A DNA stretch of 64,000 nt from a virus. Lineage: Duplodnaviria; Caudoviricetes. Both the position numbers and the translations under genes were made by a program. The DNA is taken from positions 1 through 64,000 of the IMG/VR virus record IMGVR_UViG_3300021958_011004; one strand, given 5' to 3'. Below are positions 1 to 64,000 of the stretch, in pieces. The notes beneath the pieces were generated by a model. That model was not told the origin of the DNA. It worked only from the letters and a program-made list of their open reading frames with translations, and ran no database searches. How positions within the stretch are numbered: the first letter of the stretch is position 1; each line of letters starts with the position of its first letter.

Positions 1-7
1 TGCATGC

Positions 8-229
8 TTATGACAATCTTTGAAGCAACAAACAATCATCAGCCCTCAATAACATTTTTTTAATTTCATGATCAAAATAAAGTAAGACATCACACAAGTC
101 AAAAGACCTGTCATTGTCATGATGAAACGTAGAAGAAACGCTTATGACGAGACCAATTGTGTCCTGAGAGACTCTATGATCATAACAAGGTACAGCAACA
201 AGATCGCCAGCTTTAATCATCACCTTCAA
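8..229 (-). CDS. small hypothetical protein (GD[LI]V SH3/KOW-like family)
   Basis: ORF track; N-terminal IKAGDLVAV motif shared with many small ORFs here. Confidence 0.6.
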   Translation of the reverse strand: MKVMIKAGDLVAVPCYDHRVSQDTIGLVISVSSTFHHDNDRSFDLCDVLLYFDHEIKKMLLRADDCLLLQRLS

Positions 230-398
230 CTTCAGTTATATCCTCGTAACCAACCCATAATACTTCATAAGTCCTCATTGAGACAACAGCTTGAAGTTTT
301 TTTGAACCAAGCCAGAGTGTATCTATCAGCTTAAAAACCTCGTCATTAAAGCCCTCAACAAATACCTCAGAACCTCTTTTGAGTTTTATTTTTTTCAT
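213..398 (-). CDS. small hypothetical protein
   Basis: ORF track; GGAG SD upstream; overlaps neighbour in operon fashion. Confidence 0.6.
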   Translation of the reverse strand: MKKIKLKRGSEVFVEGFNDEVFKLIDTLWLGSKKLQAVVSMRTYEVLWVGYEDITEVEGDD

Positions 399-413
399 TG
401 TTGTCTCCCTATA

Positions 414-716
414 CTATTTATTTCTTCTGAAAATTATTGAGTCAAAAATTCCAGACTCAGGATCTGCATAATCTGAAAATTTAAATTCATAAATTTTACC
501 TACGTCGTAAAACCTGACACGTGTTTTTCCCGACTCCTCTAAATACTTAAAGCCAATGCACAGCACCATCCGCTCTGAATCTCCTAGCTTGGGTTTGCCT
601 TGCTTCCACCTTGAGACTTCCCAAAAAGAATGTTTGACGGGATGCAAATTGCATATCAATGCTCTCCAGTCATGAAATATAACTAAATCACCTACGTCAG
701 GAACATTTGTTTTCAT
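414..716 (-). CDS. hypothetical protein (GDLV motif)
   Basis: ORF track; ATGA overlap with upstream ORF. Confidence 0.65.
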   Translation of the reverse strand: MKTNVPDVGDLVIFHDWRALICNLHPVKHSFWEVSRWKQGKPKLGDSERMVLCIGFKYLEESGKTRVRFYDVGKIYEFKFSDYADPESGIFDSIIFRRNK

Positions 717-991
717 TTTGAAGCACGTAACAAACTTACTAAGTTCATGTTTGAGATGGACGCTTTTTCTTCAAAAACCATTTCAATGTCTGAAATAACC
801 CTAGGTGGATTTGTTTTTCTTCTCTTTGACCATTCTTGTTTAAGAGTGTTTTCTAATTCTGTAGTAGCACCAGTTTTCTCCCACTTAGGTTTGGCACTGA
901 TCCAAGAGAGCGAATCAATAATCTCTTCATCAGATAGTTCTGAAATTGTTTCTGACAAAGGTCTCATCTTTAAAAAAGTTGCATCGCTCAT
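713..991 (-). CDS. hypothetical protein
   Basis: ORF track; GGAG SD; coupled to next ORF. Confidence 0.6.
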   Translation of the reverse strand: MSDATFLKMRPLSETISELSDEEIIDSLSWISAKPKWEKTGATTELENTLKQEWSKRRKTNPPRVISDIEMVFEEKASISNMNLVSLLRASK

Positions 992-1022
992 TACATTGTC
1001 TCCAAATGTTGGCTCTAGATAT

Positions 1023-1196
1023 CTAGCGCTTAAAGTATCTTAGTGAGAGGAATTTAAATTTGTCCTCAGGAAATCTCTCCAAATAAAGTTTACTAGCGTG
1101 TTCTAAGTTATCTGCAGAAATTAGAATAAACGCTTCTGAAGAATTATTGTCTAAGGAGTATTTAAACTCATAAAAACCCGGCATGTTAAGTAGCAT
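1023..1196 (-). CDS. 57-aa hypothetical protein (below ORF-track cutoff)
   Basis: Manual translation MLLNMPGFYEFKYSLD...LRYFKR; GAGGTG SD; promoter at 1215-1243 directly upstream. Confidence 0.55.
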   Translation of the reverse strand: MLLNMPGFYEFKYSLDNNSSEAFILISADNLEHASKLYLERFPEDKFKFLSLRYFKR

Positions 1197-1214
1197 TAAT
1201 CACCTCATGTTTAT

Positions 1215-1243
1215 ATTATACAAAATAAAATTGTTTTTTGCAT
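1215..1243 (-). promoter_or_regulatory. promoter ATGCAA-N17-TATAAT
   Basis: Matches the consensus repeated at least 10 times in intergenic gaps. Confidence 0.65.
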
Positions 1244-1247
1244 GCTT

Positions 1248-1862
1248 TTAAATCAATTTATGTTTTTTAACCTTCCACAGTGGTAAGTGAAAAGTGTAAG
1301 CATTTCCTAGTTTTACATCAAAACGCTGAATTCCACAAAACATCTCCTCTTGTAAGCTGTGACTGAAAGTAATGTCCTTGTTTATTGGTTTTAATTTTAA
1401 CCAACAATTATAAACAGATCGAGAACTAATGTTAGGATAATCTTCAATGTAATGCTGCATTGTCTTAGGGATATAAGTTACTGTAGCAATAAGCGGCATT
1501 GTCTCCTTGAAGAAGTAATCTTTGTAAATCTCGTGCCACTCATCCTTTGGCTCAAAGTCAGAAAACATTGCGCAGGACTCAGTTGTACCTATCTTTTCAC
1601 CTGACCGGTTAATCATTATTAGTTTTTCTGTTGTAGCTCCAGAATAATTATTTGAAGTTGTGTATGTACCAACTATGAGTCCTAACTCTCCTTTCTCAGC
1701 TTGTCTTACACCTGTAGGAAATCTGGCACGTGTCTTCTTTTTACAATAACACATCAAGAGTTTCTTTGCGTAATCAGAACCGACCTGTCTAGGAATATGA
1801 CCCTTAATTGTTGTAACTGGTTCATCACGATCAAAGAATTCAATCTCTTCTATTTTTATCAT
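1248..1862 (-). CDS. hypothetical protein
   Basis: 204-aa ORF with GGAG SD; no recognised motif. Confidence 0.75.
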   Translation of the reverse strand: MIKIEEIEFFDRDEPVTTIKGHIPRQVGSDYAKKLLMCYCKKKTRARFPTGVRQAEKGELGLIVGTYTTSNNYSGATTEKLIMINRSGEKIGTTESCAMFSDFEPKDEWHEIYKDYFFKETMPLIATVTYIPKTMQHYIEDYPNISSRSVYNCWLKLKPINKDITFSHSLQEEMFCGIQRFDVKLGNAYTFHLPLWKVKKHKLI

Positions 1863-1871
1863 TGCTGCTCC

Positions 1872-1922
1872 AAAAAAAACGGAAGGTCTATTGATCCTGG
1901 CTTCAGACCGAATAAACCTTCC
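1872..1922 (-). terminator. long hairpin followed by U8 tract
   Basis: GGAAGGTTTATT.../...AATAGACCTTCC stem followed by G and TTTTTTTT on the minus strand. Confidence 0.55.
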
Positions 1923-2084
1923 TGAGGGAAATGATCGATGAAATTCTTTTTTAAGCGGGGGAACTAAAAAAGAGTAGATATGAAACGTACTAATGACCTT
2001 TGCATCACCTCCTCAAAATGAATGACGTTTCTTTTCCGATCACCTCAAAATGTATAATACATTATACAAAACCCTAAAATTCTG

Positions 2085-2423
2085 TTAAAAATATTGACCA
2101 TTATTATTTGAGAGAAACTGATGTAAAAAGTCATTTAAATTATCAGCATCTTCTCTCAAGCCCATTCCATCCAAGCTGATAACTAAACATGCCAATACTT
2201 GACCTATTGAATTAACATCATGAAGCATTGTCATGGTTACAGGATTAGGATTAAATGATTCAACTTCTCTTGATGTCTGTTCAAAAACATCCTTGACAAC
2301 TTTTCTTAGCTTTCCTTCGAGTTCATCAAGTTCTTCTTCAGCTCTCTTGTTTTTCCATTCGCTTAAGTCAACAACATTGTCTGTCATCATACACCACCAT
2401 AAATCTTTATTGTAACCCAACAA
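2085..2423 (-). CDS. hypothetical protein
   Basis: ORF track; true start probably at MTDNVVDLSEW. Confidence 0.65.
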   Translation of the reverse strand: MLGYNKDLWWCMMTDNVVDLSEWKNKRAEEELDELEGKLRKVVKDVFEQTSREVESFNPNPVTMTMLHDVNSIGQVLACLVISLDGMGLREDADNLNDFLHQFLSNNNGQYF

Positions 2424-2755
2424 GCAAGACTAATAAAACAATCAATCAATGCTCGAGCATAAATTTCTCTGACCCTTTCGGGTGAAACATTGGATATGTT
2501 TGGATCTGGAACATTGTCAAGATATATACCCAATCCAACGACTGCAACTGTTGTCAGACCAAGTAAACCTAGAAAGATAGTTGATCCTGTACAGAGCAAA
2601 TACAAATACAATGACAAAATCAGGAAAGACTTAGTTAGGTATCTAAACTGAACATTGTAATCTTCTTTTCCCTTTTCATGATATATTGTGTAGTGCATAC
2701 TATAGAAGTTTGAGAAACAATACACAATAACAGCAGTTGTTCCAATTGGAGTCAT
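2387..2755 (-). CDS. membrane protein, hypothetical
   Basis: Hydrophobic segments; start moved to MTPIG (AAGGTG SD), since the upstream in-frame part lies in a structured RNA. Confidence 0.55.
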   Translation of the reverse strand: MTPIGTTAVIVYCFSNFYSMHYTIYHEKGKEDYNVQFRYLTKSFLILSLYLYLLCTGSTIFLGLLGLTTVAVVGLGIYLDNVPDPNISNVSPERVREIYARALIDCFISLACWVTIKIYGGV

Positions 2756-2765
2756 TACACACCTT

Positions 2766-2844
2766 AAAAAAGAGTGGGAGAGGCGGCCAACCAAGGAGAC
2801 CCGACATCCTACCGCCTCTCCCGACAACCCAGAATGTCGGGTCT
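2766..2844 (-). ncRNA. GC-rich structured element (two interleaved 11-bp inverted repeats, then U-tract): pseudoknot or attenuator-like
   Basis: 2834-2844 pairs with 2797-2807; 2812-2822 pairs with 2776-2786; A-run at 2766-2771. Confidence 0.5.
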
Positions 2845-2856
2845 ATATGTTAAAGT

Positions 2857-3609
2857 TTAGTCACCTGTGATACGAGCAACCTCAGAAAAGCCATTGCGAC
2901 GTAACTTCATGAAGACCACATGACCACAACCACCAAATCGATTCTTAACTGTCTCAAGAACTCGACAACCTTTAAGGTCCTCATCCTTGTTCTCTACAGC
3001 GAGGTGAAGATGTTGGTCAACCATATGCTTAAGCTTATTACTACCTGCCATCTTTCCATCTTTTGTTACCTGTCCAATAACGATAACATTAACGGCATGT
3101 CCTTTAGCATAATCTGTAAGCAACTGGAGTGCTCTTTCATTAGTAGCAGAGGTAATGCGTCCTGACTTAAAGTATCCATCATTCATACATTGCAATGAAT
3201 CTACAATGAGAAAGAAGGGACGGTCAGGATTAGCTTCCCTTAGCTTGTCACAACCTTTCAAGAGGCTGGGAATATCATCAGTACCGCCGACCTTAAACGG
3301 ATGTTGAAGCTTAAGTCGGTCAGTTGTAATCTTAATCTGGTGAAGAGATTCTTCTGCAGTGTTAAAGACAACCTCAGCACCATGTCCTTGAAGTGCATTT
3401 GCCAAGGTTAACATCAGCGTTGTCTTACCAGCACCAGGAGTACCAGTAAAAAGAGTAACCATAGATGGAGTAAAACCTTCACCTCCGATTACTGCATCGA
3501 AGAATTCGAGACCAGTTGGAATCCGCTTTCGAAGAATGTTCGGTACCTCAACATCTTGAATTGATGTTCCAAACTCAATGTCTTTGATTTTAATTGATTC
3601 TAGTTTCAT
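2857..3609 (-). CDS. RadA/Sms-like RecA-family ATPase (ATPase core only)
   Basis: Walker A GTPGAGKT, AEES, Walker B IVDSLQ, KNRFG motif. Confidence 0.8.
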   Translation of the reverse strand: MKLESIKIKDIEFGTSIQDVEVPNILRKRIPTGLEFFDAVIGGEGFTPSMVTLFTGTPGAGKTTLMLTLANALQGHGAEVVFNTAEESLHQIKITTDRLKLQHPFKVGGTDDIPSLLKGCDKLREANPDRPFFLIVDSLQCMNDGYFKSGRITSATNERALQLLTDYAKGHAVNVIVIGQVTKDGKMAGSNKLKHMVDQHLHLAVENKDEDLKGCRVLETVKNRFGGCGHVVFMKLRRNGFSEVARITGD

Positions 3610-3660
3610 GTTAATGTCCTTTTGTTGTGGTTGTTGTAAGGTTTGTTTTACCGTATTATT

Positions 3661-3689
3661 ATTATACCTAACTAAACAAAGCTTTGCAT
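3661..3689 (-). promoter_or_regulatory. promoter ATGCAA-N17-TATAAT
   Basis: Consensus match; first of a tandem pair. Confidence 0.65.
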
Positions 3690-3729
3690 GTAAGGCAAAT
3701 AATAAAGGTTTTATTTAAACCGTATTATT

Positions 3730-3758
3730 ATTATACACAAATAAATATAACTTTACAT
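3730..3758 (-). promoter_or_regulatory. promoter ATGTAA-N17-TATAAT
   Basis: Consensus match; shares the TATAATAATAATACGG repeat with the 3661 copy. Confidence 0.65.
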
Positions 3759-3780
3759 GCATGACAAAAAAGCAATTAGC

Positions 3781-4782
3781 TTATATTTTTTCTGGACTAC
3801 TAGAGAAATAAATCTTATCAATCATCTGACATTCACTCTTAATAATCATAAACAATTTTCTCTTCATTGCAACGATTGAGTTAAATTCATAGAGCTCATT
3901 CATGTAAAAGAACTTAAACACACCAGCTTCAGAGAGTACATCTATCTTAGAAATAATAATGTCAGTTGTACCTGATATGTTTATCGCCTTGACCAGCTTA
4001 TCAACATTAAGCCAGTTAACTTTTCTTCTTCTTCCAGTTGTAACACCATACTCCTGACCTAAGTCAGCAATGTTTTTTAAGACTGGATCATCAAGTAGAA
4101 TAACAGGGAAGTCCGGATCAACACCAGACCTTGTATCATAGATCTTTGCTGCACCAAAAACTTTTCTAATCTTTTGAGGTGGAAATCCTAAACTACATGC
4201 AGCATAGGGAAGAGTAGTACTTGAAGTTACGTATGGATAATTACCATAATCTAAGTCAAGCCAGAAACCTTGGGCACCCTCACACAAAACCTTTCCTTGT
4301 AGTTTCTCATTCCAGATAAAAGGTTTAAGATCTTCAATCTCTTCAGCTCTGATGCCTGTTCTCTTTGTCTTGTCAGAATAGCAAGGGCCAATCCCTCTAG
4401 CAGTAGTCCCAAGCTTTTTGTATGAGTCCTCTTTGTCTAGTGCTAGATGGTCGCTTGTAACTACATGAGTTTTAGGAGAGACTTTAATTAGACTAGTATC
4501 AAACCCGCGCTTTTTCAGATATCTAATTTCTCTAAAAAAGTTTTCAACATCAATAACACACCCCGGTCCTATGACAGACTCAATACCGTAAAAAACTCCT
4601 GAAGGTATTAGATGTGTCTTAAGCTTCTCTCCATTGACATAAACAGTGTGACCAGCATTGTTACCTCCAGCCCAGCGGCATACAAAATCATATTCACCTG
4701 ATGCGGCTAATTGACTAGTAATCTTTCCTTTAGCTTCATCACCCCAAGCTAAACCACATACAACATCTGCGTATTCAATCAT
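3781..4782 (-). CDS. purA: adenylosuccinate synthetase
   Basis: WGDEAKGK, GGNNAGHT, EGAQG, YPYVTSS, GVTTGRRR motifs. Confidence 0.96.
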   Translation of the reverse strand: MIEYADVVCGLAWGDEAKGKITSQLAASGEYDFVCRWAGGNNAGHTVYVNGEKLKTHLIPSGVFYGIESVIGPGCVIDVENFFREIRYLKKRGFDTSLIKVSPKTHVVTSDHLALDKEDSYKKLGTTARGIGPCYSDKTKRTGIRAEEIEDLKPFIWNEKLQGKVLCEGAQGFWLDLDYGNYPYVTSSTTLPYAACSLGFPPQKIRKVFGAAKIYDTRSGVDPDFPVILLDDPVLKNIADLGQEYGVTTGRRRKVNWLNVDKLVKAINISGTTDIIISKIDVLSEAGVFKFFYMNELYEFNSIVAMKRKLFMIIKSECQMIDKIYFSSSPEKI

Positions 4783-4784
4783 CG

Positions 4785-5117
4785 TTATCCTTTCATAAAG
4801 GGTTTAGCGTAACCTTCTGTTAGTAACCATTCGTTAATGTTTTCTTCTTCGTGAATGATTTCAGCTAACCATCGACCGTACTTTCCCTTCTTGTCTTTGT
4901 AAGTTTTTATTGTTACTTGTTTATCTAAAATCTTTTCTCTGACTAAATCACGAACTTTCTTTCCTTCTTCTTTTTCTGCGCCTCTAACTTCAGGTGTGTT
5001 AAGACCGTAAAGTCTAAGCTTTTGTTTTTTAAGAACTATTCCAAAACCTAAATCAATGTCAACAGTTACAGTGTCTCCATCATAAACAGAAACAACTGTT
5101 GCTCTATACTCATACAT
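4785..5117 (-). CDS. thermonuclease (SNase-like) family protein
   Basis: VYDGDTV...LRLYGLNTPE...KYGRWLA. Confidence 0.88.
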   Translation of the reverse strand: MYEYRATVVSVYDGDTVTVDIDLGFGIVLKKQKLRLYGLNTPEVRGAEKEEGKKVRDLVREKILDKQVTIKTYKDKKGKYGRWLAEIIHEEENINEWLLTEGYAKPFMKG

Positions 5118-5136
5118 TTTTAATCTCCTAAAAAAG

Positions 5137-5209
5137 TCGGGATAGAAGGGTTCGAACCTTCGACAAACGGATTAAAAGTCCGCTGCTCTACCAACTGAGC
5201 TATATCCCG
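5137..5209 (-). tRNA. tRNA-Lys(UUU)
   Basis: Cloverleaf CGGGATA/TATCCCG; anticodon loop CT-TTT-AA; TTCGAAC T-loop. Confidence 0.93.
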
Positions 5210-5221
5210 AAAATAAAAAAG

Positions 5222-5295
5222 AGGTCCTGGTGAGATTCGAACTCACAATTATTCTCGATTACAAATCGAGTGCCATACCGTTAGGCGACAGGACC
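5222..5295 (-). tRNA. tRNA-Thr(UGU), atypical body
   Basis: GGTCCTG/CAGGACC acceptor; CTCGA-TTTGTAA-TCGAG arm; GTGAG-TTCGAAT-CTCAC arm. Confidence 0.8.
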
Positions 5296-5949
5296 ATTGT
5301 TAATGTTAATAATTTTTTTATACTTGCTTGCCTTTCTTCTAAAACAATGTTCTCTGTAGAATTCGGGCATAAGTCTTCTGACCCTTCTTCCAGTTACTTG
5401 AGGGGCTTCTTGTAGTTTTTTAGATAGTTTACCTACCCAGCCGCTTGCAGAAAAATCAATTTCATTATTATTGTGTAATTCATATACATAATCAATAAAT
5501 TTTTGATTTGCTTCTTCTTTTAATCTTTGGTCATAAGAGACTTTATTTTTATACTGTTCATAATTTTTCTTACCTTCTCTAAATACTCTTGAACTAGAAT
5601 TATTTCTATTTCCCCAGTTTCTAAATGTAGGCGTCAATGCGTGACAATTAGGGCAAAGTACTCTTAAGTTTTCCTTCTTGTTGTTTTTACAGTTACCATC
5701 AATATGATCTATCTCAAGAATTGATGATCCACACTCTCTTTTTTTATCAAAACCACAAGATGAGCACTTATAATTAGACTCTAGTAATAAAACATTTCTT
5801 TTCCTGCTAAAAGCCAGATTCTCGAAGTTTTCTAGAAAGTAAGAAAAATAATCATTTAGGACATCTCTATCTTTATGCTTTATACCGTAGTGAGACATCA
5901 TACTTTTTATGCCGTTTTTAGCTTTAAATTCACAGTGAATACAGTTCAT
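5281..5949 (-). CDS. HNH homing-endonuclease-like protein
   Basis: CSSCG...LEIDHIDGNCKNNKKENLRVLCPNCH; N-terminal C2H2-like motif; free-standing in tRNA cluster; start set at MNCIHC. Confidence 0.85.
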   Translation of the reverse strand: MNCIHCEFKAKNGIKSMMSHYGIKHKDRDVLNDYFSYFLENFENLAFSRKRNVLLLESNYKCSSCGFDKKRECGSSILEIDHIDGNCKNNKKENLRVLCPNCHALTPTFRNWGNRNNSSSRVFREGKKNYEQYKNKVSYDQRLKEEANQKFIDYVYELHNNNEIDFSASGWVGKLSKKLQEAPQVTGRRVRRLMPEFYREHCFRRKASKYKKIININNGPVA

Positions 5950-6050
5950 CTTATTTACCCATTTATATCTAGATTTTTTATTTATATATATTACGAACTG
6001 CACGGTTCAAGTTAAATAAAATTTTCTTAATTAATATAAAAGCAAAAAAG

Positions 6051-6123
6051 TGGAGATGAGGAGATTCGAACTCCTGACCCCTTGCGTGCAAGGCAAGTGC
6101 TCTCCCAACTGAGCTACACCCCC
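6051..6123 (-). tRNA. tRNA-Ala(UGC)
   Basis: GGGGGTG/CATCTCC with G3-U70; loop CT-TGC-AC. Confidence 0.95.
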
Positions 6124-6131
6124 ATAAATTT

Positions 6132-6221
6132 TCAAAGATACTTAGCAGCCAGTGCAGTTATCAAAACTAAAAAAGCTGGTAACACTGTTAAATATAACGT
6201 TATTATAGTCCACTCGCTCAT
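6132..6221 (-). CDS. 29-aa single-TM micro-protein
   Basis: Manual translation MSEWTIITLYLTVLPAFLVLITALAAKYL; AAGG SD; follows upstream stop. Confidence 0.4.
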   Translation of the reverse strand: MSEWTIITLYLTVLPAFLVLITALAAKYL

Positions 6222-6223
6222 TT

Positions 6224-6625
6224 TTAAACCTTTTTCCATTCTTTGATGGTTACCCGTCGACTTTGGAGCTGATAGGGTTGGAAACCTGTATACTCGCCCG
6301 TATTGCCCCAATTGTAGTTACAAATTGATGCACCATAATAAACACAGTCTGCTTTCTTTGAGGGACGGTGCCGACCAGTTGCTTCATAATTCTCTTCGAA
6401 GATATAAAGCCATTTCTCGTATCCACGCTTATAATCTGCATAAGCGTCGGTCTTTTCTTCGTGAATTAGGTTTAACACAGAATTACCTTCTTCACCGCGT
6501 ATTTCATTAAAAGCTTCTTCATCAATCGAAGCAAGATATTCTTGAAAGCTAGCAAAAGTTTCTTCTAGCTCTTCAACATAAATTACTTCTTGGGTTTCTT
6601 CATTTGCTTTATTTAAATTACTCAT
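6224..6625 (-). CDS. hypothetical protein
   Basis: 133-aa acidic ORF with SD. Confidence 0.7.
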   Translation of the reverse strand: MSNLNKANEETQEVIYVEELEETFASFQEYLASIDEEAFNEIRGEEGNSVLNLIHEEKTDAYADYKRGYEKWLYIFEENYEATGRHRPSKKADCVYYGASICNYNWGNTGEYTGFQPYQLQSRRVTIKEWKKV

Positions 6626-6666
6626 TTTGTTTACTTCCTATTTTTTAATGTTTTGTTTTAATTTTG

Positions 6667-6740
6667 CTCCTCTTGTTGGATTTGAACCAACGACACACGG
6701 ATTAACAGTCCGTTGCTCTAACCAGCTGAGCTAAAGAGGA
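6667..6740 (-). tRNA. tRNA-Asn(GUU)
   Basis: TCCTCTT/AAGAGGA acceptor, G73; loop CT-GTT-AA. Confidence 0.94.
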
Positions 6741-6750
6741 ATAAATGAAA

Positions 6751-6837
6751 AGGAGATGAAGGGATTCGAACCCTTGGTAAGTTTAACCCTACGACGGTTT
6801 TCAAAACCGTTACCTTCAACCGCTCGGTCACATCTCC
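6751..6837 (-). tRNA. tRNA-Ser(UGA)
   Basis: GGAGATG/CATCTCC acceptor; loop TT-TGA-AA; long variable arm. Confidence 0.9.
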
Positions 6838-6841
6838 AAAA

Positions 6842-7167
6842 TGGTGCCTCGGGCCGGACTCGAACCGGCAAGGACATAAGTCCGTCAGATTTTCTTACCC
6901 GCTACAATTTTCATTGCCAACATTATGTTGTTTGTGGTCTGGACTTTCTCTTCATCTTCAGCATTACCTGTTAAGAGCCAGCCGTTAAGTCTCTACACTT
7001 TCCTTAATTTTAAGGCTTAGCTCGGGATTGCCATCAGCGCTATCTGTTAAGGTTTCCCCGAATTTGACTGGATTCACTCATAAGATTTCTCTTAAGGTGC
7101 TCAATTTATAATAGCTTTTACCTATTATCTAGAAGTCTGATGTGTTTACCAATTTCACCACCAAGGC
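6842..7167 (-). tRNA. tRNA-Leu(UAA), intron-containing (5' exon 7133-7167, 3' exon 6842-6893, CCA encoded)
   Basis: Joined exons give GCCTTGG/CCGAGGC acceptor, TCAGA-CTTAAAA-TCTGA anticodon arm and a long variable arm. Confidence 0.92.
6894..7132 (-). mobile_element. group I intron (IC3, trnL-like), 239 nt, no internal ORF
   Basis: Inserted after U34; IGS TTGAG; P3 CCAGTC/GGCTGG; P AAATTCGGGGAA; Q AATCCCGAGC; R GTAGAGACT; S AAGAGAAAGTCC; terminal G. Confidence 0.9.
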
Positions 7168-7207
7168 ATAAAGTTTTATTTGTTTTTGTTAATTGATTAT
7201 GTTTATA

Positions 7208-7618
7208 TTATAACAACTGTGTTTTATATTTACATGTTTGACAATAACTTTGATTTTTATTTTCTTCATCTTTTATATTTGCACAACTCTGACATATGTC
7301 AAAACTCTTGCTCTCAGCAGACTTGATTAACTGATTAATCTCTTTAAGAAAAGTATCATCAACTTCAATGTTTTCTAAATCTTTAACACCGTAATAGTAT
7401 CTCATGCCTCCCCACTTTGATTTAACCTGAACAGCTTCAATCTGCACGTCATATCTATCACAAGTATCTTGCAAATCAGCACTTAAATCATCTATTAAGT
7501 TAAACCAGCCATTGCCTGGAAAACCATAACACATCAATGATGCTGTGTTTGGTAAGTCTTTCTGAGCATATAACTTGGGGTATTTTTCGAATAATTTCTT
7601 TGTGTTTTCTTCATTCAT
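7208..7618 (-). CDS. conserved phage hypothetical protein
   Basis: GWFNLI...QVKSKWGGMRYY...CQSC pattern typical of a widespread phage family. Confidence 0.75.
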   Translation of the reverse strand: MNEENTKKLFEKYPKLYAQKDLPNTASLMCYGFPGNGWFNLIDDLSADLQDTCDRYDVQIEAVQVKSKWGGMRYYYGVKDLENIEVDDTFLKEINQLIKSAESKSFDICQSCANIKDEENKNQSYCQTCKYKTQLL

Positions 7619-7632
7619 GTCTAGCCCTCCTA

Positions 7633-8541
7633 CTACTGTGGAATAACTGCACCAGTGGCCCAGTCTATTTTTGCAAACGGGGTATAAGAACCCTCGCCCG
7701 TAATTACCCTTGTGTCTGTCCAGGCTAGTGAACCATTCAAATAAATGTTAACTGTTACTTCATTGCCACCGTAAACATCTGATGTAGACCCTGTGTAATC
7801 ATGAACAACAACAGTATAAGCGCCACCTGTCTCTGGATTGTAAATGTTAATGTTCTCTGGCCCTGTTCCAGGAATATCATCGATATCTAAAGAAGGGTCA
7901 TCAGTTGTATTTCCTTGCTGCCCCCAATCTAAACTTGTCCATCCGTTTGGAGTACAATTAGCATAATAGCAATCTTTGTTTGTCGTTTTTGCAGACTGCC
8001 AGTTTTCACCTGGCGCAATTAAATGCAAATCCATATCTTCGTCAGGATACTGCCAAAACATCTCAACCCACAAATTCTGTGCGGGAATTGCGCTCAATGT
8101 AACTTCACAAGAATCAGTTAACCCTTCTTGATTTGTTACAACTAATCGACCTACATAATCTCCTGCCATCTCAGGTAAAAAATTATTAACAACTGCTGCG
8201 TTATTTCCAATCATTACAGCACTCGATCCCTCGGGCTGAGAGATTAAACTCCAGTTGTAACTAGCTAGGGGTTCACCATCTTGGTCATACGAAGCAGTTC
8301 CATCCCATGTCGCAGTCTCAAATGGAGGTTGCACAGGATTTGGAGAAACACCACAAACTGCAACGGGTCTCATTGGGTCAACATAACCTGTTTCTTCAAT
8401 TGAAGAATCTAAATATTGTGTATCGCTGGTGTCTTGTGTATCAATAATAGAAACGCTAGTATCTCGACCTAAGAATATTCCTTCGTCCTTTGGTTTTAAG
8501 TCGTAATCAGAGCACGACATTAATAAAGATAATAAGAACAT
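7633..8541 (-). CDS. lipoprotein with PKD-like domain and YfaP/DUF2135-like C-terminal domain
   Basis: Lipobox LLMS-C; DGTASYDQDG...YNWSL; DMDLHL...DDIPGTGPENI. Confidence 0.75.
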   Translation of the reverse strand: MFLLSLLMSCSDYDLKPKDEGIFLGRDTSVSIIDTQDTSDTQYLDSSIEETGYVDPMRPVAVCGVSPNPVQPPFETATWDGTASYDQDGEPLASYNWSLISQPEGSSAVMIGNNAAVVNNFLPEMAGDYVGRLVVTNQEGLTDSCEVTLSAIPAQNLWVEMFWQYPDEDMDLHLIAPGENWQSAKTTNKDCYYANCTPNGWTSLDWGQQGNTTDDPSLDIDDIPGTGPENINIYNPETGGAYTVVVHDYTGSTSDVYGGNEVTVNIYLNGSLAWTDTRVITGEGSYTPFAKIDWATGAVIPQ

Positions 8542-8571
8542 TTAATCCCCTCCCCCTGAATATAATAGTAA

Positions 8572-9666
8572 TTATTTAACAAAAACTGAATTGAATTGTT
8601 GTGTGCATCTAACAAACGTAGTACACTTACTTAACTGCTTGAGTGTCGGAGCTCCAACATAAGTACAAGTTGAACGCAAACCACCTAGAATGTCAGAGAT
8701 TGTATCAGCAACTTTTCCTTTGTATGGGACCTCTACAGTCCTACCTTCTGATGAACGATAATCTGCAACACCACCATTATGCTTTTTCATCGCCGTATCT
8801 GATGACATACCATAAAACTGAATAAACATTTTATCTTCTTGTTTAGGTCCTAAGTCTTCTTCACAGAAGAAGTCTAATCTTCTTTCTCCTGTTTGAAACC
8901 TACGTACTTTAATCTCACCGCCGCCTTCATCATGACCTGCAAGCATTCCACCTAACATCACAAAGTCTGCACCAGCTGCAAAAGCTTTTGCAACATCTCC
9001 AGGACATGTACAACCGCCATCAGCAATGACATGTCCTCCTAAACCATGCGCTGCATCAGCACATTCAATAACAGCTGAAAGTTGTGGATAACCAACTCCT
9101 GTTTGTATTCTAGTGGTACAGACAGATCCTGGACCTATACCAACCTTGACAACATCTGCACCAGCTAGAATCAGCTCCTGCGTCATATCGGCTGTAACTA
9201 CATTTCCAGCAATAATGTTTTTGTCAGGAAAATCTTTTCGAACTGTTCGAACAAAATCGACAAAGTGCTCTGAATAACCGTTTGCTATATCAATACAAAT
9301 CCAGCTAAGATTGTTCGTTGCAATTATTTCTTTTGCCCTTTCATATTCTTTTAAGTTTGTTCCTATGCTTATCGCAACATGGTCTAGACTTATTTGACCA
9401 AACTGGTTGTACCAATCCTTTGGTGTGTTTTGTTTTGTGATGCAAGTAAATAAATCCAGTTTTGATAATTCATGAGCCATGTTGAATGTTCCGACGCCAT
9501 CCATGTTTGCAGCCATGATCGGTATTCCTGACCAAAAGTTACCACTATTTCTAAACTTAAATTTCCTTCGTAAATCAACATCTTTTCTACTTTTGAGTGT
9601 ACTACGCTTGGGTTGAATTAAAACGTCTTTATAGTCTAGTTTAACTTCATTTATTATTCTCATCAA
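8572..9666 (-). CDS. guaC: GMP reductase
   Basis: [54 protein letters not shown]. Confidence 0.95.
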
Positions 9667-9919
9667 CGTCCTCTTCTTCGGTTTTTAAGTTTAAATTAAA
9701 TGTCTTGATGAAACCTAACACAGCACTAATCTTATAGACATTTGTAGCTTTTTCAAAGATAGTTGAATTGATTGAATAGTAATTATCAATTCCTTTATCG
9801 TTAATTGTCTTGATTAGTTCTTCAGTGTGTTTAACAACTGATTGAGCATTAAGTAGCAAGTCTTTTACTAATTGCATTTGAACATCAAATGTTTCAGTTT
9901 CATTTTTTGTTTTCATCAA
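9647..9919 (-). CDS. hypothetical protein
   Basis: ORF track; GAGG SD. Confidence 0.65.
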
Positions 9920-10067
9920 TTACCTCAATGTCAACTATACTGAGAGTTTCTGGTTTATACAAACCAGGTTTCAAAAAAACAACTGTTGCCCATTTTTCTT
10001 CTTGATTAATGTCAATAAGCACGCCTTTCTTTTTCTTTTTGCATAATACAATGTCACCTATTTTCAT
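9900..10067 (-). CDS. 55-aa hypothetical protein (GDIV motif; below ORF-track cutoff)
   Basis: Manual translation MKIGDIVLCKKKKKGVLIDINQEEKWATVVF...; GAGG SD. Confidence 0.6.
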   Translation of the reverse strand: MKIGDIVLCKKKKKGVLIDINQEEKWATVVFLKPGLYKPETLSIVDIEVIDENKK

Positions 10068-10287
10068 TTTTTACCTCTAATTTTTTATCCCACCACCCTT
10101 CAAAAAAGTAGTGAATTATTGTCATCGAAATGCCAAGTACAACTGTTAGTTCTAATGATTTAGTTGCGCTGCCCAAATAGAAGTAAGCTATTAGCCATGA
10201 GAATAAAATTGATAATATTCTCCATACTATCACTTTCTTTAATTTATCATTCAATTTTCTTTCCTCAGATTTTAAACTTAGAAACAA
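10054..10287 (-). CDS. small membrane protein (DUF2061-like)
   Basis: IVWRILS...TIIHYFFEGWWDK with two TM segments. Confidence 0.6.
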   Translation of the reverse strand: MFLSLKSEERKLNDKLKKVIVWRILSILFSWLIAYFYLGSATKSLELTVVLGISMTIIHYFFEGWWDKKLEVKNENR

Positions 10288-10492
10288 TCACCAAGTCTTT
10301 TTCAGCTGTTTCCTCATAAAGCTTTTCACAGGGTCTCATATCACAGCCTCTATCACAATCATACACAAACCATAAAATCTTAAAACAAGTGTGCTCATTA
10401 ATACTTTTGTCTTTATCTAAGACTAATCCAATATAGTCTTTGCTCCACCAGAGCCTAACAATGTCACCCGTTCTTATCATTGTTTTAAGCAC
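10265..10492 (-). CDS. small hypothetical protein (GDIV motif)
   Basis: IRTGDIVRL...IGLVLD. Confidence 0.6.
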   Translation of the reverse strand: MLKTMIRTGDIVRLWWSKDYIGLVLDKDKSINEHTCFKILWFVYDCDRGCDMRPCEKLYEETAEKDLVIVSKFKI

Positions 10493-10507
10493 GATCCTTC
10501 AAACAAT

Positions 10508-10533
10508 AAAAAACCAGCACGAAGCTGGTTTTT
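10508..10533. terminator. intrinsic terminator (possibly bidirectional)
   Basis: AAAAAACCAGC-ACGAA-GCTGGTTTTT. Confidence 0.7.
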
Positions 10534-10554
10534 AAAGCTTAACATAATATCAAA

Positions 10555-11007
10555 CTAACGTCTGATTCTTCTTTGTTTTCTTCTTCTTAGCGACTCAGAC
10601 ATATAATCCATCGGAAAAATCAGTTTCTGACATTTAGCAACAACACTCCTACCGAGCTTAGTCGCATAATCATCACCTAAAGTCTCGGCATCCGAAAGCA
10701 AGTCTTTGTTAGGATCGAATATATATTCCTCGCCAGTAATTTTGTTTGTAAGTTCTACATCACCATCATCATCAATTGAAACTATAATCGCAATAGTATC
10801 TTCAGTTTCGTAATCATATACCAAAATGTTTTCAGCATTTTCCTGTCCATCTTGAATATTTATCGTTTCTAATCCCTGATCTTTACAATCTTCGATTATT
10901 GCGGATGCAATTTGATATGAATAAGAATTAACACGAGCGTGTGTATAACTACTATCATACATCTCTTTTAAAATCATTTTTCTTAATTGTTTTCTTGATA
11001 ATTTCAT
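10555..11007 (-). CDS. hypothetical protein with MKLSRKQLRKMILKE leader
   Basis: Member of the leader family. Confidence 0.8.
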   Translation of the reverse strand: MKLSRKQLRKMILKEMYDSSYTHARVNSYSYQIASAIIEDCKDQGLETINIQDGQENAENILVYDYETEDTIAIIVSIDDDGDVELTNKITGEEYIFDPNKDLLSDAETLGDDYATKLGRSVVAKCQKLIFPMDYMSESLRRRKQRRIRR

Positions 11008-11087
11008 CTTTTAATTCTCCACAAAAGCTTTTGTATAGTTTTAATTATAATCTATGAAAATAAAGTTCTATCTCTGCAATAAAAAAA

Positions 11088-11125
11088 TGGACCCTCAAGG
11101 ACTTGAACCTTGGACCTGCCGATTA
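11088..11125 (-). pseudogene. isolated 3' half of a tRNA (anticodon loop TAA to discriminator)
   Basis: TAA-TCGGC-AGGTC-CAAGG-TTCAAGT-CCTTG-AGGGTCC-A; acceptor strand complements GGACCCT at 11905-11911. Confidence 0.75.
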
Positions 11126-11767
11126 GTATAGGTGATTGTGTATCTCATAAGTCCCTTTTTTAATTTTGTTGATTTCATTTTTTTTAATGACAATTAAGTT
11201 TTCTACAACTTCCCACTTGGCCAAATCTTTTTCTGTCTGATATCCTTTAACTTCAACATATCGATCAAACTCAGGAAGATAAAAGTCAGGATAATAACTT
11301 CTTTCTTTTCCTTCGTAAATATACGAAAATGATTCTACCTTATTAGTCCATTTAATTCCTTTAGAGTCTAAATATTTTGCAGTTAACAGTTCCCATGTGC
11401 CTCTAAGACTAAATCCTTTATGTTCGTATATTTTGGTCCTTCCGCCCTTATTTCCATGGCGATATGACTCAGGATTGTTTTTTGCAACTTCAGACATAAT
11501 TTTACTATGATTTTCTTTTCTATCTTTAGACCAAGTTTTCCCTTTGTTGCTTTTTGACAATTTCTCTCTTGTTTCTTTTGAAACTTTAAAGTTTGGATTT
11601 TTTGTAAATTGATTATTTGTTTTCTTCCCGTACATGGGATTATTTTTTCCTTTTCTTCTGGTAGCTGGATGAGCAACAGAATTTGGGTTTAATTTGCAGT
11701 ACCCTTTATGACTGCTAAGTGCATTAATCGTTTTATATTCTTTAGAACAAAATTGACAGATTTCCAT
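11123..11767 (-). CDS. homing-endonuclease-like protein (Zn-finger + NUMOD3 + PD-(D/E)XK nuclease)
   Basis: CQFC..H..YC; NPMYGKK and SKETREKLSKSNKGK; WELLTAKYLD...YYPDFYL...VEVKG; GGAG SD before M36. Confidence 0.85.
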   Translation of the reverse strand: MEICQFCSKEYKTINALSSHKGYCKLNPNSVAHPATRRKGKNNPMYGKKTNNQFTKNPNFKVSKETREKLSKSNKGKTWSKDRKENHSKIMSEVAKNNPESYRHGNKGGRTKIYEHKGFSLRGTWELLTAKYLDSKGIKWTNKVESFSYIYEGKERSYYPDFYLPEFDRYVEVKGYQTEKDLAKWEVVENLIVIKKNEINKIKKGTYEIHNHLY

Positions 11768-11847
11768 GTGTAACTCCTGATATATCTTATATAAGTATAT
11801 ACCATTTAAGTTAACTGCTCTAACCTTTAGAAAATAAATTGAAAGAG

Positions 11848-11911
11848 TAGACAGGGTGGGGATTGAACCCACGACCCCGGAGTTATGAGCTCCTCACTGA
11901 GCTAAGGGTCC
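11848..11911 (-). pseudogene. chimeric/degenerate CAU tRNA (5' start of one tRNA fused to the anticodon and T arms of another)
   Basis: GGACCCTTAGCTCAGTGA-GGAG-CTCATAA-CTCC-GGGGTC-GTGGG-TTCAATC-CCCAC-CCTGTCT-A; acceptor mismatched, D-arm truncated. Confidence 0.7.
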
Positions 11912-11920
11912 AAAAAAGAA

Positions 11921-11994
<74 letters not shown>

Positions 11995-12038
11995 ATAAGT
12001 TTTTTGTTTTTAAAAGAACGTTTTATTTAATTGTTTAT

Positions 12039-12067
12039 ATTATACCAAACAAAACAATGTATTACAT
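12039..12067 (-). promoter_or_regulatory. promoter ATGTAA-N17-TATAAT
   Basis: Consensus match upstream of tRNA-Arg. Confidence 0.65.
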
Positions 12068-12070
12068 GTT

Positions 12071-12514
12071 TTATTTTAAAAGTTTCCCATAAAGATACCA
12101 TAAATTGTCTCGTATCTTTGTAGGTTTGCTAACCTCAAGAAGATTTCTTTTGTCACAAATTGCTGAAAGATAGCTAGCTGATCGTCGCTCAACTTTTTCT
12201 TTTGTATTTGCTGTTACAGAAAAAGATAAGTTGTCACAACATCTTTCAAACCATATATCTGTTGATTTCCACAAAGACCAGTCCTCTGAAAGTTTGAAGT
12301 ATTTATCGGGTCTTTCATGAACTTTAAGAGCGATTAATATATTAATAAACTTCTCTAACTCTTTACCCTTTGAAACAGGTTCTTTTGTTATCCAACACTC
12401 ACCAGAACTGCTTCTAACCTCAATCTTGGCTTTGTGCCATCCATTACTATGGACACGATAACAGTATTGTTGAATACTGCCTGACAACGTGTAGGGCTGT
12501 AATTCTAAGTTCAT
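12071..12514 (-). CDS. hypothetical protein
   Basis: ORF track; ATGA coupling. Confidence 0.65.
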   Translation of the reverse strand: MNLELQPYTLSGSIQQYCYRVHSNGWHKAKIEVRSSSGECWITKEPVSKGKELEKFINILIALKVHERPDKYFKLSEDWSLWKSTDIWFERCCDNLSFSVTANTKEKVERRSASYLSAICDKRNLLEVSKPTKIRDNLWYLYGKLLK

Positions 12515-12744
12515 ATAATCTTTTTAATCCTGGGTTTAAACTTTGTAACTAGCTTGCCTTTTGAATTGTAAGTTCTTAAGTCTTCATGATTGACTGGATG
12601 TTTAAAAAGAGAAAGTGGGTCTTTTTTATCACGTTCACATTCAATAACTTCTTCAATTGAACGCTCAATGATTACACCATTGACATAATCAACATAAACT
12701 CTGTGCCAGTTTTTAGGATTGGTCTTGTTTATCTTATCGGCCAT
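12511..12744 (-). CDS. hypothetical protein
   Basis: ORF track. Confidence 0.6.
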   Translation of the reverse strand: MADKINKTNPKNWHRVYVDYVNGVIIERSIEEVIECERDKKDPLSLFKHPVNHEDLRTYNSKGKLVTKFKPRIKKII

Positions 12745-13382
12745 GACTTAAAGTCTTTATTCTTTTTCTTGATAGGTTTTTTAATATGAGAATCCATGTC
12801 TTCTGGTTCTTCAATATCTCCTATCCCTGGAAAATGATATACATTCTTCTTAAGCCCGCTTGCTGTTACTTCTATTGATTTATAAAACGCCTGTTTTTCT
12901 TCAGGGTTATCAAACTGACTAGATTTAATTGCTGCCTCAAGATGTTTTGTCTTATCCAGATAGTCTTGCATATTTTCTGTCTCGTTACCCGTTAGTCTTG
13001 TTTCTTCGTTGTTAGCTTCTTTCCAAGTTTCATTGAAGATTACTAGACCCACAACAAGCCATCCTAGACTTTTAGCTTCTACAGAATCCATGTCAATTAT
13101 TGTTGATTCAGCTAATGTTTTAAGAAACACTCTGTTTTCTTCTTCTAGTTCTAATGCAACTATTTCAGTGTTTTCATATGAAACAATAATAGTTGTGTCA
13201 TCAACCAATTCAGACCAAAATTCATTTTCAGAAGAATTAATAAAATCATCAAGCGATTGAAAATAGAAGAATTTTGCATCATCATCTAAGGTTGCAGATT
13301 TAGAAAGCTCCAACCCGTTTAGCAAGATTTCCATGAATTCTTCACGAGAGATTTGTAGTTGAACTTGTTTTGTTTCAGTCAT
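12729..13382 (-). CDS. hypothetical acidic protein
   Basis: 217-aa ORF; GGAGG SD; promoter upstream. Confidence 0.75.
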   Translation of the reverse strand: MTETKQVQLQISREEFMEILLNGLELSKSATLDDDAKFFYFQSLDDFINSSENEFWSELVDDTTIIVSYENTEIVALELEEENRVFLKTLAESTIIDMDSVEAKSLGWLVVGLVIFNETWKEANNEETRLTGNETENMQDYLDKTKHLEAAIKSSQFDNPEEKQAFYKSIEVTASGLKKNVYHFPGIGDIEEPEDMDSHIKKPIKKKNKDFKSWPIR

Positions 13383-13402
13383 TTAATTTCCTCCATGTTT
13401 TT

Positions 13403-13431
13403 ATTATAACTTTTAAATTACAATTTTGCAT
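13403..13431 (-). promoter_or_regulatory. promoter ATGCAA-N17-TATAAT
   Basis: Consensus match. Confidence 0.65.
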
Positions 13432-13439
13432 GCAAGGAA

Positions 13440-14027
13440 CTAACTGTGAATCTTGCTAACTATATTCCAGAAAACTTCTCTACAATCTTCTGCATCTTTA
13501 AGAGCTTCATGATTACCTTCAGTTGATATATCAAAATGTTCTCTAATTGCATCTAGATTTTGGCGTTCAGTTGGTAACGTAACAAAAGAAAGCGCACAAG
13601 TATCAATTAGAGGATAACCAATTTTATAGATGTTGTTATCTAAATCTAGTCTTCCACCCAAATCTGTTTCACGCCATCCATATCTTGATAGAACTGCACG
13701 AATGTGCGATATATCAAAATTAATGTTATGAGCAACTATAGGTCCCCAAGCTAGCGCTTCGGCAATCTTTGGAGCAACTTCATCAAAAGTAGGAGCATCA
13801 GACCACTCTTCTTCATTGTAACGACAAATCTCTAGAGCTTCTTTAGAAGCAAACTTTAACTCAACTGATTTTGGCTTAATCTTTGTTGACCATACTTCTT
13901 GTTTGTTACCATCACCCATCCAGTCTTTAATAACTGCGATTGAAAGAATTGCACTTCTTGACGGGTCAAGGTTAGTTGTTTCAATATCAATAAAGGTTAC
14001 AGTCTTACAGTTTGTTATGTTGCTCAT
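13440..14027 (-). CDS. DEDDh 3'-5' exonuclease (DnaQ-like)
   Basis: FIDIETT, AHNINFD, HEALKDAED. Confidence 0.88.
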   Translation of the reverse strand: MSNITNCKTVTFIDIETTNLDPSRSAILSIAVIKDWMGDGNKQEVWSTKIKPKSVELKFASKEALEICRYNEEEWSDAPTFDEVAPKIAEALAWGPIVAHNINFDISHIRAVLSRYGWRETDLGGRLDLDNNIYKIGYPLIDTCALSFVTLPTERQNLDAIREHFDISTEGNHEALKDAEDCREVFWNIVSKIHS

Positions 14028-14030
14028 TTG

Positions 14031-14333
14031 TTATACTCCGTCACAATCATCATTGTCATCATTATCATTACTGCTGTTATAGGGACTAAATAAGTCAGGG
14101 TCATCTGTTTTGTCATCATCAAACCAACCCCACATATCATCCTCTACTTGGTCATTATACGCATCTGCAAGTCTTTTTACAAATTCATAACCTGACATTT
14201 TATCCATTTGTATTTCAGTGTTGCCATAATCGTTAATAATTCTAAACTTGTCACCGTCTCTTTCAAGGTGAAATACTTCTGAAGAACCATTGCCATTATT
14301 AACATTCCAACTTCTTATTCTTTTCCAAGCCAT
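14031..14333 (-). CDS. hypothetical protein
   Basis: ORF track; operonic spacing. Confidence 0.7.
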   Translation of the reverse strand: MAWKRIRSWNVNNGNGSSEVFHLERDGDKFRIINDYGNTEIQMDKMSGYEFVKRLADAYNDQVEDDMWGWFDDDKTDDPDLFSPYNSSNDNDDNDDCDGV

Positions 14334-14336
14334 TGA

Positions 14337-14657
14337 CTAATCCTTAATACTTTCAAATGCTTCTTTAATTGCTTCACATTTTTTAAAGCCACTCAATCTT
14401 TTCTTTTCAATATACACACCGTCTTCTCGCTTTAAAAAGACAAGTGTAGGAACTGCTCGGATTTGAAATTCACTAGAAAGAGCATTGTAATCTTCGATGT
14501 TAACTTTAAAAACTTCAATATCAGAGTTTCTTTCGGAAAAGTTTTCTAGTTCTGGTGTCATTCTCTTACATGGCCCACACCAGCTTGCATAGAAATCAAC
14601 AAGACAATAATCTTTCTTTAAGTCGTCTCTGAAATTCTCATTTAAAATGTCTTTCAT
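14337..14657 (-). CDS. trxA: thioredoxin
   Basis: VDFYASWCGPCK...IRAVPTLVF. Confidence 0.92.
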   Translation of the reverse strand: MKDILNENFRDDLKKDYCLVDFYASWCGPCKRMTPELENFSERNSDIEVFKVNIEDYNALSSEFQIRAVPTLVFLKREDGVYIEKKRLSGFKKCEAIKEAFESIKD

Positions 14658-14660
14658 TTT

Positions 14661-14852
14661 TTATTCCTTTTTTATTTTTTCAATGAACTCTGATGCATTG
14701 CCTTTACAAACAATGGTTCCAAAGTTGTTTGTTCTTATCTTGAATGTGTTCTTAGTGTTCTCTTGAACAAGAATTATTTGATACACGTTGATATAATACT
14801 TTTCATTTTCTGTATTTATAACTTCAATTATTGGCAAAACTTTTGAATTCAA
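14661..14852 (-). CDS. small hypothetical protein
   Basis: ORF track. Confidence 0.6.
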   Translation of the reverse strand: MNSKVLPIIEVINTENEKYYINVYQIILVQENTKNTFKIRTNNFGTIVCKGNASEFIEKIKKE

Positions 14853-14854
14853 AA

Positions 14855-15130
14855 CTATTCTCCTATTTCTTGCAAAACTTCAAAATCATTTGACGCAACA
14901 TCAGAAACAAAATAAACATCTCTTACTCCTCCTACTGTTGCTTTTATTGAATAATGAAATTGATTATACTCAGTATCTTTTAACAAATTACATTCATCAA
15001 CAAAAATCAAATCTTGAGGAAATAAAATTATCTTTTCAATAGAATCATATTGAGGATTATTGGGATTTTCAATAATCTTTGTTCCTGTAATTTCATTACA
15101 AGCTTTTAAGATTTGTCCCTGTTTAATCAT
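14855..15130 (-). CDS. hypothetical protein
   Basis: ORF track; GGAG SD. Confidence 0.6.
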   Translation of the reverse strand: MIKQGQILKACNEITGTKIIENPNNPQYDSIEKIILFPQDLIFVDECNLLKDTEYNQFHYSIKATVGGVRDVYFVSDVASNDFEVLQEIGE

Positions 15131-15170
15131 TGTTTCTCCAACATAAAAGGATTTTATTTGTCATGTATAT

Positions 15171-15199
15171 ATTATACAAAAAAGGCGTGCAATTTGCAC
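15171..15199 (-). promoter_or_regulatory. promoter GTGCAA-N17-TATAAT overlapping the upstream terminator
   Basis: Consensus match; the -35 lies inside the hairpin. Confidence 0.6.
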
Positions 15200-15202
15200 G
15201 CC
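15178..15202 (-). terminator. intrinsic terminator
   Basis: GGCGTGCAA-A-TTGCACGCC-TTTTTT. Confidence 0.7.
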
Positions 15203-15230
15203 TTAATAAAACAACTTAAAAAACTAGAGA

Positions 15231-15458
15231 CTAATCGTCAGTAGTTTCTGTAGTGGTTTCTTCAGTTTCGGTAGTTGTAGTAGCTGCCTGAGTCTCAACA
15301 GTTGTTTCAGTTGATGTAGTCGTTACGGTTTCGTCAACTGTTCCGTGTGTATGAGTTTCTTCTGCTACTGTTTGTGTTTCTGTAGTTGTTTCTTCTGTAG
15401 TTGCAACTTCAGTCTCTGCTGGGCACGCAAAGAATAACAATGATAGTGCTAAAATCAT
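15231..15458 (-). CDS. small Thr/Glu-rich lipoprotein
   Basis: Lipobox-like LFFA-C followed by a low-complexity tail. Confidence 0.65.
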   Translation of the reverse strand: MILALSLLFFACPAETEVATTEETTTETQTVAEETHTHGTVDETVTTTSTETTVETQAATTTTETEETTTETTDD

Positions 15459-15709
15459 TATTCACCACCTGTGTCTTCTTGACCAGTTTCTTCAGCAGAG
15501 CCAGTGTCTTCTGGTTCAGACCCAGTATCTACTGGTTCGGGTTCAACACCCGTGTCTTCTGGCTCATCTGCTGGTTCTTCAGCAGTGTCTGCAGCTTCCG
15601 CTGTATCAAGTTCTTCACAATCACATGACTCTTCCTTGTCGCCACATGCTGTCAAGGTTAATAATGATAATGCACCGCCCAATGCAAGTGCTTCAATTAA
15701 TGTGCGCAT
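15458..15709 (-). CDS. small acidic lipoprotein with DTA/DTG repeats
   Basis: Lipobox LTA-C; DTAE, DTGVEPEPVDTGSEPEDTGS repeats. Confidence 0.75.
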   Translation of the reverse strand: MRTLIEALALGGALSLLTLTACGDKEESCDCEELDTAEAADTAEEPADEPEDTGVEPEPVDTGSEPEDTGSAEETGQEDTGGE

Positions 15710-15741
15710 AATCGTCTCCTTTTTTTGTATTACGCTTTCAC

Positions 15742-15765
15742 AAAAAACGCCTCTTTTAAAGGCGT
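15742..15765 (-). terminator. intrinsic terminator
   Basis: ACGCCT-TTAAAAG-AGGCGT-TTTTT on the minus strand. Confidence 0.6.
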
Positions 15766-15801
15766 CTTATAATATAACAAATTTCTGTTTTGTTTACAAA
15801 A

Positions 15802-16767
15802 CTATGATTGTTTTTTCTCATCTTTAAGTTTTGTTGGAGTTTCAGGAACAATAAAACCACTTTCTTCTTTTAACCCAGTAACATAATAGTTATTAAATCC
15901 CGGTCCGTCTATCTCTAATCTTCCGTTTCTCCAAGCAGCACTTGTTTTGTCGCTCAGATTTGTATTCGTAAGATTAATTGCAAGAACACTTAAACCACTT
16001 CCCTTGGGAGGGTCAGGATATTTTCGAGTTGTAACCCTAATACCACGCAAAGCTTTTGCATCTTCAACTAGTTTTGATATATCAACTGTATCTGCTGCCA
16101 TTATTGCTGCCTGATTTGAATCAAGTCTGTCAACGGGTATTGAAAGTAAATTGACATGATTTTGAAATGGTGGATCAAAGACACCAGGTTTAACAGAAAG
16201 CTTTATTCCTCCCACACCGGGCAAATAATAAACTGCTTCTTTTTCTGAAGCTTCAGATCCACCTTTAGGTTCTGCTTTTTTAGCAGGTTCTTTTACTTTT
16301 GAACCCATAGCAACACCAGAAGCCTGAACCATTGATGCTAAGAAATCTTTAAATTCAGCCGCTTTTGATTCATCTTTCCCACTAACAAGTTTTTCTTTTG
16401 CCTTTCCTTTAGCATCAACCTGATTAGGGTAGTTACTGAAATAAACTGCACGCATATCAGCAAGTAGTTTTCCGACACCTTTGCCCACACTAGAATCACT
16501 AGCTTTCACAGAAAAAGATTTGTTAAAAGGTTTGCCGTTCTTTGTGGGAACATCAACCTTGAGCTCGGTCATTCCTTCATCAGAGAATTTCATTGAATCC
16601 CAGTTGACTTTATATGTATAAGGATCTTCTTTGGCTCTCCTTTCCATTGCTGCAAAAGTATCGTTTTTTTCATCATAGTCATAGTATTCAGTTTTAAAAT
16701 CACCTACAGCCTCAACAATTAAAACTGATCTAATAATTTTTCTTAATTGAGACTCTGTTAGTTTCAT
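15802..16767 (-). CDS. hypothetical protein with MKLTESQLRKIIRSVLIVE leader
   Basis: Member of the leader family. Confidence 0.8.
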   Translation of the reverse strand: MKLTESQLRKIIRSVLIVEAVGDFKTEYYDYDEKNDTFAAMERRAKEDPYTYKVNWDSMKFSDEGMTELKVDVPTKNGKPFNKSFSVKASDSSVGKGVGKLLADMRAVYFSNYPNQVDAKGKAKEKLVSGKDESKAAEFKDFLASMVQASGVAMGSKVKEPAKKAEPKGGSEASEKEAVYYLPGVGGIKLSVKPGVFDPPFQNHVNLLSIPVDRLDSNQAAIMAADTVDISKLVEDAKALRGIRVTTRKYPDPPKGSGLSVLAINLTNTNLSDKTSAAWRNGRLEIDGPGFNNYYVTGLKEESGFIVPETPTKLKDEKKQS

Positions 16768-16811
16768 CTTCTTCTCCGTTACTTTTTAATATATATTACT
16801 CAAAAAGTTGA

Positions 16812-17990
16812 TTAGTCTTCTCGATATCTAACCCAAAGTAGAAAAGCAAGAAACATTAAAGAAAACCATCCTGGGTTGTCTGATACAACATTACAACCCT
16901 TGACAGGCTCAGTTATTTCATTATCAAGCTCGGGTAACTCTTCGTCTTCTTGTTCTTCAGCAACGACAACAGTTGCTGTGTCTTCTTCGGGATACCATCC
17001 AGTATCCACAGGCTCTTCAGCGGGTTCAATAGCAGGCTCAGAAGCGGGTTCTTCAACTACAGGCTCTTCAAAGTCAGGAGGAGGCATAATTTGAACATTT
17101 CCCAAGGAAAGCCCAAGATCGTAGTGAATAGGGTTCCACCAACCAAGATCAAAGTTAGCCGCAATGTTAAAGAAATCAATCGTAAAAGTCTGACCCTCTT
17201 CAACTTGGATTGCCAAAAAGTATTCATGATACGCGTTCTGATCATCTCTCACCCCTGTGTTTAAATACATATCCCATGCCATCACATCAGCGCGACCATC
17301 AACCTCTACGTCCCACTCATATAATGTAACCTCATACTGTGTCTGAACGCGATATTCAGATCCTACATATCCCTTTACCTGCACGTCGCCTGCTGCCTGC
17401 ATTGTACCTTCATCATCAAGTTGATACTCACCATGCGCCATGGCAGAACCTTCAGTGTTACCTCCAATCCCATATTGATTTGAGAATAGAACTTGCCCAT
17501 AAGCATCAATACCATAACTCTCAAAAGGAACAGACCAATCCCATCTAAATGCGCCGTTTGGATTGGCAACATCCTTAAGAGCTTCAACTGAAAGTGCGGG
17601 ATACTCACCCCAGTCTTGGAACTCATCGGCCCACAAATGACAATCAAAACCGCTCACCCAAGGTGCAGCATAACAATTGTCTCCAGGATTTGAACGTGCT
17701 TTAATTACTGCAACATAAAAGTCTGAACCTCTGTCAATTGAAGATTCAAACCAAAAGAACTCAATGATAGCATCAATTGAATTACCATAATCATCCGAGT
17801 TACCAGCATAAAGCGTATTACCTTCAAAAAACGCATATGGGTTTGTGGTTGCGTCTCCATTGGAATCATAAACTAAATCTAGAAGGACTTCGTTGTCACC
17901 TTCTAAAATCTGAGCACCGTTATATGAGGTCTCAGAGGTTGAGATGTCATCCGCATATAATAGCGAAGACATTAATAAAGTTGTTAACAT
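16812..17990 (-). CDS. secreted protein with C-terminal GC-TM-basic (MYXO-CTERM-like) sorting signal
   Basis: N-terminal signal peptide; Pro/Glu linker; tail KGCNVVSDNPGWFSLMFLAFLLWVRYRED. Confidence 0.75.
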   Translation of the reverse strand: MLTTLLMSSLLYADDISTSETSYNGAQILEGDNEVLLDLVYDSNGDATTNPYAFFEGNTLYAGNSDDYGNSIDAIIEFFWFESSIDRGSDFYVAVIKARSNPGDNCYAAPWVSGFDCHLWADEFQDWGEYPALSVEALKDVANPNGAFRWDWSVPFESYGIDAYGQVLFSNQYGIGGNTEGSAMAHGEYQLDDEGTMQAAGDVQVKGYVGSEYRVQTQYEVTLYEWDVEVDGRADVMAWDMYLNTGVRDDQNAYHEYFLAIQVEEGQTFTIDFFNIAANFDLGWWNPIHYDLGLSLGNVQIMPPPDFEEPVVEEPASEPAIEPAEEPVDTGWYPEEDTATVVVAEEQEDEELPELDNEITEPVKGCNVVSDNPGWFSLMFLAFLLWVRYRED

Positions 17991-18017
17991 TTAATCTCCG
18001 TTTGCAAAAACAGTTAT

Positions 18018-18046
18018 ATTATACCAAAAACAATTATAATTTGCAG
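18018..18046 (-). promoter_or_regulatory. promoter CTGCAA-N17-TATAAT
   Basis: Consensus match. Confidence 0.6.
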
Positions 18047-18063
18047 GTTTTGTGCAAAAACAG

Positions 18064-18534
18064 TTATTCTTCTGTAACCTCTACTGTTTCTTCTTCTTGT
18101 CTTTGTAGTTTTTCTCTTAGCTTTTTTTCTTCTTCGGGCAAACAATCTTCGGGAAGCATTGATCTTAACTTCTTTTTATACTCAATCATTTCAGGTTGTG
18201 TCCACTTTTTCTTTGGACAGAACTTTTCATAATCTTCTTGATCTTTAAGAAAAATTTCCAATGCTACCATGTTATTTTTTAAGTCTTCTGTTTTTTCGTC
18301 CATTGTTTCTATTTGCGTTTCTGTAGCGGCAAGAGTTTCAATAATTTCTTCTTTAAGATCTTCAGCTGCATTCTCGGACAATGGGGTGGGTGAAGGAGGA
18401 GGTTCTGGATTTTCTTCTTCTATTATTTCAGATTCATCCTCCAAAAATGTAGGTGGATCATCACTACCTTCATCTGCAGATACTTCAGCAGCACATGAAG
18501 TAAACAAAAGAATAAAAAGACCTGTGGTCATCAT
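18064..18534 (-). CDS. lipoprotein, coiled-coil
   Basis: Lipobox FTS-C; Pro-rich linker; helical C-terminus. Confidence 0.7.
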   Translation of the reverse strand: MMTTGLFILLFTSCAAEVSADEGSDDPPTFLEDESEIIEEENPEPPPSPTPLSENAAEDLKEEIIETLAATETQIETMDEKTEDLKNNMVALEIFLKDQEDYEKFCPKKKWTQPEMIEYKKKLRSMLPEDCLPEEEKKLREKLQRQEEETVEVTEE

Positions 18535-18809
18535 CGATCTCTCCGTGTAATAAGGTCTTCAATACGACCCAAGGTTGTTTTCATATATTCAATATCTTTT
18601 TCAATACTAATAATTCTCTTACCGTTTTCATCTAAGTCTTCAAATTTCTTTTCATATTGTGTGATAACTTGTTCAGCATCGCCCAAATCGTTTTGAAGCT
18701 CAGCTACTTTTACATTTGTAGTCCAAACCCAACCCGCAAGCGGAAGAACCAAAGCAGACATGATAAGAGAAAAAACTTTCCATAAATCGTCTTTTGTTAC
18801 ACTAGCCAT
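18531..18809 (-). CDS. N-terminal TM + coiled-coil membrane protein
   Basis: Hydrophobic segment FSLIMSALVLPLAGWVW followed by heptads. Confidence 0.7.
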   Translation of the reverse strand: MASVTKDDLWKVFSLIMSALVLPLAGWVWTTNVKVAELQNDLGDAEQVITQYEKKFEDLDENGKRIISIEKDIEYMKTTLGRIEDLITRRDR

Positions 18810-19087
18810 TTTTATCTCCTTTTAACAACACATAAATAGGTTTGTCATCTCGTTTCATCTTCTTTATTTTCAGCTCTTCTTTACACGCTTCTGACCTAGA
18901 ACACACACTAAAAAAGCATAACAACTCAACGGGCCTTCTACTTCTTGTATACTTTGCACCCTTACTTGAATTGTTATGCTCAGATAAACGACGTTGCAAA
19001 TCTGTGGTTATGCCCGTATAATAACTGTTATCACTACATTTTAAGAGATAAACGTACCAATGTTTATCTATGTTAATAGTAATCACC
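18802..19087 (-). CDS. GIY-YIG nuclease family protein (start uncertain)
   Basis: WYVYLLKCSDNSYYTGITTDLQRRLSEHN...KYTRSRRPV...E. Confidence 0.85.
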
Positions 19088-19507
19088 CCTGTCAGGACGT
19101 CTAGGATCTTGAATAAATCTACTATTTGCAAAACCGCTTGGTTCTTCATCATAATCATCAAAGCCAGCTTCTAGGTCTTCATCTGAATCTTCAAAATAAA
19201 CTCTAGTGTGATCATCAGCTTCAAGTGTAAATTCAGGTCTCATTGGCGGTTCTTGAGCTTTTACCCTGAAGGGTTCTTCTTTGGCAAGCTCAAGGTCAAA
19301 TTTAGCCATAAAACTTAACAATTCTTCATTGCTCATGACAGTATTGACAGAATCTCTAACAGCAACTGATACTATTCCTTTATCGTCTACTTCAATTTGA
19401 TACAAGTCCCTATAGTCAGAACCTATCCCTTTCTCAATTGGATCATCGCCACCCTGAGCTATAGCTTCTTTAATTAGTCTTCTTAATTGTCTTCTTGTTA
19501 TTTTCAT
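19073..19507 (-). CDS. hypothetical protein with MKITRRQLRRLIKE leader
   Basis: Member of the leader family; GGAG SD. Confidence 0.8.
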   Translation of the reverse strand: MKITRRQLRRLIKEAIAQGGDDPIEKGIGSDYRDLYQIEVDDKGIVSVAVRDSVNTVMSNEELLSFMAKFDLELAKEEPFRVKAQEPPMRPEFTLEADDHTRVYFEDSDEDLEAGFDDYDEEPSGFANSRFIQDPRRPDRGDYY

Positions 19508-19552
19508 CTTAACTCCAACACGTTATTATTAATTATTCTGAAGTATAATAAT

Positions 19553-20272
19553 TTACCTACGCTTTGGCAAGAAAACTCTAGCCGCTCCACCACCATAATG
19601 ACTCAACATCTGACGACCTCTGAAATCTGATGTTTCTGTTCCGTCACCCTGCGCAATTGAAATATGTCCTGACTTGCTATTACCTTTTCCCCAAACTACA
19701 ATTGCACCTGCAGGTAAAGAAGAAAGACTTGTTGCAGAGGCTTCAATAAACAAATCTTTCTTTGCTGCCAATTGATCAGCTGCCATGTAAGCGTGACCCC
19801 CATAGAGAAACCTCTCAATTGTTTTGTCAACTGCATTTGCAACATGAAAATAACACATGCCTGTTGACTTAGTTCTACCTGCAGTCTCAGCTAAACTAGC
19901 TGCAGCTAATTCTCTACCAATGGTTGGACTGTATTCTTCAGGTTGTGATTCTTGTGGTTGCTCTTCTCTTTGCGAGGCAACATCTGTTATTGAAAACGTA
20001 ATAACATCACCGGGATGAATTATCTCTTTCCAGTCGTTTGCTGACTGAACATTCTCAATTGGAACATCGTATTTTTTAGCAATTGACCAATAAGATTCTC
20101 CACTAACAACTGTATGAGTAACCTCATTGTTTCCATTTAACATTGCTAATCTTTCTTGATTTGAACCAAAGTCTTGAATGTTTTGTTGAATCAATGTCTG
20201 ATCAGCGCCCTGAGTTACATTGGTGTGTTGTAGTGATTTCATATTAACCTCTCTGCTACTTTTATTATACAC
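19553..20272 (-). CDS. LysM + CHAP/NlpC-like peptidoglycan hydrolase (start possibly 20242)
   Basis: HTVVSGESYWSIAKKY...IHPGDVI (LysM); GMCY...GAIVVW...GHISI Cys/His dyad. Confidence 0.8.
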   Translation of the reverse strand: MYNKSSREVNMKSLQHTNVTQGADQTLIQQNIQDFGSNQERLAMLNGNNEVTHTVVSGESYWSIAKKYDVPIENVQSANDWKEIIHPGDVITFSITDVASQREEQPQESQPEEYSPTIGRELAAASLAETAGRTKSTGMCYFHVANAVDKTIERFLYGGHAYMAADQLAAKKDLFIEASATSLSSLPAGAIVVWGKGNSKSGHISIAQGDGTETSDFRGRQMLSHYGGGAARVFLPKRR

Positions 20273-20291
20273 AGACTTTTTTGTAATAAAA

Positions 20292-20680
20292 TGGTGGAGC
20301 CGAGGGGATTTGCACCCCTGTCCGCAGCAGTCTTAGTTTGAGTCATCCACAAGCTTGTCTGATTATTTCTCTAACCAGAAAGATAGCCACCTTTTTTCAC
20401 ATCCAACTCTTGTGTGGCCTTAGAGTTCCACCTGCTACCAACAGGGTAACCATTTCGGATTCGGCCGAGTCCGGAGACTCCCTTATAACTTTATCGTCTC
20501 ATCCATCTGACTAACCTCTTGTTTTACACCGGAAGAGATACCGGCGTGATTAAGCAGCTAAAGCTACAGAATCATAGTGTGCGTTATTGTTGGCACTTAT
20601 AAAATTTGAACTGTTAAGGACGTATCTTCCCTGCTTGCACTCTCCCCTTGATTCTACCCCGTCGAATCTAAATCGGCCCC
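20292..20680 (-). ncRNA. ssrA: tmRNA; tag (A)ANNNAHYDSVALAA at 20550-20594
   Basis: GGGGCCG/CGGCTCC-ACCA tRNA-like domain with G3-U70; GATTCGAC 5' motif; ATAAGT-GCC resume context; tag ends LAA-stop. Confidence 0.95.
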
Positions 20681-20709
20681 TTAAATTGTTATTAATTATA
20701 TTATAAAAA

Positions 20710-21033
20710 CTAATGTTCATGATTACATGAATGAACTTCTTTTGCTTTCTTCCCTGTAACTTTTATCCATGCTGCCCACAAGAAGGGAACAACAAGCCAA
20801 TGTAAACAAAATAGAATACTAGCCGGTATCAAAGCAAAAAATCCTGGATGGACAACCTTACCTAAATAGCCAAACATTAAAGGAAACAATAAGTCCTCAA
20901 TAATCTCCCATCCAATTATTATCACAACAAGCGCCAAGCCATGTTCTCTGAAAGTGGCTTTTATACTATTTAGACTTATGTGTTCTAGTTTGTGTGACAA
21001 CCGTTTTTTAATCCACTGAAACATTATTTTCAC
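20710..21033 (-). CDS. membrane protein, hypothetical
   Basis: Two or three hydrophobic segments. Confidence 0.7.
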   Translation of the reverse strand: MKIMFQWIKKRLSHKLEHISLNSIKATFREHGLALVVIIIGWEIIEDLLFPLMFGYLGKVVHPGFFALIPASILFCLHWLVVPFLWAAWIKVTGKKAKEVHSCNHEH

Positions 21034-21274
21034 CCTTAGAAACTATTTCTAAATAATCTTCAATTATCAGAACATTACGACCCGTAGCTAGCATTAGAAA
21101 TATTAACCTTTTATTATTTTGCAAAATATCATTTTCAAAGGAATCACTTCTGTCCGGTGAGACGCTAATAACAAGCATAGGAGAACGCCAGCAATTATCA
21201 TCAGCACTAACAGGTAAATGCTTTACGAAATCCTTCTTTATTCTTACTAGGTCTCCCGGACAGATTGGATTCAT
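21008..21274 (-). CDS. small hypothetical protein (GDLV motif)
   Basis: ICPGDLVRI. Confidence 0.6.
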   Translation of the reverse strand: MNPICPGDLVRIKKDFVKHLPVSADDNCWRSPMLVISVSPDRSDSFENDILQNNKRLIFLMLATGRNVLIIEDYLEIVSKGENNVSVD

Positions 21275-21277
21275 AAA

Positions 21278-21517
21278 CTATTCTTCAGTATCAAAATCTT
21301 TGGTAAGATGTTCAACAATGTTATCAAGTTCATTAACATCTTCACCAAACTCAATGCGCTTCTTGACAACACGGAGTGCTTCACGCAAAACCTTTGGTTT
21401 AAAATAATTTTTATAATCATCAAAAAGGTCTTTCTTGTCTTGCTGCAAGAGTCTGATTTCATTTTCAATTCTTCGAAGCTTTGAAACAAATTCTTCTAGT
21501 TTTTTCTCATCATTCAT
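21278..21517 (-). CDS. DUF2312/GapR- or T4 DsbA-like DNA-binding protein
   Basis: LEEFVSKLRRIENEIRLLQQDKKDLFDDYK..FKPKVLREALRV. Confidence 0.7.
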   Translation of the reverse strand: MNDEKKLEEFVSKLRRIENEIRLLQQDKKDLFDDYKNYFKPKVLREALRVVKKRIEFGEDVNELDNIVEHLTKDFDTEE

Positions 21518-21521
21518 TTGA

Positions 21522-21779
21522 TTATCTCCTTTTCATCTTTTTCAAATCAGTTTCATTGAATGAACAGTATTGCGGGAGAATACAGGTATAACGATAGTCA
21601 GTTTGGCATCTTACTTCAAATACTGTGCCATGCTTTTCTTCGAATATCCTGTTAATCTCGCCCCACTTGATGGAATTGTCATAATCTAAGTAATAACAAA
21701 ACTCACCAACTTTTGCTGTATTGATGTCATCACCAACACGAATATTAATTTCTTTTTCTTTTCTTTTTCTTCTTGCCAT
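21522..21779 (-). CDS. hypothetical protein
   Basis: ORF track. Confidence 0.65.
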   Translation of the reverse strand: MARRKRKEKEINIRVGDDINTAKVGEFCYYLDYDNSIKWGEINRIFEEKHGTVFEVRCQTDYRYTCILPQYCSFNETDLKKMKRR

Positions 21780-21788
21780 GTAGTAAAA

Positions 21789-22019
21789 TTACAGTATAGT
21801 ACTGCATTTTACATAACGTGACCAAATTTGTGTTTCTTTTTTTTCAAAGCTATATAACTTCATTGTCCTGCTAGATAGCTCAAGAACAAGACACATGTGA
21901 CTTTTCCATTCATCCCATGGAACTTCAACTTTAACAATGTCACCGACTTTTACGTTTGCTTTTGTAATAGATGTATTAGTATTAGCTCTCGCAATGTCTC
22001 CTATACATAACTTTTTCAT
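21789..22019 (-). CDS. small hypothetical protein (GDIV motif)
   Basis: VKVGDIVKV...CLVLE. Confidence 0.6.
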   Translation of the reverse strand: MKKLCIGDIARANTNTSITKANVKVGDIVKVEVPWDEWKSHMCLVLELSSRTMKLYSFEKKETQIWSRYVKCSTIL

Positions 22020-22039
22020 TGACCCCCATCATGAAAAGT

Positions 22040-22453
22040 TTACTTAAATAATCTGTCTCTTAACTTTTGAAAGAACAAACCGAACCTACCTTTTTTCTGC
22101 TCAAATGATTTTATACCGCCATCAATGGTTGTTTCAATCCAATTGACTAGATTCTCACGTGACTCTGGATCTTTCATTGTGTCATAAGCATGTTTTAAGG
22201 CTCCAAACAAAGCAGCTTTAACTTCTGCTTCTGTGTTTAGCTTTGTCTCTTTTCCCGCTTCTTTTATAAAAGCTTGAATTTTTTGACCCAGCATTCTTAA
22301 AACAATTGATATCCCACTGTCAGTACCATTATCATAATTGATTGGTATTTCAATATCGGGTAACTTTTCTTCTTCAGCAGCTTCTTCAGCCGCCTCTTGT
22401 TCAAAGAGAAAACTTTCAATTAGTGTGTTTAATTCTTTTCTTGTTAATTTCAT
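22040..22453 (-). CDS. hypothetical protein with MKLTRKELNTLIE leader and FEQE acidic patch
   Basis: Member of the leader family. Confidence 0.75.
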   Translation of the reverse strand: MKLTRKELNTLIESFLFEQEAAEEAAEEEKLPDIEIPINYDNGTDSGISIVLRMLGQKIQAFIKEAGKETKLNTEAEVKAALFGALKHAYDTMKDPESRENLVNWIETTIDGGIKSFEQKKGRFGLFFQKLRDRLFK

Positions 22454-22511
22454 GTCGTAACCATAACCTTATTAACTTAATTATGGTTCTTCAAAAGACT
22501 TTGCAAGAAAA

Positions 22512-22712
22512 CTATCGGCGGCTTTGACGCATCTCGTTTTTACGACGACGTTTTTCTGCTGCTTTCTTTTTTTCTTTTTTAGCTACAGAAGGTTTTGAAT
22601 AAAACTCATGCTTTTTATAGTCTCTAAGAATCCCTTCTTTTTCAACTAAACGTTTGAACTTTCTATAAGCTTTCTCAAAACTATCGTTTCTCTTCAGTCT
22701 GACTGTTGCCAT
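22512..22712 (-). CDS. rpsU: 30S ribosomal protein S21 (bS21)
   Basis: SFEKAYRKFKRLVEKEGILRDYKKHEFYSKPSV..K.KK.AA.KRR. Confidence 0.93.
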   Translation of the reverse strand: MATVRLKRNDSFEKAYRKFKRLVEKEGILRDYKKHEFYSKPSVAKKEKKKAAEKRRRKNEMRQSRR

Positions 22713-22799
22713 TTTTTCTCCATTATCTAGATAACAACTATGATTATAATCTTTTTTAAATCATGTTAAAACATAGTATTATAAATATTCGGAGGTTTA

Positions 22800-23480
22800 A
22801 TGTTTATCTACAATGACAACATCGGTTTTGTTGAGTATGTTCAACACATGGGTGATGACCTAACAATCGTAAATGCAGCAAGAGTTAGCTTTGGCAAACA
22901 AAAATCAGCGCTCGATGTCAGAGACGAGAAGCTAATAAAATACCTAATTGCCAACAAACACACATCTACTTTAGAACATAATGTTGTTACCTTTAGATTC
23001 AAGGTACCACTTTTCGTAAGAGGTCAACATCACAGACACAGAACGTGGTCTTACAACGAAGTCAGTAGAAGATACACAGAAGAGAACTTACAATTCTATG
23101 AGCCGACTTCTTTTAGAACTCAACACAAATCAAATCGTCAAGCAAGCAATGAAGACCAGGTCAATCCTGTAATATGGCCTGACTTAGCAGACCCAGACTA
23201 TGGCACATGCGCGGCAGAAGCCATCAAAAATCATCACCAAACTTCACTTGACCTATATAACAGGCTAGTTAGCGAAGGTGTCTGTAGAGAGCAGGCGCGT
23301 GGCGTTCTGCCTCAGAATCTTTATACTGAGTATTACGGCACGACAAATCTTAACAACTTAATTAAGTTTATTAAACTAAGAGAAGATTCGCATGCTCAAT
23401 GGGAGATTCAACAAGTCGCTCGGGCTTGTAGAGAAATAGTAACTGAATTATGGCCAGTAGCAATGAAACACTTAGAATAA
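22800..23480 (+). CDS. thyX: FAD-dependent thymidylate synthase
   Basis: IVNAARVSF, HTSTLEH, RHRTWSYNEVSRRY, REQARGVLP, HAQWEI. Confidence 0.95.
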   Translation: MFIYNDNIGFVEYVQHMGDDLTIVNAARVSFGKQKSALDVRDEKLIKYLIANKHTSTLEHNVVTFRFKVPLFVRGQHHRHRTWSYNEVSRRYTEENLQFYEPTSFRTQHKSNRQASNEDQVNPVIWPDLADPDYGTCAAEAIKNHHQTSLDLYNRLVSEGVCREQARGVLPQNLYTEYYGTTNLNNLIKFIKLREDSHAQWEIQQVARACREIVTELWPVAMKHLE

Positions 23481-24740
23481 CAAGTTAAGTCTTCTTCTAA
23501 TTGCTTCTCTGATAATTCTTCTAATTTTAGATTCTGAGACAGGTTTCTCAGATTTAACTTTTTGTGCAATACCACCACCCAAGACATCAACAATAAATTC
23601 ACCTGTCACTTTAAAAGGATAGGGACTGAATTGTTCATCTCTAATGACGACACCTTCATGATTTGTTTCTTCACCAATCATGTCACCTATTTCTGAAGTT
23701 AATCCTTTTAAGAAATCATTACCAAGTAGTCTTGTAGCATGCATTAAAACTGCACCATCAATTAATGCTCTAACTCCATCAGCATCTTCAGTAGAAACTA
23801 CAAGAGTATCTAAAGGTGTATTGCCCTCTAAGATAGCTAAATATATTCTTTTGTCAAACGGACTAATACGTCTACCATCAGTGGATTTATACATTGTGTC
23901 GTATCTACCAACATACTGTGCTGGTTTAACAATAATTTCTGAGAGCCAATCTTTAAGAGGTCTTCCTTGTAGATGGTCAATTCCACCAAAATTGTCATTA
24001 TATTCTTCAGAGACATTAACTCTAAATGGTGTGTTTAAAGAAGAAGAATAGTCAATTGTTACATCTTCTTTTTTCTGCGTCGGTATTGGGCCAAAGACTT
24101 TAAACCCATGTTTTTGAGAAACAGTATTTAATTTGTTAATCAAAGACATCATAGCCTGTGAATCATATGGCACTTCAACAGAACCTGATTTTTTATTATC
24201 TGGATTAGGTAAACCGTCTCTAGTCTTTATTAAGCTCACACCTGTTTGTGCAGCTATTTTCTTTGGGACCCTAGAATACTTTTCATAAAAAGCATTAACA
24301 CCATGAATTGCAATAAAATTCATTGAATAGCCAACAGCGTTTGTAGCACCCATAACATACTCTGTGTTTAAGAAATAGTGTGGGTTATCAACAAGTCCTA
24401 AAGTCTTTAGCTCGGGCTTAATCATGGGTAGTGCTTCATTTAAAATAGTAAGTAGATTTGTAATTGCAGGAATCATGCCGTGATTCTCTCCAAATCTTTC
24501 TCCTATTCTTGATAAAGTAACACCTTCAACGTCAATAGGTTTTTGAGAACCTCTATCTACTGCAAATTCATTACCAGCAAGCTTAAAAGAAACATTGATA
24601 CCGTCAATTTTAACGTTAATTAATTCTGCTGCTTGTTGTGCGTAAGATTTTAAATCATCAAAAATCTCAATTAAGTCATTTCCGGATTGCACCCTTTCTA
24701 AGTCAAAAGGATGTCTCATATGTCCACCAGCGCCACCCAT
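23472..24740 (-). CDS. ATP-dependent ligase-like (covalent nucleotidyltransferase) protein; C-terminal ESKIRRIIRE motif
   Basis: KIDGIN (motif I), EGVVIR (motif IV), FKVTG (motif V); GGAGGHMRHPFD N-terminus. Confidence 0.7.
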   Translation of the reverse strand: MGGAGGHMRHPFDLERVQSGNDLIEIFDDLKSYAQQAAELINVKIDGINVSFKLAGNEFAVDRGSQKPIDVEGVTLSRIGERFGENHGMIPAITNLLTILNEALPMIKPELKTLGLVDNPHYFLNTEYVMGATNAVGYSMNFIAIHGVNAFYEKYSRVPKKIAAQTGVSLIKTRDGLPNPDNKKSGSVEVPYDSQAMMSLINKLNTVSQKHGFKVFGPIPTQKKEDVTIDYSSSLNTPFRVNVSEEYNDNFGGIDHLQGRPLKDWLSEIIVKPAQYVGRYDTMYKSTDGRRISPFDKRIYLAILEGNTPLDTLVVSTEDADGVRALIDGAVLMHATRLLGNDFLKGLTSEIGDMIGEETNHEGVVIRDEQFSPYPFKVTGEFIVDVLGGGIAQKVKSEKPVSESKIRRIIREAIRRRLNLLF

Positions 24741-24768
24741 GTGTGTCTCCTTTAAATAATACTAATTA

Positions 24769-25359
24769 TTAACTAGGACTAGAATTATCATCATCATCCC
24801 CTGGGTCTTTTTTTACAGGAGGTTTCTTTTTAGGCTTTACCTTCTTATCTTTGTTGTCTTTTTCTTTTAATGCAGCCTTATAACTGTTTGCTTCACCTGA
24901 AGGCTTTTCAAACTTTAAAACTTTTAACTTTGTTGGTTTCTTGTCCGGAACCTCTTTCTTTTTAGTTCCCGGGTTTGAAGGTTTTCTAGGTTTTGGTTTA
25001 ACATCACCTGTAATTACATCAACAGGTACACCCATGATAAAAGAATGAGCCAATAACATCATGTGTTCAACAAATTCATCAGCATTGTTAAATGAAACGC
25101 TATCATTACAAAACTCGTCTATAAACAACCAGCCTCTGTCAGATAACCTTTCAATTGCGCCACTTACAGGAGCAATGCTTCCATATTCATCAAAGTACAT
25201 ACAAGTTATTCTAACACGTCCAGTTGTATGGTTTGTAGCGCCAGGATAAGTCCATCTAATTGCAAACACGGCATTTGTAACAGATAAATCCTCTTCAGTT
25301 AGACATGTCTGAGTATAAAGTTTTCTATACTCAAAATCACTTTGAAATTCTTCACTCAT
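24769..25359 (-). CDS. hypothetical protein with Lys-rich tail
   Basis: ORF track. Confidence 0.7.
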   Translation of the reverse strand: MSEEFQSDFEYRKLYTQTCLTEEDLSVTNAVFAIRWTYPGATNHTTGRVRITCMYFDEYGSIAPVSGAIERLSDRGWLFIDEFCNDSVSFNNADEFVEHMMLLAHSFIMGVPVDVITGDVKPKPRKPSNPGTKKKEVPDKKPTKLKVLKFEKPSGEANSYKAALKEKDNKDKKVKPKKKPPVKKDPGDDDDNSSPS

Positions 25360-25604
25360 GTTTCCACCATTATTTCTATTTCTTCCAATGCTGCATACAT
25401 TATGTCGCCACGTCTGAAGTCTTTAGATTCTACATCAGAATAAAAAGTTATATACTTTTGATTGTTACGTTGTGTTAAAACAATGTCTTTACCATTTTTA
25501 AAGAACTTTATGTATGCTTTAAAATCATTTGGCAAGTCTCTAAACTTATTATAGCCAAAGACATGCGCATAATATTCTATTTCCGCGAAAGGGTTGTCGT
25601 CCAT
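25356..25604 (-). CDS. hypothetical protein
   Basis: ORF track; SD. Confidence 0.6.
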   Translation of the reverse strand: MDDNPFAEIEYYAHVFGYNKFRDLPNDFKAYIKFFKNGKDIVLTQRNNQKYITFYSDVESKDFRRGDIMYAALEEIEIMVET

Positions 25605-25606
25605 GT

Positions 25607-25810
25607 TTACTTCCTAAAAGCTTTGCTTACTTTGACGGGTTTATTAGTATATTCTTCTGGTTCTTCTTCAGTAGGGTCAATGACACCATAACCTGATATT
25701 TGACGAGGAGCATGAGGGTGTCCAGCGCTATAACCTCTTCCACCTCGAACATTAATAACTTTTTGTCTAAGTTCCAGTTCCTCTATGATTGTCATCATTA
25801 TTTCTGTCAT
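25607..25810 (-). CDS. hypothetical protein
   Basis: ORF track. Confidence 0.6.
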   Translation of the reverse strand: MTEIMMTIIEELELRQKVINVRGGRGYSAGHPHAPRQISGYGVIDPTEEEPEEYTNKPVKVSKAFRK

Positions 25811-25949
25811 CTTCTTTCACCTTAATGTATTTTTTATATGTAATTATTCCAAAAGAAAGTAAAACACATGCTGTTAAAGACACAGCAATAACAAATTCTC
25901 CTGTTTTATCAACAGCACTGTTAAACTTTCGAGCAAAACATTTTTTCAT
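25767..25949 (-). CDS. small single-TM protein
   Basis: ORF track; ATGA coupling. Confidence 0.5.
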   Translation of the reverse strand: MKKCFARKFNSAVDKTGEFVIAVSLTACVLLSFGIITYKKYIKVKEDDRNNDDNHRGTGT

Positions 25950-26161
25950 TTTAAAATCTCGTGCGTAATAAAAAAGTATAATGATACTATACTGATAGCG
26001 AAGAAAGCGTATTCAAGTGTTTTGATGCAACCGTCAACAAACTTATAGAATGTTGAAACGCAAAGCTTGTCATATTCTTCTTCATCTTCTATTATATTAT
26101 AATAAAAGGCGTTTCTATTTTGCACGTATGATTTAAAGGCATTGTATTTTTTCAATATCAT
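25946..26161 (-). CDS. small protein with C-terminal TM
   Basis: ORF track. Confidence 0.55.
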   Translation of the reverse strand: MILKKYNAFKSYVQNRNAFYYNIIEDEEEYDKLCVSTFYKFVDGCIKTLEYAFFAISIVSLYFFITHEILK

Positions 26162-26339
26162 TTGAGTCCACCATGATGCTACCGTTGCTTGTGTAAACCA
26201 ACAAGAAATTACCTTTTAGGGTTGACCTCTTGTTAATCCTGGAGTTGATCTTTTTGGCGTAATTGGTTTGGTGTAGAACTAGTCCTAGTTTACCAGATTT
26301 AAGTCTAACTAAGCATCCTGTCCAATTTAATCGGGCCAC
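26133..26339 (-). CDS. small hypothetical protein
   Basis: GCLVRLKSGKLGLVL, SH3-like. Confidence 0.55.
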   Translation of the reverse strand: MARLNWTGCLVRLKSGKLGLVLHQTNYAKKINSRINKRSTLKGNFLLVYTSNGSIMVDSNDIEKIQCL

Positions 26340-26635
26340 TTTAAGAACTCAATGAAATTACCGTCCGGGTCTCTGATGTAACAGGACTCAGAGCCGTCTC
26401 TATGTTTTTTAAAGACTTTCGAACTTAACTTTTCACTGATAAACTTATCATCAACTTCAAAACAAAAATGTGGAGGATGTTGATTAGGAGATACTAATGC
26501 TATTCTTGCACCAGCTATTTCCATCATCGCCCAGGTATCATCCTCATACAAAACTTTGGCATCATAGTTTTCAATATACCACTTTACAGAATTAGCAATG
26601 TTTTCTGATTGTAATGCTACGTGATCAAACTTCAT
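26327..26635 (-). CDS. VOC/glyoxalase family protein
   Basis: FDHVAL...SVKWY...HFCFEV...YIRDPDGNFIEF. Confidence 0.88.
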   Translation of the reverse strand: MKFDHVALQSENIANSVKWYIENYDAKVLYEDDTWAMMEIAGARIALVSPNQHPPHFCFEVDDKFISEKLSSKVFKKHRDGSESCYIRDPDGNFIEFLKWPD

Positions 26636-26806
26636 TTAAAATCTCTTCAGGATTTGTGACTTCTTCCATATGCTTAGTAATTATCGTGGAGCCTGCCGGA
26701 CCTCTCGACTTTATTTCAACTATCTTGTAGATTTTATTGTTAATTACTGTAAATGTTTTGCGTACCGTCATAACAAAACATTACAACGATACACATCTTT
26801 TTACAA

Positions 26807-28582
26807 CTATCTTCTACCGTAATACTTCTTTCTTAATAGGGATGCGTGACTCTCACCCAGCTCATAGATTCGTCTTCTTTCTTGAATCTTTCTGTCTTCT
26901 CTTAAATCACCCGCTTTTGGCTTGTATCTAAAGTCAGGTTCTGGAAGGGGGGATAGAGATTGACTGTTAGATTTACTTAGAAAACCAAAACCTTTATCCT
27001 TAGGTTCTTGCATTTCTGTCTTATAAAATTCAGGAAGTTTATTTTTTAATTCTGATTTTGCTGTACTTGATGACATTCCACTATCTTTCAAAACTTTTAA
27101 AAACAAAGCTTTGATAAGATTCGTAACTTTTGTAGGCGTTTCCAAGTTCATTATTTCTTTTTCAAAATGGGATGATTGAACAATACGATTAAAAAGTTCT
27201 TGAGCAAGATTAGAATCTTGATTAATTTGATTTAATAATTCCACAGCCATATTAGTAAGCTCTTTTCTATCATCCTTGGTGACATTAATTTTAGTATTTG
27301 GAAACAAAGCCTTGTTTGATGTAGAAACTATAATCTGGAATTTATCAACCAAACTCAATCCCGGGTCTTTCCTAAATATGTCACTTACAATAGACTTTGC
27401 TTTTAAAGCTCCTGCAGATTTTTCAGGTCTTGAGATTAATCTCATTGCTATTTTTAAACCGCCAAAACCAAACTTTGGAGCATTAATTCTACCACTATCT
27501 GGTACTCCTGCAATTGTTTGTATGATACTTGCTGCTAATGAATCAGCAGAGTCTATAATATCACCTTTAATTTTAGCATGTAAATCAGCTATTTCGGGAC
27601 TTTTTGTAATTGCTTGTGAATTAAAAGTTTCAAAATCTTTTTCAACATCTGAAAGATTTAGTTTGTCAAATAACTTTTCAGGTCTCATTAAGAAGTCTGA
27701 AACATATTGTTTGTCTGCCACGCCTGAAAAGTGTTCAGCTTGTTCATCAGTCACGGGTTCAAGATAATACCTTCTTAAAATATCTGACCTAATCAAATAA
27801 CATCTATCTGTTGCTATAAAGACATAGTATTTATTTTCATCCATCGGAGGAATTGTATTACTGTAGTTATCTTGCGGCGTGGGTTTTTGTGAAGCTTTTA
27901 CTTCTATTTTGTATTTTCCACCTTCAACATCGACGCCTCTACTTGTAGCATCTGTGTGATTGAAAGTCCCCCTTAAGAACAAGCTGCAAATTATTAAAGC
28001 TGCAATTTCCCATCTATCATTATCTTCTTCAAAGTTAAAATCTGTACAAGACATTACATCAAGAATTGATTGAACAGCTACTTCTGGATTAACTCCCTTA
28101 AGATTTTTAACATATGTCGATATAAACTCATTGTTAGAATTAACACCCTTGAAGTAATCTTTTACTGACAGCATCTTTTCTGCTGCTGATGAAGTCGTAA
28201 GTTTTTGAATTTCTTCATCTTCATATTCGTCAAAGGTGGGTATTATTAACGTTGAAGCTGATATATTTTGCGTGTTTTTTCTATTAAGTTCTTCTATTGT
28301 CTCTTTGAAGTATTGGTCTTTTTGAGCAATTGTTTGGATATCGTAGCTCTCATAAGCTCTGTTTCGCTTAGAATCTAAGAGCCCTTTAGAAGCTTCAAGC
28401 ATTCCTGAATCACCACTTGAAAGATTATATGTAATATCATGCAAAATTGGAAATGCAGTATTCTTGTTTGCAGAAGCTCTAGCCTTAACTATAGCTAAGC
28501 TTACAGGGTCATCTTCTAAGCCTGGGGCGATATCTACTGTTTCTTTTATAAGTTCTATTAATTGTCTTCTTGTTATTTTCAT
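26807..28582 (-). CDS. 591-aa protein with MKITRRQLIELIKE leader and internal PD-(D/E)XK-like motif
   Basis: Leader; GVDVEGGKYKIEVKAS; basic C-terminus. Confidence 0.75.
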   Translation of the reverse strand: MKITRRQLIELIKETVDIAPGLEDDPVSLAIVKARASANKNTAFPILHDITYNLSSGDSGMLEASKGLLDSKRNRAYESYDIQTIAQKDQYFKETIEELNRKNTQNISASTLIIPTFDEYEDEEIQKLTTSSAAEKMLSVKDYFKGVNSNNEFISTYVKNLKGVNPEVAVQSILDVMSCTDFNFEEDNDRWEIAALIICSLFLRGTFNHTDATSRGVDVEGGKYKIEVKASQKPTPQDNYSNTIPPMDENKYYVFIATDRCYLIRSDILRRYYLEPVTDEQAEHFSGVADKQYVSDFLMRPEKLFDKLNLSDVEKDFETFNSQAITKSPEIADLHAKIKGDIIDSADSLAASIIQTIAGVPDSGRINAPKFGFGGLKIAMRLISRPEKSAGALKAKSIVSDIFRKDPGLSLVDKFQIIVSTSNKALFPNTKINVTKDDRKELTNMAVELLNQINQDSNLAQELFNRIVQSSHFEKEIMNLETPTKVTNLIKALFLKVLKDSGMSSSTAKSELKNKLPEFYKTEMQEPKDKGFGFLSKSNSQSLSPLPEPDFRYKPKAGDLREDRKIQERRRIYELGESHASLLRKKYYGRR

Positions 28583-28899
28583 AGCAAATCCTTTGCAAAT
28601 AAAATAGCTGCCATTATAAACTGCACAACAGCAAAAACTGTTATCGCCTTTGTCTTAAACAACTTCAAATCTTCAACCTGCAATTGCAACTCTTTCAACT
28701 GAGTCGGTGAAGCCACCTCATCAACACGTGCCTTCCACTTAACCAACTCCTGAACCTTGTCATCCTTGGCCTTCATTGCAGTTATCTCTTGCTTTACATC
28801 TTGTAAGCTCTCATTTAATTCTTTTATTCCTGTTGCCAGAGTTGCCAACTCTTTTAACACAAGCTTCGAATACTCTGCCCATCCATTTTCTGCTGACAT
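28579..28899 (-). CDS. coiled-coil protein with C-terminal TM
   Basis: Heptads followed by AITVFAVVQFIMAAILF. Confidence 0.75.
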   Translation of the reverse strand: MSAENGWAEYSKLVLKELATLATGIKELNESLQDVKQEITAMKAKDDKVQELVKWKARVDEVASPTQLKELQLQVEDLKLFKTKAITVFAVVQFIMAAILFAKDLL

Positions 28900-29145
28900 T
28901 TAAATTTCCTCCGGGTCTAAAACACAAATAATATCTTTTATCCTCTCAGATAAGTCTTCTTTTGTAGCTGATTCATTCCCAGACATCTCTAACAAGATGT
29001 TTAATTGAACTAACACCCAGTTTCTACAATCAATCAATCCAGACTTTTCTTTCTCTTTTTCACATAAATCTTCACTTAATTTTTGAAGCTTATCTAAGCG
29101 AGAAGTAAACGTTGAAATGTCTTTAATGCCCACAATAACACCCAC
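28900..29145 (-). CDS. hypothetical protein
   Basis: ORF track. Confidence 0.55.
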   Translation of the reverse strand: MGVIVGIKDISTFTSRLDKLQKLSEDLCEKEKEKSGLIDCRNWVLVQLNILLEMSGNESATKEDLSERIKDIICVLDPEEI

Positions 29146-29149
29146 AAAA

Positions 29150-29446
29150 CTAACTTCTATAAGTATTACTCGATAATAGAATGTTTCTAATTATTGCCCG
29201 TATCCTTACCTCACTCAATCGTGCGTGAGGAACATCATCAGTCAAACCCATTGCAGTCAAATAATCAGCTATCTGCTGATGAACAGGTTTCTTATTGTCA
29301 ACATATCCACCCTTGTGTCCATCAGGCCATCCACCATGACTTGTGGGTCTGTCTAAATATAAATCTTTAATCGTCTGGCTTTTCTTTTTTCTTTTCATCA
29401 TAATACTCATATAAAGCAGGAACCGTAACCAGCATTGTTGAAACAA
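29150..29446 (-). CDS. hypothetical protein with EVRIRAIIRNILL motif (start uncertain)
   Basis: PTSHGGWPDG; C-terminal copy of the leader-like motif. Confidence 0.6.
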   Translation of the reverse strand: MFQQCWLRFLLYMSIMMKRKKKSQTIKDLYLDRPTSHGGWPDGHKGGYVDNKKPVHQQIADYLTAMGLTDDVPHARLSEVRIRAIIRNILLSSNTYRS

Positions 29447-29549
29447 TTGCTAAAGCTACAATCTCATAATCTTCTATATCTATTCCAAAAGCAAACAAAA
29501 GAAAATTAATTGGAGCACAAAAAAATGCTATAGCCTGACGGAAAGTCAC
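29367..29549 (-). CDS. small membrane protein
   Basis: Two hydrophobic segments. Confidence 0.5.
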   Translation of the reverse strand: MTFRQAIAFFCAPINFLLFAFGIDIEDYEIVALAIVSTMLVTVPALYEYYDEKKKEKPDD

Positions 29550-29550
29550 A

Positions 29551-29766
29551 TTACTCTCTTACTTTTCTTAAGTCTTGCGCTCTCATGTCATATATCTTAC
29601 CATCCATTTCGCTCTCAAAGACAACCATTGTTCTCTTTGTAAAAGCCCCGGCTCCATTTCCAGCAGTAACTGGAACATAATATACCTTGAGAACTTTTCC
29701 TCGATTAGACATGTGGTGTAAACACTCTACAGTATCACCTTCTCTAATGTTCATATGAACCTCCAC
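29551..29766 (-). CDS. small hypothetical protein (GDTV motif)
   Basis: IREGDTVEC...GKVLKV. Confidence 0.65.
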   Translation of the reverse strand: MEVHMNIREGDTVECLHHMSNRGKVLKVYYVPVTAGNGAGAFTKRTMVVFESEMDGKIYDMRAQDLRKVRE

Positions 29767-29778
29767 ATTAGATTATAA

Positions 29779-31410
29779 CTACATCAATGCTTTCTTAAAA
29801 TCTTTTGGAAAGATTCCGCTGTTTCTATTATAGAATCGAGACCAATCGCTATCAAGAATATAAGTCACAGCTGTATCTGTACTTGAACGTACACTTCTGC
29901 CGCAAGACTGTACAATTGTCTTTGCAGTCTGTAATTCATACCAACCCTTATATTTGTTCATCCGTTTCCTGATAACCTGATCACCCAAATAAGGATATGG
30001 TATCTTACAAATAATCTGGAACCTTGACAAATCTTCTTTTAAGTCTACACCTTCAGTCATTGATGGTGACAACAAAACTGTTGGTTTCTTTGCCCGAATA
30101 TGCTCCTGCAACTTAGCATCTCTGTTTTCAGAATTATGTGTGATGATTCGATTGCTTTTTATGTTGCGCTTTAAATAGTTAGCAATTTTATAGGTATGAC
30201 AATGTATCATACCTTTCTCATCAGGGTGCTGCGCTAAGATGGCTTCAACTGCTTCTTTCAATTTTGGCAAGCTAGACTCAATTACTTTTGAACTCATAGA
30301 ACCAATAGAAGCTTGGAAAATAGGTCGGTTCTCTGCAGGGAATGGTGATGGTATGCTAATAGCATTAAAGCTCCTAGAAGTTAAACCAAGTGCATCTGTG
30401 AAAGCATTTGGGTTTAATATGGTAGCTGACAAGAAGATAACCTTCTTACCCATCTTAAACAAGTATTCTTCAGCAAACTTGCTTACATCAATTGCCCTAT
30501 AAATCACCTTTTTGAATCCACGCCTCTCAGTTTCTTCAATTTCCATCACCCAATTATCTGCAGAATAATCTTTAATAAATGCAGTTAACTTTTCTGCGTG
30601 ACCTTTTAACATGTCATACTTCATTGATAGGGTCTGGAAATCTTTTAATCTTGATGACAAACCCATTTTCTCAATCTGTCTTTCAAAGTTTAAAACCTGA
30701 GACTGGACTTTTTGTTGATACTCATCTCTCACCCACTTAAAGAAAGCTACGGGTGTAATCTTGCTAGGCCATTTAGCCTTAACAATCTTCTCACAGAAAT
30801 ATTGACTTATTGAAACCTCAACAAATCTACTCAAAACATCTTCAGTGTTATGGGCCTCGTCAATAACAAGGACATTGCGTGGTGTAATCTTGCCACTATA
30901 AGTAGACTCGGTAATAAAGTATTGAAAGTTTGAAACAGATTCGCGTGATTCAAGATATTTGGCTTTTTTCTTTTTGTATGTACAATTGCCTCGACAGTTT
31001 TTAAAGAAAGCTGAACCTTTGTTTCTTCCTTCCGGTGATGTTCTTAACAACTGTTGTGAGGTTTGACAGTCATTTTGTTTGTGATATGTGCACTGATAGT
31101 TTTTAGCAGAGTAAATAGATTCCATACATCCAGCAGGATTGCCAAAATCTTTTTCATATTGTTCTTGCAAGACTTTTTGCGTTGTTAGAAAGTAAGCACC
31201 TAGTTCAAAGTCTTCTGATTTACCTAATGCTTCATCAACATATCTTGCAACTGTTAAACCAATTGCTGATTTACCAACGCCAGTTCCAGCTTCAATAACA
31301 ACAAACTTTTTATCTTCATCAAGTAGTGTTTGAAGTGCGAAATCAATTGCTTTTTGTTGTTCATTACGAACTGAGTCGTAAGGAAAGTATTTTTTGAAAT
31401 CGTGTGGCAT
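29779..31410 (-). CDS. DinG/Rad3-family SF2 helicase
   Basis: EAGTGVGKS, DEAHN, LSAT, EGVD, QSCGRSVRS; Cys residues for an Fe-S cluster. Confidence 0.9.
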   Translation of the reverse strand: MPHDFKKYFPYDSVRNEQQKAIDFALQTLLDEDKKFVVIEAGTGVGKSAIGLTVARYVDEALGKSEDFELGAYFLTTQKVLQEQYEKDFGNPAGCMESIYSAKNYQCTYHKQNDCQTSQQLLRTSPEGRNKGSAFFKNCRGNCTYKKKKAKYLESRESVSNFQYFITESTYSGKITPRNVLVIDEAHNTEDVLSRFVEVSISQYFCEKIVKAKWPSKITPVAFFKWVRDEYQQKVQSQVLNFERQIEKMGLSSRLKDFQTLSMKYDMLKGHAEKLTAFIKDYSADNWVMEIEETERRGFKKVIYRAIDVSKFAEEYLFKMGKKVIFLSATILNPNAFTDALGLTSRSFNAISIPSPFPAENRPIFQASIGSMSSKVIESSLPKLKEAVEAILAQHPDEKGMIHCHTYKIANYLKRNIKSNRIITHNSENRDAKLQEHIRAKKPTVLLSPSMTEGVDLKEDLSRFQIICKIPYPYLGDQVIRKRMNKYKGWYELQTAKTIVQSCGRSVRSSTDTAVTYILDSDWSRFYNRNSGIFPKDFKKALM

Positions 31411-31438
31411 GTTTCTCCTAGTTGTTGTAGTTTTTATT

Positions 31439-31467
31439 ATTATACAACAAAAAGTTAAACATTACAT
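31439..31467 (-). promoter_or_regulatory. promoter ATGTAA-N17-TATAAT
   Basis: Consensus match upstream of the helicase. Confidence 0.65.
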
Positions 31468-31470
31468 GTG

Positions 31471-31944
31471 TTACAAGCTTTCCAAAAACTTAGAATCTGG
31501 TTTGACTATTTTACCGCCCTTTTCAACAACATGTTCAATGAATTCTTGCATTGTAAATCCACAATCCTCCATTTCTTCAACTGTTGCAACAGCATACTTT
31601 ACAATAAGTTTTCCTGCCTCTAAGTGAAGTTTAATAATCTCTCTATTATTATCGCCGTTTCTATACCCGTAGATTGGCACCATCTTAATAACCCTATAAA
31701 AGATATTGTGTTTAATTTCTATAAGGTCATTAACTTTTGATTCAATTGCTTCTTGTAACAATCTTTGATTTAAAGACTGTAAATTTGATGTCTGGGCCTG
31801 ATTATTACCTGTTAGAGAAGTTGTGTTACTACAATTCGTAACATTATGTGCATAAGCTTTAAAGGCTTTTTGAATTTGAGATTTTCCTCTAATTGGTTTT
31901 GGGAGTTGATTTGAATTAGATTGCTTCTTTTTTATGATTAGCAT
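31471..31944 (-). CDS. hypothetical protein
   Basis: ORF track. Confidence 0.65.
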   Translation of the reverse strand: MLIIKKKQSNSNQLPKPIRGKSQIQKAFKAYAHNVTNCSNTTSLTGNNQAQTSNLQSLNQRLLQEAIESKVNDLIEIKHNIFYRVIKMVPIYGYRNGDNNREIIKLHLEAGKLIVKYAVATVEEMEDCGFTMQEFIEHVVEKGGKIVKPDSKFLESL

Positions 31945-32176
31945 CTTTGCTCCTTATGTCTTTAAGGATTTCTTCCGGGACCATCATGATTACATATCTC
32001 TTCGAAAATGCAAATAGTGGAATTGTTTCAAAAATCTTGTCTGTTTCTGCATCATGCGGCAAGTAAATCACAAAGTGAGGACCACCATCATCTGATTTCA
32101 TTCCAACATGAAACTCACTGTCAGTTGCTTCGACAACAAGCCTTTTAATCTTTTCTATTTCTTCTTTAAATCTCAT
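31916..32176 (-). CDS. hypothetical protein
   Basis: ORF track. Confidence 0.65.
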   Translation of the reverse strand: MRFKEEIEKIKRLVVEATDSEFHVGMKSDDGGPHFVIYLPHDAETDKIFETIPLFAFSKRYVIMMVPEEILKDIRSKDANHKKEAI

Positions 32177-32193
32177 AAGAAGATTATAACACT

Positions 32194-33402
32194 TTATTTT
32201 CTAAATTTTCTAAAAAAGTCTTTTAAAACATCACGATCAAAAGATTCTTCTTCTATGTTCTGTCTTTCTTTTGCTATTTTTCTAACAACTCTTTCATTTA
32301 ACTCTTGATTGTTTGAATGAATAACTTTTTCATTCTTTCTTCTCATTTGTTTGATAGCACTAATTGCATTTTGAATCTGATGAGCTTCTTTTCTGTATCT
32401 GCTTCCTGCTTTTGTTCTAGAACCATAACTTGACTTCAAATGATGCAACTCATCAATAACTTCTTCTAAGTAAGTGGAATACTCAGAAGTCCCTTTTTCT
32501 GCACGTTTGATCTCAAATACAAAATCCGGATCTTCTTTTCCTGAAATGAATTCATCACCCCTTTCAATATCTAGACCGCTTAGCTTCTTGATAAAGTTTA
32601 ATTTTCTTTCCATCGGAAATGTATCAGGTAAAAGATCAGCAATTTGCATTATCTTTTCTGTTCTTTCATCATCTGAAGTAGCATTTCTTAAATCAAAAAT
32701 CATCTTTCTCAGCTTTGTAGAACTTACGTCGGGAGTTTCAAAATCAACGTAGCTTACTGGGAAATCTAGCTCAGATTCAGTTTCTTGAGTCCCGCCTCTT
32801 CTCACACCAACAGAGTTAACAATCCCCTTAGCAAATAATGCATCAATAACTTCAGGTTCAATTTCTCCCTTTCTAACACCCGGTAAGCTTCTTTTAAATG
32901 CTGGTGGACCAGTTCTGGATAAATCTTCAACTGAACTATCTGAATATAGATAAACCTCAGGATCATCAACCAATCCCAAGAAGGGAAAATCAACACCTTT
33001 CATTGCACCACCAAAATCTCTATAGTGTTCAGCAAGACTTCCTACAATCCCATACACATTTGCAACAGGTGCAGGTGCTGCTGTAAAGCCACCTACAATT
33101 TCACCGGGCATAATTATTTTTATTTTCTGAATGTTATCAACATCCATACCAGCAGAAAGCAATTCTCTGAAAACTTTTAACTGTGCTTTTTTAACATCAG
33201 ATGTAACCATGGTCTGACCAGGAAGTCTAGTAAATTTTTTCATCTTTACTTTGTTTACAGTTTTCGTACCCTTCTTTGCACCCTTTGCACCCAACCCGGG
33301 AAACAAAAGTAGCACATCATTTAGCGCTGCTGCTTGTTTGATTACTGCTTCGTGACCTTTATGCATAGGTGAAAAAGAACCTAAATAAACTCCGATCTTC
33401 AT
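32194..33402 (-). CDS. HxGH (cytidylyltransferase-like) nucleotidyltransferase with long C-terminal extension
   Basis: GVYLGSFSPMHKGH; VSSTKLR (SxT motif). Confidence 0.75.
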   Translation of the reverse strand: MKIGVYLGSFSPMHKGHEAVIKQAAALNDVLLLFPGLGAKGAKKGTKTVNKVKMKKFTRLPGQTMVTSDVKKAQLKVFRELLSAGMDVDNIQKIKIIMPGEIVGGFTAAPAPVANVYGIVGSLAEHYRDFGGAMKGVDFPFLGLVDDPEVYLYSDSSVEDLSRTGPPAFKRSLPGVRKGEIEPEVIDALFAKGIVNSVGVRRGGTQETESELDFPVSYVDFETPDVSSTKLRKMIFDLRNATSDDERTEKIMQIADLLPDTFPMERKLNFIKKLSGLDIERGDEFISGKEDPDFVFEIKRAEKGTSEYSTYLEEVIDELHHLKSSYGSRTKAGSRYRKEAHQIQNAISAIKQMRRKNEKVIHSNNQELNERVVRKIAKERQNIEEESFDRDVLKDFFRKFRK

Positions 33403-33432
33403 AAGAACCTCTATTTAAAACTATTATAACTA

Positions 33433-33906
33433 TTACTTTGTGTGCCAATCTGCTATTGAACTTGCCCATGACTCAGGCTTAACTCTACATACAAAACCAA
33501 CACCTGTAATCCAACCCCTGACAAATTCAACAAATTCTCTTGTCCTTGACCTTTTTGTCTTGCCAACATCAGCGTGAACTTCAATATCTGCATCAGGAAA
33601 TCTAGCCCTAATATTTAAAGCTGTTTGAATTGCTATGTTTATCTCTTCAGTTATTTTAGACCTCAAATCAACATATCTTTCTTTTTCAACTCTAAACTTT
33701 TTAAAATAATAATTAGCAATCTCACCATGATTCATATGCATACAAATTGTTATTGCAAATGTACACTTTTGAGAATCAAGCATGCTGTCAGACCCTACGT
33801 AGACAATACCACCAGCTGCAACATATTTCTTTAAATCTTCAACAACATCGTTAAAATCACATTGAGTTCCATCTGCCTTTCGCCAATTTTCCTCAACGTC
33901 TTGCAT
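33433..33906 (-). CDS. RNase H-like YkuK/DUF458 family protein
   Basis: VYVGSDS...KITEE...IEVHADV...KPESWASSIAD. Confidence 0.8.
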   Translation of the reverse strand: MQDVEENWRKADGTQCDFNDVVEDLKKYVAAGGIVYVGSDSMLDSQKCTFAITICMHMNHGEIANYYFKKFRVEKERYVDLRSKITEEINIAIQTALNIRARFPDADIEVHADVGKTKRSRTREFVEFVRGWITGVGFVCRVKPESWASSIADWHTK

Positions 33907-34730
33907 TATAAATACCGCTCACCGCGATCGCATAACATCGTTATGATTACACCTTCTGGTTCATGCATGTCTATATACCTCTCAGCGGATAATATGTTTG
34001 CTCCACTTGAAATACCAACCAACAAACCTGTCTCTTTTGCAAAGTCCTGCATCCGCTTTATTGCATCCTCGGTCTTCACATAGATGAACTCATCCATCAT
34101 TTCTGGATTTAATAGAAAATCTGCGCCGTCATTGATTCCCTGAATACCATGAGATGCATTGTCTTCAGCGGGTTGTGTTAGAACACACTTGACACTTGGT
34201 ACATTTTCATCAATATACTTTTTCATGCCCATCATTGTTCCGCCAGTTCCAGAACCATGAAGATATGCATCCCAATCTAAACCCAACTCTTTCACCTGAC
34301 TATGAATTTCAGGACCAGTTTGCAAGTAATGACATTCAACATTTAGCGGGTTCTCAAACTGATTTGGGCTCCAACCATTGTATTTTTTAACTAGTTCATC
34401 TCTAATTTCAATAGCCTCTTTAAAAGCATTGTCTTCAACAAAAATAATATCAGCACCAAAAGCTTTCATCATTTTTCTACGCTCAATCGACATGTTTTTA
34501 GGCATGATGATGTTACATTTACAACCTAACCGAGCAGCAGCAGCTGACAAAGCAATACCTGTATTACCGCTTGTAGCTTCATAAACCTCAGTTTTGCCCG
34601 GGATAATCTTGCCTGTTTTAACAGCTTCATCAACAATATATTGAACCATTCTGTCTTTGACTGAACCAGTAGGCTGATATGTTTCTAATTTAGCGTAAAT
34701 TCTATCTGTTATCTTTATTAAGGGTGTCAT
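33906..34730 (-). CDS. cysK: cysteine synthase (PLP-dependent, CysK/CysM family)
   Basis: KLETYQPTGSVKDR, EATSGNTGIA, GSGTGGT, IQGI, GISSGAN. Confidence 0.88.
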   Translation of the reverse strand: MTPLIKITDRIYAKLETYQPTGSVKDRMVQYIVDEAVKTGKIIPGKTEVYEATSGNTGIALSAAAARLGCKCNIIMPKNMSIERRKMMKAFGADIIFVEDNAFKEAIEIRDELVKKYNGWSPNQFENPLNVECHYLQTGPEIHSQVKELGLDWDAYLHGSGTGGTMMGMKKYIDENVPSVKCVLTQPAEDNASHGIQGINDGADFLLNPEMMDEFIYVKTEDAIKRMQDFAKETGLLVGISSGANILSAERYIDMHEPEGVIITMLCDRGERYL

Positions 34731-34733
34731 TTT

Positions 34734-36059
34734 TTATATTTTGCTTTGGATGTATTCGATTACTTTATTTACTGCATCAATCATTGCAGGTGAACGATTG
34801 ATGATTCTATTGTTTTCCGGATCTAAAGTTTCTGCAAACTCTTGAATATAAGATTTTAATACTTCATCAGTCAAAGAAGCTTCAACTAAACTTTCAAAGT
34901 TTGATGCTTGTTCTGGACTTAAACTAACACCAATTAATGGTAGAAACTCTGCAGGATTTGAGATTCTGGATTCAAAAGAGTCTGAGTATATTGGTTGAGG
35001 AATTCCTTTGTTTTTTCCTCTCGTGGGAATCTTTTCACCTGTCTTTTCTTTCTTCATTAACCCACCGGGCCATGCCAAAGTGTATTTTACGCTTCCTTCC
35101 TCACCTCTTTCCATTGATTCTTTTTCACCAGCTTTCTTAGCAAAGAATGCCAAAAGAAGATTTCTAAATATCCCCTTAGCTCCAGTAGCAGAACCACCGG
35201 ACATCTGCCATTGAGTATCTTCAGGAGTAGCAGAAGGAATTAAATCTATCTGAACATGACCTAGGCCTTCATAAGGAAATTTAGCGCAAACCAATTGACC
35301 AACAAATTTAACATTTTCAGGACCTAAAATACTAGCAACCTGTTCTCTAATCATTGCCTTATCATTACTATCAACAACTAAATCAATATCACCAGCACCT
35401 CTTTCAGGAGAAGGGTCTCTTGTGCTTCCTGCAGGCAAACCTTTTAAACCGATCTTGTTTAAAACTGCAACATTAAATGCTAAAACTATTGATTTAACAT
35501 CATTAGCAGGAATTCTTCCTTCGTAAGTTCCTTCAAAAGCATTTCCACCTTCAAGCAAAACTTTTCTAATTAATCTTCTTATTATTGATTCATTTTTTGG
35601 AAAAAGCCAATTTCCAGTATTTTCTGCTGGTGTGGGATCTCTTTTTTCAACTCTTGCACCAGTGCCGCCTCTTTCTGCATTTGCTAATTTTTTTTGCAAT
35701 TCGATATAAGCTTCAAGTCCTGTCTTGTCTTTTTTCTCTGATTCTTCTGAGTCAGGTGCATATAATCTACCATATTTCTTAAATAATGCAGCATCCATTT
35801 CTTCAACGCTAGCGTAACCTAAAAACTTAGCAATTTCTTCAGGTGTAGCAATATCATAATCAGTTTCAATAGATGGATATTTACTACCGTATGGAGCCCT
35901 CCCTATGTCTCTAAGTCTATAACCTGTGTTTCCCATGGTAAGATCTGGATGTTTTGGGTTAAACTCTGATGTTGGTTCGTTAAAAACACTTGATTGAAAC
36001 AGAGAAGAATCTAATTGTTCTTTAATTAATTTAATAAGTTGTTTTCTTGTTATTTTCAT
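34734..36059 (-). CDS. Pol-beta-fold nucleotidyltransferase with leader (MKITRKQLIKLIKE) and a second internal ESIIRRLIRKVLLE motif
   Basis: AGST...GDIDL, VQIDL; GGNAF at domain start. Confidence 0.75.
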   Translation of the reverse strand: MKITRKQLIKLIKEQLDSSLFQSSVFNEPTSEFNPKHPDLTMGNTGYRLRDIGRAPYGSKYPSIETDYDIATPEEIAKFLGYASVEEMDAALFKKYGRLYAPDSEESEKKDKTGLEAYIELQKKLANAERGGTGARVEKRDPTPAENTGNWLFPKNESIIRRLIRKVLLEGGNAFEGTYEGRIPANDVKSIVLAFNVAVLNKIGLKGLPAGSTRDPSPERGAGDIDLVVDSNDKAMIREQVASILGPENVKFVGQLVCAKFPYEGLGHVQIDLIPSATPEDTQWQMSGGSATGAKGIFRNLLLAFFAKKAGEKESMERGEEGSVKYTLAWPGGLMKKEKTGEKIPTRGKNKGIPQPIYSDSFESRISNPAEFLPLIGVSLSPEQASNFESLVEASLTDEVLKSYIQEFAETLDPENNRIINRSPAMIDAVNKVIEYIQSKI

Positions 36060-36333
36060 TTTTATTCTCTATAAATTTAATCTTAATTATTAAATCATCT
36101 ATACCTTTAATTATCCTGTGCCATTCTCTATTTCTTATAAAGTAATTTTCATTAATTTTCAATTTTTCTGGTAATAAATTTTCTTTTTGTAAATACCATC
36201 CTGAACCACTTAAAACTTCAATTAATCTATCTTCTTTATCTCTATGCCACAATAATTCTTCATCATCAATATCAATACCAAATCTTCTTATTTGATAATC
36301 ATTACCTTCTTCAATAATCTTATAAGGATTCAC
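36031..36333 (-). CDS. conserved phage protein (cupin-like)
   Basis: ELLWHRDKEDR...GWYLQ..N.LP...WHRIIKG. Confidence 0.7.
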   Translation of the reverse strand: MNPYKIIEEGNDYQIRRFGIDIDDEELLWHRDKEDRLIEVLSGSGWYLQKENLLPEKLKINENYFIRNREWHRIIKGIDDLIIKIKFIENKNENNKKTTY

Positions 36334-36993
36334 TTACCACCATGTATATCTTGACTTAGAACCTGTTAAGCTAGGATACCTTCCTGCTCTACATGCCCAA
36401 TATCTGGCTGAAGTCTTATCCTTTGTTTCTTTGCATCTGTGTCTAGCAGCAAATGATTTTCTAGCTTTAGGATTACTCAATCTCAATTTCATCTCACGAG
36501 AACCAAATGTAACTTTCTTTACATTTCCCGTCTTCGGATCTTTCACATAAACTCTATACTGTCCGCCACTTTTGCCTGGATTTCTAGATGGTTTATTCAG
36601 TTTAACTTTTTTACCTTGATAATAAGATCCTGATTTCTTCTTTTTAGAAGATTTCTTTTTCTTTTTACGACCCTCGAGAAGATTAAATTCTTCTTCCATT
36701 TCATCATCAATTTCCGCAAGAATTGGATAATCCAAGGCAACTCTTCTACCTTCGTAAACTCCCCATTCTCCTAAATCAGACTTGATTAAATCTAAATCAA
36801 CAGCATCAATCTCAAGCAAACCTTCTTCATACCAGTAACGTGCTTCTCTTATTAAATTGAAATAAGCTTCTGAGCCAGGTCTGAAGATATTTTTTGATAA
36901 TGACAATTCTTTTTCAACGTGATAAAGTAATCCCTCTGAAAAAAGAACCCCTTGAACTATCGCTTCTTGTAGCTTTTGTTTTGTAAATCTCAT
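36334..36993 (-). CDS. putative virion protein with basic C-terminal domain
   Basis: Start set at MRFTKQKL; KVKLNKP..YVKDPKTGNVKKVTFG...ARKSFAARHRC...ARYWAC domain typical of T4-like phages. Confidence 0.7.
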   Translation of the reverse strand: MRFTKQKLQEAIVQGVLFSEGLLYHVEKELSLSKNIFRPGSEAYFNLIREARYWYEEGLLEIDAVDLDLIKSDLGEWGVYEGRRVALDYPILAEIDDEMEEEFNLLEGRKKKKKSSKKKKSGSYYQGKKVKLNKPSRNPGKSGGQYRVYVKDPKTGNVKKVTFGSREMKLRLSNPKARKSFAARHRCKETKDKTSARYWACRAGRYPSLTGSKSRYTWW

Positions 36994-36997
36994 AATT

Positions 36998-37954
36998 CTA
37001 ATTATCGATTCCAAGAACCTTCTTCCCGTTCTCTGTTGCAATTTTTACTAAAGCATCCTCGTCGTATATCTTGCAAGCTTCAAGTAACAATCGCAGCTCA
37101 AACATCATGTCACCATCAGCGTATGGTTTGTAAACATCATGAATATTATCAGAACCTAGAGCAACAACAATATCGTGTTCTAATAATTCATCAACAGGAG
37201 TTATTGCATTGTGAATTGGTGCTAAATCCTCTCTACGGACATGGTCAATCCAAGCACTTGGACATGTAACAAATGAAAGGCCAGCGTCTTTACATATCTT
37301 GTAAACTTCTTGTCTATAATACTTGTCATGACATGCAAGAGATATTCCATGCACTGCTGTAACCATTCCTTCGAGACCCCACTCAATTGTTTTTCTTGCA
37401 AGTAATTCAGTTTCTTTTTCACTTTGACAATTGAGCTGGTCAACATGCACGTGAAGCTTTTTATTTCTTGCCTTGGCCCAAAACATTACCTTATCTAAGT
37501 GTCTCTCAATGTTCTTTATTCCGTCTGCTCTAGGTAAAGAACCTATGATGTCAAATGAATCCAAAACTGTTTCTAGTAGCTCGTTTTCTGCAGGCCTTAA
37601 AACACCTTTGAGAGTTTGGCAAGCCAGCTTAATTTTAAAATTTGGGCGTGCAGCAGCTGCTTTTTTAGCACCCACAATAGCTGCATGTTGGCATAAAGAA
37701 TCCACATCAATAAAACTGCATGCATGACTTACACCAAAATTAATTTGAGAATCAATAGCTCTTAAAACATTTTCTTCATATGAGTTTGCACATGCTTGAG
37801 CCTTAAATCTATCAACGAGTTTCCACTTTTCTTCTAAATGTTTATATGTCTCCAGCTCAGAAAACATTTCAAGCGTAAAGGCTCTGTCAAAATGCGCGTG
37901 TGCATTAACAAAACCGCCATTATCAATAATACGATTTTTTAAATTTTCTAACAT
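36998..37954 (-). CDS. metal-dependent amidohydrolase, cytosine-deaminase-like
   Basis: FVNAHAHFD, HVHVD, AVHGIS, ALGSDN. Confidence 0.85.
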   Translation of the reverse strand: MLENLKNRIIDNGGFVNAHAHFDRAFTLEMFSELETYKHLEEKWKLVDRFKAQACANSYEENVLRAIDSQINFGVSHACSFIDVDSLCQHAAIVGAKKAAAARPNFKIKLACQTLKGVLRPAENELLETVLDSFDIIGSLPRADGIKNIERHLDKVMFWAKARNKKLHVHVDQLNCQSEKETELLARKTIEWGLEGMVTAVHGISLACHDKYYRQEVYKICKDAGLSFVTCPSAWIDHVRREDLAPIHNAITPVDELLEHDIVVALGSDNIHDVYKPYADGDMMFELRLLLEACKIYDEDALVKIATENGKKVLGIDN

Positions 37955-38013
37955 TGAGATATATCCTCGTTTTTAATAATTATAGATATCAAAAAATAAA
38001 GGAGATTAAAACA

Positions 38014-38631
38014 ATGTCTAGGATAAAAAACATGGGAGCAGCAACAGTTAGATTTAACGAAGGTGTTATTGTTGACGGAACAGCAGGAGATGATTCTCAT
38101 GCTCTAATCATAACAGGGAGCATCCATTGTTCCACAGATGGTTACTTTGATAGAATCTATCTCGGTGGGGGTGATGGAACAGGGTCAACAATTAGTAACG
38201 GAAACTCTGATACTTACATACAAATGCAAGGAAATGATGTTATTAATCTAGTCGCAGGAAGTAAAAACTTTGTGCAAATTGTTGAAGCGAATAGAGGAAC
38301 TAACAGAATTATTATAAATGAAAATAGTGAAAATATTGATTTTAGAGTGGAAACTTCAAATCAAACACACGCAATATTTTCCGATGGTGGAAATGATGTA
38401 TTATATCTAGGAGGTTTTCCTGCAGGAAATCAGGCTGGCAGCGATGTTGGTGTATATATTTCTGGCTCTTATGATAGAAAATTAGTGATTAATGCAGAAG
38501 TTGTTATCACTGGTGGTGTTTCTTTTTCTGGTCCTGAGTCAGGTTTAATACTATCATCTCCCAACGGGACAATGTTTGCATTAACAATTGATGATGACGG
38601 AAGCGTGGGTTCTTTTCAGCTTACCCCCTAA
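38014..38631 (+). CDS. Gly/beta-rich fibre-like structural protein
   Basis: AAGGAG SD; IDFRVE motif; LILSSPNGTMFALTIDDDG tail seen in fibre proteins. Confidence 0.6.
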   Translation: MSRIKNMGAATVRFNEGVIVDGTAGDDSHALIITGSIHCSTDGYFDRIYLGGGDGTGSTISNGNSDTYIQMQGNDVINLVAGSKNFVQIVEANRGTNRIIINENSENIDFRVETSNQTHAIFSDGGNDVLYLGGFPAGNQAGSDVGVYISGSYDRKLVINAEVVITGGVSFSGPESGLILSSPNGTMFALTIDDDGSVGSFQLTP

Positions 38632-38641
38632 CTCTCTAAAC

Positions 38642-39199
38642 TCATTGCATTAAAATTGTCGCAATTTGATTTAAAGATTCTTCACTATACCCTACCTGAT
38701 AACCCATCATTACCAAGTCTTTATCAAAGTAATAAAATGTTGGCCAGCTAGCTAGATATAATTGTTCTTTTAACATAAGCGGATCACTAGTAACCAAGCT
38801 TCTATCTGAACCCCAAGTCATAGCGCTTTCTATACCGAAAGTTGAATCCCACAATCTCACGTCATCAACATCAGGAGGATATCCACTTGTATCCTCGATT
38901 AGTACTGTGACGTAATGTATGTCAGGATGCAACGTTTGAAAAGCTTCAGTATTAGCTCCTGCAGCTTGACAAGGGCCACACCACATAGCACTTAAATCAA
39001 GAATCACAGGTTTTCCTTTAAGATCATAAATACTTTTAATTTCTCCATTAGAGTCAAAAGCCTGAAAGTTGCAAATAGTTGCACCAATTACAGAAGCGCA
39101 ACCTGCTTCAACATCTTCAATGTTTTGTGACAAAGAAGTATCACTTTTAATGTCTGAGTTTGAACAACCCAATAAAAAACTTAATAATAATCCGAACAT
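38642..39199 (-). CDS. TlpA-like thioredoxin lipoprotein
   Basis: Lipobox LLG-C; LDLSAMWCGPCQ; WPTFY. Confidence 0.85.
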   Translation of the reverse strand: MFGLLLSFLLGCSNSDIKSDTSLSQNIEDVEAGCASVIGATICNFQAFDSNGEIKSIYDLKGKPVILDLSAMWCGPCQAAGANTEAFQTLHPDIHYVTVLIEDTSGYPPDVDDVRLWDSTFGIESAMTWGSDRSLVTSDPLMLKEQLYLASWPTFYYFDKDLVMMGYQVGYSEESLNQIATILMQ

Positions 39200-39207
39200 A
39201 ATATCTC

Positions 39208-39723
39208 CTATGGTATCCAGAATTTATCACCTGCTCTATCAATAAACGGATGCATGATATGACCAGGAATGCTAATATGATTTAAACCAAGAGCATGACC
39301 TAATTCATGCTCCAAAATCAACGGGACATTAACTTCATTATTTGGAATTATAATCTCAGCAGATACTACAGTTCCAGAAACAATCATTCTACGAGTAACA
39401 CCAATAGAATCTTCAGGCATTTCTCCTTCATGTCTAATAACAATAAAACCTATCGGAAAACTTTGACTGCAAACATAATTTTCATAGTCGATAATATAAT
39501 GGTCTGTTTTAAATCCTTTAATTTCCCAATAGTTTATTGCATTTAAAACAGTTGCAATTCTAATTTCACTATCTCTACAAATCACAACTAAAGGTTCTTT
39601 TTCCCACGCTCCAGCAATAAATTTTTGTCTAGAATATACACTTTCAACTAAAATTGAGCTTAAAGCATAAAACAAAACAGCTACAACTGATATGATTACC
39701 AGCCTAATAATTGAATTCATCAT
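39208..39723 (-). CDS. matrixin-like (metzincin) zinc metalloprotease
   Basis: N-terminal TM/signal; HELGHALGLNH and Met-turn IMHP. Confidence 0.85.
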   Translation of the reverse strand: MMNSIIRLVIISVVAVLFYALSSILVESVYSRQKFIAGAWEKEPLVVICRDSEIRIATVLNAINYWEIKGFKTDHYIIDYENYVCSQSFPIGFIVIRHEGEMPEDSIGVTRRMIVSGTVVSAEIIIPNNEVNVPLILEHELGHALGLNHISIPGHIMHPFIDRAGDKFWIP

Positions 39724-39724
39724 A

Positions 39725-41329
39725 TCAACAACCCGCGATTGCGTAAGTTATCTCAATGGTTTGTCCTTCACGAGGGGTTGAACCTTCATTAAAAATAACA
39801 GAATTAGTACTGTCATCAAATATCCACGCCTCAGTCAGTTGACCATTAACATATACTTCAATTGACTCTTCAATTATATCTGTTTCTGATAACTGGAAAG
39901 TAGAAGTATTGCTAACTTGTTCTGCTAAATCTTTTAACTGAATTCCCCAGTCAGGTGCACAAATTGAATACCATGAACCATTATAATAATTTATAATTTC
40001 ATAATATCCATAACCTGGGTTTAAATGTCTGGTTATTCCGTTAGCTGTAATATAATCACAACCAGCTGGGTAATCAGCAATCACACCGTACATTTTGACA
40101 TTTTCAACGCTAGGTTTAATATTATCAAAAAACCATGTGTAGTTTATCCAACTACCAGTACTAAAGTCAGGTTCATCAGAGAGATATATTATAGCAAGAT
40201 TAGCATGCTCTCTATAAAAAGTTGAACCTGGTCCTGCAACGCTCGGAGCTTGGAGTGCCTCATATGCCATTTCGACACCACGCTCCATACCGCTTCCGTA
40301 AATACCAATACCATTGATTGTACTTGCAGACCACCCAACGGGGTCAGAATGATTATTATCAATCCATCCTGGCCAAGAACCTTGCCATGTATAATCTGAA
40401 GTTGTAATAAAACCCATGTGAAAGTCAGGATTAACTAACAAAAACTGGTCCATAAAATCAGTCATTTGTTGTGCCAACATACTTTGAAATATTGACATAG
40501 AGCCACTATCATCAATAACCCAGATAATATCAACAACAGGAACTGGGTCTTGTTGCCATGTCTCTGTAAACATCTGAAGATAATCAGCCTCTCCTAACTG
40601 ATAAGCTTCAATTTCTGGATTGATTGGGTCATTTGATTTAATTGATATTATACTTTCATCATAGCCCATGTCTTGTGGGATATAAGAAACCAAAAAATCA
40701 AGAGAGTTTTCAGGTTCAATCTCCCAGGGAGGATCATTCAAAGACCCATATTCCATAATAATATCTGCTGGTTGATTAACTAACTGCAAAACAGAATCAA
40801 CAATCAAATTAAGGTTTCCCTCATTTTTAATTGTTATTCTTTCTTCATTGTCACACCCGAGACTAATCTCACCATAATCAACATCCATCGGAGAGACATC
40901 AATAACTGGCGCATCTCCAAAGCCTGATAATCCTACATATGAAAGCTCTTCATTGCTGTCAGAAGACAATATCTCAATTGTCCCATAGTTTTCTTCATAT
41001 GTTTCTGGGACATATGTTACAGTATATTCAACATATTCTTCCGGAGATAATGTAATAACCTCTGGACCATCTAATTCAAATCTATCTTCACCTAAAACAA
41101 CAACTGGATTATCAATGCTAAGCACATCATTGCCTGCATTCATAACAATAAAATTTTCAACTCCTGACTCATAACCCGATCTAATGTGACCAAAATTAAT
41201 TTGCTCAGGATACACAACTATTTCAGGGTTCTCATCATCAACTTTATAAAAAGTCGTATCTTGACAACCGCTGTTAAATAAACTTAAACTAGAAAGAAAA
41301 CACAAAATTAGCCAGAAATTATGTCTCAT
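39725..41329 (-). CDS. lipoprotein with two Ig-like domains and a vWA domain
   Basis: Lipobox NSG-C; INFG..NAGNDVLSI and DYG...NEGNLNL Ig repeats; DIIWVIDDSGSM MIDAS. Confidence 0.8.
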   Translation of the reverse strand: MRHNFWLILCFLSSLSLFNSGCQDTTFYKVDDENPEIVVYPEQINFGHIRSGYESGVENFIVMNAGNDVLSIDNPVVVLGEDRFELDGPEVITLSPEEYVEYTVTYVPETYEENYGTIEILSSDSNEELSYVGLSGFGDAPVIDVSPMDVDYGEISLGCDNEERITIKNEGNLNLIVDSVLQLVNQPADIIMEYGSLNDPPWEIEPENSLDFLVSYIPQDMGYDESIISIKSNDPINPEIEAYQLGEADYLQMFTETWQQDPVPVVDIIWVIDDSGSMSIFQSMLAQQMTDFMDQFLLVNPDFHMGFITTSDYTWQGSWPGWIDNNHSDPVGWSASTINGIGIYGSGMERGVEMAYEALQAPSVAGPGSTFYREHANLAIIYLSDEPDFSTGSWINYTWFFDNIKPSVENVKMYGVIADYPAGCDYITANGITRHLNPGYGYYEIINYYNGSWYSICAPDWGIQLKDLAEQVSNTSTFQLSETDIIEESIEVYVNGQLTEAWIFDDSTNSVIFNEGSTPREGQTIEITYAIAGC

Positions 41330-41413
41330 TTTATCCCCCGATATGTTTATAGATTAGAAAGCACAAAACATGCTCTCATATCTTACATATTCGGGTGTGT
41401 TACAAAACTGAAA

Positions 41414-41698
41414 CTAAGTTTCTGATTTTTTACTAATTATCTCTGAGATCTTCTTTAAAAAGTTAGTATTATCTAAGTCTGGATTTTTACCCCACTCAGA
41501 ATCATTCCAGTCTCTTACTATTTCTCTCCAAACACCGACTGGGATTGTCATTGAAATAGGTACAGTAATAGAGATATTTTCGCTTCGGGGTAAATCAAAA
41601 GTAGAAATTGTAACTTCTAAATAAACATTATTGCTATCACCTTCAATAGTATATAAATGCCAATTTTTACCCGAAGATATGGATGTAATACTAGCCAT
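41414..41698 (-). CDS. hypothetical protein
   Basis: ORF track. Confidence 0.65.
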   Translation of the reverse strand: MASITSISSGKNWHLYTIEGDSNNVYLEVTISTFDLPRSENISITVPISMTIPVGVWREIVRDWNDSEWGKNPDLDNTNFLKKISEIISKKSET

Positions 41699-41703
41699 GA
41701 CTT

Positions 41704-41892
41704 CTAGCCACCAAACGTAACGTGGCCTTTTAAAATATCGTCAATGGCGTTAATCGCTCTATGTAAAACAGTAGCGCAATCAATTTGTTTCATTATAGCA
41801 TTCTTATCTGACTTATAATCTTTAAGCCTTGAAAATTCATTTATCAACTCAGTTCTAATTTTAACTAGTTTTTGAATTTCTTGATTTTCCAT
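41704..41892 (-). CDS. small hypothetical protein
   Basis: ORF track. Confidence 0.6.
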   Translation of the reverse strand: MENQEIQKLVKIRTELINEFSRLKDYKSDKNAIMKQIDCATVLHRAINAIDDILKGHVTFGG

Positions 41893-41893
41893 T

Positions 41894-42472
41894 TTAATTT
41901 CCCTTAAACCAGCTCGGTCTATTTGCTTTTGGTTCCCACTTAGCGAATCGAACCTTATCGATATTATAGTAGTTACGATAAGATTCTACTGCATTATATT
42001 CGTTTGTAATACTATCTTTTACTTTATAGTCTTCGTTCATACAAATAGCAAAAGGTGTTCTACCCTCTTTTGGAAAATTAACAGGTACATTCTTGTCAAG
42101 CCAGCGACACACAGCTTCAGACTTGTGATGTTTCTGATATCGATTGGTATATTCAATTAAAAGACAACTCATTAACTCTAGATGCCAAAAATAATTCTCT
42201 GCAGACTCTCTTGTCCAGATAGTACAAGGATGATTTACGTGAGTCAAACCCCAGGGAGGTTGCTTTTCTTTTGGAACCTCATCAGCAAGAAACTTTTTAA
42301 CATCTCTCATGAGTTTAAAGTCTTTCCTAGATTTTCCAAAATGATCTAACCAACTCATCCAATGAGCTGCACACAACATTTGACCAGCTTCAAGTATCAT
42401 TTTTACTACATGTTTGTTACAATGATACTCTGCTGCTTTAACAGGACTCTCGTCCAACACAAATATATTCAA
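41894..42472 (-). CDS. pyrimidine-dimer DNA glycosylase (DenV/endonuclease V family)
   Basis: MNIFVLD...HCNKHVVKMILE..QML...THVNHPC..W...YRNYY. Confidence 0.85.
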   Translation of the reverse strand: MNIFVLDESPVKAAEYHCNKHVVKMILEAGQMLCAAHWMSWLDHFGKSRKDFKLMRDVKKFLADEVPKEKQPPWGLTHVNHPCTIWTRESAENYFWHLELMSCLLIEYTNRYQKHHKSEAVCRWLDKNVPVNFPKEGRTPFAICMNEDYKVKDSITNEYNAVESYRNYYNIDKVRFAKWEPKANRPSWFKGN

Positions 42473-42479
42473 ATCTACC

Positions 42480-43283
42480 TCACAGATTAGGAATTATATG
42501 TTCTTCTATTAGTTTGATGGTTTCATCAGGCCCTGATGTTTGGAAGGCCCCAAGACCGTTCTGCAATACGTCTTGATATATTTCGTGATCATTACCACCT
42601 TTGTTGCAATTATCACCAATAAAGTAAACTTGTCGATCTTTATAAAAGTTATTTAAAGTAAAAGTTTTATTCCATCCAACTGGGTAAATATCAATTGAAG
42701 TTTTACCGCCCAAAGCGGTTGTAAATTTATCACGCGTAATGTCTGAGTTTTGTAATGCAAAGTCTAGATCTGATTTTAAAATTGTTCTGACACATTTTGC
42801 TTCATCAATAGCTTCGAATATTTTTCTATCTCTATCAGCAGCATCCCTACCAATCATACACCAGTTTAAAAGAGAACCGCGATTTGAAGTGAAATGACCA
42901 AAAAACATTGAATCTGACAATAATTCTTCACAAGTCATTGCTTTGTTTTGTAATCTAACAACGTGTTTCATTAATGATTGAAATGCACTCATTCCAACAT
43001 GGTACATCATACTGTTGTCTGACATCTGTACCCACTTAAAATCATTCCACTCATAATGTTTAGTCCCGTTGCAAGGATAGAGTGTTAGATTGTTAAGGTT
43101 TGGGCAATTAATAGAGTCCCAAATAGGACCTAACTGATCTTCGATATAATTAAAGCCCGAGCCTGTTACAATTCCAACATTTGTTAGGTTAAGTAACCTT
43201 GAAAGGACCTTTATCATGTTTGTTTCTATCTTTTTTCTGGCTGGTGTTAATGTACAGTCCATGTCAAACAAAACAGTAGACAT
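42480..43283 (-). CDS. HAD-IIB phosphomannomutase (eukaryotic PMM-like)
   Basis: LFDMDCTLT, VTGS, GGKTSIDIYPVGWNK, FIGD...GGNDHEI. Confidence 0.85.
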   Translation of the reverse strand: MSTVLFDMDCTLTPARKKIETNMIKVLSRLLNLTNVGIVTGSGFNYIEDQLGPIWDSINCPNLNNLTLYPCNGTKHYEWNDFKWVQMSDNSMMYHVGMSAFQSLMKHVVRLQNKAMTCEELLSDSMFFGHFTSNRGSLLNWCMIGRDAADRDRKIFEAIDEAKCVRTILKSDLDFALQNSDITRDKFTTALGGKTSIDIYPVGWNKTFTLNNFYKDRQVYFIGDNCNKGGNDHEIYQDVLQNGLGAFQTSGPDETIKLIEEHIIPNL

Positions 43284-43712
43284 TTATTTTTCTCCTTGTT
43301 TTTGTCGAACAGCATCAACCAACCAAGAACTAGACTGTGGTTTGTTGTTACCGCCAATTCCCCATAACATTTCAATATCTAAATCTTTGCATACTTTTTC
43401 TTCAGGTACATTACCTTCTTTTCTGTCTCCACCGTTGGCAAAATATGTAGGAGATAATAGTCTTAAAGTCTCACAAACAGTATTATCTTCGTCAATACAT
43501 TTTACAACATCAACAACGCCAGAGATAGCTTTTAATATTTCAGCTCTTTCTTCCCACCTCATAAAAGCGTAACCTTTCTTTTTTTCTAGCCATTCGTCAG
43601 TATTCAAGATAACAATAACGTCACCATATTCTGCTGCTTTTAAAATCATTCTAACATGGCCAACATGAATTGGATCAAATCCACCACTAACTGCAATTGT
43701 TTTGTTTTTCAT
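43284..43712 (-). CDS. cytidylyltransferase family protein (RfaE/TagD-like)
   Basis: VSGGFDPIHVGH, FANGGDR, KPQSSS. Confidence 0.88.
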   Translation of the reverse strand: MKNKTIAVSGGFDPIHVGHVRMILKAAEYGDVIVILNTDEWLEKKKGYAFMRWEERAEILKAISGVVDVVKCIDEDNTVCETLRLLSPTYFANGGDRKEGNVPEEKVCKDLDIEMLWGIGGNNKPQSSSWLVDAVRQKQGEK

Positions 43713-43969
43713 AGAATCTTCCCTAAGATGTCATAGCTTGTAATAAAGTGTGTTTCGCCATTATACATCACTTCATAAAACTTTACATTTTTGAATTCTT
43801 CGATATCATCAGGAGACATTGCAAGTATTTCATCAAATGATTGATGTGTGCTTATGATAATCGAAATTAAACCATTATTCTGAACTTTTTCAGGCACAGA
43901 ATAATGGTCACAAATTAGAACTAAGTCACCTGAATTGTAGGTTTCTAACTTAGAAACAACAGGCGCCAT
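43709..43969 (-). CDS. small hypothetical protein (GDLV motif)
   Basis: NSGDLVLI. Confidence 0.6.
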   Translation of the reverse strand: MAPVVSKLETYNSGDLVLICDHYSVPEKVQNNGLISIIISTHQSFDEILAMSPDDIEEFKNVKFYEVMYNGETHFITSYDILGKIL

Positions 43970-43981
43970 TTTTTTATTGTT

Positions 43982-44305
43982 TTACAGGGTTAAGTCTGAG
44001 AATTCTGGTAATTCACCTGCGTCATGATGAATGTTTGTTAATTCAACGACAACACCTGGCGATCCTGTAACTGTTATTTTTTTACACCTAATCTCAAGTC
44101 TAATAGCAGACTCTGCTGGTGCAGTTATTGTACCACTTTGTGTGTTTGATCCATCATGTATTTTTAGAGTCCCACCAGGAAGAACTACAATTGCTCTAGA
44201 ATAAAACTTTAAACTATGTGTACCTGCTGATAAAACTAATGGTGTTCCAGATGCCTGATATTCTCCAACTGCACCAAGACCTGGCCGAGCCCAATTTAAA
44301 GACAT
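43982..44305 (-). CDS. hypothetical (putative structural) protein
   Basis: PGLGAVGEYQASG; beta-rich; AAGGAG SD. Confidence 0.7.
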   Translation of the reverse strand: MSLNWARPGLGAVGEYQASGTPLVLSAGTHSLKFYSRAIVVLPGGTLKIHDGSNTQSGTITAPAESAIRLEIRCKKITVTGSPGVVVELTNIHHDAGELPEFSDLTL

Positions 44306-44337
44306 TATTATCTCCTTTGTTTTTATAGCTATAAGTA

Positions 44338-44535
44338 TTATGCTTCTATGTTACTTACATGCCATTCAAGAATAAACCCTGAGGTTAAAATAAAGAAGTA
44401 ACCATCATGAGTTGATTTTCGAATCACCACTCCCACCTTTTTGGTTTGATGATTTTTTACGAGATCGCCGCTTTCTAGTTTTCTTTTCTGTGACTGGTTT
44501 ATCAACTTCAAAAACCTCAGTAGTTTTTTCTTCAA
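44338..44535 (-). CDS. small hypothetical protein (GDLV motif)
   Basis: LESGDLVK...VGVVI. Confidence 0.55.
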   Translation of the reverse strand: MKKKLLRFLKLINQSQKRKLESGDLVKNHQTKKVGVVIRKSTHDGYFFILTSGFILEWHVSNIEA

Positions 44536-44728
44536 CTTTTTCTTCTTTCAAGACAACAGGAGGAAAAACTTTTTTATACTCTTCTTTTGTTACTGAAATA
44601 AAGTTCTTTGTTAAACAGTATTCTAATAATTCATCATAACTTCTTAAATTGTTTTTATCACAAAAAACCTTAAGTCCAGTTTTGGTTTTTCTAAGGAAGT
44701 AATCTAATTTAATCTTTTGAGTTCCCAT
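44405..44728 (-). CDS. basic hypothetical protein
   Basis: AAGGAG SD before MGTQK. Confidence 0.6.
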   Translation of the reverse strand: MGTQKIKLDYFLRKTKTGLKVFCDKNNLRSYDELLEYCLTKNFISVTKEEYKKVFPPVVLKEEKVEEKTTEVFEVDKPVTEKKTRKRRSRKKSSNQKGGSGDSKINS

Positions 44729-44987
44729 TTTTATTAATCTCCTTCTCAGACTCAACAAATAACTTTTTTATTAATTCAGCAGTTTTTTCAGAGTAATTTT
44801 CCGAAATGTGCTCAAATATTTTAAGCATGTGCATCGAATTTGGATTATCAATCTTTGTTGATTCCTCAACATAACTATATAATTCTAACAGTTTGTCTCC
44901 GTCCCAGTCTAAAGACTCAAGAAGCTCTGTTTCAAAGTGTATGTTTCTAAAATTCGATGCTTTCATTTTTTCATGTCTCCATTTCAC
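44709..44987 (-). CDS. hypothetical protein
   Basis: ORF track. Confidence 0.6.
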   Translation of the reverse strand: MKWRHEKMKASNFRNIHFETELLESLDWDGDKLLELYSYVEESTKIDNPNSMHMLKIFEHISENYSEKTAELIKKLFVESEKEINKNGNSKD

Positions 44988-45252
44988 TTATAAACTCAAC
45001 AATTGCTTCTTGGAATCTTGGGTCCGTTGACAATCGATAGAGTTCTTTTTCATCAAGTTTAACATCATACAATTCAGCAAGATTATTCGCAACTTTATTT
45101 AAACTAGAAACAAAAACATTCCTTGCTGTTGAGTGATTCATTTTATAGCCTCGTTCATTCATTTCATCAGCAATTTGATGATAAGTCATACCACCAAGTG
45201 ATTTAGTTGTTGAATAACCGTTTTCTGATTTGTGACCTTTTGGCATTGACAT
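44971..45252 (-). CDS. HTH protein resembling sigma-factor region 4.2
   Basis: GMTYHQIADEM...MNHSTARNVFVSSLNKV; GAGGAG SD overlaps the last codons of the sigma gene. Confidence 0.65.
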   Translation of the reverse strand: MSMPKGHKSENGYSTTKSLGGMTYHQIADEMNERGYKMNHSTARNVFVSSLNKVANNLAELYDVKLDEKELYRLSTDPRFQEAIVEFISEMET

Positions 45253-45259
45253 AATTAAT

Positions 45260-46000
45260 TTACTCCTCTTCGTTAATCTCGTAAATGTTTGGATCGTTGT
45301 CTTCAACTTCTGAAATTCCAAATCTTAATCGTAAAACCATTTCTTCTCTCTTGGAAAGACACTTCAAAGCTTTTACGATACCCATTCTAATTCTTTCATC
45401 ATCCATTGACTCTTCAATTGATTTAGCACTGCTTGGTAAAACATCAGCTAAGGTCCTATTAGAATCATCACTAACAGGTGTATCAATAGAAGCAACATAT
45501 TTTGCTTTTGCTGAAGCCATAGCTTGTTTAACTTGCTTAACTTCCATCTCTAGAATATCAGCAATTTCTTCCTCAGTCGGTTCAACACCAAACTCTTCTT
45601 CATATTCTTGAATTACTTGCCAAATCTTGCGTGCGTTTGAAACTGTATGAGAAGGAACCTTGAGTATTGAATTGTTTGATGTAAGGTGACGTGTAATAGA
45701 TTGTTTAATCCACCAGTAGGCGTAAGTGCTAAATTTAAAGCCTTTCCGCCAGTCAAACTTTTCAACTGCCTTCATAAGACCCATATTTGACTCTTGAATT
45801 AAATCTTCAATATTGCTACCATACTTTGAATATTTCTTTGCAATACTAATAGCTAATCTTAAATTAGCTTCAATCATTCTTTTTCTAGCCTCGATATCAC
45901 CTGACTCGATTCGTTTTGCCAGGGATATTTCTTCTTCCTTGGTTAATAATGGATGATTTGAAACCTGTTTGAAATAACTTTCTAAAGCGTTTGAGTACAA
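45260..46000 (-). CDS. sigma-70-family RNA polymerase sigma factor lacking region 4.2
   Basis: [14 protein letters not shown] (1.2); [42 protein letters not shown] (2); PTEEEIA (3); [14 protein letters not shown] then stop. Confidence 0.92.
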
Positions 46001-46043
46001 AAGCCACCTTCCTTGTTGTGTTGTGTTTGTGGATTATATTTTT

Positions 46044-46072
46044 ATTATAACAAAAAAAATGCAAGGTTGCAT
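46044..46072 (-). promoter_or_regulatory. promoter ATGCAA-N17-TATAAT upstream of sigma, overlapping the Hsp20 terminator
   Basis: Consensus match. Confidence 0.65.
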
Positions 46073-46088
46073 GTTACACAACCTTGCA
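46052..46088 (-). terminator. intrinsic terminator of Hsp20
   Basis: TGCAAGGTTG-loop-CAACCTTGCA-TTTTTTTT. Confidence 0.75.
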
Positions 46089-46108
46089 ATATAAATGTAA
46101 ATAAAAAA

Positions 46109-46555
46109 TTAACGAATTGAAATAGATCGAGTTGTCTTTTCTTTCTTTTCAAGATATGGAAGTTCAACTGTAAGAATTCCATTAACATATTCAGCATCAA
46201 CTTGCTCTACGTTAACATTGCTTGGAATAGCAAAAGTTCTATGAAAACGAAAATCTGAAAACTCTGTAATGTATCGTTTTCTATTCTGGTTGTCTTTACT
46301 TCTTTCACCATGAACTGTCATAACATCTTTTTCAATGTTGATGTTAATATCTTCCTTTGCAAAACCGGGAACAAAAAATTCAAAGGTTACTGAATTGTTA
46401 TTTTCTGAAGTAAAAATATTACACTTTGGAAATGTTTCGTAGCTTTTCAAGTTGCCTCCACTGGTATAGCTTGGAAATAAAGCGTCAAAATTATCAAAGA
46501 AACTCTTATCAAAAAAGTCATTAAAATTATTATATCGTACAAGTTTGCTGCTCAT
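46109..46555 (-). CDS. small heat-shock protein (Hsp20)
   Basis: PGFAKEDI..I....MTVHGE; FHRTFAIP..V...A.Y.NGILTV.LP. Confidence 0.92.
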   Translation of the reverse strand: MSSKLVRYNNFNDFFDKSFFDNFDALFPSYTSGGNLKSYETFPKCNIFTSENNNSVTFEFFVPGFAKEDININIEKDVMTVHGERSKDNQNRKRYITEFSDFRFHRTFAIPSNVNVEQVDAEYVNGILTVELPYLEKKEKTTRSISIR

Positions 46556-46569
46556 TAATTTACCTCCTG

Positions 46570-46869
46570 TTAAATAGATTTTCGCTGAGCGTTGAATTGC
46601 TTGTCATAAAAAGCGCGTTTTTCACGATTTTGCAATTCTCGAGTGACATAGCAGAGATGAACTTCTAGGTCTCTCATATTTTTGGATGATTCATCATCCA
46701 ATCTCTTTCTTGAGCTTTTAATCAGCTTAGAACGAAGCTCCATATAATACTCACCTAAAGTTTGGTCATTCAAATATCCCAAATCTTTATTACTATAACG
46801 GTACATCACAACCTCCATCGATGCGTAGTTTATAGCTTTACTATTGTTTTGCTCAAATAAAATTTTCAT
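46570..46869 (-). CDS. hypothetical protein
   Basis: ORF track. Confidence 0.65.
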   Translation of the reverse strand: MKILFEQNNSKAINYASMEVVMYRYSNKDLGYLNDQTLGEYYMELRSKLIKSSRKRLDDESSKNMRDLEVHLCYVTRELQNREKRAFYDKQFNAQRKSI

Positions 46870-46874
46870 ATTTT

Positions 46875-46903
46875 ATTATAAGCACCACACTTTGGGTTTA
46901 CAC
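46875..46903 (-). promoter_or_regulatory. promoter GTGTAA-N17-TATAAT
   Basis: Consensus match. Confidence 0.6.
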
Positions 46904-46920
46904 CCTTTTTTTTAAAAAAA

Positions 46921-47280
46921 TTAAAAAATTATTTTTTTACCCTTTAGGGTTACAGTTCTTTTATTGTAAGTGTCAAAAGCAATAGTCTTGACACCGGGAA
47001 GTTTTTTAATAGAACCACCTAACTCTTTGAGGTTTTTATATACTTCTTCAGTTCTTGGCAAGAATTTAATACTCACTTCAAGTCTATCATCACCATCAAA
47101 AAACCTTGCTACTTTCTTGCTTTGAGCAACAACAGCTATTGCAGGAAGAATACGAATTCTTGTCATTAAATCTGGAATATGTGTATCAGGTTCAAGTTTA
47201 AGCGTTGCTGTACAAGTTGTTAGTTTTCTTTCAAGCTTGTATATTGACTCATTAATCTTTTTCATATCACTTTCCTGCAA
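46921..47280 (-). CDS. hypothetical protein
   Basis: ORF track. Confidence 0.7.
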   Translation of the reverse strand: MQESDMKKINESIYKLERKLTTCTATLKLEPDTHIPDLMTRIRILPAIAVVAQSKKVARFFDGDDRLEVSIKFLPRTEEVYKNLKELGGSIKKLPGVKTIAFDTYNKRTVTLKGKKIIF

Positions 47281-47288
47281 TAGGTTTT

Positions 47289-48905
47289 CTAATAACTATT
47301 ATCGTCGTTAGATTGTTTCTCTATTTCTATCATGCAGCATCCTACATTTAATAGCATCGTAGCAGCAGAAACAGCATTCTCAATTGCACATCTTACAACC
47401 TTGTGAGGATCAACAATACCAATGTCAAACATATTTCCTAAAACATCATTTCGAGCATCATAACCAACATAATCATCTGTAGATAGAATTTGAGTTAATA
47501 ACGAGTCCGGAGAGTTGTGACCGTTCCTAATAATCTGCTTAAAAGGTTCAACACATGATCTCTGCATAATTTCAATTCCAGCTCTAACATCAGCACTAGA
47601 CTCTGAATCTATATCTACTTGGAGCGACTTAGAAGCTCTTGCCAATGCCACACCACCGCCGGGAAGGATTCCTTCTTGAAGAGCAGCACGAGTTGCGTGT
47701 AGTGCATCATCAACTCTGTCATATCTTTCAATAAGCTCTGACTCTGTTGCTGCACCAATCCTGAGAATTGAAATACCTCCGGCTAGTTGCTGTAGACGGT
47801 ATTTCAATAATTCAACTTCAACATCTTCCAGCCCAGGATTGTCAAACTGGCTTTTAATTGCATAGACTCTTTGTTGGATATAATCATCTCTATTATGACC
47901 TTCTTGTGCAACAAGCAGGGTGTTTCCTCGATGAGTAATTGTCTTTTTACAAGTACCAAAATCTTCCATTGAGAATTTATTCATATCAAAAGAAGCATCA
48001 ACAATTGTTCCACCCACAACAGCTTGAAGATCATTTAAAAGATCATGTCTTGAATTTCCAAATCCTGGGCTTTTAATTGCACAAACACGTAATGCTCCTT
48101 TTGTTTTGTTGAGCACTAGACCTTGCAACGCATCTCCTTCTACATCGTTAGCGATAACCAGGACAGGTCTGGAGACCTCCAAAGAAAGTTCTAATGGTTT
48201 CATAAGGTCACGAATAGAAGTAAATTCTCTATTGGCTAAGAAGATCAGGGGCTTATCAAACTCACAAGTCATTTTATTTTTATCTGTAACAAAATAAGGA
48301 GATAAATAGCCACGCTCGACTCTAAAGCCGTCAACAACGCTTAAAGAAGATTTAAACCCTTTTGCTTCTTCAACAATAATATTGCCATCAACACCGGAAG
48401 CTTCTATCGCATTTACAATAAGCTCAGCAGTTTCTTTTTCACCGTTTGCTGAAATCATTGCAACCTGAAGTAATTCTTCTCTACCGTTTACTTCTTTTTT
48501 ATGGCTAGATATTTCTTTTTTTATTGAATTTAAAGCTAAGTCAATTCCTGCTTTTAACAAGTCGGGCTGAAATCCCGCTGCTTTCATTTTTAAGCCTTCA
48601 TTATAAATCTTTTGTGCTAGAACTGTAGCTGTTGTTGTACCATCGCCTGCTTCTTCAGCAGTTCTGGCTGCAGCTTCCTTGATAACTTTAACACCAAGAT
48701 TTTGGACTTCATCTGACAAGTTAACTGATTGAGCAACTGTTACCCCGTCTTTAGTGACAATCGGATGATCGCCTGGTCGCTGAATCAACACTAGCCGTCC
48801 TTTTGGTCCCATTGTTGTTTTTACGGCATTTGCTAAAATATCAATACCTTTCTTAAGACTAACATCAAGCTCATCTTTAAAAATGACTTCTCTTTTCTTT
48901 TCCAA
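47289..48905 (-). CDS. groL: chaperonin GroEL (Cpn60)
   Basis: TMGPKGR, TKDGVTVA, AGDGTTTATVLA, KSPGFG, GILPGGGVAL, IVDPHKV. Confidence 0.96.
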   Translation of the reverse strand: MEKKREVIFKDELDVSLKKGIDILANAVKTTMGPKGRLVLIQRPGDHPIVTKDGVTVAQSVNLSDEVQNLGVKVIKEAAARTAEEAGDGTTTATVLAQKIYNEGLKMKAAGFQPDLLKAGIDLALNSIKKEISSHKKEVNGREELLQVAMISANGEKETAELIVNAIEASGVDGNIIVEEAKGFKSSLSVVDGFRVERGYLSPYFVTDKNKMTCEFDKPLIFLANREFTSIRDLMKPLELSLEVSRPVLVIANDVEGDALQGLVLNKTKGALRVCAIKSPGFGNSRHDLLNDLQAVVGGTIVDASFDMNKFSMEDFGTCKKTITHRGNTLLVAQEGHNRDDYIQQRVYAIKSQFDNPGLEDVEVELLKYRLQQLAGGISILRIGAATESELIERYDRVDDALHATRAALQEGILPGGGVALARASKSLQVDIDSESSADVRAGIEIMQRSCVEPFKQIIRNGHNSPDSLLTQILSTDDYVGYDARNDVLGNMFDIGIVDPHKVVRCAIENAVSAATMLLNVGCCMIEIEKQSNDDNSY

Positions 48906-48908
48906 GTT

Positions 48909-49115
48909 TCACCCTTTTAGAATTTTTCTTTCACTAACAATTGAATATCTGCTTAAAATTTCGTTTAAGCTATTTGTTTTTTGTAATACTCTTCTTTGTT
49001 GACTAATAACATTTTCAGCAACTATTAAGTCACCTTGAACAGCAGCAACTTCATTAACTGCAATAATATTGAGCTTTCTTAGCTCGAGTTGAATTCTATC
49101 ATTTAAATAATTCAT
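48909..49115 (-). CDS. small hypothetical protein
   Basis: Start at MNYLND, coupled to the upstream stop. Confidence 0.55.
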   Translation of the reverse strand: MNYLNDRIQLELRKLNIIAVNEVAAVQGDLIVAENVISQQRRVLQKTNSLNEILSRYSIVSERKILKG

Positions 49116-49912
49116 ACCAAACCTCCGAAAGTTTGAACATATTTTGACCAAGTCTTTTCTTTTAACATTGAATCAAAACCTAATTCATCAAAGTAAGAGT
49201 AAATCTGTTCAAAGTCTCCATCACCTGTTTTTGTTTCCATCACAGAAAGATTATCAGAGAAATCAACCAGACGAATTAAGTTTACATTATTTTCGAAGAC
49301 TTGTTTATAGACAGGATTACTTAATTTCTCTTGCAATAATTCAGGATTACGCATAAGCTTATCAGCAGTCTTATCACCAACCCCAGGAATACCTGAAATA
49401 TTATCTGTTAAATCACCACGCAAAGCTTTCCACATAACGTAATCATATTCTGGTTTTTCAATAAACTTCTTTTTAATTGGATGATATATCTGCAAGTTAT
49501 CAAAAGCATTTAGTAATTGAATAAAATCAGAGTCAGATGAAACAATTGTTACATCATCGCTATTTCTACAATGAATTGACGCCATAGTTGCGATGGTATC
49601 ATCACACTCTAGCTCTGGATGTTTGATTGTTTCAAATGGAAAATGAGCAGAAACTAAATCAATAATGGCTGCCTTTTGTCGATGAAAGCTGTTTCCTGGG
49701 TTTGGACGATTTGCCTTATAATTTCCACCACTTATTTCGCTTCGAAACTTAGGATAACCCTCTAGAACAAAGTAGACCTTGTCTGGAGAAAACTTCTCTA
49801 CAATAGGGCGTACACCTCGAAAGAAGTTATAAATTATGGGATGGTCTCCTTGAGAAAAACCAGAGCGAGCGCGATGAATGAGATTATAAGCATCAAGAAA
49901 CAATACTTTCAA
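49112..49912 (-). CDS. 5'-3' exonuclease (T4 RNase H/FEN family)
   Basis: LFLDAYNL, YKANR, ECDD, SSDSDF, ALRGDLTDNISGIPGVGDKTA. Confidence 0.92.
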   Translation of the reverse strand: MKVLFLDAYNLIHRARSGFSQGDHPIIYNFFRGVRPIVEKFSPDKVYFVLEGYPKFRSEISGGNYKANRPNPGNSFHRQKAAIIDLVSAHFPFETIKHPELECDDTIATMASIHCRNSDDVTIVSSDSDFIQLLNAFDNLQIYHPIKKKFIEKPEYDYVMWKALRGDLTDNISGIPGVGDKTADKLMRNPELLQEKLSNPVYKQVFENNVNLIRLVDFSDNLSVMETKTGDGDFEQIYSYFDELGFDSMLKEKTWSKYVQTFGGLV

Positions 49913-50355
49913 TTTTTACCTACCTTGTCGATTTCTTCTTTTTTCACCTTACCAATAACACCATTGCCAAGGTCTACTTTTATTATATCATCTTCATTAT
50001 TATTTTGCACGCTAGACAAATTATTTATAATTTTTTGAGGTTCAACAACATCTTCAACAATATTTGGAAAGCTTTCGTCACGCAATATCTCAGCATCTGA
50101 AATCATTTTTTCAATTGCATTTGTTGCGTTCTGAACCATGTAGTTTTTTATTTCATGGCGATTTTTAAAAATCTGACCCTTTATATTTTTAATGTCTACA
50201 ATGGTTTTTGCTTCATTTGGAAACATTATCATATAAGTCTTTTCTTTTCCAGTCAATGTTGTTTTTGTCACTTCTTCAACAACTTGAACTGGAATAATAT
50301 TTAAAGACTTTTCACTTGACATAAAAAGAATCTGCCCGACTTCGTAATCGTTCAT
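49909..50355 (-). CDS. hypothetical protein
   Basis: ORF track; GAGGTG SD. Confidence 0.7.
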   Translation of the reverse strand: MNDYEVGQILFMSSEKSLNIIPVQVVEEVTKTTLTGKEKTYMIMFPNEAKTIVDIKNIKGQIFKNRHEIKNYMVQNATNAIEKMISDAEILRDESFPNIVEDVVEPQKIINNLSSVQNNNEDDIIKVDLGNGVIGKVKKEEIDKVGKN

Positions 50356-50428
50356 AGAAACACCTCTCGAATATTTCTAATTGTATTACAAAGCGGGCAG
50401 AATTTATAACTATTCTTGCTTTTATTTT

Positions 50429-50893
50429 TTATTTAAAGCCGATTCCCTTAAGAAATGAACCCTGATGAACAAAACCTTTTTTGCTCTTTTGCGGCTTTTC
50501 ATTTCCGTAAATCCAGTCAGCACTAATATTAAGTTCATCCATAATATTCTGAACTTCTTCTTCGATTACTGACTTAAGATGTGCTTCTTGTAATGCTTGA
50601 CGTCTTTTTGCTTGTGCTTTTTGTGCAAGATCTGCTTGACGCTTCTTGTTTTCGTTCATAAGACGCTTCATGCGACGAAGTTCTTGAACTAACTCAACTT
50701 CATCAATCTCAATTACTTCATCAAGATTTTCTTCTTTTTCTTCATCTTCTTCAGCTTCCATTGCTTCAGCAAACATATCACTAACAGGTGCAGCTTCTTT
50801 AATTGTTTCATTAGCAGATTCACGAAGAAGATTAGAAGATGGTGTTCCACCAACCCCAGCTAATTGACAAAGTCTATCAACATTAATTTTCAT
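50429..50893 (-). CDS. acidic helical protein, putative prohead core/scaffold
   Basis: GGAGG SD before MKINVDRLCQLAG; many L/I-X-E sites. Confidence 0.6.
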   Translation of the reverse strand: MKINVDRLCQLAGVGGTPSSNLLRESANETIKEAAPVSDMFAEAMEAEEDEEKEENLDEVIEIDEVELVQELRRMKRLMNENKKRQADLAQKAQAKRRQALQEAHLKSVIEEEVQNIMDELNISADWIYGNEKPQKSKKGFVHQGSFLKGIGFK

Positions 50894-50935
50894 TTTAAAT
50901 TCCTCCAACAAGAATAGTATCTATAACTATTATTC

Positions 50936-51292
50936 TTAAGAGTTAGTTTCCGAAATATTTTTTCTGATGTTATCTGTAATTTGTCTACCCTTCTCTACAG
51001 CTTCTTGAAGAGGTTCTAGACCTAGACATATGCGCACCTCATCATAAAGCTCAGGGGTTAAACCCTCTTTAAGATGGACCATATCTGCATATTGATGTAA
51101 GTCCATTTCAAGAATTGGTAACTTTTCACCATTAGGGCCAGGTTCAAATTCACCAGTCTCTCTACTTTCAAACACAAAAAGAACTTTAGGCATTACTTCT
51201 TCTTGTGGTACCATAATAAAAGGAATCTTTGAGGATAGTCCATCCTCAGCTTCTTCATACATTAGCTCTGGGAACCATTTGTTTTCTGACAT
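50936..51292 (-). CDS. hypothetical protein
   Basis: ORF track; GGAG SD. Confidence 0.7.
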   Translation of the reverse strand: MSENKWFPELMYEEAEDGLSSKIPFIMVPQEEVMPKVLFVFESRETGEFEPGPNGEKLPILEMDLHQYADMVHLKEGLTPELYDEVRICLGLEPLQEAVEKGRQITDNIRKNISETNS

Positions 51293-51351
51293 TTTTTACT
51301 CCGTTTTTAATTTTTAAAATTCTATTTTATGAAAAACAGAAGTAAAATAAA

Positions 51352-52416
51352 CTAATAGTTCTGGAGTTGATTAATAAATTCTCTCATTTTATTCATCACT
51401 GGTTCTTCAAGTGTTGTATCAACAAGAGCTTTTGCAATTTGTGGTAATAATTCAGCAATTGCTATTTTCCTACCAGCGATGGCTTTTTCCTTTAATTCTT
51501 CAGTAATGTCATATCCATCACTGTTTGGAAGCGAGTTCATTAATCTGGTGTCAGCTTGAATGTCATTTAAAGCAGCAATTTGTTTATAAGCAGCTTGTGC
51601 ATCTTCTGTTTCTATGTTACTTAAAACATCAGTTACTTTAAGATAATTGTCGATATCCTTGTCTAAAGAATTTAAATCCATGTTAGATATCAATGCCTCG
51701 GGAAATACATTTGCAAATCCTGCAGGTAAAAATATTTCCTCTACTTCTGCTTGCTCGTTTAACTTTCTTTCTGTAACAACATCTGCTACTGTTGCAGCAG
51801 CCTTAATCTGTGGAATAGGAGCTTTTTTTGCTGCCTTTATGACAACATCAGCAGCTTTTTCTTTACCTTTTGTTGAAGCAATTGAAGAAGCAATACTCTT
51901 AACAATTCCAGTTTTGTCTTCTTTTTCAACCTCAACGGCAGGCTTCTTAACAGCGGGTGTTGTGCCTCTTGAGATGTAATCACTGCCGATACCTATCACC
52001 TCAGCAAATAAATCAATAGCACGCTGAATCCAATAACAGGCCACTGCAGGAACACCCATAATGTTTAAAGCCATGTCTACATTATTAATAATTTCTCCTA
52101 AAACAAATCTCAAGGCAGAAAGCTCAGAAGCAGTATTTGGCAAAAATTTTGCTAGAGTTGAATCTTTTGTCATTTGTTGAATAGCACCATCAACGCTTGT
52201 AGCTCTTTTATCTCCAAGAAATAATTTTTCAAATCCTGGAATTCTAGAAAAATCTATTTCACAAGTCCCTGGTTTCCATTCTGTGTATCTGAAAACTAGG
52301 CTGCTTCCACGCTCGATTTCATTTATGAGCTTCTTTTTTTGACAGCAGCAGCCTTCTGCTAATAAAATATTTCTTATTTCTTTTCTTAGTTGAGATTCTG
52401 ATATCTTCATTATCAA
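51352..52416 (-). CDS. hypothetical protein with MKISESQLRKEIRNILLAE leader
   Basis: Member of the leader family. Confidence 0.8.
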   Translation of the reverse strand: MIMKISESQLRKEIRNILLAEGCCCQKKKLINEIERGSSLVFRYTEWKPGTCEIDFSRIPGFEKLFLGDKRATSVDGAIQQMTKDSTLAKFLPNTASELSALRFVLGEIINNVDMALNIMGVPAVACYWIQRAIDLFAEVIGIGSDYISRGTTPAVKKPAVEVEKEDKTGIVKSIASSIASTKGKEKAADVVIKAAKKAPIPQIKAAATVADVVTERKLNEQAEVEEIFLPAGFANVFPEALISNMDLNSLDKDIDNYLKVTDVLSNIETEDAQAAYKQIAALNDIQADTRLMNSLPNSDGYDITEELKEKAIAGRKIAIAELLPQIAKALVDTTLEEPVMNKMREFINQLQNY

Positions 52417-53156
52417 TCTCTCATTAATCTTCTAACTTTTTCTCTTAATGCGATCACGTCTTGAGATTCATTAACTTTGATCGGAGGAGTTGTGTCTTCT
52501 TCTTCGTCACTAACTTGAATAGTAGCTTGAACTTGTTGTTGGGCTTCAGGTTTCTTTTCAACTTCGCTTGATGCTTCTTCGCCCTCTTCTCTTTTTGTAA
52601 TATCAAAATAATGTTTTGGATCACTCGGATCTTGTGCTTCTTCAGCTTCAATTGCACCAGTTAAAATCTTTGAAAGTTCTTTAAGGAATAAAAATAAAAT
52701 TTCTCTTTCATTCTCATCAAGTCTATCATAATATCCACTTAATTCATCTTTAATTTCTTTGTCTCTTAAAGATCTTCCTGCGCGTAATGTATTAATGGCT
52801 GTTATAACAGAGTCAAAAGAATAACCACCTTCTGTATCATCAAGACTCATCGCTTTTTCTGCTGCTGGTAATTCTTCTTCTCTTTCTTCTGCGTCAGGAT
52901 TATCATCAACTTCTTCAGCAGCAGCTTCAGATTCATCTCCGGCAGCTACTTCCTCTTCTTCTTCGACTTCCTCTGCTGCAACTTCTTCCTCTTCTTGTTC
53001 ATAAAGATTTTTCATTTCACTTTCAAGGTTACTCTTAAACTTATCAGCATAAGGATCTGATGATTCATTTAGTTTTAGTTTAGATTTTTTTACTGCTTCC
53101 TCAGATACGACTCGTAACAAGTTTAGCAATTCTTTTTCATTGTTGATTTTAAACAT
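52413..53156 (-). CDS. acidic protein, putative virion core
   Basis: LYEQEEEEVAAEE; C-terminal NESQDVIALREKVRRLM. Confidence 0.75.
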   Translation of the reverse strand: MFKINNEKELLNLLRVVSEEAVKKSKLKLNESSDPYADKFKSNLESEMKNLYEQEEEEVAAEEVEEEEEVAAGDESEAAAEEVDDNPDAEEREEELPAAEKAMSLDDTEGGYSFDSVITAINTLRAGRSLRDKEIKDELSGYYDRLDENEREILFLFLKELSKILTGAIEAEEAQDPSDPKHYFDITKREEGEEASSEVEKKPEAQQQVQATIQVSDEEEDTTPPIKVNESQDVIALREKVRRLMRD

Positions 53157-53188
53157 ATAATCCTCTCTAATATAGCTAATTATGAACC

Positions 53189-53530
53189 TTAAAACATTAT
53201 TTCAATTTCATAATCAATATCATTTTTTTGCTTTTGAATTTTTTTTATATTGAATTTATAATTTATCTCTTTTACATTATTTCCTAAAACTATTTTTTTT
53301 ATCATTAGTGACTGATCAAAAAATAATTTTTCTAAGTAATGAGAAGAAACGTTAAAAGCAATGATACCACTATCAACAAAATAGTTTTTAATTTCAAAAA
53401 AGTATTCATCGCTATCGTTTCCAATGACAGCAGAAAGAACGTCAAAAACAGAGCCATCGCTATCTTTCTTTTCTATTAATTCATCCTCAGTTAAAAGACC
53501 CTTTAAAGACTCACTAACAAAAAAAGACAT
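53189..53530 (-). CDS. hypothetical protein
   Basis: ORF track. Confidence 0.65.
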   Translation of the reverse strand: MSFFVSESLKGLLTEDELIEKKDSDGSVFDVLSAVIGNDSDEYFFEIKNYFVDSGIIAFNVSSHYLEKLFFDQSLMIKKIVLGNNVKEINYKFNIKKIQKQKNDIDYEIEIMF

Positions 53531-53531
53531 C

Positions 53532-53945
53532 TTATAAAGACCTTATAAACTTAACATCCTGATATACTTCGTCAATATATCTTGCCAGGTCTAAATCTCT
53601 ATCTGAAACACCTCCCATTTCATGTGTTGTTAATTCTATTACAACAACATCAACATCAATAGTAATCTTTGGATGATGATTGATTTGATTAGATTTTCTC
53701 ATCACATCATTTAAAAAATACATCAGATGATTAAAAGATGCAAACTTAAAAGATTTTTCAATTAAACTGTGCCCATGTATATCTTCAACAGTTTGCCAGT
53801 CACTTGATTTTACAGCAACAGGAAGTTCTTCACCCATTTCAAAACTTCTAGCTCTCCCAACGTTTTGATAAGGAAAATTAGGAATCTCAAAACTTTGCTT
53901 TTGAGAAATCATGTTTGCTAAATTTTCAAGTAACATTTTTGACAT
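53532..53945 (-). CDS. phhB: pterin-4-alpha-carbinolamine dehydratase family protein
   Basis: FKFASF...NHHPKI...V.IELTTHEMGGVSDRDLDLA. Confidence 0.8.
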   Translation of the reverse strand: MSKMLLENLANMISQKQSFEIPNFPYQNVGRARSFEMGEELPVAVKSSDWQTVEDIHGHSLIEKSFKFASFNHLMYFLNDVMRKSNQINHHPKITIDVDVVVIELTTHEMGGVSDRDLDLARYIDEVYQDVKFIRSL

Positions 53946-53948
53946 ATT

Positions 53949-56783
53949 TTACACAACCTCATAATCAGATAGATTACTCATGGCAACCTGAGAAGCCATA
54001 TCTTGTTTATAAGCATCGATAGCCTTAAGTAACATTGAAGAAGTATATCTTTGCCCTGATTTACCTTTTGCCATTACCTTTCCAAAAACTTTATCAATCT
54101 CACCTACAAACTGACCAATGAAATCCTCTTCTTTTGTTGCACCTCTTACTTTCATGAAACCAGTATCAATTGTATCTTCAAACCAGTCTTTTACAATGTC
54201 AGCAACTTCAGCATAAGTCTCAGCATCAATGCCCATCTCAATCAATTTCTCTGCTGTTTTACCCATCTCTGCATAACTTGGGACTTCTTTGGTTCCTGTA
54301 AAGTATTCCGCAACAGAACTAGCAATTTTATTTCTCTCTTTATCATTAAGCTTTTTCTTTTTATTAACTTCAATTTTATCAAAATCTAAATAATCTTTAA
54401 CCAACTCTGCAACATAATCTCTAGCTTCTCTATCGATAATGCTTGTTATGTTACTAAACATGTCACCAACAATTTGTCTAACAATATATCCACTAACAGT
54501 ATAAGCATAATCAGTAGCTTTTTCAATATCATCTGCATCTTCTGGGTCAATACCTACATCAGCAATAAAATCATTGTATTCTGCCATTTGTCCCTTAATG
54601 TGGTCAAGAATATCAATGGTATAATCATGTTCTTCTTGATCAGCAGGCTTCTTTGCTTTTTTCTTTGCTGCCTCAGTAGCTTCTTTTGTGAAGTCAATAG
54701 CATCTATGATGTAAGGAACAATAGCCTCTTGCATTTGACGCATCTTTTCAAACATTGGAGAATCTTGACCGCCTTTAACACCTCTAGCTGCATCTTCAAA
54801 TTTCTTTTTAACATGTTTGTTATACCATTGTCTGATACCATTGGCGTTAGAAAAACCAAAGAAAGGTGCAAGTGTTTCATATTCTCTTGTATCTGCAAGT
54901 CTTTGCAACTCAGATAAAAATTTGTCTTTTGCTTTCTGATCGACAGCGATATCAGCTAAGTCTGCATCAACCTCAACAGAAGCCATTTCTTTTTCTTCTT
55001 GTTTTCTAGCCTTGTCTTCTTGAAACTTTTTAGCTTCTTCAAACCTTCTATTAACAACTTCTTCAACTTTATCCTTAAATTCATCAGCAGGATAAGTGTG
55101 AATTACACCTGAATTGTTAAAAACATATTCGTCACCCTTCAGACTTCTTTCAACAAAAGTATCTAACAAAGCATTTTCAACTTCAGACAATTGTTCCATT
55201 GTTGCATTATTGTTAAAATGCAGTCCGTTTTGGAATTTAAATGGTCCTGTTTCTTTTGTTATAACTGTCATAAACATGTCATTAACAACTTTATTTAAAA
55301 ACTCGCCCTTGGGTAATTGAGCATTTCTTTTCTTGTCAAGTGTAAGATGAGCAGCTAATGTAGAAGCAATGTATTTAACAGCATCAGGCCCGTTAATTCT
55401 ATTCATAAGGCTAGCTTTGAGAATATTAGACCTAAGGTCTTCTAATTTCTTTTTAAAAGATGCATCAGAAGGATCCAGTTTGTTCTTTAAAAGCTTTGTT
55501 AGAAAGTTGCTAGTCCATTTCTCAATACTTTTTTCATTTGAACTGGCTTTGTTTAAATTTACGCTTGAAAAAGAATTGGAAAAACCAATGCCATATTCAT
55601 TTGCAACCATCTTTGCTGCTTCTTTAACATTCTTAACAGTTCTATTAAGCAATGCATTATAAGCTTCAACCTCAGCCGTCTGAGATATGTCATGAAGAAT
55701 GTCAAATGTTTCAAACACCAATCGATTCAACAAACTTAATTCTTTCTTTTCTTCTTCTGACATTTGATCAAAAACAGATTGTCTTATTCTACTCTTGTAA
55801 ATTTCCTCAGCTTTTCTCTCTGCTTCTTCTTCTGAGCCAAATGTAACAGCACCACCAACCCTTCCACTTGATTTGTAGCCTTCTTCATAGCCCAGTATAT
55901 AATCTGGTTCTTGTTGTTTTGGAATAGCTGGAAGCTCTTCAGTGTCATCTTGAATACCGTCGTTATATCCCTTTAAGTACAGATCTTTATCTTGTGCAGC
56001 TTTAAATGATGCCAAAAACTCAACATCAGCAAGTGTCTCTTGTGCTGGTTCAGCTTTCTTTTTTGCTTTTCGAACTAGAGTTTTTATACCACCACTTGAC
56101 TGACCAGCACCATATATTTGAGGAGCTTTAGTCTTTACTGCTGCTTGAGTTTCTGTGCTGTCTTGCTCCCCGCCAAAGCCAATAGATTCTCTTCTTTCAA
56201 TGTCATTCATAATCATTGTTGTAACAGCAATATCGTCAACTCCTTCTTCCTGGAAATCTGACCGGCCAGCAATTGTCTTAGCCATGTCATCAATTACCTG
56301 GAATCTTTGAACTGGATCACGTTGTCTGATTGCTTTTACTACTGCTGACTTAATAGCATCCTTCATGCTGTCAGACAATCTTGAGTCTTCTTCGTAAGAC
56401 TCAGATAAAATTCTCTTTACCTCTGCTAACATGAAAAGCTTTTCATCTTCTTTGTCAAGCGCTGAATCTAAAATCTTGTGAAGCATTCTGTAAAAGAACT
56501 CAATTTCACTTCTTGGGACTTCTTTGCAAATTCTAATAGCAGCTGCTTGTAATTCTTCTCTTGAAGCAGGAACAAAGTCTGGATCATCAACGGGAGGCTC
56601 TTCAACTGATAATTGTGTGGCCATCTGTGGCCTTGGTTTGATTGGTTCTTCGTCTTCTGCAAAGAAGCCAAGGAAATTTCCTCCCATGTTACCAGCAATA
56701 TGATAATCTGATCTAGAAGGTGATTCTGTCATAACTTGTTTTAGAACGTTAAACAGGACGCTTTTCTTAACTTTTATTTCCAT
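53949..56783 (-). CDS. large (944-aa) helical protein, putative virion/internal
   Basis: Long ORF; helical and charged; located among leader-family genes. Confidence 0.8.
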   Translation of the reverse strand: MEIKVKKSVLFNVLKQVMTESPSRSDYHIAGNMGGNFLGFFAEDEEPIKPRPQMATQLSVEEPPVDDPDFVPASREELQAAAIRICKEVPRSEIEFFYRMLHKILDSALDKEDEKLFMLAEVKRILSESYEEDSRLSDSMKDAIKSAVVKAIRQRDPVQRFQVIDDMAKTIAGRSDFQEEGVDDIAVTTMIMNDIERRESIGFGGEQDSTETQAAVKTKAPQIYGAGQSSGGIKTLVRKAKKKAEPAQETLADVEFLASFKAAQDKDLYLKGYNDGIQDDTEELPAIPKQQEPDYILGYEEGYKSSGRVGGAVTFGSEEEAERKAEEIYKSRIRQSVFDQMSEEEKKELSLLNRLVFETFDILHDISQTAEVEAYNALLNRTVKNVKEAAKMVANEYGIGFSNSFSSVNLNKASSNEKSIEKWTSNFLTKLLKNKLDPSDASFKKKLEDLRSNILKASLMNRINGPDAVKYIASTLAAHLTLDKKRNAQLPKGEFLNKVVNDMFMTVITKETGPFKFQNGLHFNNNATMEQLSEVENALLDTFVERSLKGDEYVFNNSGVIHTYPADEFKDKVEEVVNRRFEEAKKFQEDKARKQEEKEMASVEVDADLADIAVDQKAKDKFLSELQRLADTREYETLAPFFGFSNANGIRQWYNKHVKKKFEDAARGVKGGQDSPMFEKMRQMQEAIVPYIIDAIDFTKEATEAAKKKAKKPADQEEHDYTIDILDHIKGQMAEYNDFIADVGIDPEDADDIEKATDYAYTVSGYIVRQIVGDMFSNITSIIDREARDYVAELVKDYLDFDKIEVNKKKKLNDKERNKIASSVAEYFTGTKEVPSYAEMGKTAEKLIEMGIDAETYAEVADIVKDWFEDTIDTGFMKVRGATKEEDFIGQFVGEIDKVFGKVMAKGKSGQRYTSSMLLKAIDAYKQDMASQVAMSNLSDYEVV

Positions 56784-56835
56784 TACAATACTCCTATCTT
56801 GTATTAAATAGGTAGGTTATCATCATTTATTATAA

Positions 56836-57234
56836 CTATTGGATTACTTTTGATGTTAGATATACAATAGCTATCCCAGATGCAATTCCTGAAACATACA
56901 CAGCTGTGTTTGTCCATCTAGGTTTATATACCTGTTTCTCAAGAAAGTCTATCTGTTCAGCTCTGAGTGCTTCTAAACCACTGCTTTTTTCTAAACATGC
57001 AGTTAAGTCTGCTTCTTTTATTTTTAATTGTAATTTAAAATCTGCATCTGCAATTGCTAAATCTCTTTCTGCATCAATCTTACACTTTCCAACTTCTTCA
57101 TCTGCTTTGGCAATAATTTGAGCAACACCCTCCGGAGACAACAAAGTGCCGCTGAAGGGTGCTTTTTCACCCTTTTCTATTGCGACACTGTCTTTACCGT
57201 ATGCTAGAGCACACAATAATAAAATTTTTAACAT
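56836..57234 (-). CDS. secreted coiled-coil protein with C-terminal TM (spanin-like?)
   Basis: Signal peptide, heptads, TM at C-terminus. Confidence 0.6.
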   Translation of the reverse strand: MLKILLLCALAYGKDSVAIEKGEKAPFSGTLLSPEGVAQIIAKADEEVGKCKIDAERDLAIADADFKLQLKIKEADLTACLEKSSGLEALRAEQIDFLEKQVYKPRWTNTAVYVSGIASGIAIVYLTSKVIQ

Positions 57235-57237
57235 ATA

Positions 57238-57609
57238 TCAATCCAGGTCAAAACGATCATTTAATTCGTCAGTTGCACCTTCTGCACCTAACCCACTAAT
57301 TCTATCACGTTTTTTCCCGATTGTTACCGTTAATATTTCTGTTTGTTCACCATGAACTTCTTCTGCTTCTTTCACATCTTCTTGATAATCAGAAACAGCA
57401 TCTTTAATACTATTAACTTGTCTTTGATTTGCCTTGTTAATAATCTCTATTTCTTTTTCTTTGGCTTCTTTTGCTTGCTTCCAAATTTCTTTAATATTAA
57501 TTTTCTTCCCAATTAAAATTAAGACGATTGGCACAGAAACGCCTAGAATAAATTTCCAGTTTATTCTGCACCAATCTAAAAAACTTAATTTCACTAAATT
57601 AATATCCAT
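57238..57609 (-). CDS. N-terminal TM + coiled-coil protein (i-spanin-like?)
   Basis: KFILGVSVPIVLILIG followed by coiled coil. Confidence 0.6.
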   Translation of the reverse strand: MDINLVKLSFLDWCRINWKFILGVSVPIVLILIGKKINIKEIWKQAKEAKEKEIEIINKANQRQVNSIKDAVSDYQEDVKEAEEVHGEQTEILTVTIGKKRDRISGLGAEGATDELNDRFDLD

Positions 57610-57988
57610 ATTCAGCGTGTAGAGCTGATTGATCCATTCCCGCTGATCTGAAAGCGTCTCTTATTGCGCGCTTAACCATCTCAGCTTCAGGAGATGCATT
57701 TCCTGATCCTAAAGGATAGACTTGTCCATAAACAGTAATATTAGTAACAGGTTCACCAGAATAAAAAACCGGCATCATATTTGATACTCGAGTACCGTCT
57801 GTCGGTGCCTTTATGGAAAGCTTCGTCACATCAAATCCAGCATCACTCACAATCGCCTGTACAATTCTCCACGCCGAATTGCTTCCCGCCATCAGCTCTT
57901 CTCCTGTTATACCACTAGCAGGGTAAGTCATAGCATCTTCAAGCGCTTCATTAATTAATCTTCTTAATTGTCTTCTATTTAATTTCAT
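57599..57988 (-). CDS. hypothetical protein with MKLNRRQLRRLINE leader
   Basis: Start reset to the leader Met; AAGG SD. Confidence 0.75.
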   Translation of the reverse strand: MKLNRRQLRRLINEALEDAMTYPASGITGEELMAGSNSAWRIVQAIVSDAGFDVTKLSIKAPTDGTRVSNMMPVFYSGEPVTNITVYGQVYPLGSGNASPEAEMVKRAIRDAFRSAGMDQSALHAEYGY

Positions 57989-57992
57989 TTTA

Positions 57993-58319
57993 TTATCCTT
58001 TCCAAACTTTGGCAAAATCAATGGCGGATTGTCCGCCAATGTAACACATGGCAATCATTCCCCAGATATCTGAGTCTAATCCTGCCCAAATCAATAGTGC
58101 TGTTGCAGCACCAAAAACTAATAACTTTCTAGAAATAATCTTTTCTTGAACTGCATCAAGTATACCTTTATCTTTGTCACCTAGATAAAGTCCTTTTTTT
58201 GCTTTTGAGCTTAACTCTAATTCAGCAACAGCTTCAAGCCTGTCAGAAATAACTTCTTTAACATCGTCAACTGGTAAATTTGCAATTGCTTCTTTTATAT
58301 CGTCTTTTGAAATATTCAT
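57993..58319 (-). CDS. holin-like membrane protein
   Basis: SRKLLVF...two TM...YIGGQSAID, basic end. Confidence 0.55.
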   Translation of the reverse strand: MNISKDDIKEAIANLPVDDVKEVISDRLEAVAELELSSKAKKGLYLGDKDKGILDAVQEKIISRKLLVFGAATALLIWAGLDSDIWGMIAMCYIGGQSAIDFAKVWKG

Positions 58320-58327
58320 AACTTCTC

Positions 58328-58594
58328 CTAATCTTTTAAAGGATCTTCATCTTCTAACATATTAAATATGGCATCAACATCAGTTTTTGTGTACTTCTTA
58401 ACACTTTTTACTTGTTTGTCTCTAACTAGCTGATCTAGTATCCTTATCACATCATTTGATTCTTGCCCGACACGTGATGCAAACTCTTCAAAAACTTCTT
58501 GCATTGATAAGTCCCTTTCGACGCATCTAAGTCTAAACTCTTTGTGTGTATCAGGTTTTAAGCTGATGTGAACAGATTTTTTAGATCTAATCAA
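58328..58594 (-). CDS. ribbon-helix-helix-like DNA-binding protein
   Basis: KSVHISLKPDTHKEFR..C.ERDLSMQEVFE. Confidence 0.6.
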   Translation of the reverse strand: MIRSKKSVHISLKPDTHKEFRLRCVERDLSMQEVFEEFASRVGQESNDVIRILDQLVRDKQVKSVKKYTKTDVDAIFNMLEDEDPLKD

Positions 58595-58596
58595 TT

Positions 58597-59244
58597 TTAT
58601 GCTCCGCTTTGTCCCATGCCACCAGCAAATGCACCAACTGCAAATTCTTGATCTTCAGTCTCTCTATCAGAAGCAAACTCTGCCATTGAGATTCCATATT
58701 CATTTTCTAGAATACTAACATATCTATCAACAAAGTTTTCACCATAGTTCTCATCTAAGAAGTTCTTAATTCTATTAACAATAGCTTCTTCGACTCTAAG
58801 AAGATTCTTGTAATTCATAATTAATCTAACAGTTCTCATTGCAAAAGCATCGATATCTAAGTCAGGAACCTCTTCTTCACCGGGTTCGTCAACATCCATT
58901 GCCTCGCTTCCTGTTGGAACTGGTGCTGATTCTTCTTCTCCACCTTCTTCAGCTGTTGCTTCTTCAGCTGCAACTTCTTCCTCTTCTTGCTCAAAAAGAT
59001 ATTGAAGACTTGAACTGCTTAAGCTTTGTTCCATCAATTCGTCACCCCTGACAATACTTTCATCTCTAATAGAACTAGCTTCATATTTTAAAATAAGAGC
59101 GTCAATCTGATCGTCGATTGAAGAAAGGGCTTTTCGAGCTTTGATATCTGTTGATTTAGAGACTAGTTTTAGTCCAGTTTCTGGAGTGTCAACACTGCTT
59201 TCTTGTTCAAATAAAAGATTATAAATTTTTGAAGGTTTACTCAT
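58597..59244 (-). CDS. acidic protein, putative virion core
   Basis: LFEQE twice; EQEEEEVAAEE shared with 52413-53156. Confidence 0.75.
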   Translation of the reverse strand: MSKPSKIYNLLFEQESSVDTPETGLKLVSKSTDIKARKALSSIDDQIDALILKYEASSIRDESIVRGDELMEQSLSSSSLQYLFEQEEEEVAAEEATAEEGGEEESAPVPTGSEAMDVDEPGEEEVPDLDIDAFAMRTVRLIMNYKNLLRVEEAIVNRIKNFLDENYGENFVDRYVSILENEYGISMAEFASDRETEDQEFAVGAFAGGMGQSGA

Positions 59245-59939
59245 TATGCACCTCTAATAATTTGTAAGATTTTATCAGCTTTTTCAAATCTCTTTTCAAT
59301 CACTGACCATCTTAGCTGTTTCATCATTGCAGTTAAATATGTCTTTGCATCTTTTAAATAGTCTTTGTAATAAGCATGTTGCCACATATCAACTACAATG
59401 ACAGGATACATTCCCACAGGAACGTTTTCTGAATGTAAGTCAATAAATGTGTTCATATAGCTTTGTGTATATGTGTTTAAATAAGTCACAACCCATCCAC
59501 AACGTGAGCTTAAAGCACATGCCATGAAATCTTTCTGCCATTCATCGAAAGAACCAAAGTCTCTATTGAGTCTCATGTAAGATAGAGAATCCATACCAAT
59601 TTGAGAATTTGCATCTGCCATATTTGCAAAGAAAAGCTCATGAAGATAAGCACCGTTCATATTATATGTTTCATCAATTTTAACGCTGCGATACATGTGA
59701 CGGTTTGAATTGACATTTGATTTATCTGCACCATCTAGTTCTGCGCTAGCTTGATTAAATGACTCAATATAACCTTTGTATAATTTAAAATGATTATCAA
59801 TGTTTGCATCACTTAAAAAATCAGTTCTTACTTCAAATTGCTTTGGTTGTGCAACCATTGCTTCGTTTAGTTTTTTATCTTCAACATCAAGCGTCTTTCT
59901 AACTAAGTCTTGAATTTTTTTGTTAAATAATGCGTCCAT
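59244..59939 (-). CDS. Fe/Mn superoxide dismutase family protein
   Basis: NHFKLY, LHELFFANM, FGSFDEW, GWVV, DMWQHAYYKDY. Confidence 0.85.
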   Translation of the reverse strand: MDALFNKKIQDLVRKTLDVEDKKLNEAMVAQPKQFEVRTDFLSDANIDNHFKLYKGYIESFNQASAELDGADKSNVNSNRHMYRSVKIDETYNMNGAYLHELFFANMADANSQIGMDSLSYMRLNRDFGSFDEWQKDFMACALSSRCGWVVTYLNTYTQSYMNTFIDLHSENVPVGMYPVIVVDMWQHAYYKDYLKDAKTYLTAMMKQLRWSVIEKRFEKADKILQIIRGA

Positions 59940-59946
59940 CTATACC

Positions 59947-60201
59947 TCACACCGGTTCATAATTTTTAAAGTCATCTGATACAATTTTTATAAAAATCTT
60001 TTTTCTCATTCCTGGGCCATAATATCTATATGCAATCACACAGGGTTCTTCATCCAGATTAACTTTCTTTACTGTGTATTTAACCCCTGAGTCAATGTGT
60101 CTTATCAGTAAATCATCTTTAATAAAATCAATACAAGAATCTTTCTTTTTCCCGCCAAGAGCACATAAAGTCTCAAATAATCTTTTCTTTGTAATACCCA
60201 T
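59947..60201 (-). CDS. hypothetical protein
   Basis: ORF track. Confidence 0.65.
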   Translation of the reverse strand: MGITKKRLFETLCALGGKKKDSCIDFIKDDLLIRHIDSGVKYTVKKVNLDEEPCVIAYRYYGPGMRKKIFIKIVSDDFKNYEPV

Positions 60202-60220
60202 CAGATAACCTCAGGAATAA

Positions 60221-60637
60221 TTATTCTTTACAAACTGTTCTTACTGTTATTCCTGCGTCCTTTAAAATCTTTATTGAATTCTCAGAGTAAGGATAAAACT
60301 CAGAATACACAACTTCACTAATACCAGCATTCACTATCGCCTTTGCACAAACATCGCAAGGAGACAGTGTTAAATACATCTTCTTCTTTTTTGGATAATT
60401 GTAATCACACTTAATTAGCGCATTAATTTCTGCGTGAATAAAACCACTTTGTCCCTGTTCCAAAGACTCTCTTTTATTACTTCCACCTTTCTGGTCTCCG
60501 TTGTATCCTATTGATAGAACCTGAGTATTTTCTTCATTTACAATAACAGCGCCAACCTTGTGTTTTGTGTCAGGTGAGCGCTGTGAAATTGTATGAGCAA
60601 AATTAATCCAAATTTCATCCCATCCCGGTCTTTTCAT
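60221..60637 (-). CDS. dCMP deaminase (cytidine/deoxycytidylate deaminase family)
   Basis: KVGAVIV, GYNG, HAEINAL, PCDVCAKAI. Confidence 0.9.
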   Translation of the reverse strand: MKRPGWDEIWINFAHTISQRSPDTKHKVGAVIVNEENTQVLSIGYNGDQKGGSNKRESLEQGQSGFIHAEINALIKCDYNYPKKKKMYLTLSPCDVCAKAIVNAGISEVVYSEFYPYSENSIKILKDAGITVRTVCKE

Positions 60638-60645
60638 TTTTTTTG

Positions 60646-61245
60646 CTATTCCTCAAAAGGGTCGTATTTAAATAATTCAAAATCTTTGTAATAAAACTCT
60701 CTAATTAAATTCTTGGAATTGTCATTAAAAACTTCCAAATAGTCCATTTTTTTATTATGTGAGTTTAGAATTTTAATTTCATCATCAATATCAACAATGT
60801 TATTTTCTTTTAAAAAAGAAAACAGAGGTGTCATCAATTCTTGCTTGAATATTTTAGACTTCTCATTTAAGAAAGCATATTGAGGAATCCAGTGATTATT
60901 ATCAACATGATATCCTTGCATCGGTAATATTGTTTTAAACATAACATCTATCACATAATTGTAATCAATCTTACTACCTGACTCACAATGTGCTCTTCTT
61001 ACTTGATTTAAATGTGATAATGCCCGTGAAAAAGGATTTCTAACGACTGCAAATGAAATCTCTGGATTTGCTTTTATAAAATTATCTTTATATTCATAAT
61101 AGCAATTATGATGAGAGTTTATAATTCTCAATGCTTTGTCTTCAACCCATCCATTTCTTTCCAAAAGATTTCTAATACTACTTCCACCTGTTTTTGGAAT
61201 GTGTGAAAAGTGAATTATTCTTCCTTGCCTTTCCCAAAACGACAC
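60646..61245 (-). CDS. sulfotransferase family 2 protein
   Basis: HIPKTGGSSI, VVRNPFSR, HWIPQ, YYKDFELFKY. Confidence 0.85.
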   Translation of the reverse strand: MSFWERQGRIIHFSHIPKTGGSSIRNLLERNGWVEDKALRIINSHHNCYYEYKDNFIKANPEISFAVVRNPFSRALSHLNQVRRAHCESGSKIDYNYVIDVMFKTILPMQGYHVDNNHWIPQYAFLNEKSKIFKQELMTPLFSFLKENNIVDIDDEIKILNSHNKKMDYLEVFNDNSKNLIREFYYKDFELFKYDPFEE

Positions 61246-61433
61246 TATCTTTTCCTTGCTTTTATCTTGTTAGAATACTTGTCTTTGTAGAATGTTGCTG
61301 TTGGGTGATTTGAGCACTCTATTTTTAGACCACTATTTACTACAACAATCCAATTCTGTTTAACAGAATTATACTTTATGTATGGGCATTTAATCATTCT
61401 TTGTTTCTTCCTTGTCAAACAAATCATCAACAT
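61245..61433 (-). CDS. small hypothetical protein
   Basis: ORF track; start likely at MIKCP. Confidence 0.45.
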   Translation of the reverse strand: MLMICLTRKKQRMIKCPYIKYNSVKQNWIVVVNSGLKIECSNHPTATFYKDKYSNKIKARKR

Positions 61434-62241
61434 TTGTGTCTCCTGCTAGCCTAAAACCAGCAGCCTTTTTATGACCACCGCCGCCAAACTTCTTGGCAAC
61501 CTCTGAAACATCTATCGTATCATGGAATGCTCTTAAACTAACTTTAATATCTTTATCATTGTGATCATAATACCAAATCATTGCATAATCACAATCAGGA
61601 GAAAGTCTCGCTCCTATCTCACTCATCCAGTGAGATGCATTAACTACCATAACGTGTTTACCGTCTAGATGCCTTTCAGCTGCCTTATCACAAACTTTCT
61701 TAACAACTGTCTTTGAATATGCAAGAATATAACTTCCTCGCTTAACAGCATCATCAAAAACTGAATCATCTTCAAATTTTTCAAATTCTTCAAATTCAAA
61801 AGGAACCATGTCAAAAGCTGCACTAAATTCTTTTGAATAAGGTAACTCCCATTTCCACAAGTCTCTATCAGTAATATACTGAATAAACTTTGGAGCTTCT
61901 TTGCCAGGGTGAAAGAAATCCCAAGCAAGTGTAGCTCCTGATTTATTCATATCAAATATGGTGTTTGATATATCATGCAACTCAACCATCGCTGACTTAT
62001 GATGATCTATAACAAGTAAGTCATTGGCTTCTTCAATCATCTTCTTTGTTACTTCATTTTTAAAAGAAAAGTCAAGAATAACAACGTTTTTATCTGTTAC
62101 ATCAGGAGGAGGAGCGCCATGACTGCATGCATGATACTCTGCTCTATTTCCTAGTAGTTTCCAAGCTGAATAAGCGGATCCAAATCCATCTGTGCAATTT
62201 GCATGGTATATAACACAATTAACACTTGAAGGGTCTAACAT
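61390..62241 (-). CDS. DHH/DHHA1 phosphoesterase (NrnB-like)
   Basis: YHANCTDG, ILDFS, IDHH, DRDLW, GGGGHKKAAG. Confidence 0.9.
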   Translation of the reverse strand: MLDPSSVNCVIYHANCTDGFGSAYSAWKLLGNRAEYHACSHGAPPPDVTDKNVVILDFSFKNEVTKKMIEEANDLLVIDHHKSAMVELHDISNTIFDMNKSGATLAWDFFHPGKEAPKFIQYITDRDLWKWELPYSKEFSAAFDMVPFEFEEFEKFEDDSVFDDAVKRGSYILAYSKTVVKKVCDKAAERHLDGKHVMVVNASHWMSEIGARLSPDCDYAMIWYYDHNDKDIKVSLRAFHDTIDVSEVAKKFGGGGHKKAAGFRLAGDTNVDDLFDKEETKND

Positions 62242-62286
62242 CTAATACTCCATGTTGTTCTTTGGTTCATAACTATCTAAGCAACC

Positions 62287-62856
62287 CTATTCTTTCATGT
62301 GGTCATGATGTGCCTGACATCTTGGTTCATATAATTCTTCACCACCAACCTGTATTTTTACATTAGCGTTACTCAAACTATATTGAATCTTTTTTGATGT
62401 GTATCTTGCATCACTTCTGCAAACCGTGCAAACAGCTGTACATTTAACAATTTCTGTACAATAAGGCATTACTTCTTTAACTTCTTCAAATGGTTCACCT
62501 AAAAAATTAAGCTCAATTGAAGAAATAAAAACATCATAACCTTTTCTAAAGAGCTTAATACAAGCTTCAGCAGCTCCAGGAATCATGAATATCTCATCAA
62601 CAGCTACACAATCAACATCAACATTACTGCTAGCTATAATTTCAAGTATTTCCTTTCCATTCTCAACTTGAAAACACTTGACATGAGCATCATTGTGTGT
62701 GACAATTACACCATCGACGGAATATCTATCATCCATCTTGGGCTTAAAAGACAACGTAGTCTTACCTTGATAGTGTAATCTGTCAATCTTCTGTAACAGT
62801 CTAGTTGTTTTTGAACTAAACATAGGCCCAGTATATAAAACCAATTCTGTGTTCAT
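62287..62856 (-). CDS. tdk: thymidine kinase
   Basis: GPMFSSKTT, VDEI, CTVC...YEPRC. Confidence 0.92.
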   Translation of the reverse strand: MNTELVLYTGPMFSSKTTRLLQKIDRLHYQGKTTLSFKPKMDDRYSVDGVIVTHNDAHVKCFQVENGKEILEIIASSNVDVDCVAVDEIFMIPGAAEACIKLFRKGYDVFISSIELNFLGEPFEEVKEVMPYCTEIVKCTAVCTVCRSDARYTSKKIQYSLSNANVKIQVGGEELYEPRCQAHHDHMKE

Positions 62857-63867
62857 TTAATCTAGCTCCCACCATTTAATAGTTTCTTCTAAGCCATCCC
62901 AAAATCTAACCAGTGGCTTATATCCAAACTCTCTTTCAGCTTTTGAAACGTCAGCTTGAGTGTGCATAACATCGCCAGGTCGCCACGGGGCATCAACAAC
63001 ATCAACATTGAAACGAACCTTAAAATATTCTAAAATCTCTCTATTTGATGTTCTGTCATTACAAGCAATGTTAAAATAGTCACCTTTAAAGGGTTCTTCT
63101 CTTTCTGCAGCCAAGACATTAGCACTTACGACGTTATCAATATAGCACATGTCTCTTGATTGTGAACCATCACCATCTGATCTACAAGAACCACCTGTCT
63201 TTACAGCGTTGCACCATGCAGAAACAGCAGTTGAGTAAGGTGAGTCGCCATATTGCCCAGGACCAAAGACATTAAAGTATCGCAAACAAACAACATCAAG
63301 CTGATATAAATCCCAACAAAGTTTCGCAAAATCTTCAATAGCTGATTTCTGCCATGCGTAAGGTGACTTAGGATTCTTTGGTGCAGTTTCCTTTGTTGGT
63401 AAATCATCAGCACCGCCATAAACTGAAGAAGAAGAAGCAAATACAATTCTTTTAATTCCACCCTCTTTGCAAGATTCAAAAAGAGCAACAGTTTTATTGA
63501 TGTTTGTATTTGTTGTTTCAGAAGGATGTTCAACAGAATAACCTACACGAGGAACTGCAGCTTGATGAAAAACATAGTCATAATAGTTTTCTTCAATGTT
63601 GCTTAAGAGAAATGGACTAGCAAAGTCATCTTGAATAACAAGCACTTCATCATCTTCTCTTGTTACTGTTCCTTTTTCAATTTGGCCGTAGTAAATATCC
63701 AAAAAAGAAGCGTTAGGTAGTATTCTTTTCTTTAATCCATCAAGAAGCTCTAGATGACCATTTGACATATCGTCCACAACATCAACTCTCCATCCTTTAC
63801 TGATTAATTCTTTTGCAAGATTGCTTCCAATAAATCCACAGCCACCAGTTATTAGTGCTCTTTTCAT
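62857..63867 (-). CDS. NAD-dependent nucleotide-sugar epimerase/dehydratase
   Basis: TGGCGFIGS, HQAA, SSSSVYG, YAWQK, RYFNVFGP, RPGDV. Confidence 0.92.
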   Translation of the reverse strand: MKRALITGGCGFIGSNLAKELISKGWRVDVVDDMSNGHLELLDGLKKRILPNASFLDIYYGQIEKGTVTREDDEVLVIQDDFASPFLLSNIEENYYDYVFHQAAVPRVGYSVEHPSETTNTNINKTVALFESCKEGGIKRIVFASSSSVYGGADDLPTKETAPKNPKSPYAWQKSAIEDFAKLCWDLYQLDVVCLRYFNVFGPGQYGDSPYSTAVSAWCNAVKTGGSCRSDGDGSQSRDMCYIDNVVSANVLAAEREEPFKGDYFNIACNDRTSNREILEYFKVRFNVDVVDAPWRPGDVMHTQADVSKAEREFGYKPLVRFWDGLEETIKWWELD

Positions 63868-64000
63868 ACACCTTCTCCTATCATTTTTTGTATTTCACTT
63901 CTGTGTATTGTTTTTATTTCAAACCCTTTCTCTAAAAGGTTTTTCCAGGTCTCAGGAGACCCATTGTAAACTTTATAATCTTCACCCTCTGTTATATAAA
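63864..64000 (-). CDS. partial hypothetical protein (C-terminus; runs off window)
   Basis: Open frame ...YITEGEDYKVYNGSPETW...GEGV-stop, ATGA-coupled to the epimerase. Confidence 0.55.
   Translation of the reverse strand, partial: YITEGEDYKVYNGSPETWKNLLEKGFEIKTIHRSEIQKMIGEGV

What the first reader, a model, noticed from the sequence alone, without database searches (positions are those of the whole stretch)
11088..11911. A CAU tRNA split open around a second tRNA half and an endonuclease gene
Seen, in transcription order: (1) the 5' end of tRNA A (GGACCCTTAGCTCAG); (2) fused at GAGC to the anticodon arm (CAT), T arm and acceptor 3' strand of a different tRNA B; (3) a NUMOD3/PD-(D/E)XK ORF; (4) the 3' half of tRNA A, whose loop TAA is the ORF's stop codon. 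The outer ends pair perfectly (GGACCCT/AGGGTCC-A), so a transcript could fold into a tRNA-like domain enclosing an mRNA, a tmRNA-like topology. Alternatives (inference): a scar of homing-driven gene conversion, or a decayed attL/attR pair with crossover in the anticodon loop.
Basis: partly seen in the sequence, partly recalled or inferred. Interest (0 to 1): 0.7.

Follow-up and report, generated by a model that had tools for sequence, protein, structure and literature searches.

The report
Homing nuclease cassette splitting phage tRNA-Ile
A selfish DNA-cutting-enzyme gene has landed in the anticodon of this large phage's isoleucine (CAU) tRNA gene and split it; the spare tRNA it carried is now damaged too, and the locus is a decayed copy of a widespread cassette type I did not find described, not a tmRNA-like RNA.

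Summary
On the minus strand, directly after tRNA-Arg(UCU), lie in order:
- the first 16 nt of a CAU tRNA "A";
- positions about 27-76 of a second CAU tRNA "B";
- an 80-nt leader;
- a 214-aa zinc-finger/NUMOD3/PD-(D/E)XK nuclease ORF;
- positions 36-76 of A, whose T36-A37-A38 is the ORF's stop codon.

Intact A follows tRNA-Arg(UCU) in another phage contig and is of the E. coli tRNA-Ile(CAU) type. Intact B sits in front of a 69%-identical nuclease gene in other metagenome contigs.

In 91 non-identical loci of this nuclease family, a neighbouring tRNA is CAU far more often than background (37/53 downstream and 15/33 upstream, against 15/261). At least 12 loci show a CAU tRNA split inside its anticodon, often with a complete second CAU tRNA riding with the nuclease gene. 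No group I intron is present.

Best reading: this is the scar of an intron-less homing-endonuclease cassette. The window's copy is degenerate, with tRNA A broken and passenger tRNA B truncated. The tmRNA-like and att-site readings are not supported.

T4 SegB is the closest known analogue. Earlier notes of this scan reached the same "nuclease plus spare tRNA" reading on other genomes. I found no published description.

The parts
11920..11995 (-). Intact tRNA-Arg(UCU), the upstream neighbour. The pair Arg(UCU)-Ile(CAU) is the conserved slot.
   Evidence: ARAGORN. Rfam tRNA 71.8 bits. Same order Arg(TCT)-A in L010. T4 segB also lies between tRNA-Arg and tRNA-Ile (PMC2988022, Table 1).
11896..11911 (-). 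5' end (positions 1-16) of the resident tRNA A, a tRNA-Ile2(CAU)-type gene: acceptor 5' strand plus the start of the D arm.
   Evidence: 16/16 identical to intact A in L010 and L009. Positions 5-7 (CCT) tell it from B and complement AGG in the 3' half. Intact A is 82% identical over its full length to E. coli genes annotated tRNA-Ile.
11848..11895 (-). Positions about 27-76 of passenger tRNA B (CAU): anticodon arm GGAG-CUCAUAA-CUCC, T arm, acceptor 3' strand CCUGUCU and discriminator A. Its 5' acceptor strand and most of the D arm are missing.
   Evidence: Identical to the intact tRNA at L070 1154-1228 and to L068 1-59. The chimera 11848-11911 scores 22.8 bits against the 29-bit cut-off, with 3 of 7 acceptor pairs broken. 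Fold z-score is -0.64.
11804..11825 (-). Relic of the 5' half of an older target tRNA (positions about 17-38), GGTTAGAGCAGTTAACTTAAAT, kept inside the cassette leader. Its GUUAACUU (11815-11808) is predicted to pair with the Shine-Dalgarno region (11776-11768).
   Evidence: Homologous to the complete 5' half in front of the nuclease gene in L089 (GGGCCTTTAGCTCAGTTGGTTAGAGCAGTTTACTTAA) and to relics in L068, L070, L066 and IME341. Fold.
11768..11847 (-). Cassette leader: AT-rich, with a late-promoter-like TATATAAGATA inside a hairpin, and Shine-Dalgarno AGGAG at 11778-11774.
   Evidence: Sequence, fold. In relatives, TATAAATA lies 12-34 nt before the ATG in 18/84 leaders, against 0.01 expected per 70 nt. 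The SD is paired in 51/84. This design is known for T4 homing endonuclease genes (PMC2988022).
11123..11767 (-). Homing-endonuclease gene, 214 aa: CCHC zinc finger, NUMOD3 motif and a C-terminal PD-(D/E)XK nuclease domain. The stop codon TAA (11125-11123) is supplied by the tRNA anticodon loop.
   Evidence: Pfam NUMOD3 31.1 bits (cut-off 20.4), DUF7487 26.1 (cut-off 27), Phage_endo_I 22.1. T7 endonuclease I, PDB 1m0d, E=0.002. Invariant C4, C7, H20, C24, E126, D161, E172, K174 in 30 relatives. Model pLDDT 84; I-Bth0305I Z 7.8, Vsr Z 7.6. dN/dS 0.15 against L068.
11088..11125 (-). 3' half (positions 36-76) of resident tRNA A: T36-A37-A38, anticodon-stem 3' strand, variable loop, T arm, acceptor 3' strand AGGGUCC and discriminator A.
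   Evidence: 38/38 identical to intact A of L010 and L009. nhmmer profile positions 37-74.

Best explanation
The locus is the scar of a free-standing, intron-less homing-endonuclease cassette that entered this phage's tRNA-Ile2(CAU) gene inside the anticodon, between A35 and T36.

Inferred mechanism:
1. The nuclease recognises the DNA of CAU-tRNA genes around the anticodon stem-loop and cuts there.
2. The break is repaired from a cassette-bearing genome during co-infection.
3. Repair copies in the leader, the nuclease gene and a linked complete CAU tRNA (here B), which is not cut because its stem sequence differs.
4. The target's two halves are left as flanking relics, so their acceptor strands still pair.

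In this phage a further recombination within the shared TAGCTCAGT, together with a 10-nt D-arm loss, fused A(1-16) to B(27-76). Either homeologous strand invasion or a later deletion could have done this. As a result both tRNA A and passenger tRNA B are now pseudogenes, while the nuclease gene is intact.

The nuclease gene reads to the TAA of the old anticodon loop. It is probably expressed late, from a promoter inside a hairpin that hides its ribosome-binding site in read-through transcripts.

Shown: the anatomy, the intact alleles elsewhere, the family-wide association with CAU tRNAs, the breakpoints in the anticodon, the absence of an intron, and purifying selection on the ORF.

Inferred: the cleavage specificity, the homing itself, the immunity of B, the regulation, and the order of events.
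For: - Intact A follows tRNA-Arg(UCU) with no insert in L010. The window's A pieces are identical to it: 16/16 and 38/38.
- Intact B precedes a 69%-identical nuclease gene, followed by an A 3' fragment, in L069-L071. A 72% relative on a 68-kb TARA scaffold (L066) shows A' 5' half, complete CAU tRNA, leader, ORF, A' 3' half. A 91% relative (L068) shows B with its D arm, the ORF and a decayed A 3' half.
- In 91 non-identical loci, the downstream neighbour tRNA is CAU in 37/53 and the upstream neighbour in 15/33. Only 15/261 non-adjacent tRNAs are CAU.
- In 12 loci both outer halves are detected. Their acceptor strands pair 6.33/7 on average, against 4.76 for shuffled partners (0/2000 shuffles reach it). 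5' halves end at profile positions 34-36 and 3' halves start at 36-38, which is inside the anticodon.
- No group I intron is found at the locus or in 20 related loci. Rfam does find one at 6917-7120 in the same window, which serves as a positive control.
- The catalytic residues are intact, dN/dS is 0.15 and the fold is PD-(D/E)XK.
- Cultured phages carry the same designs: PhaxI and IME341, in the T4 tRNA region.
- T4/T6 SegB cuts inside tRNA genes and drives recombination in tRNA arrays (PMC2330249; PMC13096335).
Against: - No biochemical evidence exists that this nuclease cuts CAU-tRNA genes, or where. The target is inferred from association and breakpoints.
- The left junction (A16|B27 with the 10-nt D-arm loss) is unique to this metagenome-assembled record and cannot be checked with reads here.
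- The assignment of the 5' end to A rests on 3 nt plus synteny.
- B may be a tRNA-Met rather than a tRNA-Ile2 (no E. coli match), so 'replacement' of the same function is not shown for this clade.
- In some relatives no passenger tRNA is present (L107, L089, L073), and one relative sits outside any tRNA array (L072).
- The record is only about 26% of a genome, so another CAU tRNA may exist elsewhere.
Confidence: 0.85

Rival explanations
1. tmRNA-like RNA: the transcript from 11911 to 11088 folds so that the A halves form a tRNA-like domain enclosing the nuclease mRNA, and this domain has a function such as charging, ribosome entry or stability.
For: The 7-bp outer helix is perfect. It is predicted in both the minimum-free-energy and the centroid fold of the 824-nt RNA. 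Outer halves also pair in 10 of 12 related split loci.
Against: - Pairing is expected from common origin, because the halves equal an intact tRNA gene elsewhere.
- The 3:70 pair is A-U, and no CAU anticodon arm remains in the domain for MetRS or TilS/IleRS recognition (established knowledge of tRNA identity).
- The ORF has its own SD and ATG and encodes a conserved enzyme.
- Relics decay or are truncated in relatives (L068, L073, L125).
- The tmRNA models hit another place in the window, not this one.
Confidence: 0.03
2. Unrecognised intron: the insert is removed at the RNA level, or the halves are joined in trans, restoring a working tRNA.
For: The insertion is in the anticodon loop, the classical site of bacterial tRNA group I introns. 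A true group I intron sits in another tRNA of the same phage.
Against: - Removing the insert cannot restore tRNA A, since positions 17-35 are absent.
- No ribozyme core is detected even at E<=10, nor in 20 related loci.
- The ORF fills the insert up to the junction, leaving no room for a 3' intron core.
Confidence: 0.01
3. Decayed attL/attR pair of an integrase-mobilised element with its crossover in the anticodon loop.
For: tRNA genes are common integration sites, and the topology (5' part, foreign 3' part, cargo, displaced 3' part) resembles attL...attR.
Against: - The 770-nt insert has one ORF, a nuclease, and no integrase.
- The tRNA at the left end is not restored.
- The same nuclease family shows this pattern in dozens of phage tRNA arrays.
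Confidence: 0.01
4. Assembly artefact: two CAU-tRNA loci were joined wrongly in the metagenome assembly, creating the A/B chimera.
For: A and B share TAGCTCAGT, which could mislead an assembler. The exact left junction was found in no other viral contig.
Against: - The arrangement B-leader-ORF-A 3' half is seen in independent assemblies (L068, L069-L071).
- The A 5' end sits exactly where A starts after tRNA-Arg in L010.
- A mis-join at the shared repeat would not by itself produce the 10-nt D-arm loss.
Confidence: 0.05

Closest known systems
Phage T4/T6 SegB, a free-standing GIY-YIG homing endonuclease in the tRNA gene cluster (PMC2330249; PMC13096335; PMC2988022)
   Same: - An intron-less nuclease gene inside a phage tRNA array, in T4 between tRNA-Arg and tRNA-Ile, which is the same slot as here.
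- It cuts inside tRNA genes and drives inheritance and rearrangement of neighbouring tRNA genes.
- Microhomology between the tRNA 5' end and the nuclease 3' end mediates rearrangements.
- A late promoter sits inside an RBS-sequestering hairpin.
   Different: - Unrelated protein: here a zinc finger, NUMOD3 and a PD-(D/E)XK nuclease domain, with no GIY-YIG domain.
- SegB recognises the T-loop motif and sits between genes. This family is tied to CAU tRNAs and lies inside the target, leaving its two halves, often with a complete passenger tRNA.
I-Ssp6803I, a PD-(D/E)XK homing endonuclease in the group I intron of cyanobacterial tRNA-fMet(CAU) (PDB 2OST; function and location recalled from my own knowledge)
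   Same: A PD-(D/E)XK-fold homing nuclease associated with insertion in the anticodon loop of a CAU tRNA gene.
   Different: - That gene rides in a self-splicing intron that restores the tRNA. Here no intron is detectable and the tRNA is destroyed.
- Structural similarity is weak (Z 4.3) and there is no sequence match.
I-Bth0305I and the 'fractured genes' homing endonucleases (PMC3239194; PMC2677866); Aeh1 mobE splitting nrdA (recalled from my own knowledge)
   Same: Best structural match of the nuclease domain (3r3p: Foldseek prob 1.00, E 0.012; VIA Z 7.8, rmsd 2.8 over 81 residues). Free-standing nuclease genes that split a host gene into two pieces.
   Different: Those split protein genes whose function is rescued by split inteins or subunit assembly. 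Here the split gene is a tRNA, and rescue, where present, is by a whole spare gene. The catalytic motif here is the T7 endonuclease I type (PD...E-V-K), not EDxHD.
T7 endonuclease I (Pfam PF05367; PDB 1m0d, 1fzr)
   Same: Closest by sequence in the nuclease core: PDF..E.K with an upstream E (E=0.002; Pfam 22.1 bits). Cultured-phage homologues are annotated 'endonuclease I'.
   Different: T7 endo I is a junction-resolving enzyme with no zinc finger or NUMOD3 DNA-binding module and no link to tRNA genes. The Pfam score is below the family cut-off of 29.1.

Membership tests
Free-standing homing endonuclease genes of phage tRNA clusters (SegB-like lifestyle) | Nuclease ORF not embedded in a self-splicing intron or intein | tested here: met
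   No Intron_gpI match at E<=10 in 10500-12500. Rfam does find the group I intron at 6917-7120. The ORF is a stand-alone reading frame with SD and ATG.
Free-standing homing endonuclease genes of phage tRNA clusters (SegB-like lifestyle) | Presence/absence polymorphism: related genomes carry the uninterrupted target at the same place | tested here: met
   L010 has tRNA-Arg(TCT) followed after 7 nt by intact tRNA A with no insert. However, L010 is not a close relative outside the tRNA pair, and no flank homologues were found.
Free-standing homing endonuclease genes of phage tRNA clusters (SegB-like lifestyle) | Site-specific cleavage of the cassette-free allele and preferential inheritance in crosses | not testable with these tools
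   Needs enzyme assays and phage crosses. Cultured carriers exist (PhaxI, IME341).
SegB / GIY-YIG family (protein homology) | GIY-YIG catalytic domain | tested here: not met
   Pfam scan at E<=1 lists NUMOD3, DUF7487, Phage_endo_I and zinc fingers, but no GIY-YIG. The fold is PD-(D/E)XK.
DUF7487 / NUMOD3 + PD-(D/E)XK nucleases | Pfam PF24308 and PF07460 matches over the curated cut-offs | tested here: inconclusive
   NUMOD3 scores 31.1 against 20.4 (met). DUF7487 scores 26.1 against 27 (just under). Close relatives P0001-P0006 carry precomputed PF24308.
DUF7487 / NUMOD3 + PD-(D/E)XK nucleases | Intact PD-(D/E)XK catalytic residues | tested here: met
   E126, D161, E172 and K174 are invariant in 30 relatives and align with the T7 endo I core.
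tmRNA | Match to tmRNA covariance models; tRNA-like domain with G3-U70; tag reading frame without a start codon | tested here: not met
   No tmRNA hit at the locus at E<=10. The models hit 20292-20710 instead. The 3:70 pair is A-U (sequence). The ORF has SD and ATG and encodes 214 aa.
Group I intron in a tRNA anticodon loop | Ribozyme core, and exons that give a complete tRNA when the insert is removed | tested here: not met
   No RF00028 hit. Joining 11896 to 11125 lacks tRNA positions 17-35. Only the site, the anticodon loop, matches.
Integrase-mediated insertion in a tRNA gene (attL/attR) | Recombinase gene in the insert, and a direct repeat that restores the tRNA at one end | tested here: not met
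   The only ORF of 100 aa or more in the insert is the nuclease (its domains). The left tRNA is not restored (22.8 bits, below 29).

The most novel reading that the evidence does not exclude
The window holds one decayed copy of a widespread, apparently undescribed class of intron-less homing cassettes. They insert inside the anticodon of phage tRNA genes, here the CAU tRNAs. Instead of splicing out, they carry a complete, cleavage-immune spare tRNA gene, a natural 'cut-and-rescue' drive. They also use the target's own ...ACUC as the arm of the hairpin that hides their ribosome-binding site. Such cassettes would be a major engine of tRNA-gene turnover and exchange in phage tRNA arrays.
Probability: 0.55. 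Interest if true: 0.75.

Novelty: new variant of a known kind. Interest (0 to 1): 0.6.

Why it matters
Homing endonucleases are thought to survive inside genes only when an intron or intein removes them from the product. Otherwise they sit between genes. This family appears to use a third solution for RNA genes: it breaks the target tRNA gene and, in many loci, brings a whole spare one.

If confirmed, this would do four things:
- explain the tRNA fragments and pseudo-tRNAs that litter phage tRNA arrays;
- give a mechanism for horizontal spread and replacement of phage tRNA genes, which matter for codon usage and for escape from tRNA-cleaving defences (compare SegB and Septu, PMC13096335);
- add a nuclease family with a presumably long tRNA-gene target;
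- offer a natural model of cut-and-rescue gene drives.

For the window itself the consequence is modest. Two CAU tRNA genes of this phage are dead at this locus and one selfish nuclease gene is alive.

Tried and rejected
- **Rfam with permissive filters** on 10500-12500 found no intron, tmRNA or other structured-RNA family at the locus. It found only the sub-threshold tRNA match of the chimera.
- **BLAST of the 2.1-kb region** against 50,697 phage records found only tRNA-sized matches and no syntenic relative.
- **The downstream 150-aa flank protein** has no relative in IMG/VR. I therefore could not obtain a close cassette-free sister genome. The upstream 147-aa flank was not tried.
- **Exact B 3' part and exact left junction:** no hit in IMG/VR.
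- **B against E. coli genomes:** no match, so B's amino-acid identity (Met or Ile2) stays open.
- **One-ended-invasion origin.** I considered that the cassette types with a 5' fragment and a complete downstream tRNA arise by one-ended invasion alone. I gave this up as the only route once matching 3' halves were found after the passenger tRNA.
- **Overprinted 5' half.** I considered that the ORF's last 35 nt are an overprinted tRNA 5' half, as Rfam suggests for L086, L087 and L089. In the window there is no such signal.
- **Foldseek** gave no PDB match at E<=0.001. VIA-align gave only generic PD-(D/E)XK matches at Z<8.
- **Literature:** five full-text searches found SegB work but no description of this family or architecture. 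One search failed on syntax.
Full report
**Observation**

Reading the minus strand, the region after tRNA-Arg(UCU) (11995-11920) contains these pieces in order:
- 11911-11896, GGACCCTTAGCTCAGT;
- 11895-11848, GAGGAGCTCATAACTCC...CCCACCCTGTCTA;
- an 80-nt AT-rich leader with AGGAG at 11778-11774;
- an ORF from ATG 11767 to TAA 11125-11123;
- 11125-11088, TAATCGGCAGGTCCAAGGTTCAAGTCCTTGAGGGTCCA.

ARAGORN calls no tRNA in this stretch. Rfam's tRNA model gives the 64-nt piece 11911-11848 a score of 22.8 bits against a 29-bit cut-off. That alignment has a vestigial D arm and three broken acceptor pairs. The piece does not fold as a cloverleaf (z = -0.64). The window is part of a 72-kb IMG/VR virus record estimated at 26% complete, so it comes from a large phage. 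The record holds no other CAU tRNA.

**The pieces are real tRNA parts**

An exact search with the 3' half found an intact 76-nt tRNA(CAU), "A", in two other viral contigs. In L010 it follows tRNA-Arg(TCT) after 7 nt, which is the same synteny as here. The window keeps A(1-16) and A(36-76) without a single change and lacks A(17-35). A is 82% identical over its full length to E. coli genes annotated tRNA-Ile, so it is the CAU (lysidine) tRNA-Ile2 type.

An intact "B" turned up when I fetched the genomic context of closer relatives of the ORF. L070 1154-1228 is a complete tRNA(CAU) (65.6 bits) whose last 48 nt equal the window's B piece.

A and B share positions 1-4 and 8-16. The window's 5' end is A-like at positions 5-7, the very bases that complement the downstream AGG. 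Compared with B, the chimera has also lost 10 nt of the D arm.

**The ORF**

The ORF encodes 214 aa with three modules:
- a CCHC zinc finger;
- a NUMOD3 motif (31.1 bits, cut-off 20.4);
- a C-terminal nuclease domain that matches DUF7487 (26.1, cut-off 27), Phage_endo_I (22.1) and T7 endonuclease I structures (E = 0.002).

In an alignment of 30 relatives, C4, C7, H20, C24, E126, D161, E172 and K174 are invariant. The AlphaFold model (pLDDT 84) has a PD-(D/E)XK domain. Its best matches are I-Bth0305I (Z 7.8), Vsr (Z 7.6) and TnsA (Z 7.9). I-Ssp6803I scores only Z 4.3. Against its 91%-identical relative the gene shows dN/dS = 0.15 at dS = 0.30. It is a live gene.

**What the relatives show for this clade**

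- L066 (72% identical nuclease, 68-kb TARA scaffold) has this order: 5' half of an A-type tRNA, a complete different tRNA(CAU), leader, ORF, 3' half of the same A-type tRNA, then tRNA-Pro, tRNA-Lys and tRNA-Arg(UCU). Its outer acceptor strands GGGCCUU/AGGGCCC pair 7/7.
- L069-L071 (69%) have complete B, leader, ORF, an A 3' fragment identical to the window's, tRNA-Thr and tRNA-Arg(UCU). Upstream lie an A-like pseudo-tRNA with a scrambled anticodon arm and a degenerate tRNA-Thr copy.
- L068 (91%) has B with its D arm, the ORF, and an A 3' half that starts at the same T36 but is decayed, with 11 differences in 38.
- L073 (58%) has B itself split after position 33 by the ORF, with an A/B-chimeric 3' half.

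The window is therefore a derivative of "A 5' half - B - leader - ORF - A 3' half" in which A(17-35) and B(1-26) are gone.

**What the family shows**

I scanned 91 non-identical loci of relatives with ARAGORN: 55 IMG/VR, 80 metagenome and contexts from the protein collection.

- The tRNA abutting the ORF's end is CAU in 37 of 53 cases.
- The tRNA just upstream is CAU in 15 of 33.
- Only 15 of 261 other tRNAs in the same loci are CAU.
- In 13 loci the ORF overlaps the downstream tRNA by exactly 10 nt, so the conserved U8-A9-G10 serves as the stop. In two loci the overlap is 38 nt, so the stop is the anticodon-loop TAA, as in the window.

A profile of CAU tRNAs run with nhmmer then found orphan halves. 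5' halves ending ...ACTC(A) lie 33-48 nt before the ATG. 3' halves starting (T)AAT... lie either at the ORF's end (L107, L089, the window) or just after a complete CAU tRNA that follows the ORF (L125, L135, L141, L091, L149, L076).

In the 12 loci where both halves were detected:
- the acceptor strands pair 6.33/7 on average, against 4.76 ± 0.31 for shuffled partners (0 of 2000 shuffles);
- the breakpoints cluster at profile positions 34-36 and 36-38, which is inside the anticodon.

Other loci show footprints at the same spot. L151 has a 22-nt insertion in the anticodon loop. L149 has tandem duplications of the anticodon arm. L070 has a scrambled arm.

No group I intron is detected in 20 of these loci or at the window's locus. 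The same tool finds one at 6917-7120 in this window.

**Leader**

The window's leader contains GGTTAGAGCAGTTAACTTAAAT (11825-11804). This is homologous to the distal part of the complete 5' half in L089 and to relics in L068, L070, L066 and coliphage IME341. The cassette therefore carries the relic of an older target.

In many relatives the end of the 5' half (...GACUCC) pairs with the Shine-Dalgarno (GGAGUC...), with TATAAATA in the loop. TATAAATA occurs in 18 of 84 leaders against 0.01 expected per 70 nt. The SD is paired in 51 of 84. In the window, GUUAACUU (11815-11808) is predicted to pair with 11776-11768.

A late promoter inside an RBS-sequestering hairpin is the known regulatory design of T4 I-TevI/II/III, segB and Aeh1 mobE (PMC2988022). 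That it operates here is inference.

**Mechanism and history (inference)**

The nuclease most likely recognises the DNA of tRNA-Ile2-type CAU genes around the anticodon stem-loop and cuts there. Repair from a cassette-bearing genome then copies in the leader, the ORF and the linked tRNA.

The A halves in the window are still identical to the intact allele, whereas those of L068 have decayed. This argues that the invasion of this phage's A gene is recent. B's 48 nt are identical in the window, L068 and L070 although the nuclease genes are saturated at synonymous sites. This argues that B travels with the cassette and is, or was until recently, under selection as a tRNA.

The A(1-16)/B(27-76) fusion is what homeologous invasion, or a deletion through the shared TAGCTCAGT together with a small D-arm loss, would give. 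I cannot tell these apart.

**Rivals**

- *tmRNA-like reading.* The outer helix is predicted in silico. It follows from common origin, lacks tmRNA identity features, is not conserved where relics have aged, and encloses an ordinary enzyme gene. A bona fide tmRNA lies at 20292-20680.
- *Intron.* Excluded for this copy, because the exons are incomplete.
- *Integrase att sites.* No recombinase is present and no tRNA is restored.
- *Misassembly of the left junction.* This cannot be excluded without reads, but the rest of the architecture is reproduced in independent assemblies.

**Comparison with the known**

- T4 SegB is a GIY-YIG free-standing homing endonuclease lying between tRNA-Arg and tRNA-Ile. 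It recognises the T-loop motif of tRNA genes and spreads its tRNA neighbourhood (PMC2330249, PMC2988022). In T6 it drives amplification of a tRNA-Tyr/segB unit through microhomology between the tRNA 5' end and the segB 3' end (PMC13096335).
- The present family occupies the same kind of slot. In the Dhakavirus IME341 it lies in the T4 tRNA region. It is an unrelated protein, is tied to CAU tRNAs, sits inside its target and often carries a spare tRNA.
- In the Kuttervirus PhaxI the design is 5' half, hairpin leader, ORF, then a tRNA 'Met' overlapping the ORF by 10 nt. The records annotate these genes only as 'endonuclease', 'endonuclease I' or 'hypothetical protein'.
- Five full-text searches found no description of the family or the architecture.

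**Earlier notes of this scan**

After my own analysis I looked up earlier notes. Several follow-up agents had reached the same reading on other genomes: a large undescribed nuclease family inserting in phage tRNA anticodons, often with a replacement tRNA, with SegB as the closest known. These are unchecked AI notes and are not independent evidence. They agree with what I derived here for the CAU-tRNA clade.

**Verdict**

The locus itself is a degenerate relic with two dead tRNA genes and one live selfish nuclease gene. It belongs to a cassette type that is a new variant of a known kind and is worth experimental follow-up in cultured phages.

Noticed in passing
window 6917-7120 (-), next to tRNA-Ser 6751-6837: Rfam Intron_gpI match of 60.5 bits (cut-off 50). 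Used here only as a positive control.
   Followed up: partly
window 20292-20680 (-): Phage-encoded tmRNA: Rfam 85.7 bits, ARAGORN tag peptide ANNNAHYDSVALAA. The permuted-tmRNA model also scores 50.4 bits at 20550-20710.
   Followed up: no
L115 2302-2571: A permuted tmRNA (Rfam RF04321, 99.9 bits) lies right after the nuclease/tRNA cassette and tRNA-Arg(UCU) in an unrelated metagenome phage contig.
   Followed up: no
L151 978-1074; L149 2054-2134; L070 1004-1078: CAU-type tRNA genes with lesions exactly at the anticodon: a 22-nt insertion in the loop (L151), tandem duplications of the anticodon arm (L149) and a scrambled anticodon arm (L070). They look like footprints of imprecise break repair, and possibly like cleavage-resistant alleles.
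   Followed up: partly
L106 1164-1196 and 1442-1482: A CAU tRNA split by a 245-nt insert without an ORF, lying directly upstream of a nuclease gene of the family. Rfam finds no group I intron there. It may be a remnant of a deleted cassette.
   Followed up: partly
L158 (coliphage IME341, NC_055742) about 1060-1135: A complete CAU tRNA in front of the nuclease gene is not annotated in the RefSeq record. The nuclease ORF's end runs into a tRNA-Arg(UCU)-like gene that is also unannotated.
   Followed up: partly
L072 438-1091: A 62%-identical relative of the nuclease lies between protein-coding genes with no tRNA nearby. The family is therefore not confined to tRNA arrays.
   Followed up: no
L087, L101, L118, L129, L093, L086 (ORF 3' ends): A recurrent motif: anticodon arm (xxxx-CTCATAA-xxxx), then TTGAAACCG or TAGAAACCG, then a 3' half starting TAAT/TAGT. 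The result is a tRNA-like gene with a roughly 20-nt extra segment overlapping the ORF's end (Rfam 30-35 bits in L086, L087 and L089). Its meaning is unclear.
   Followed up: no
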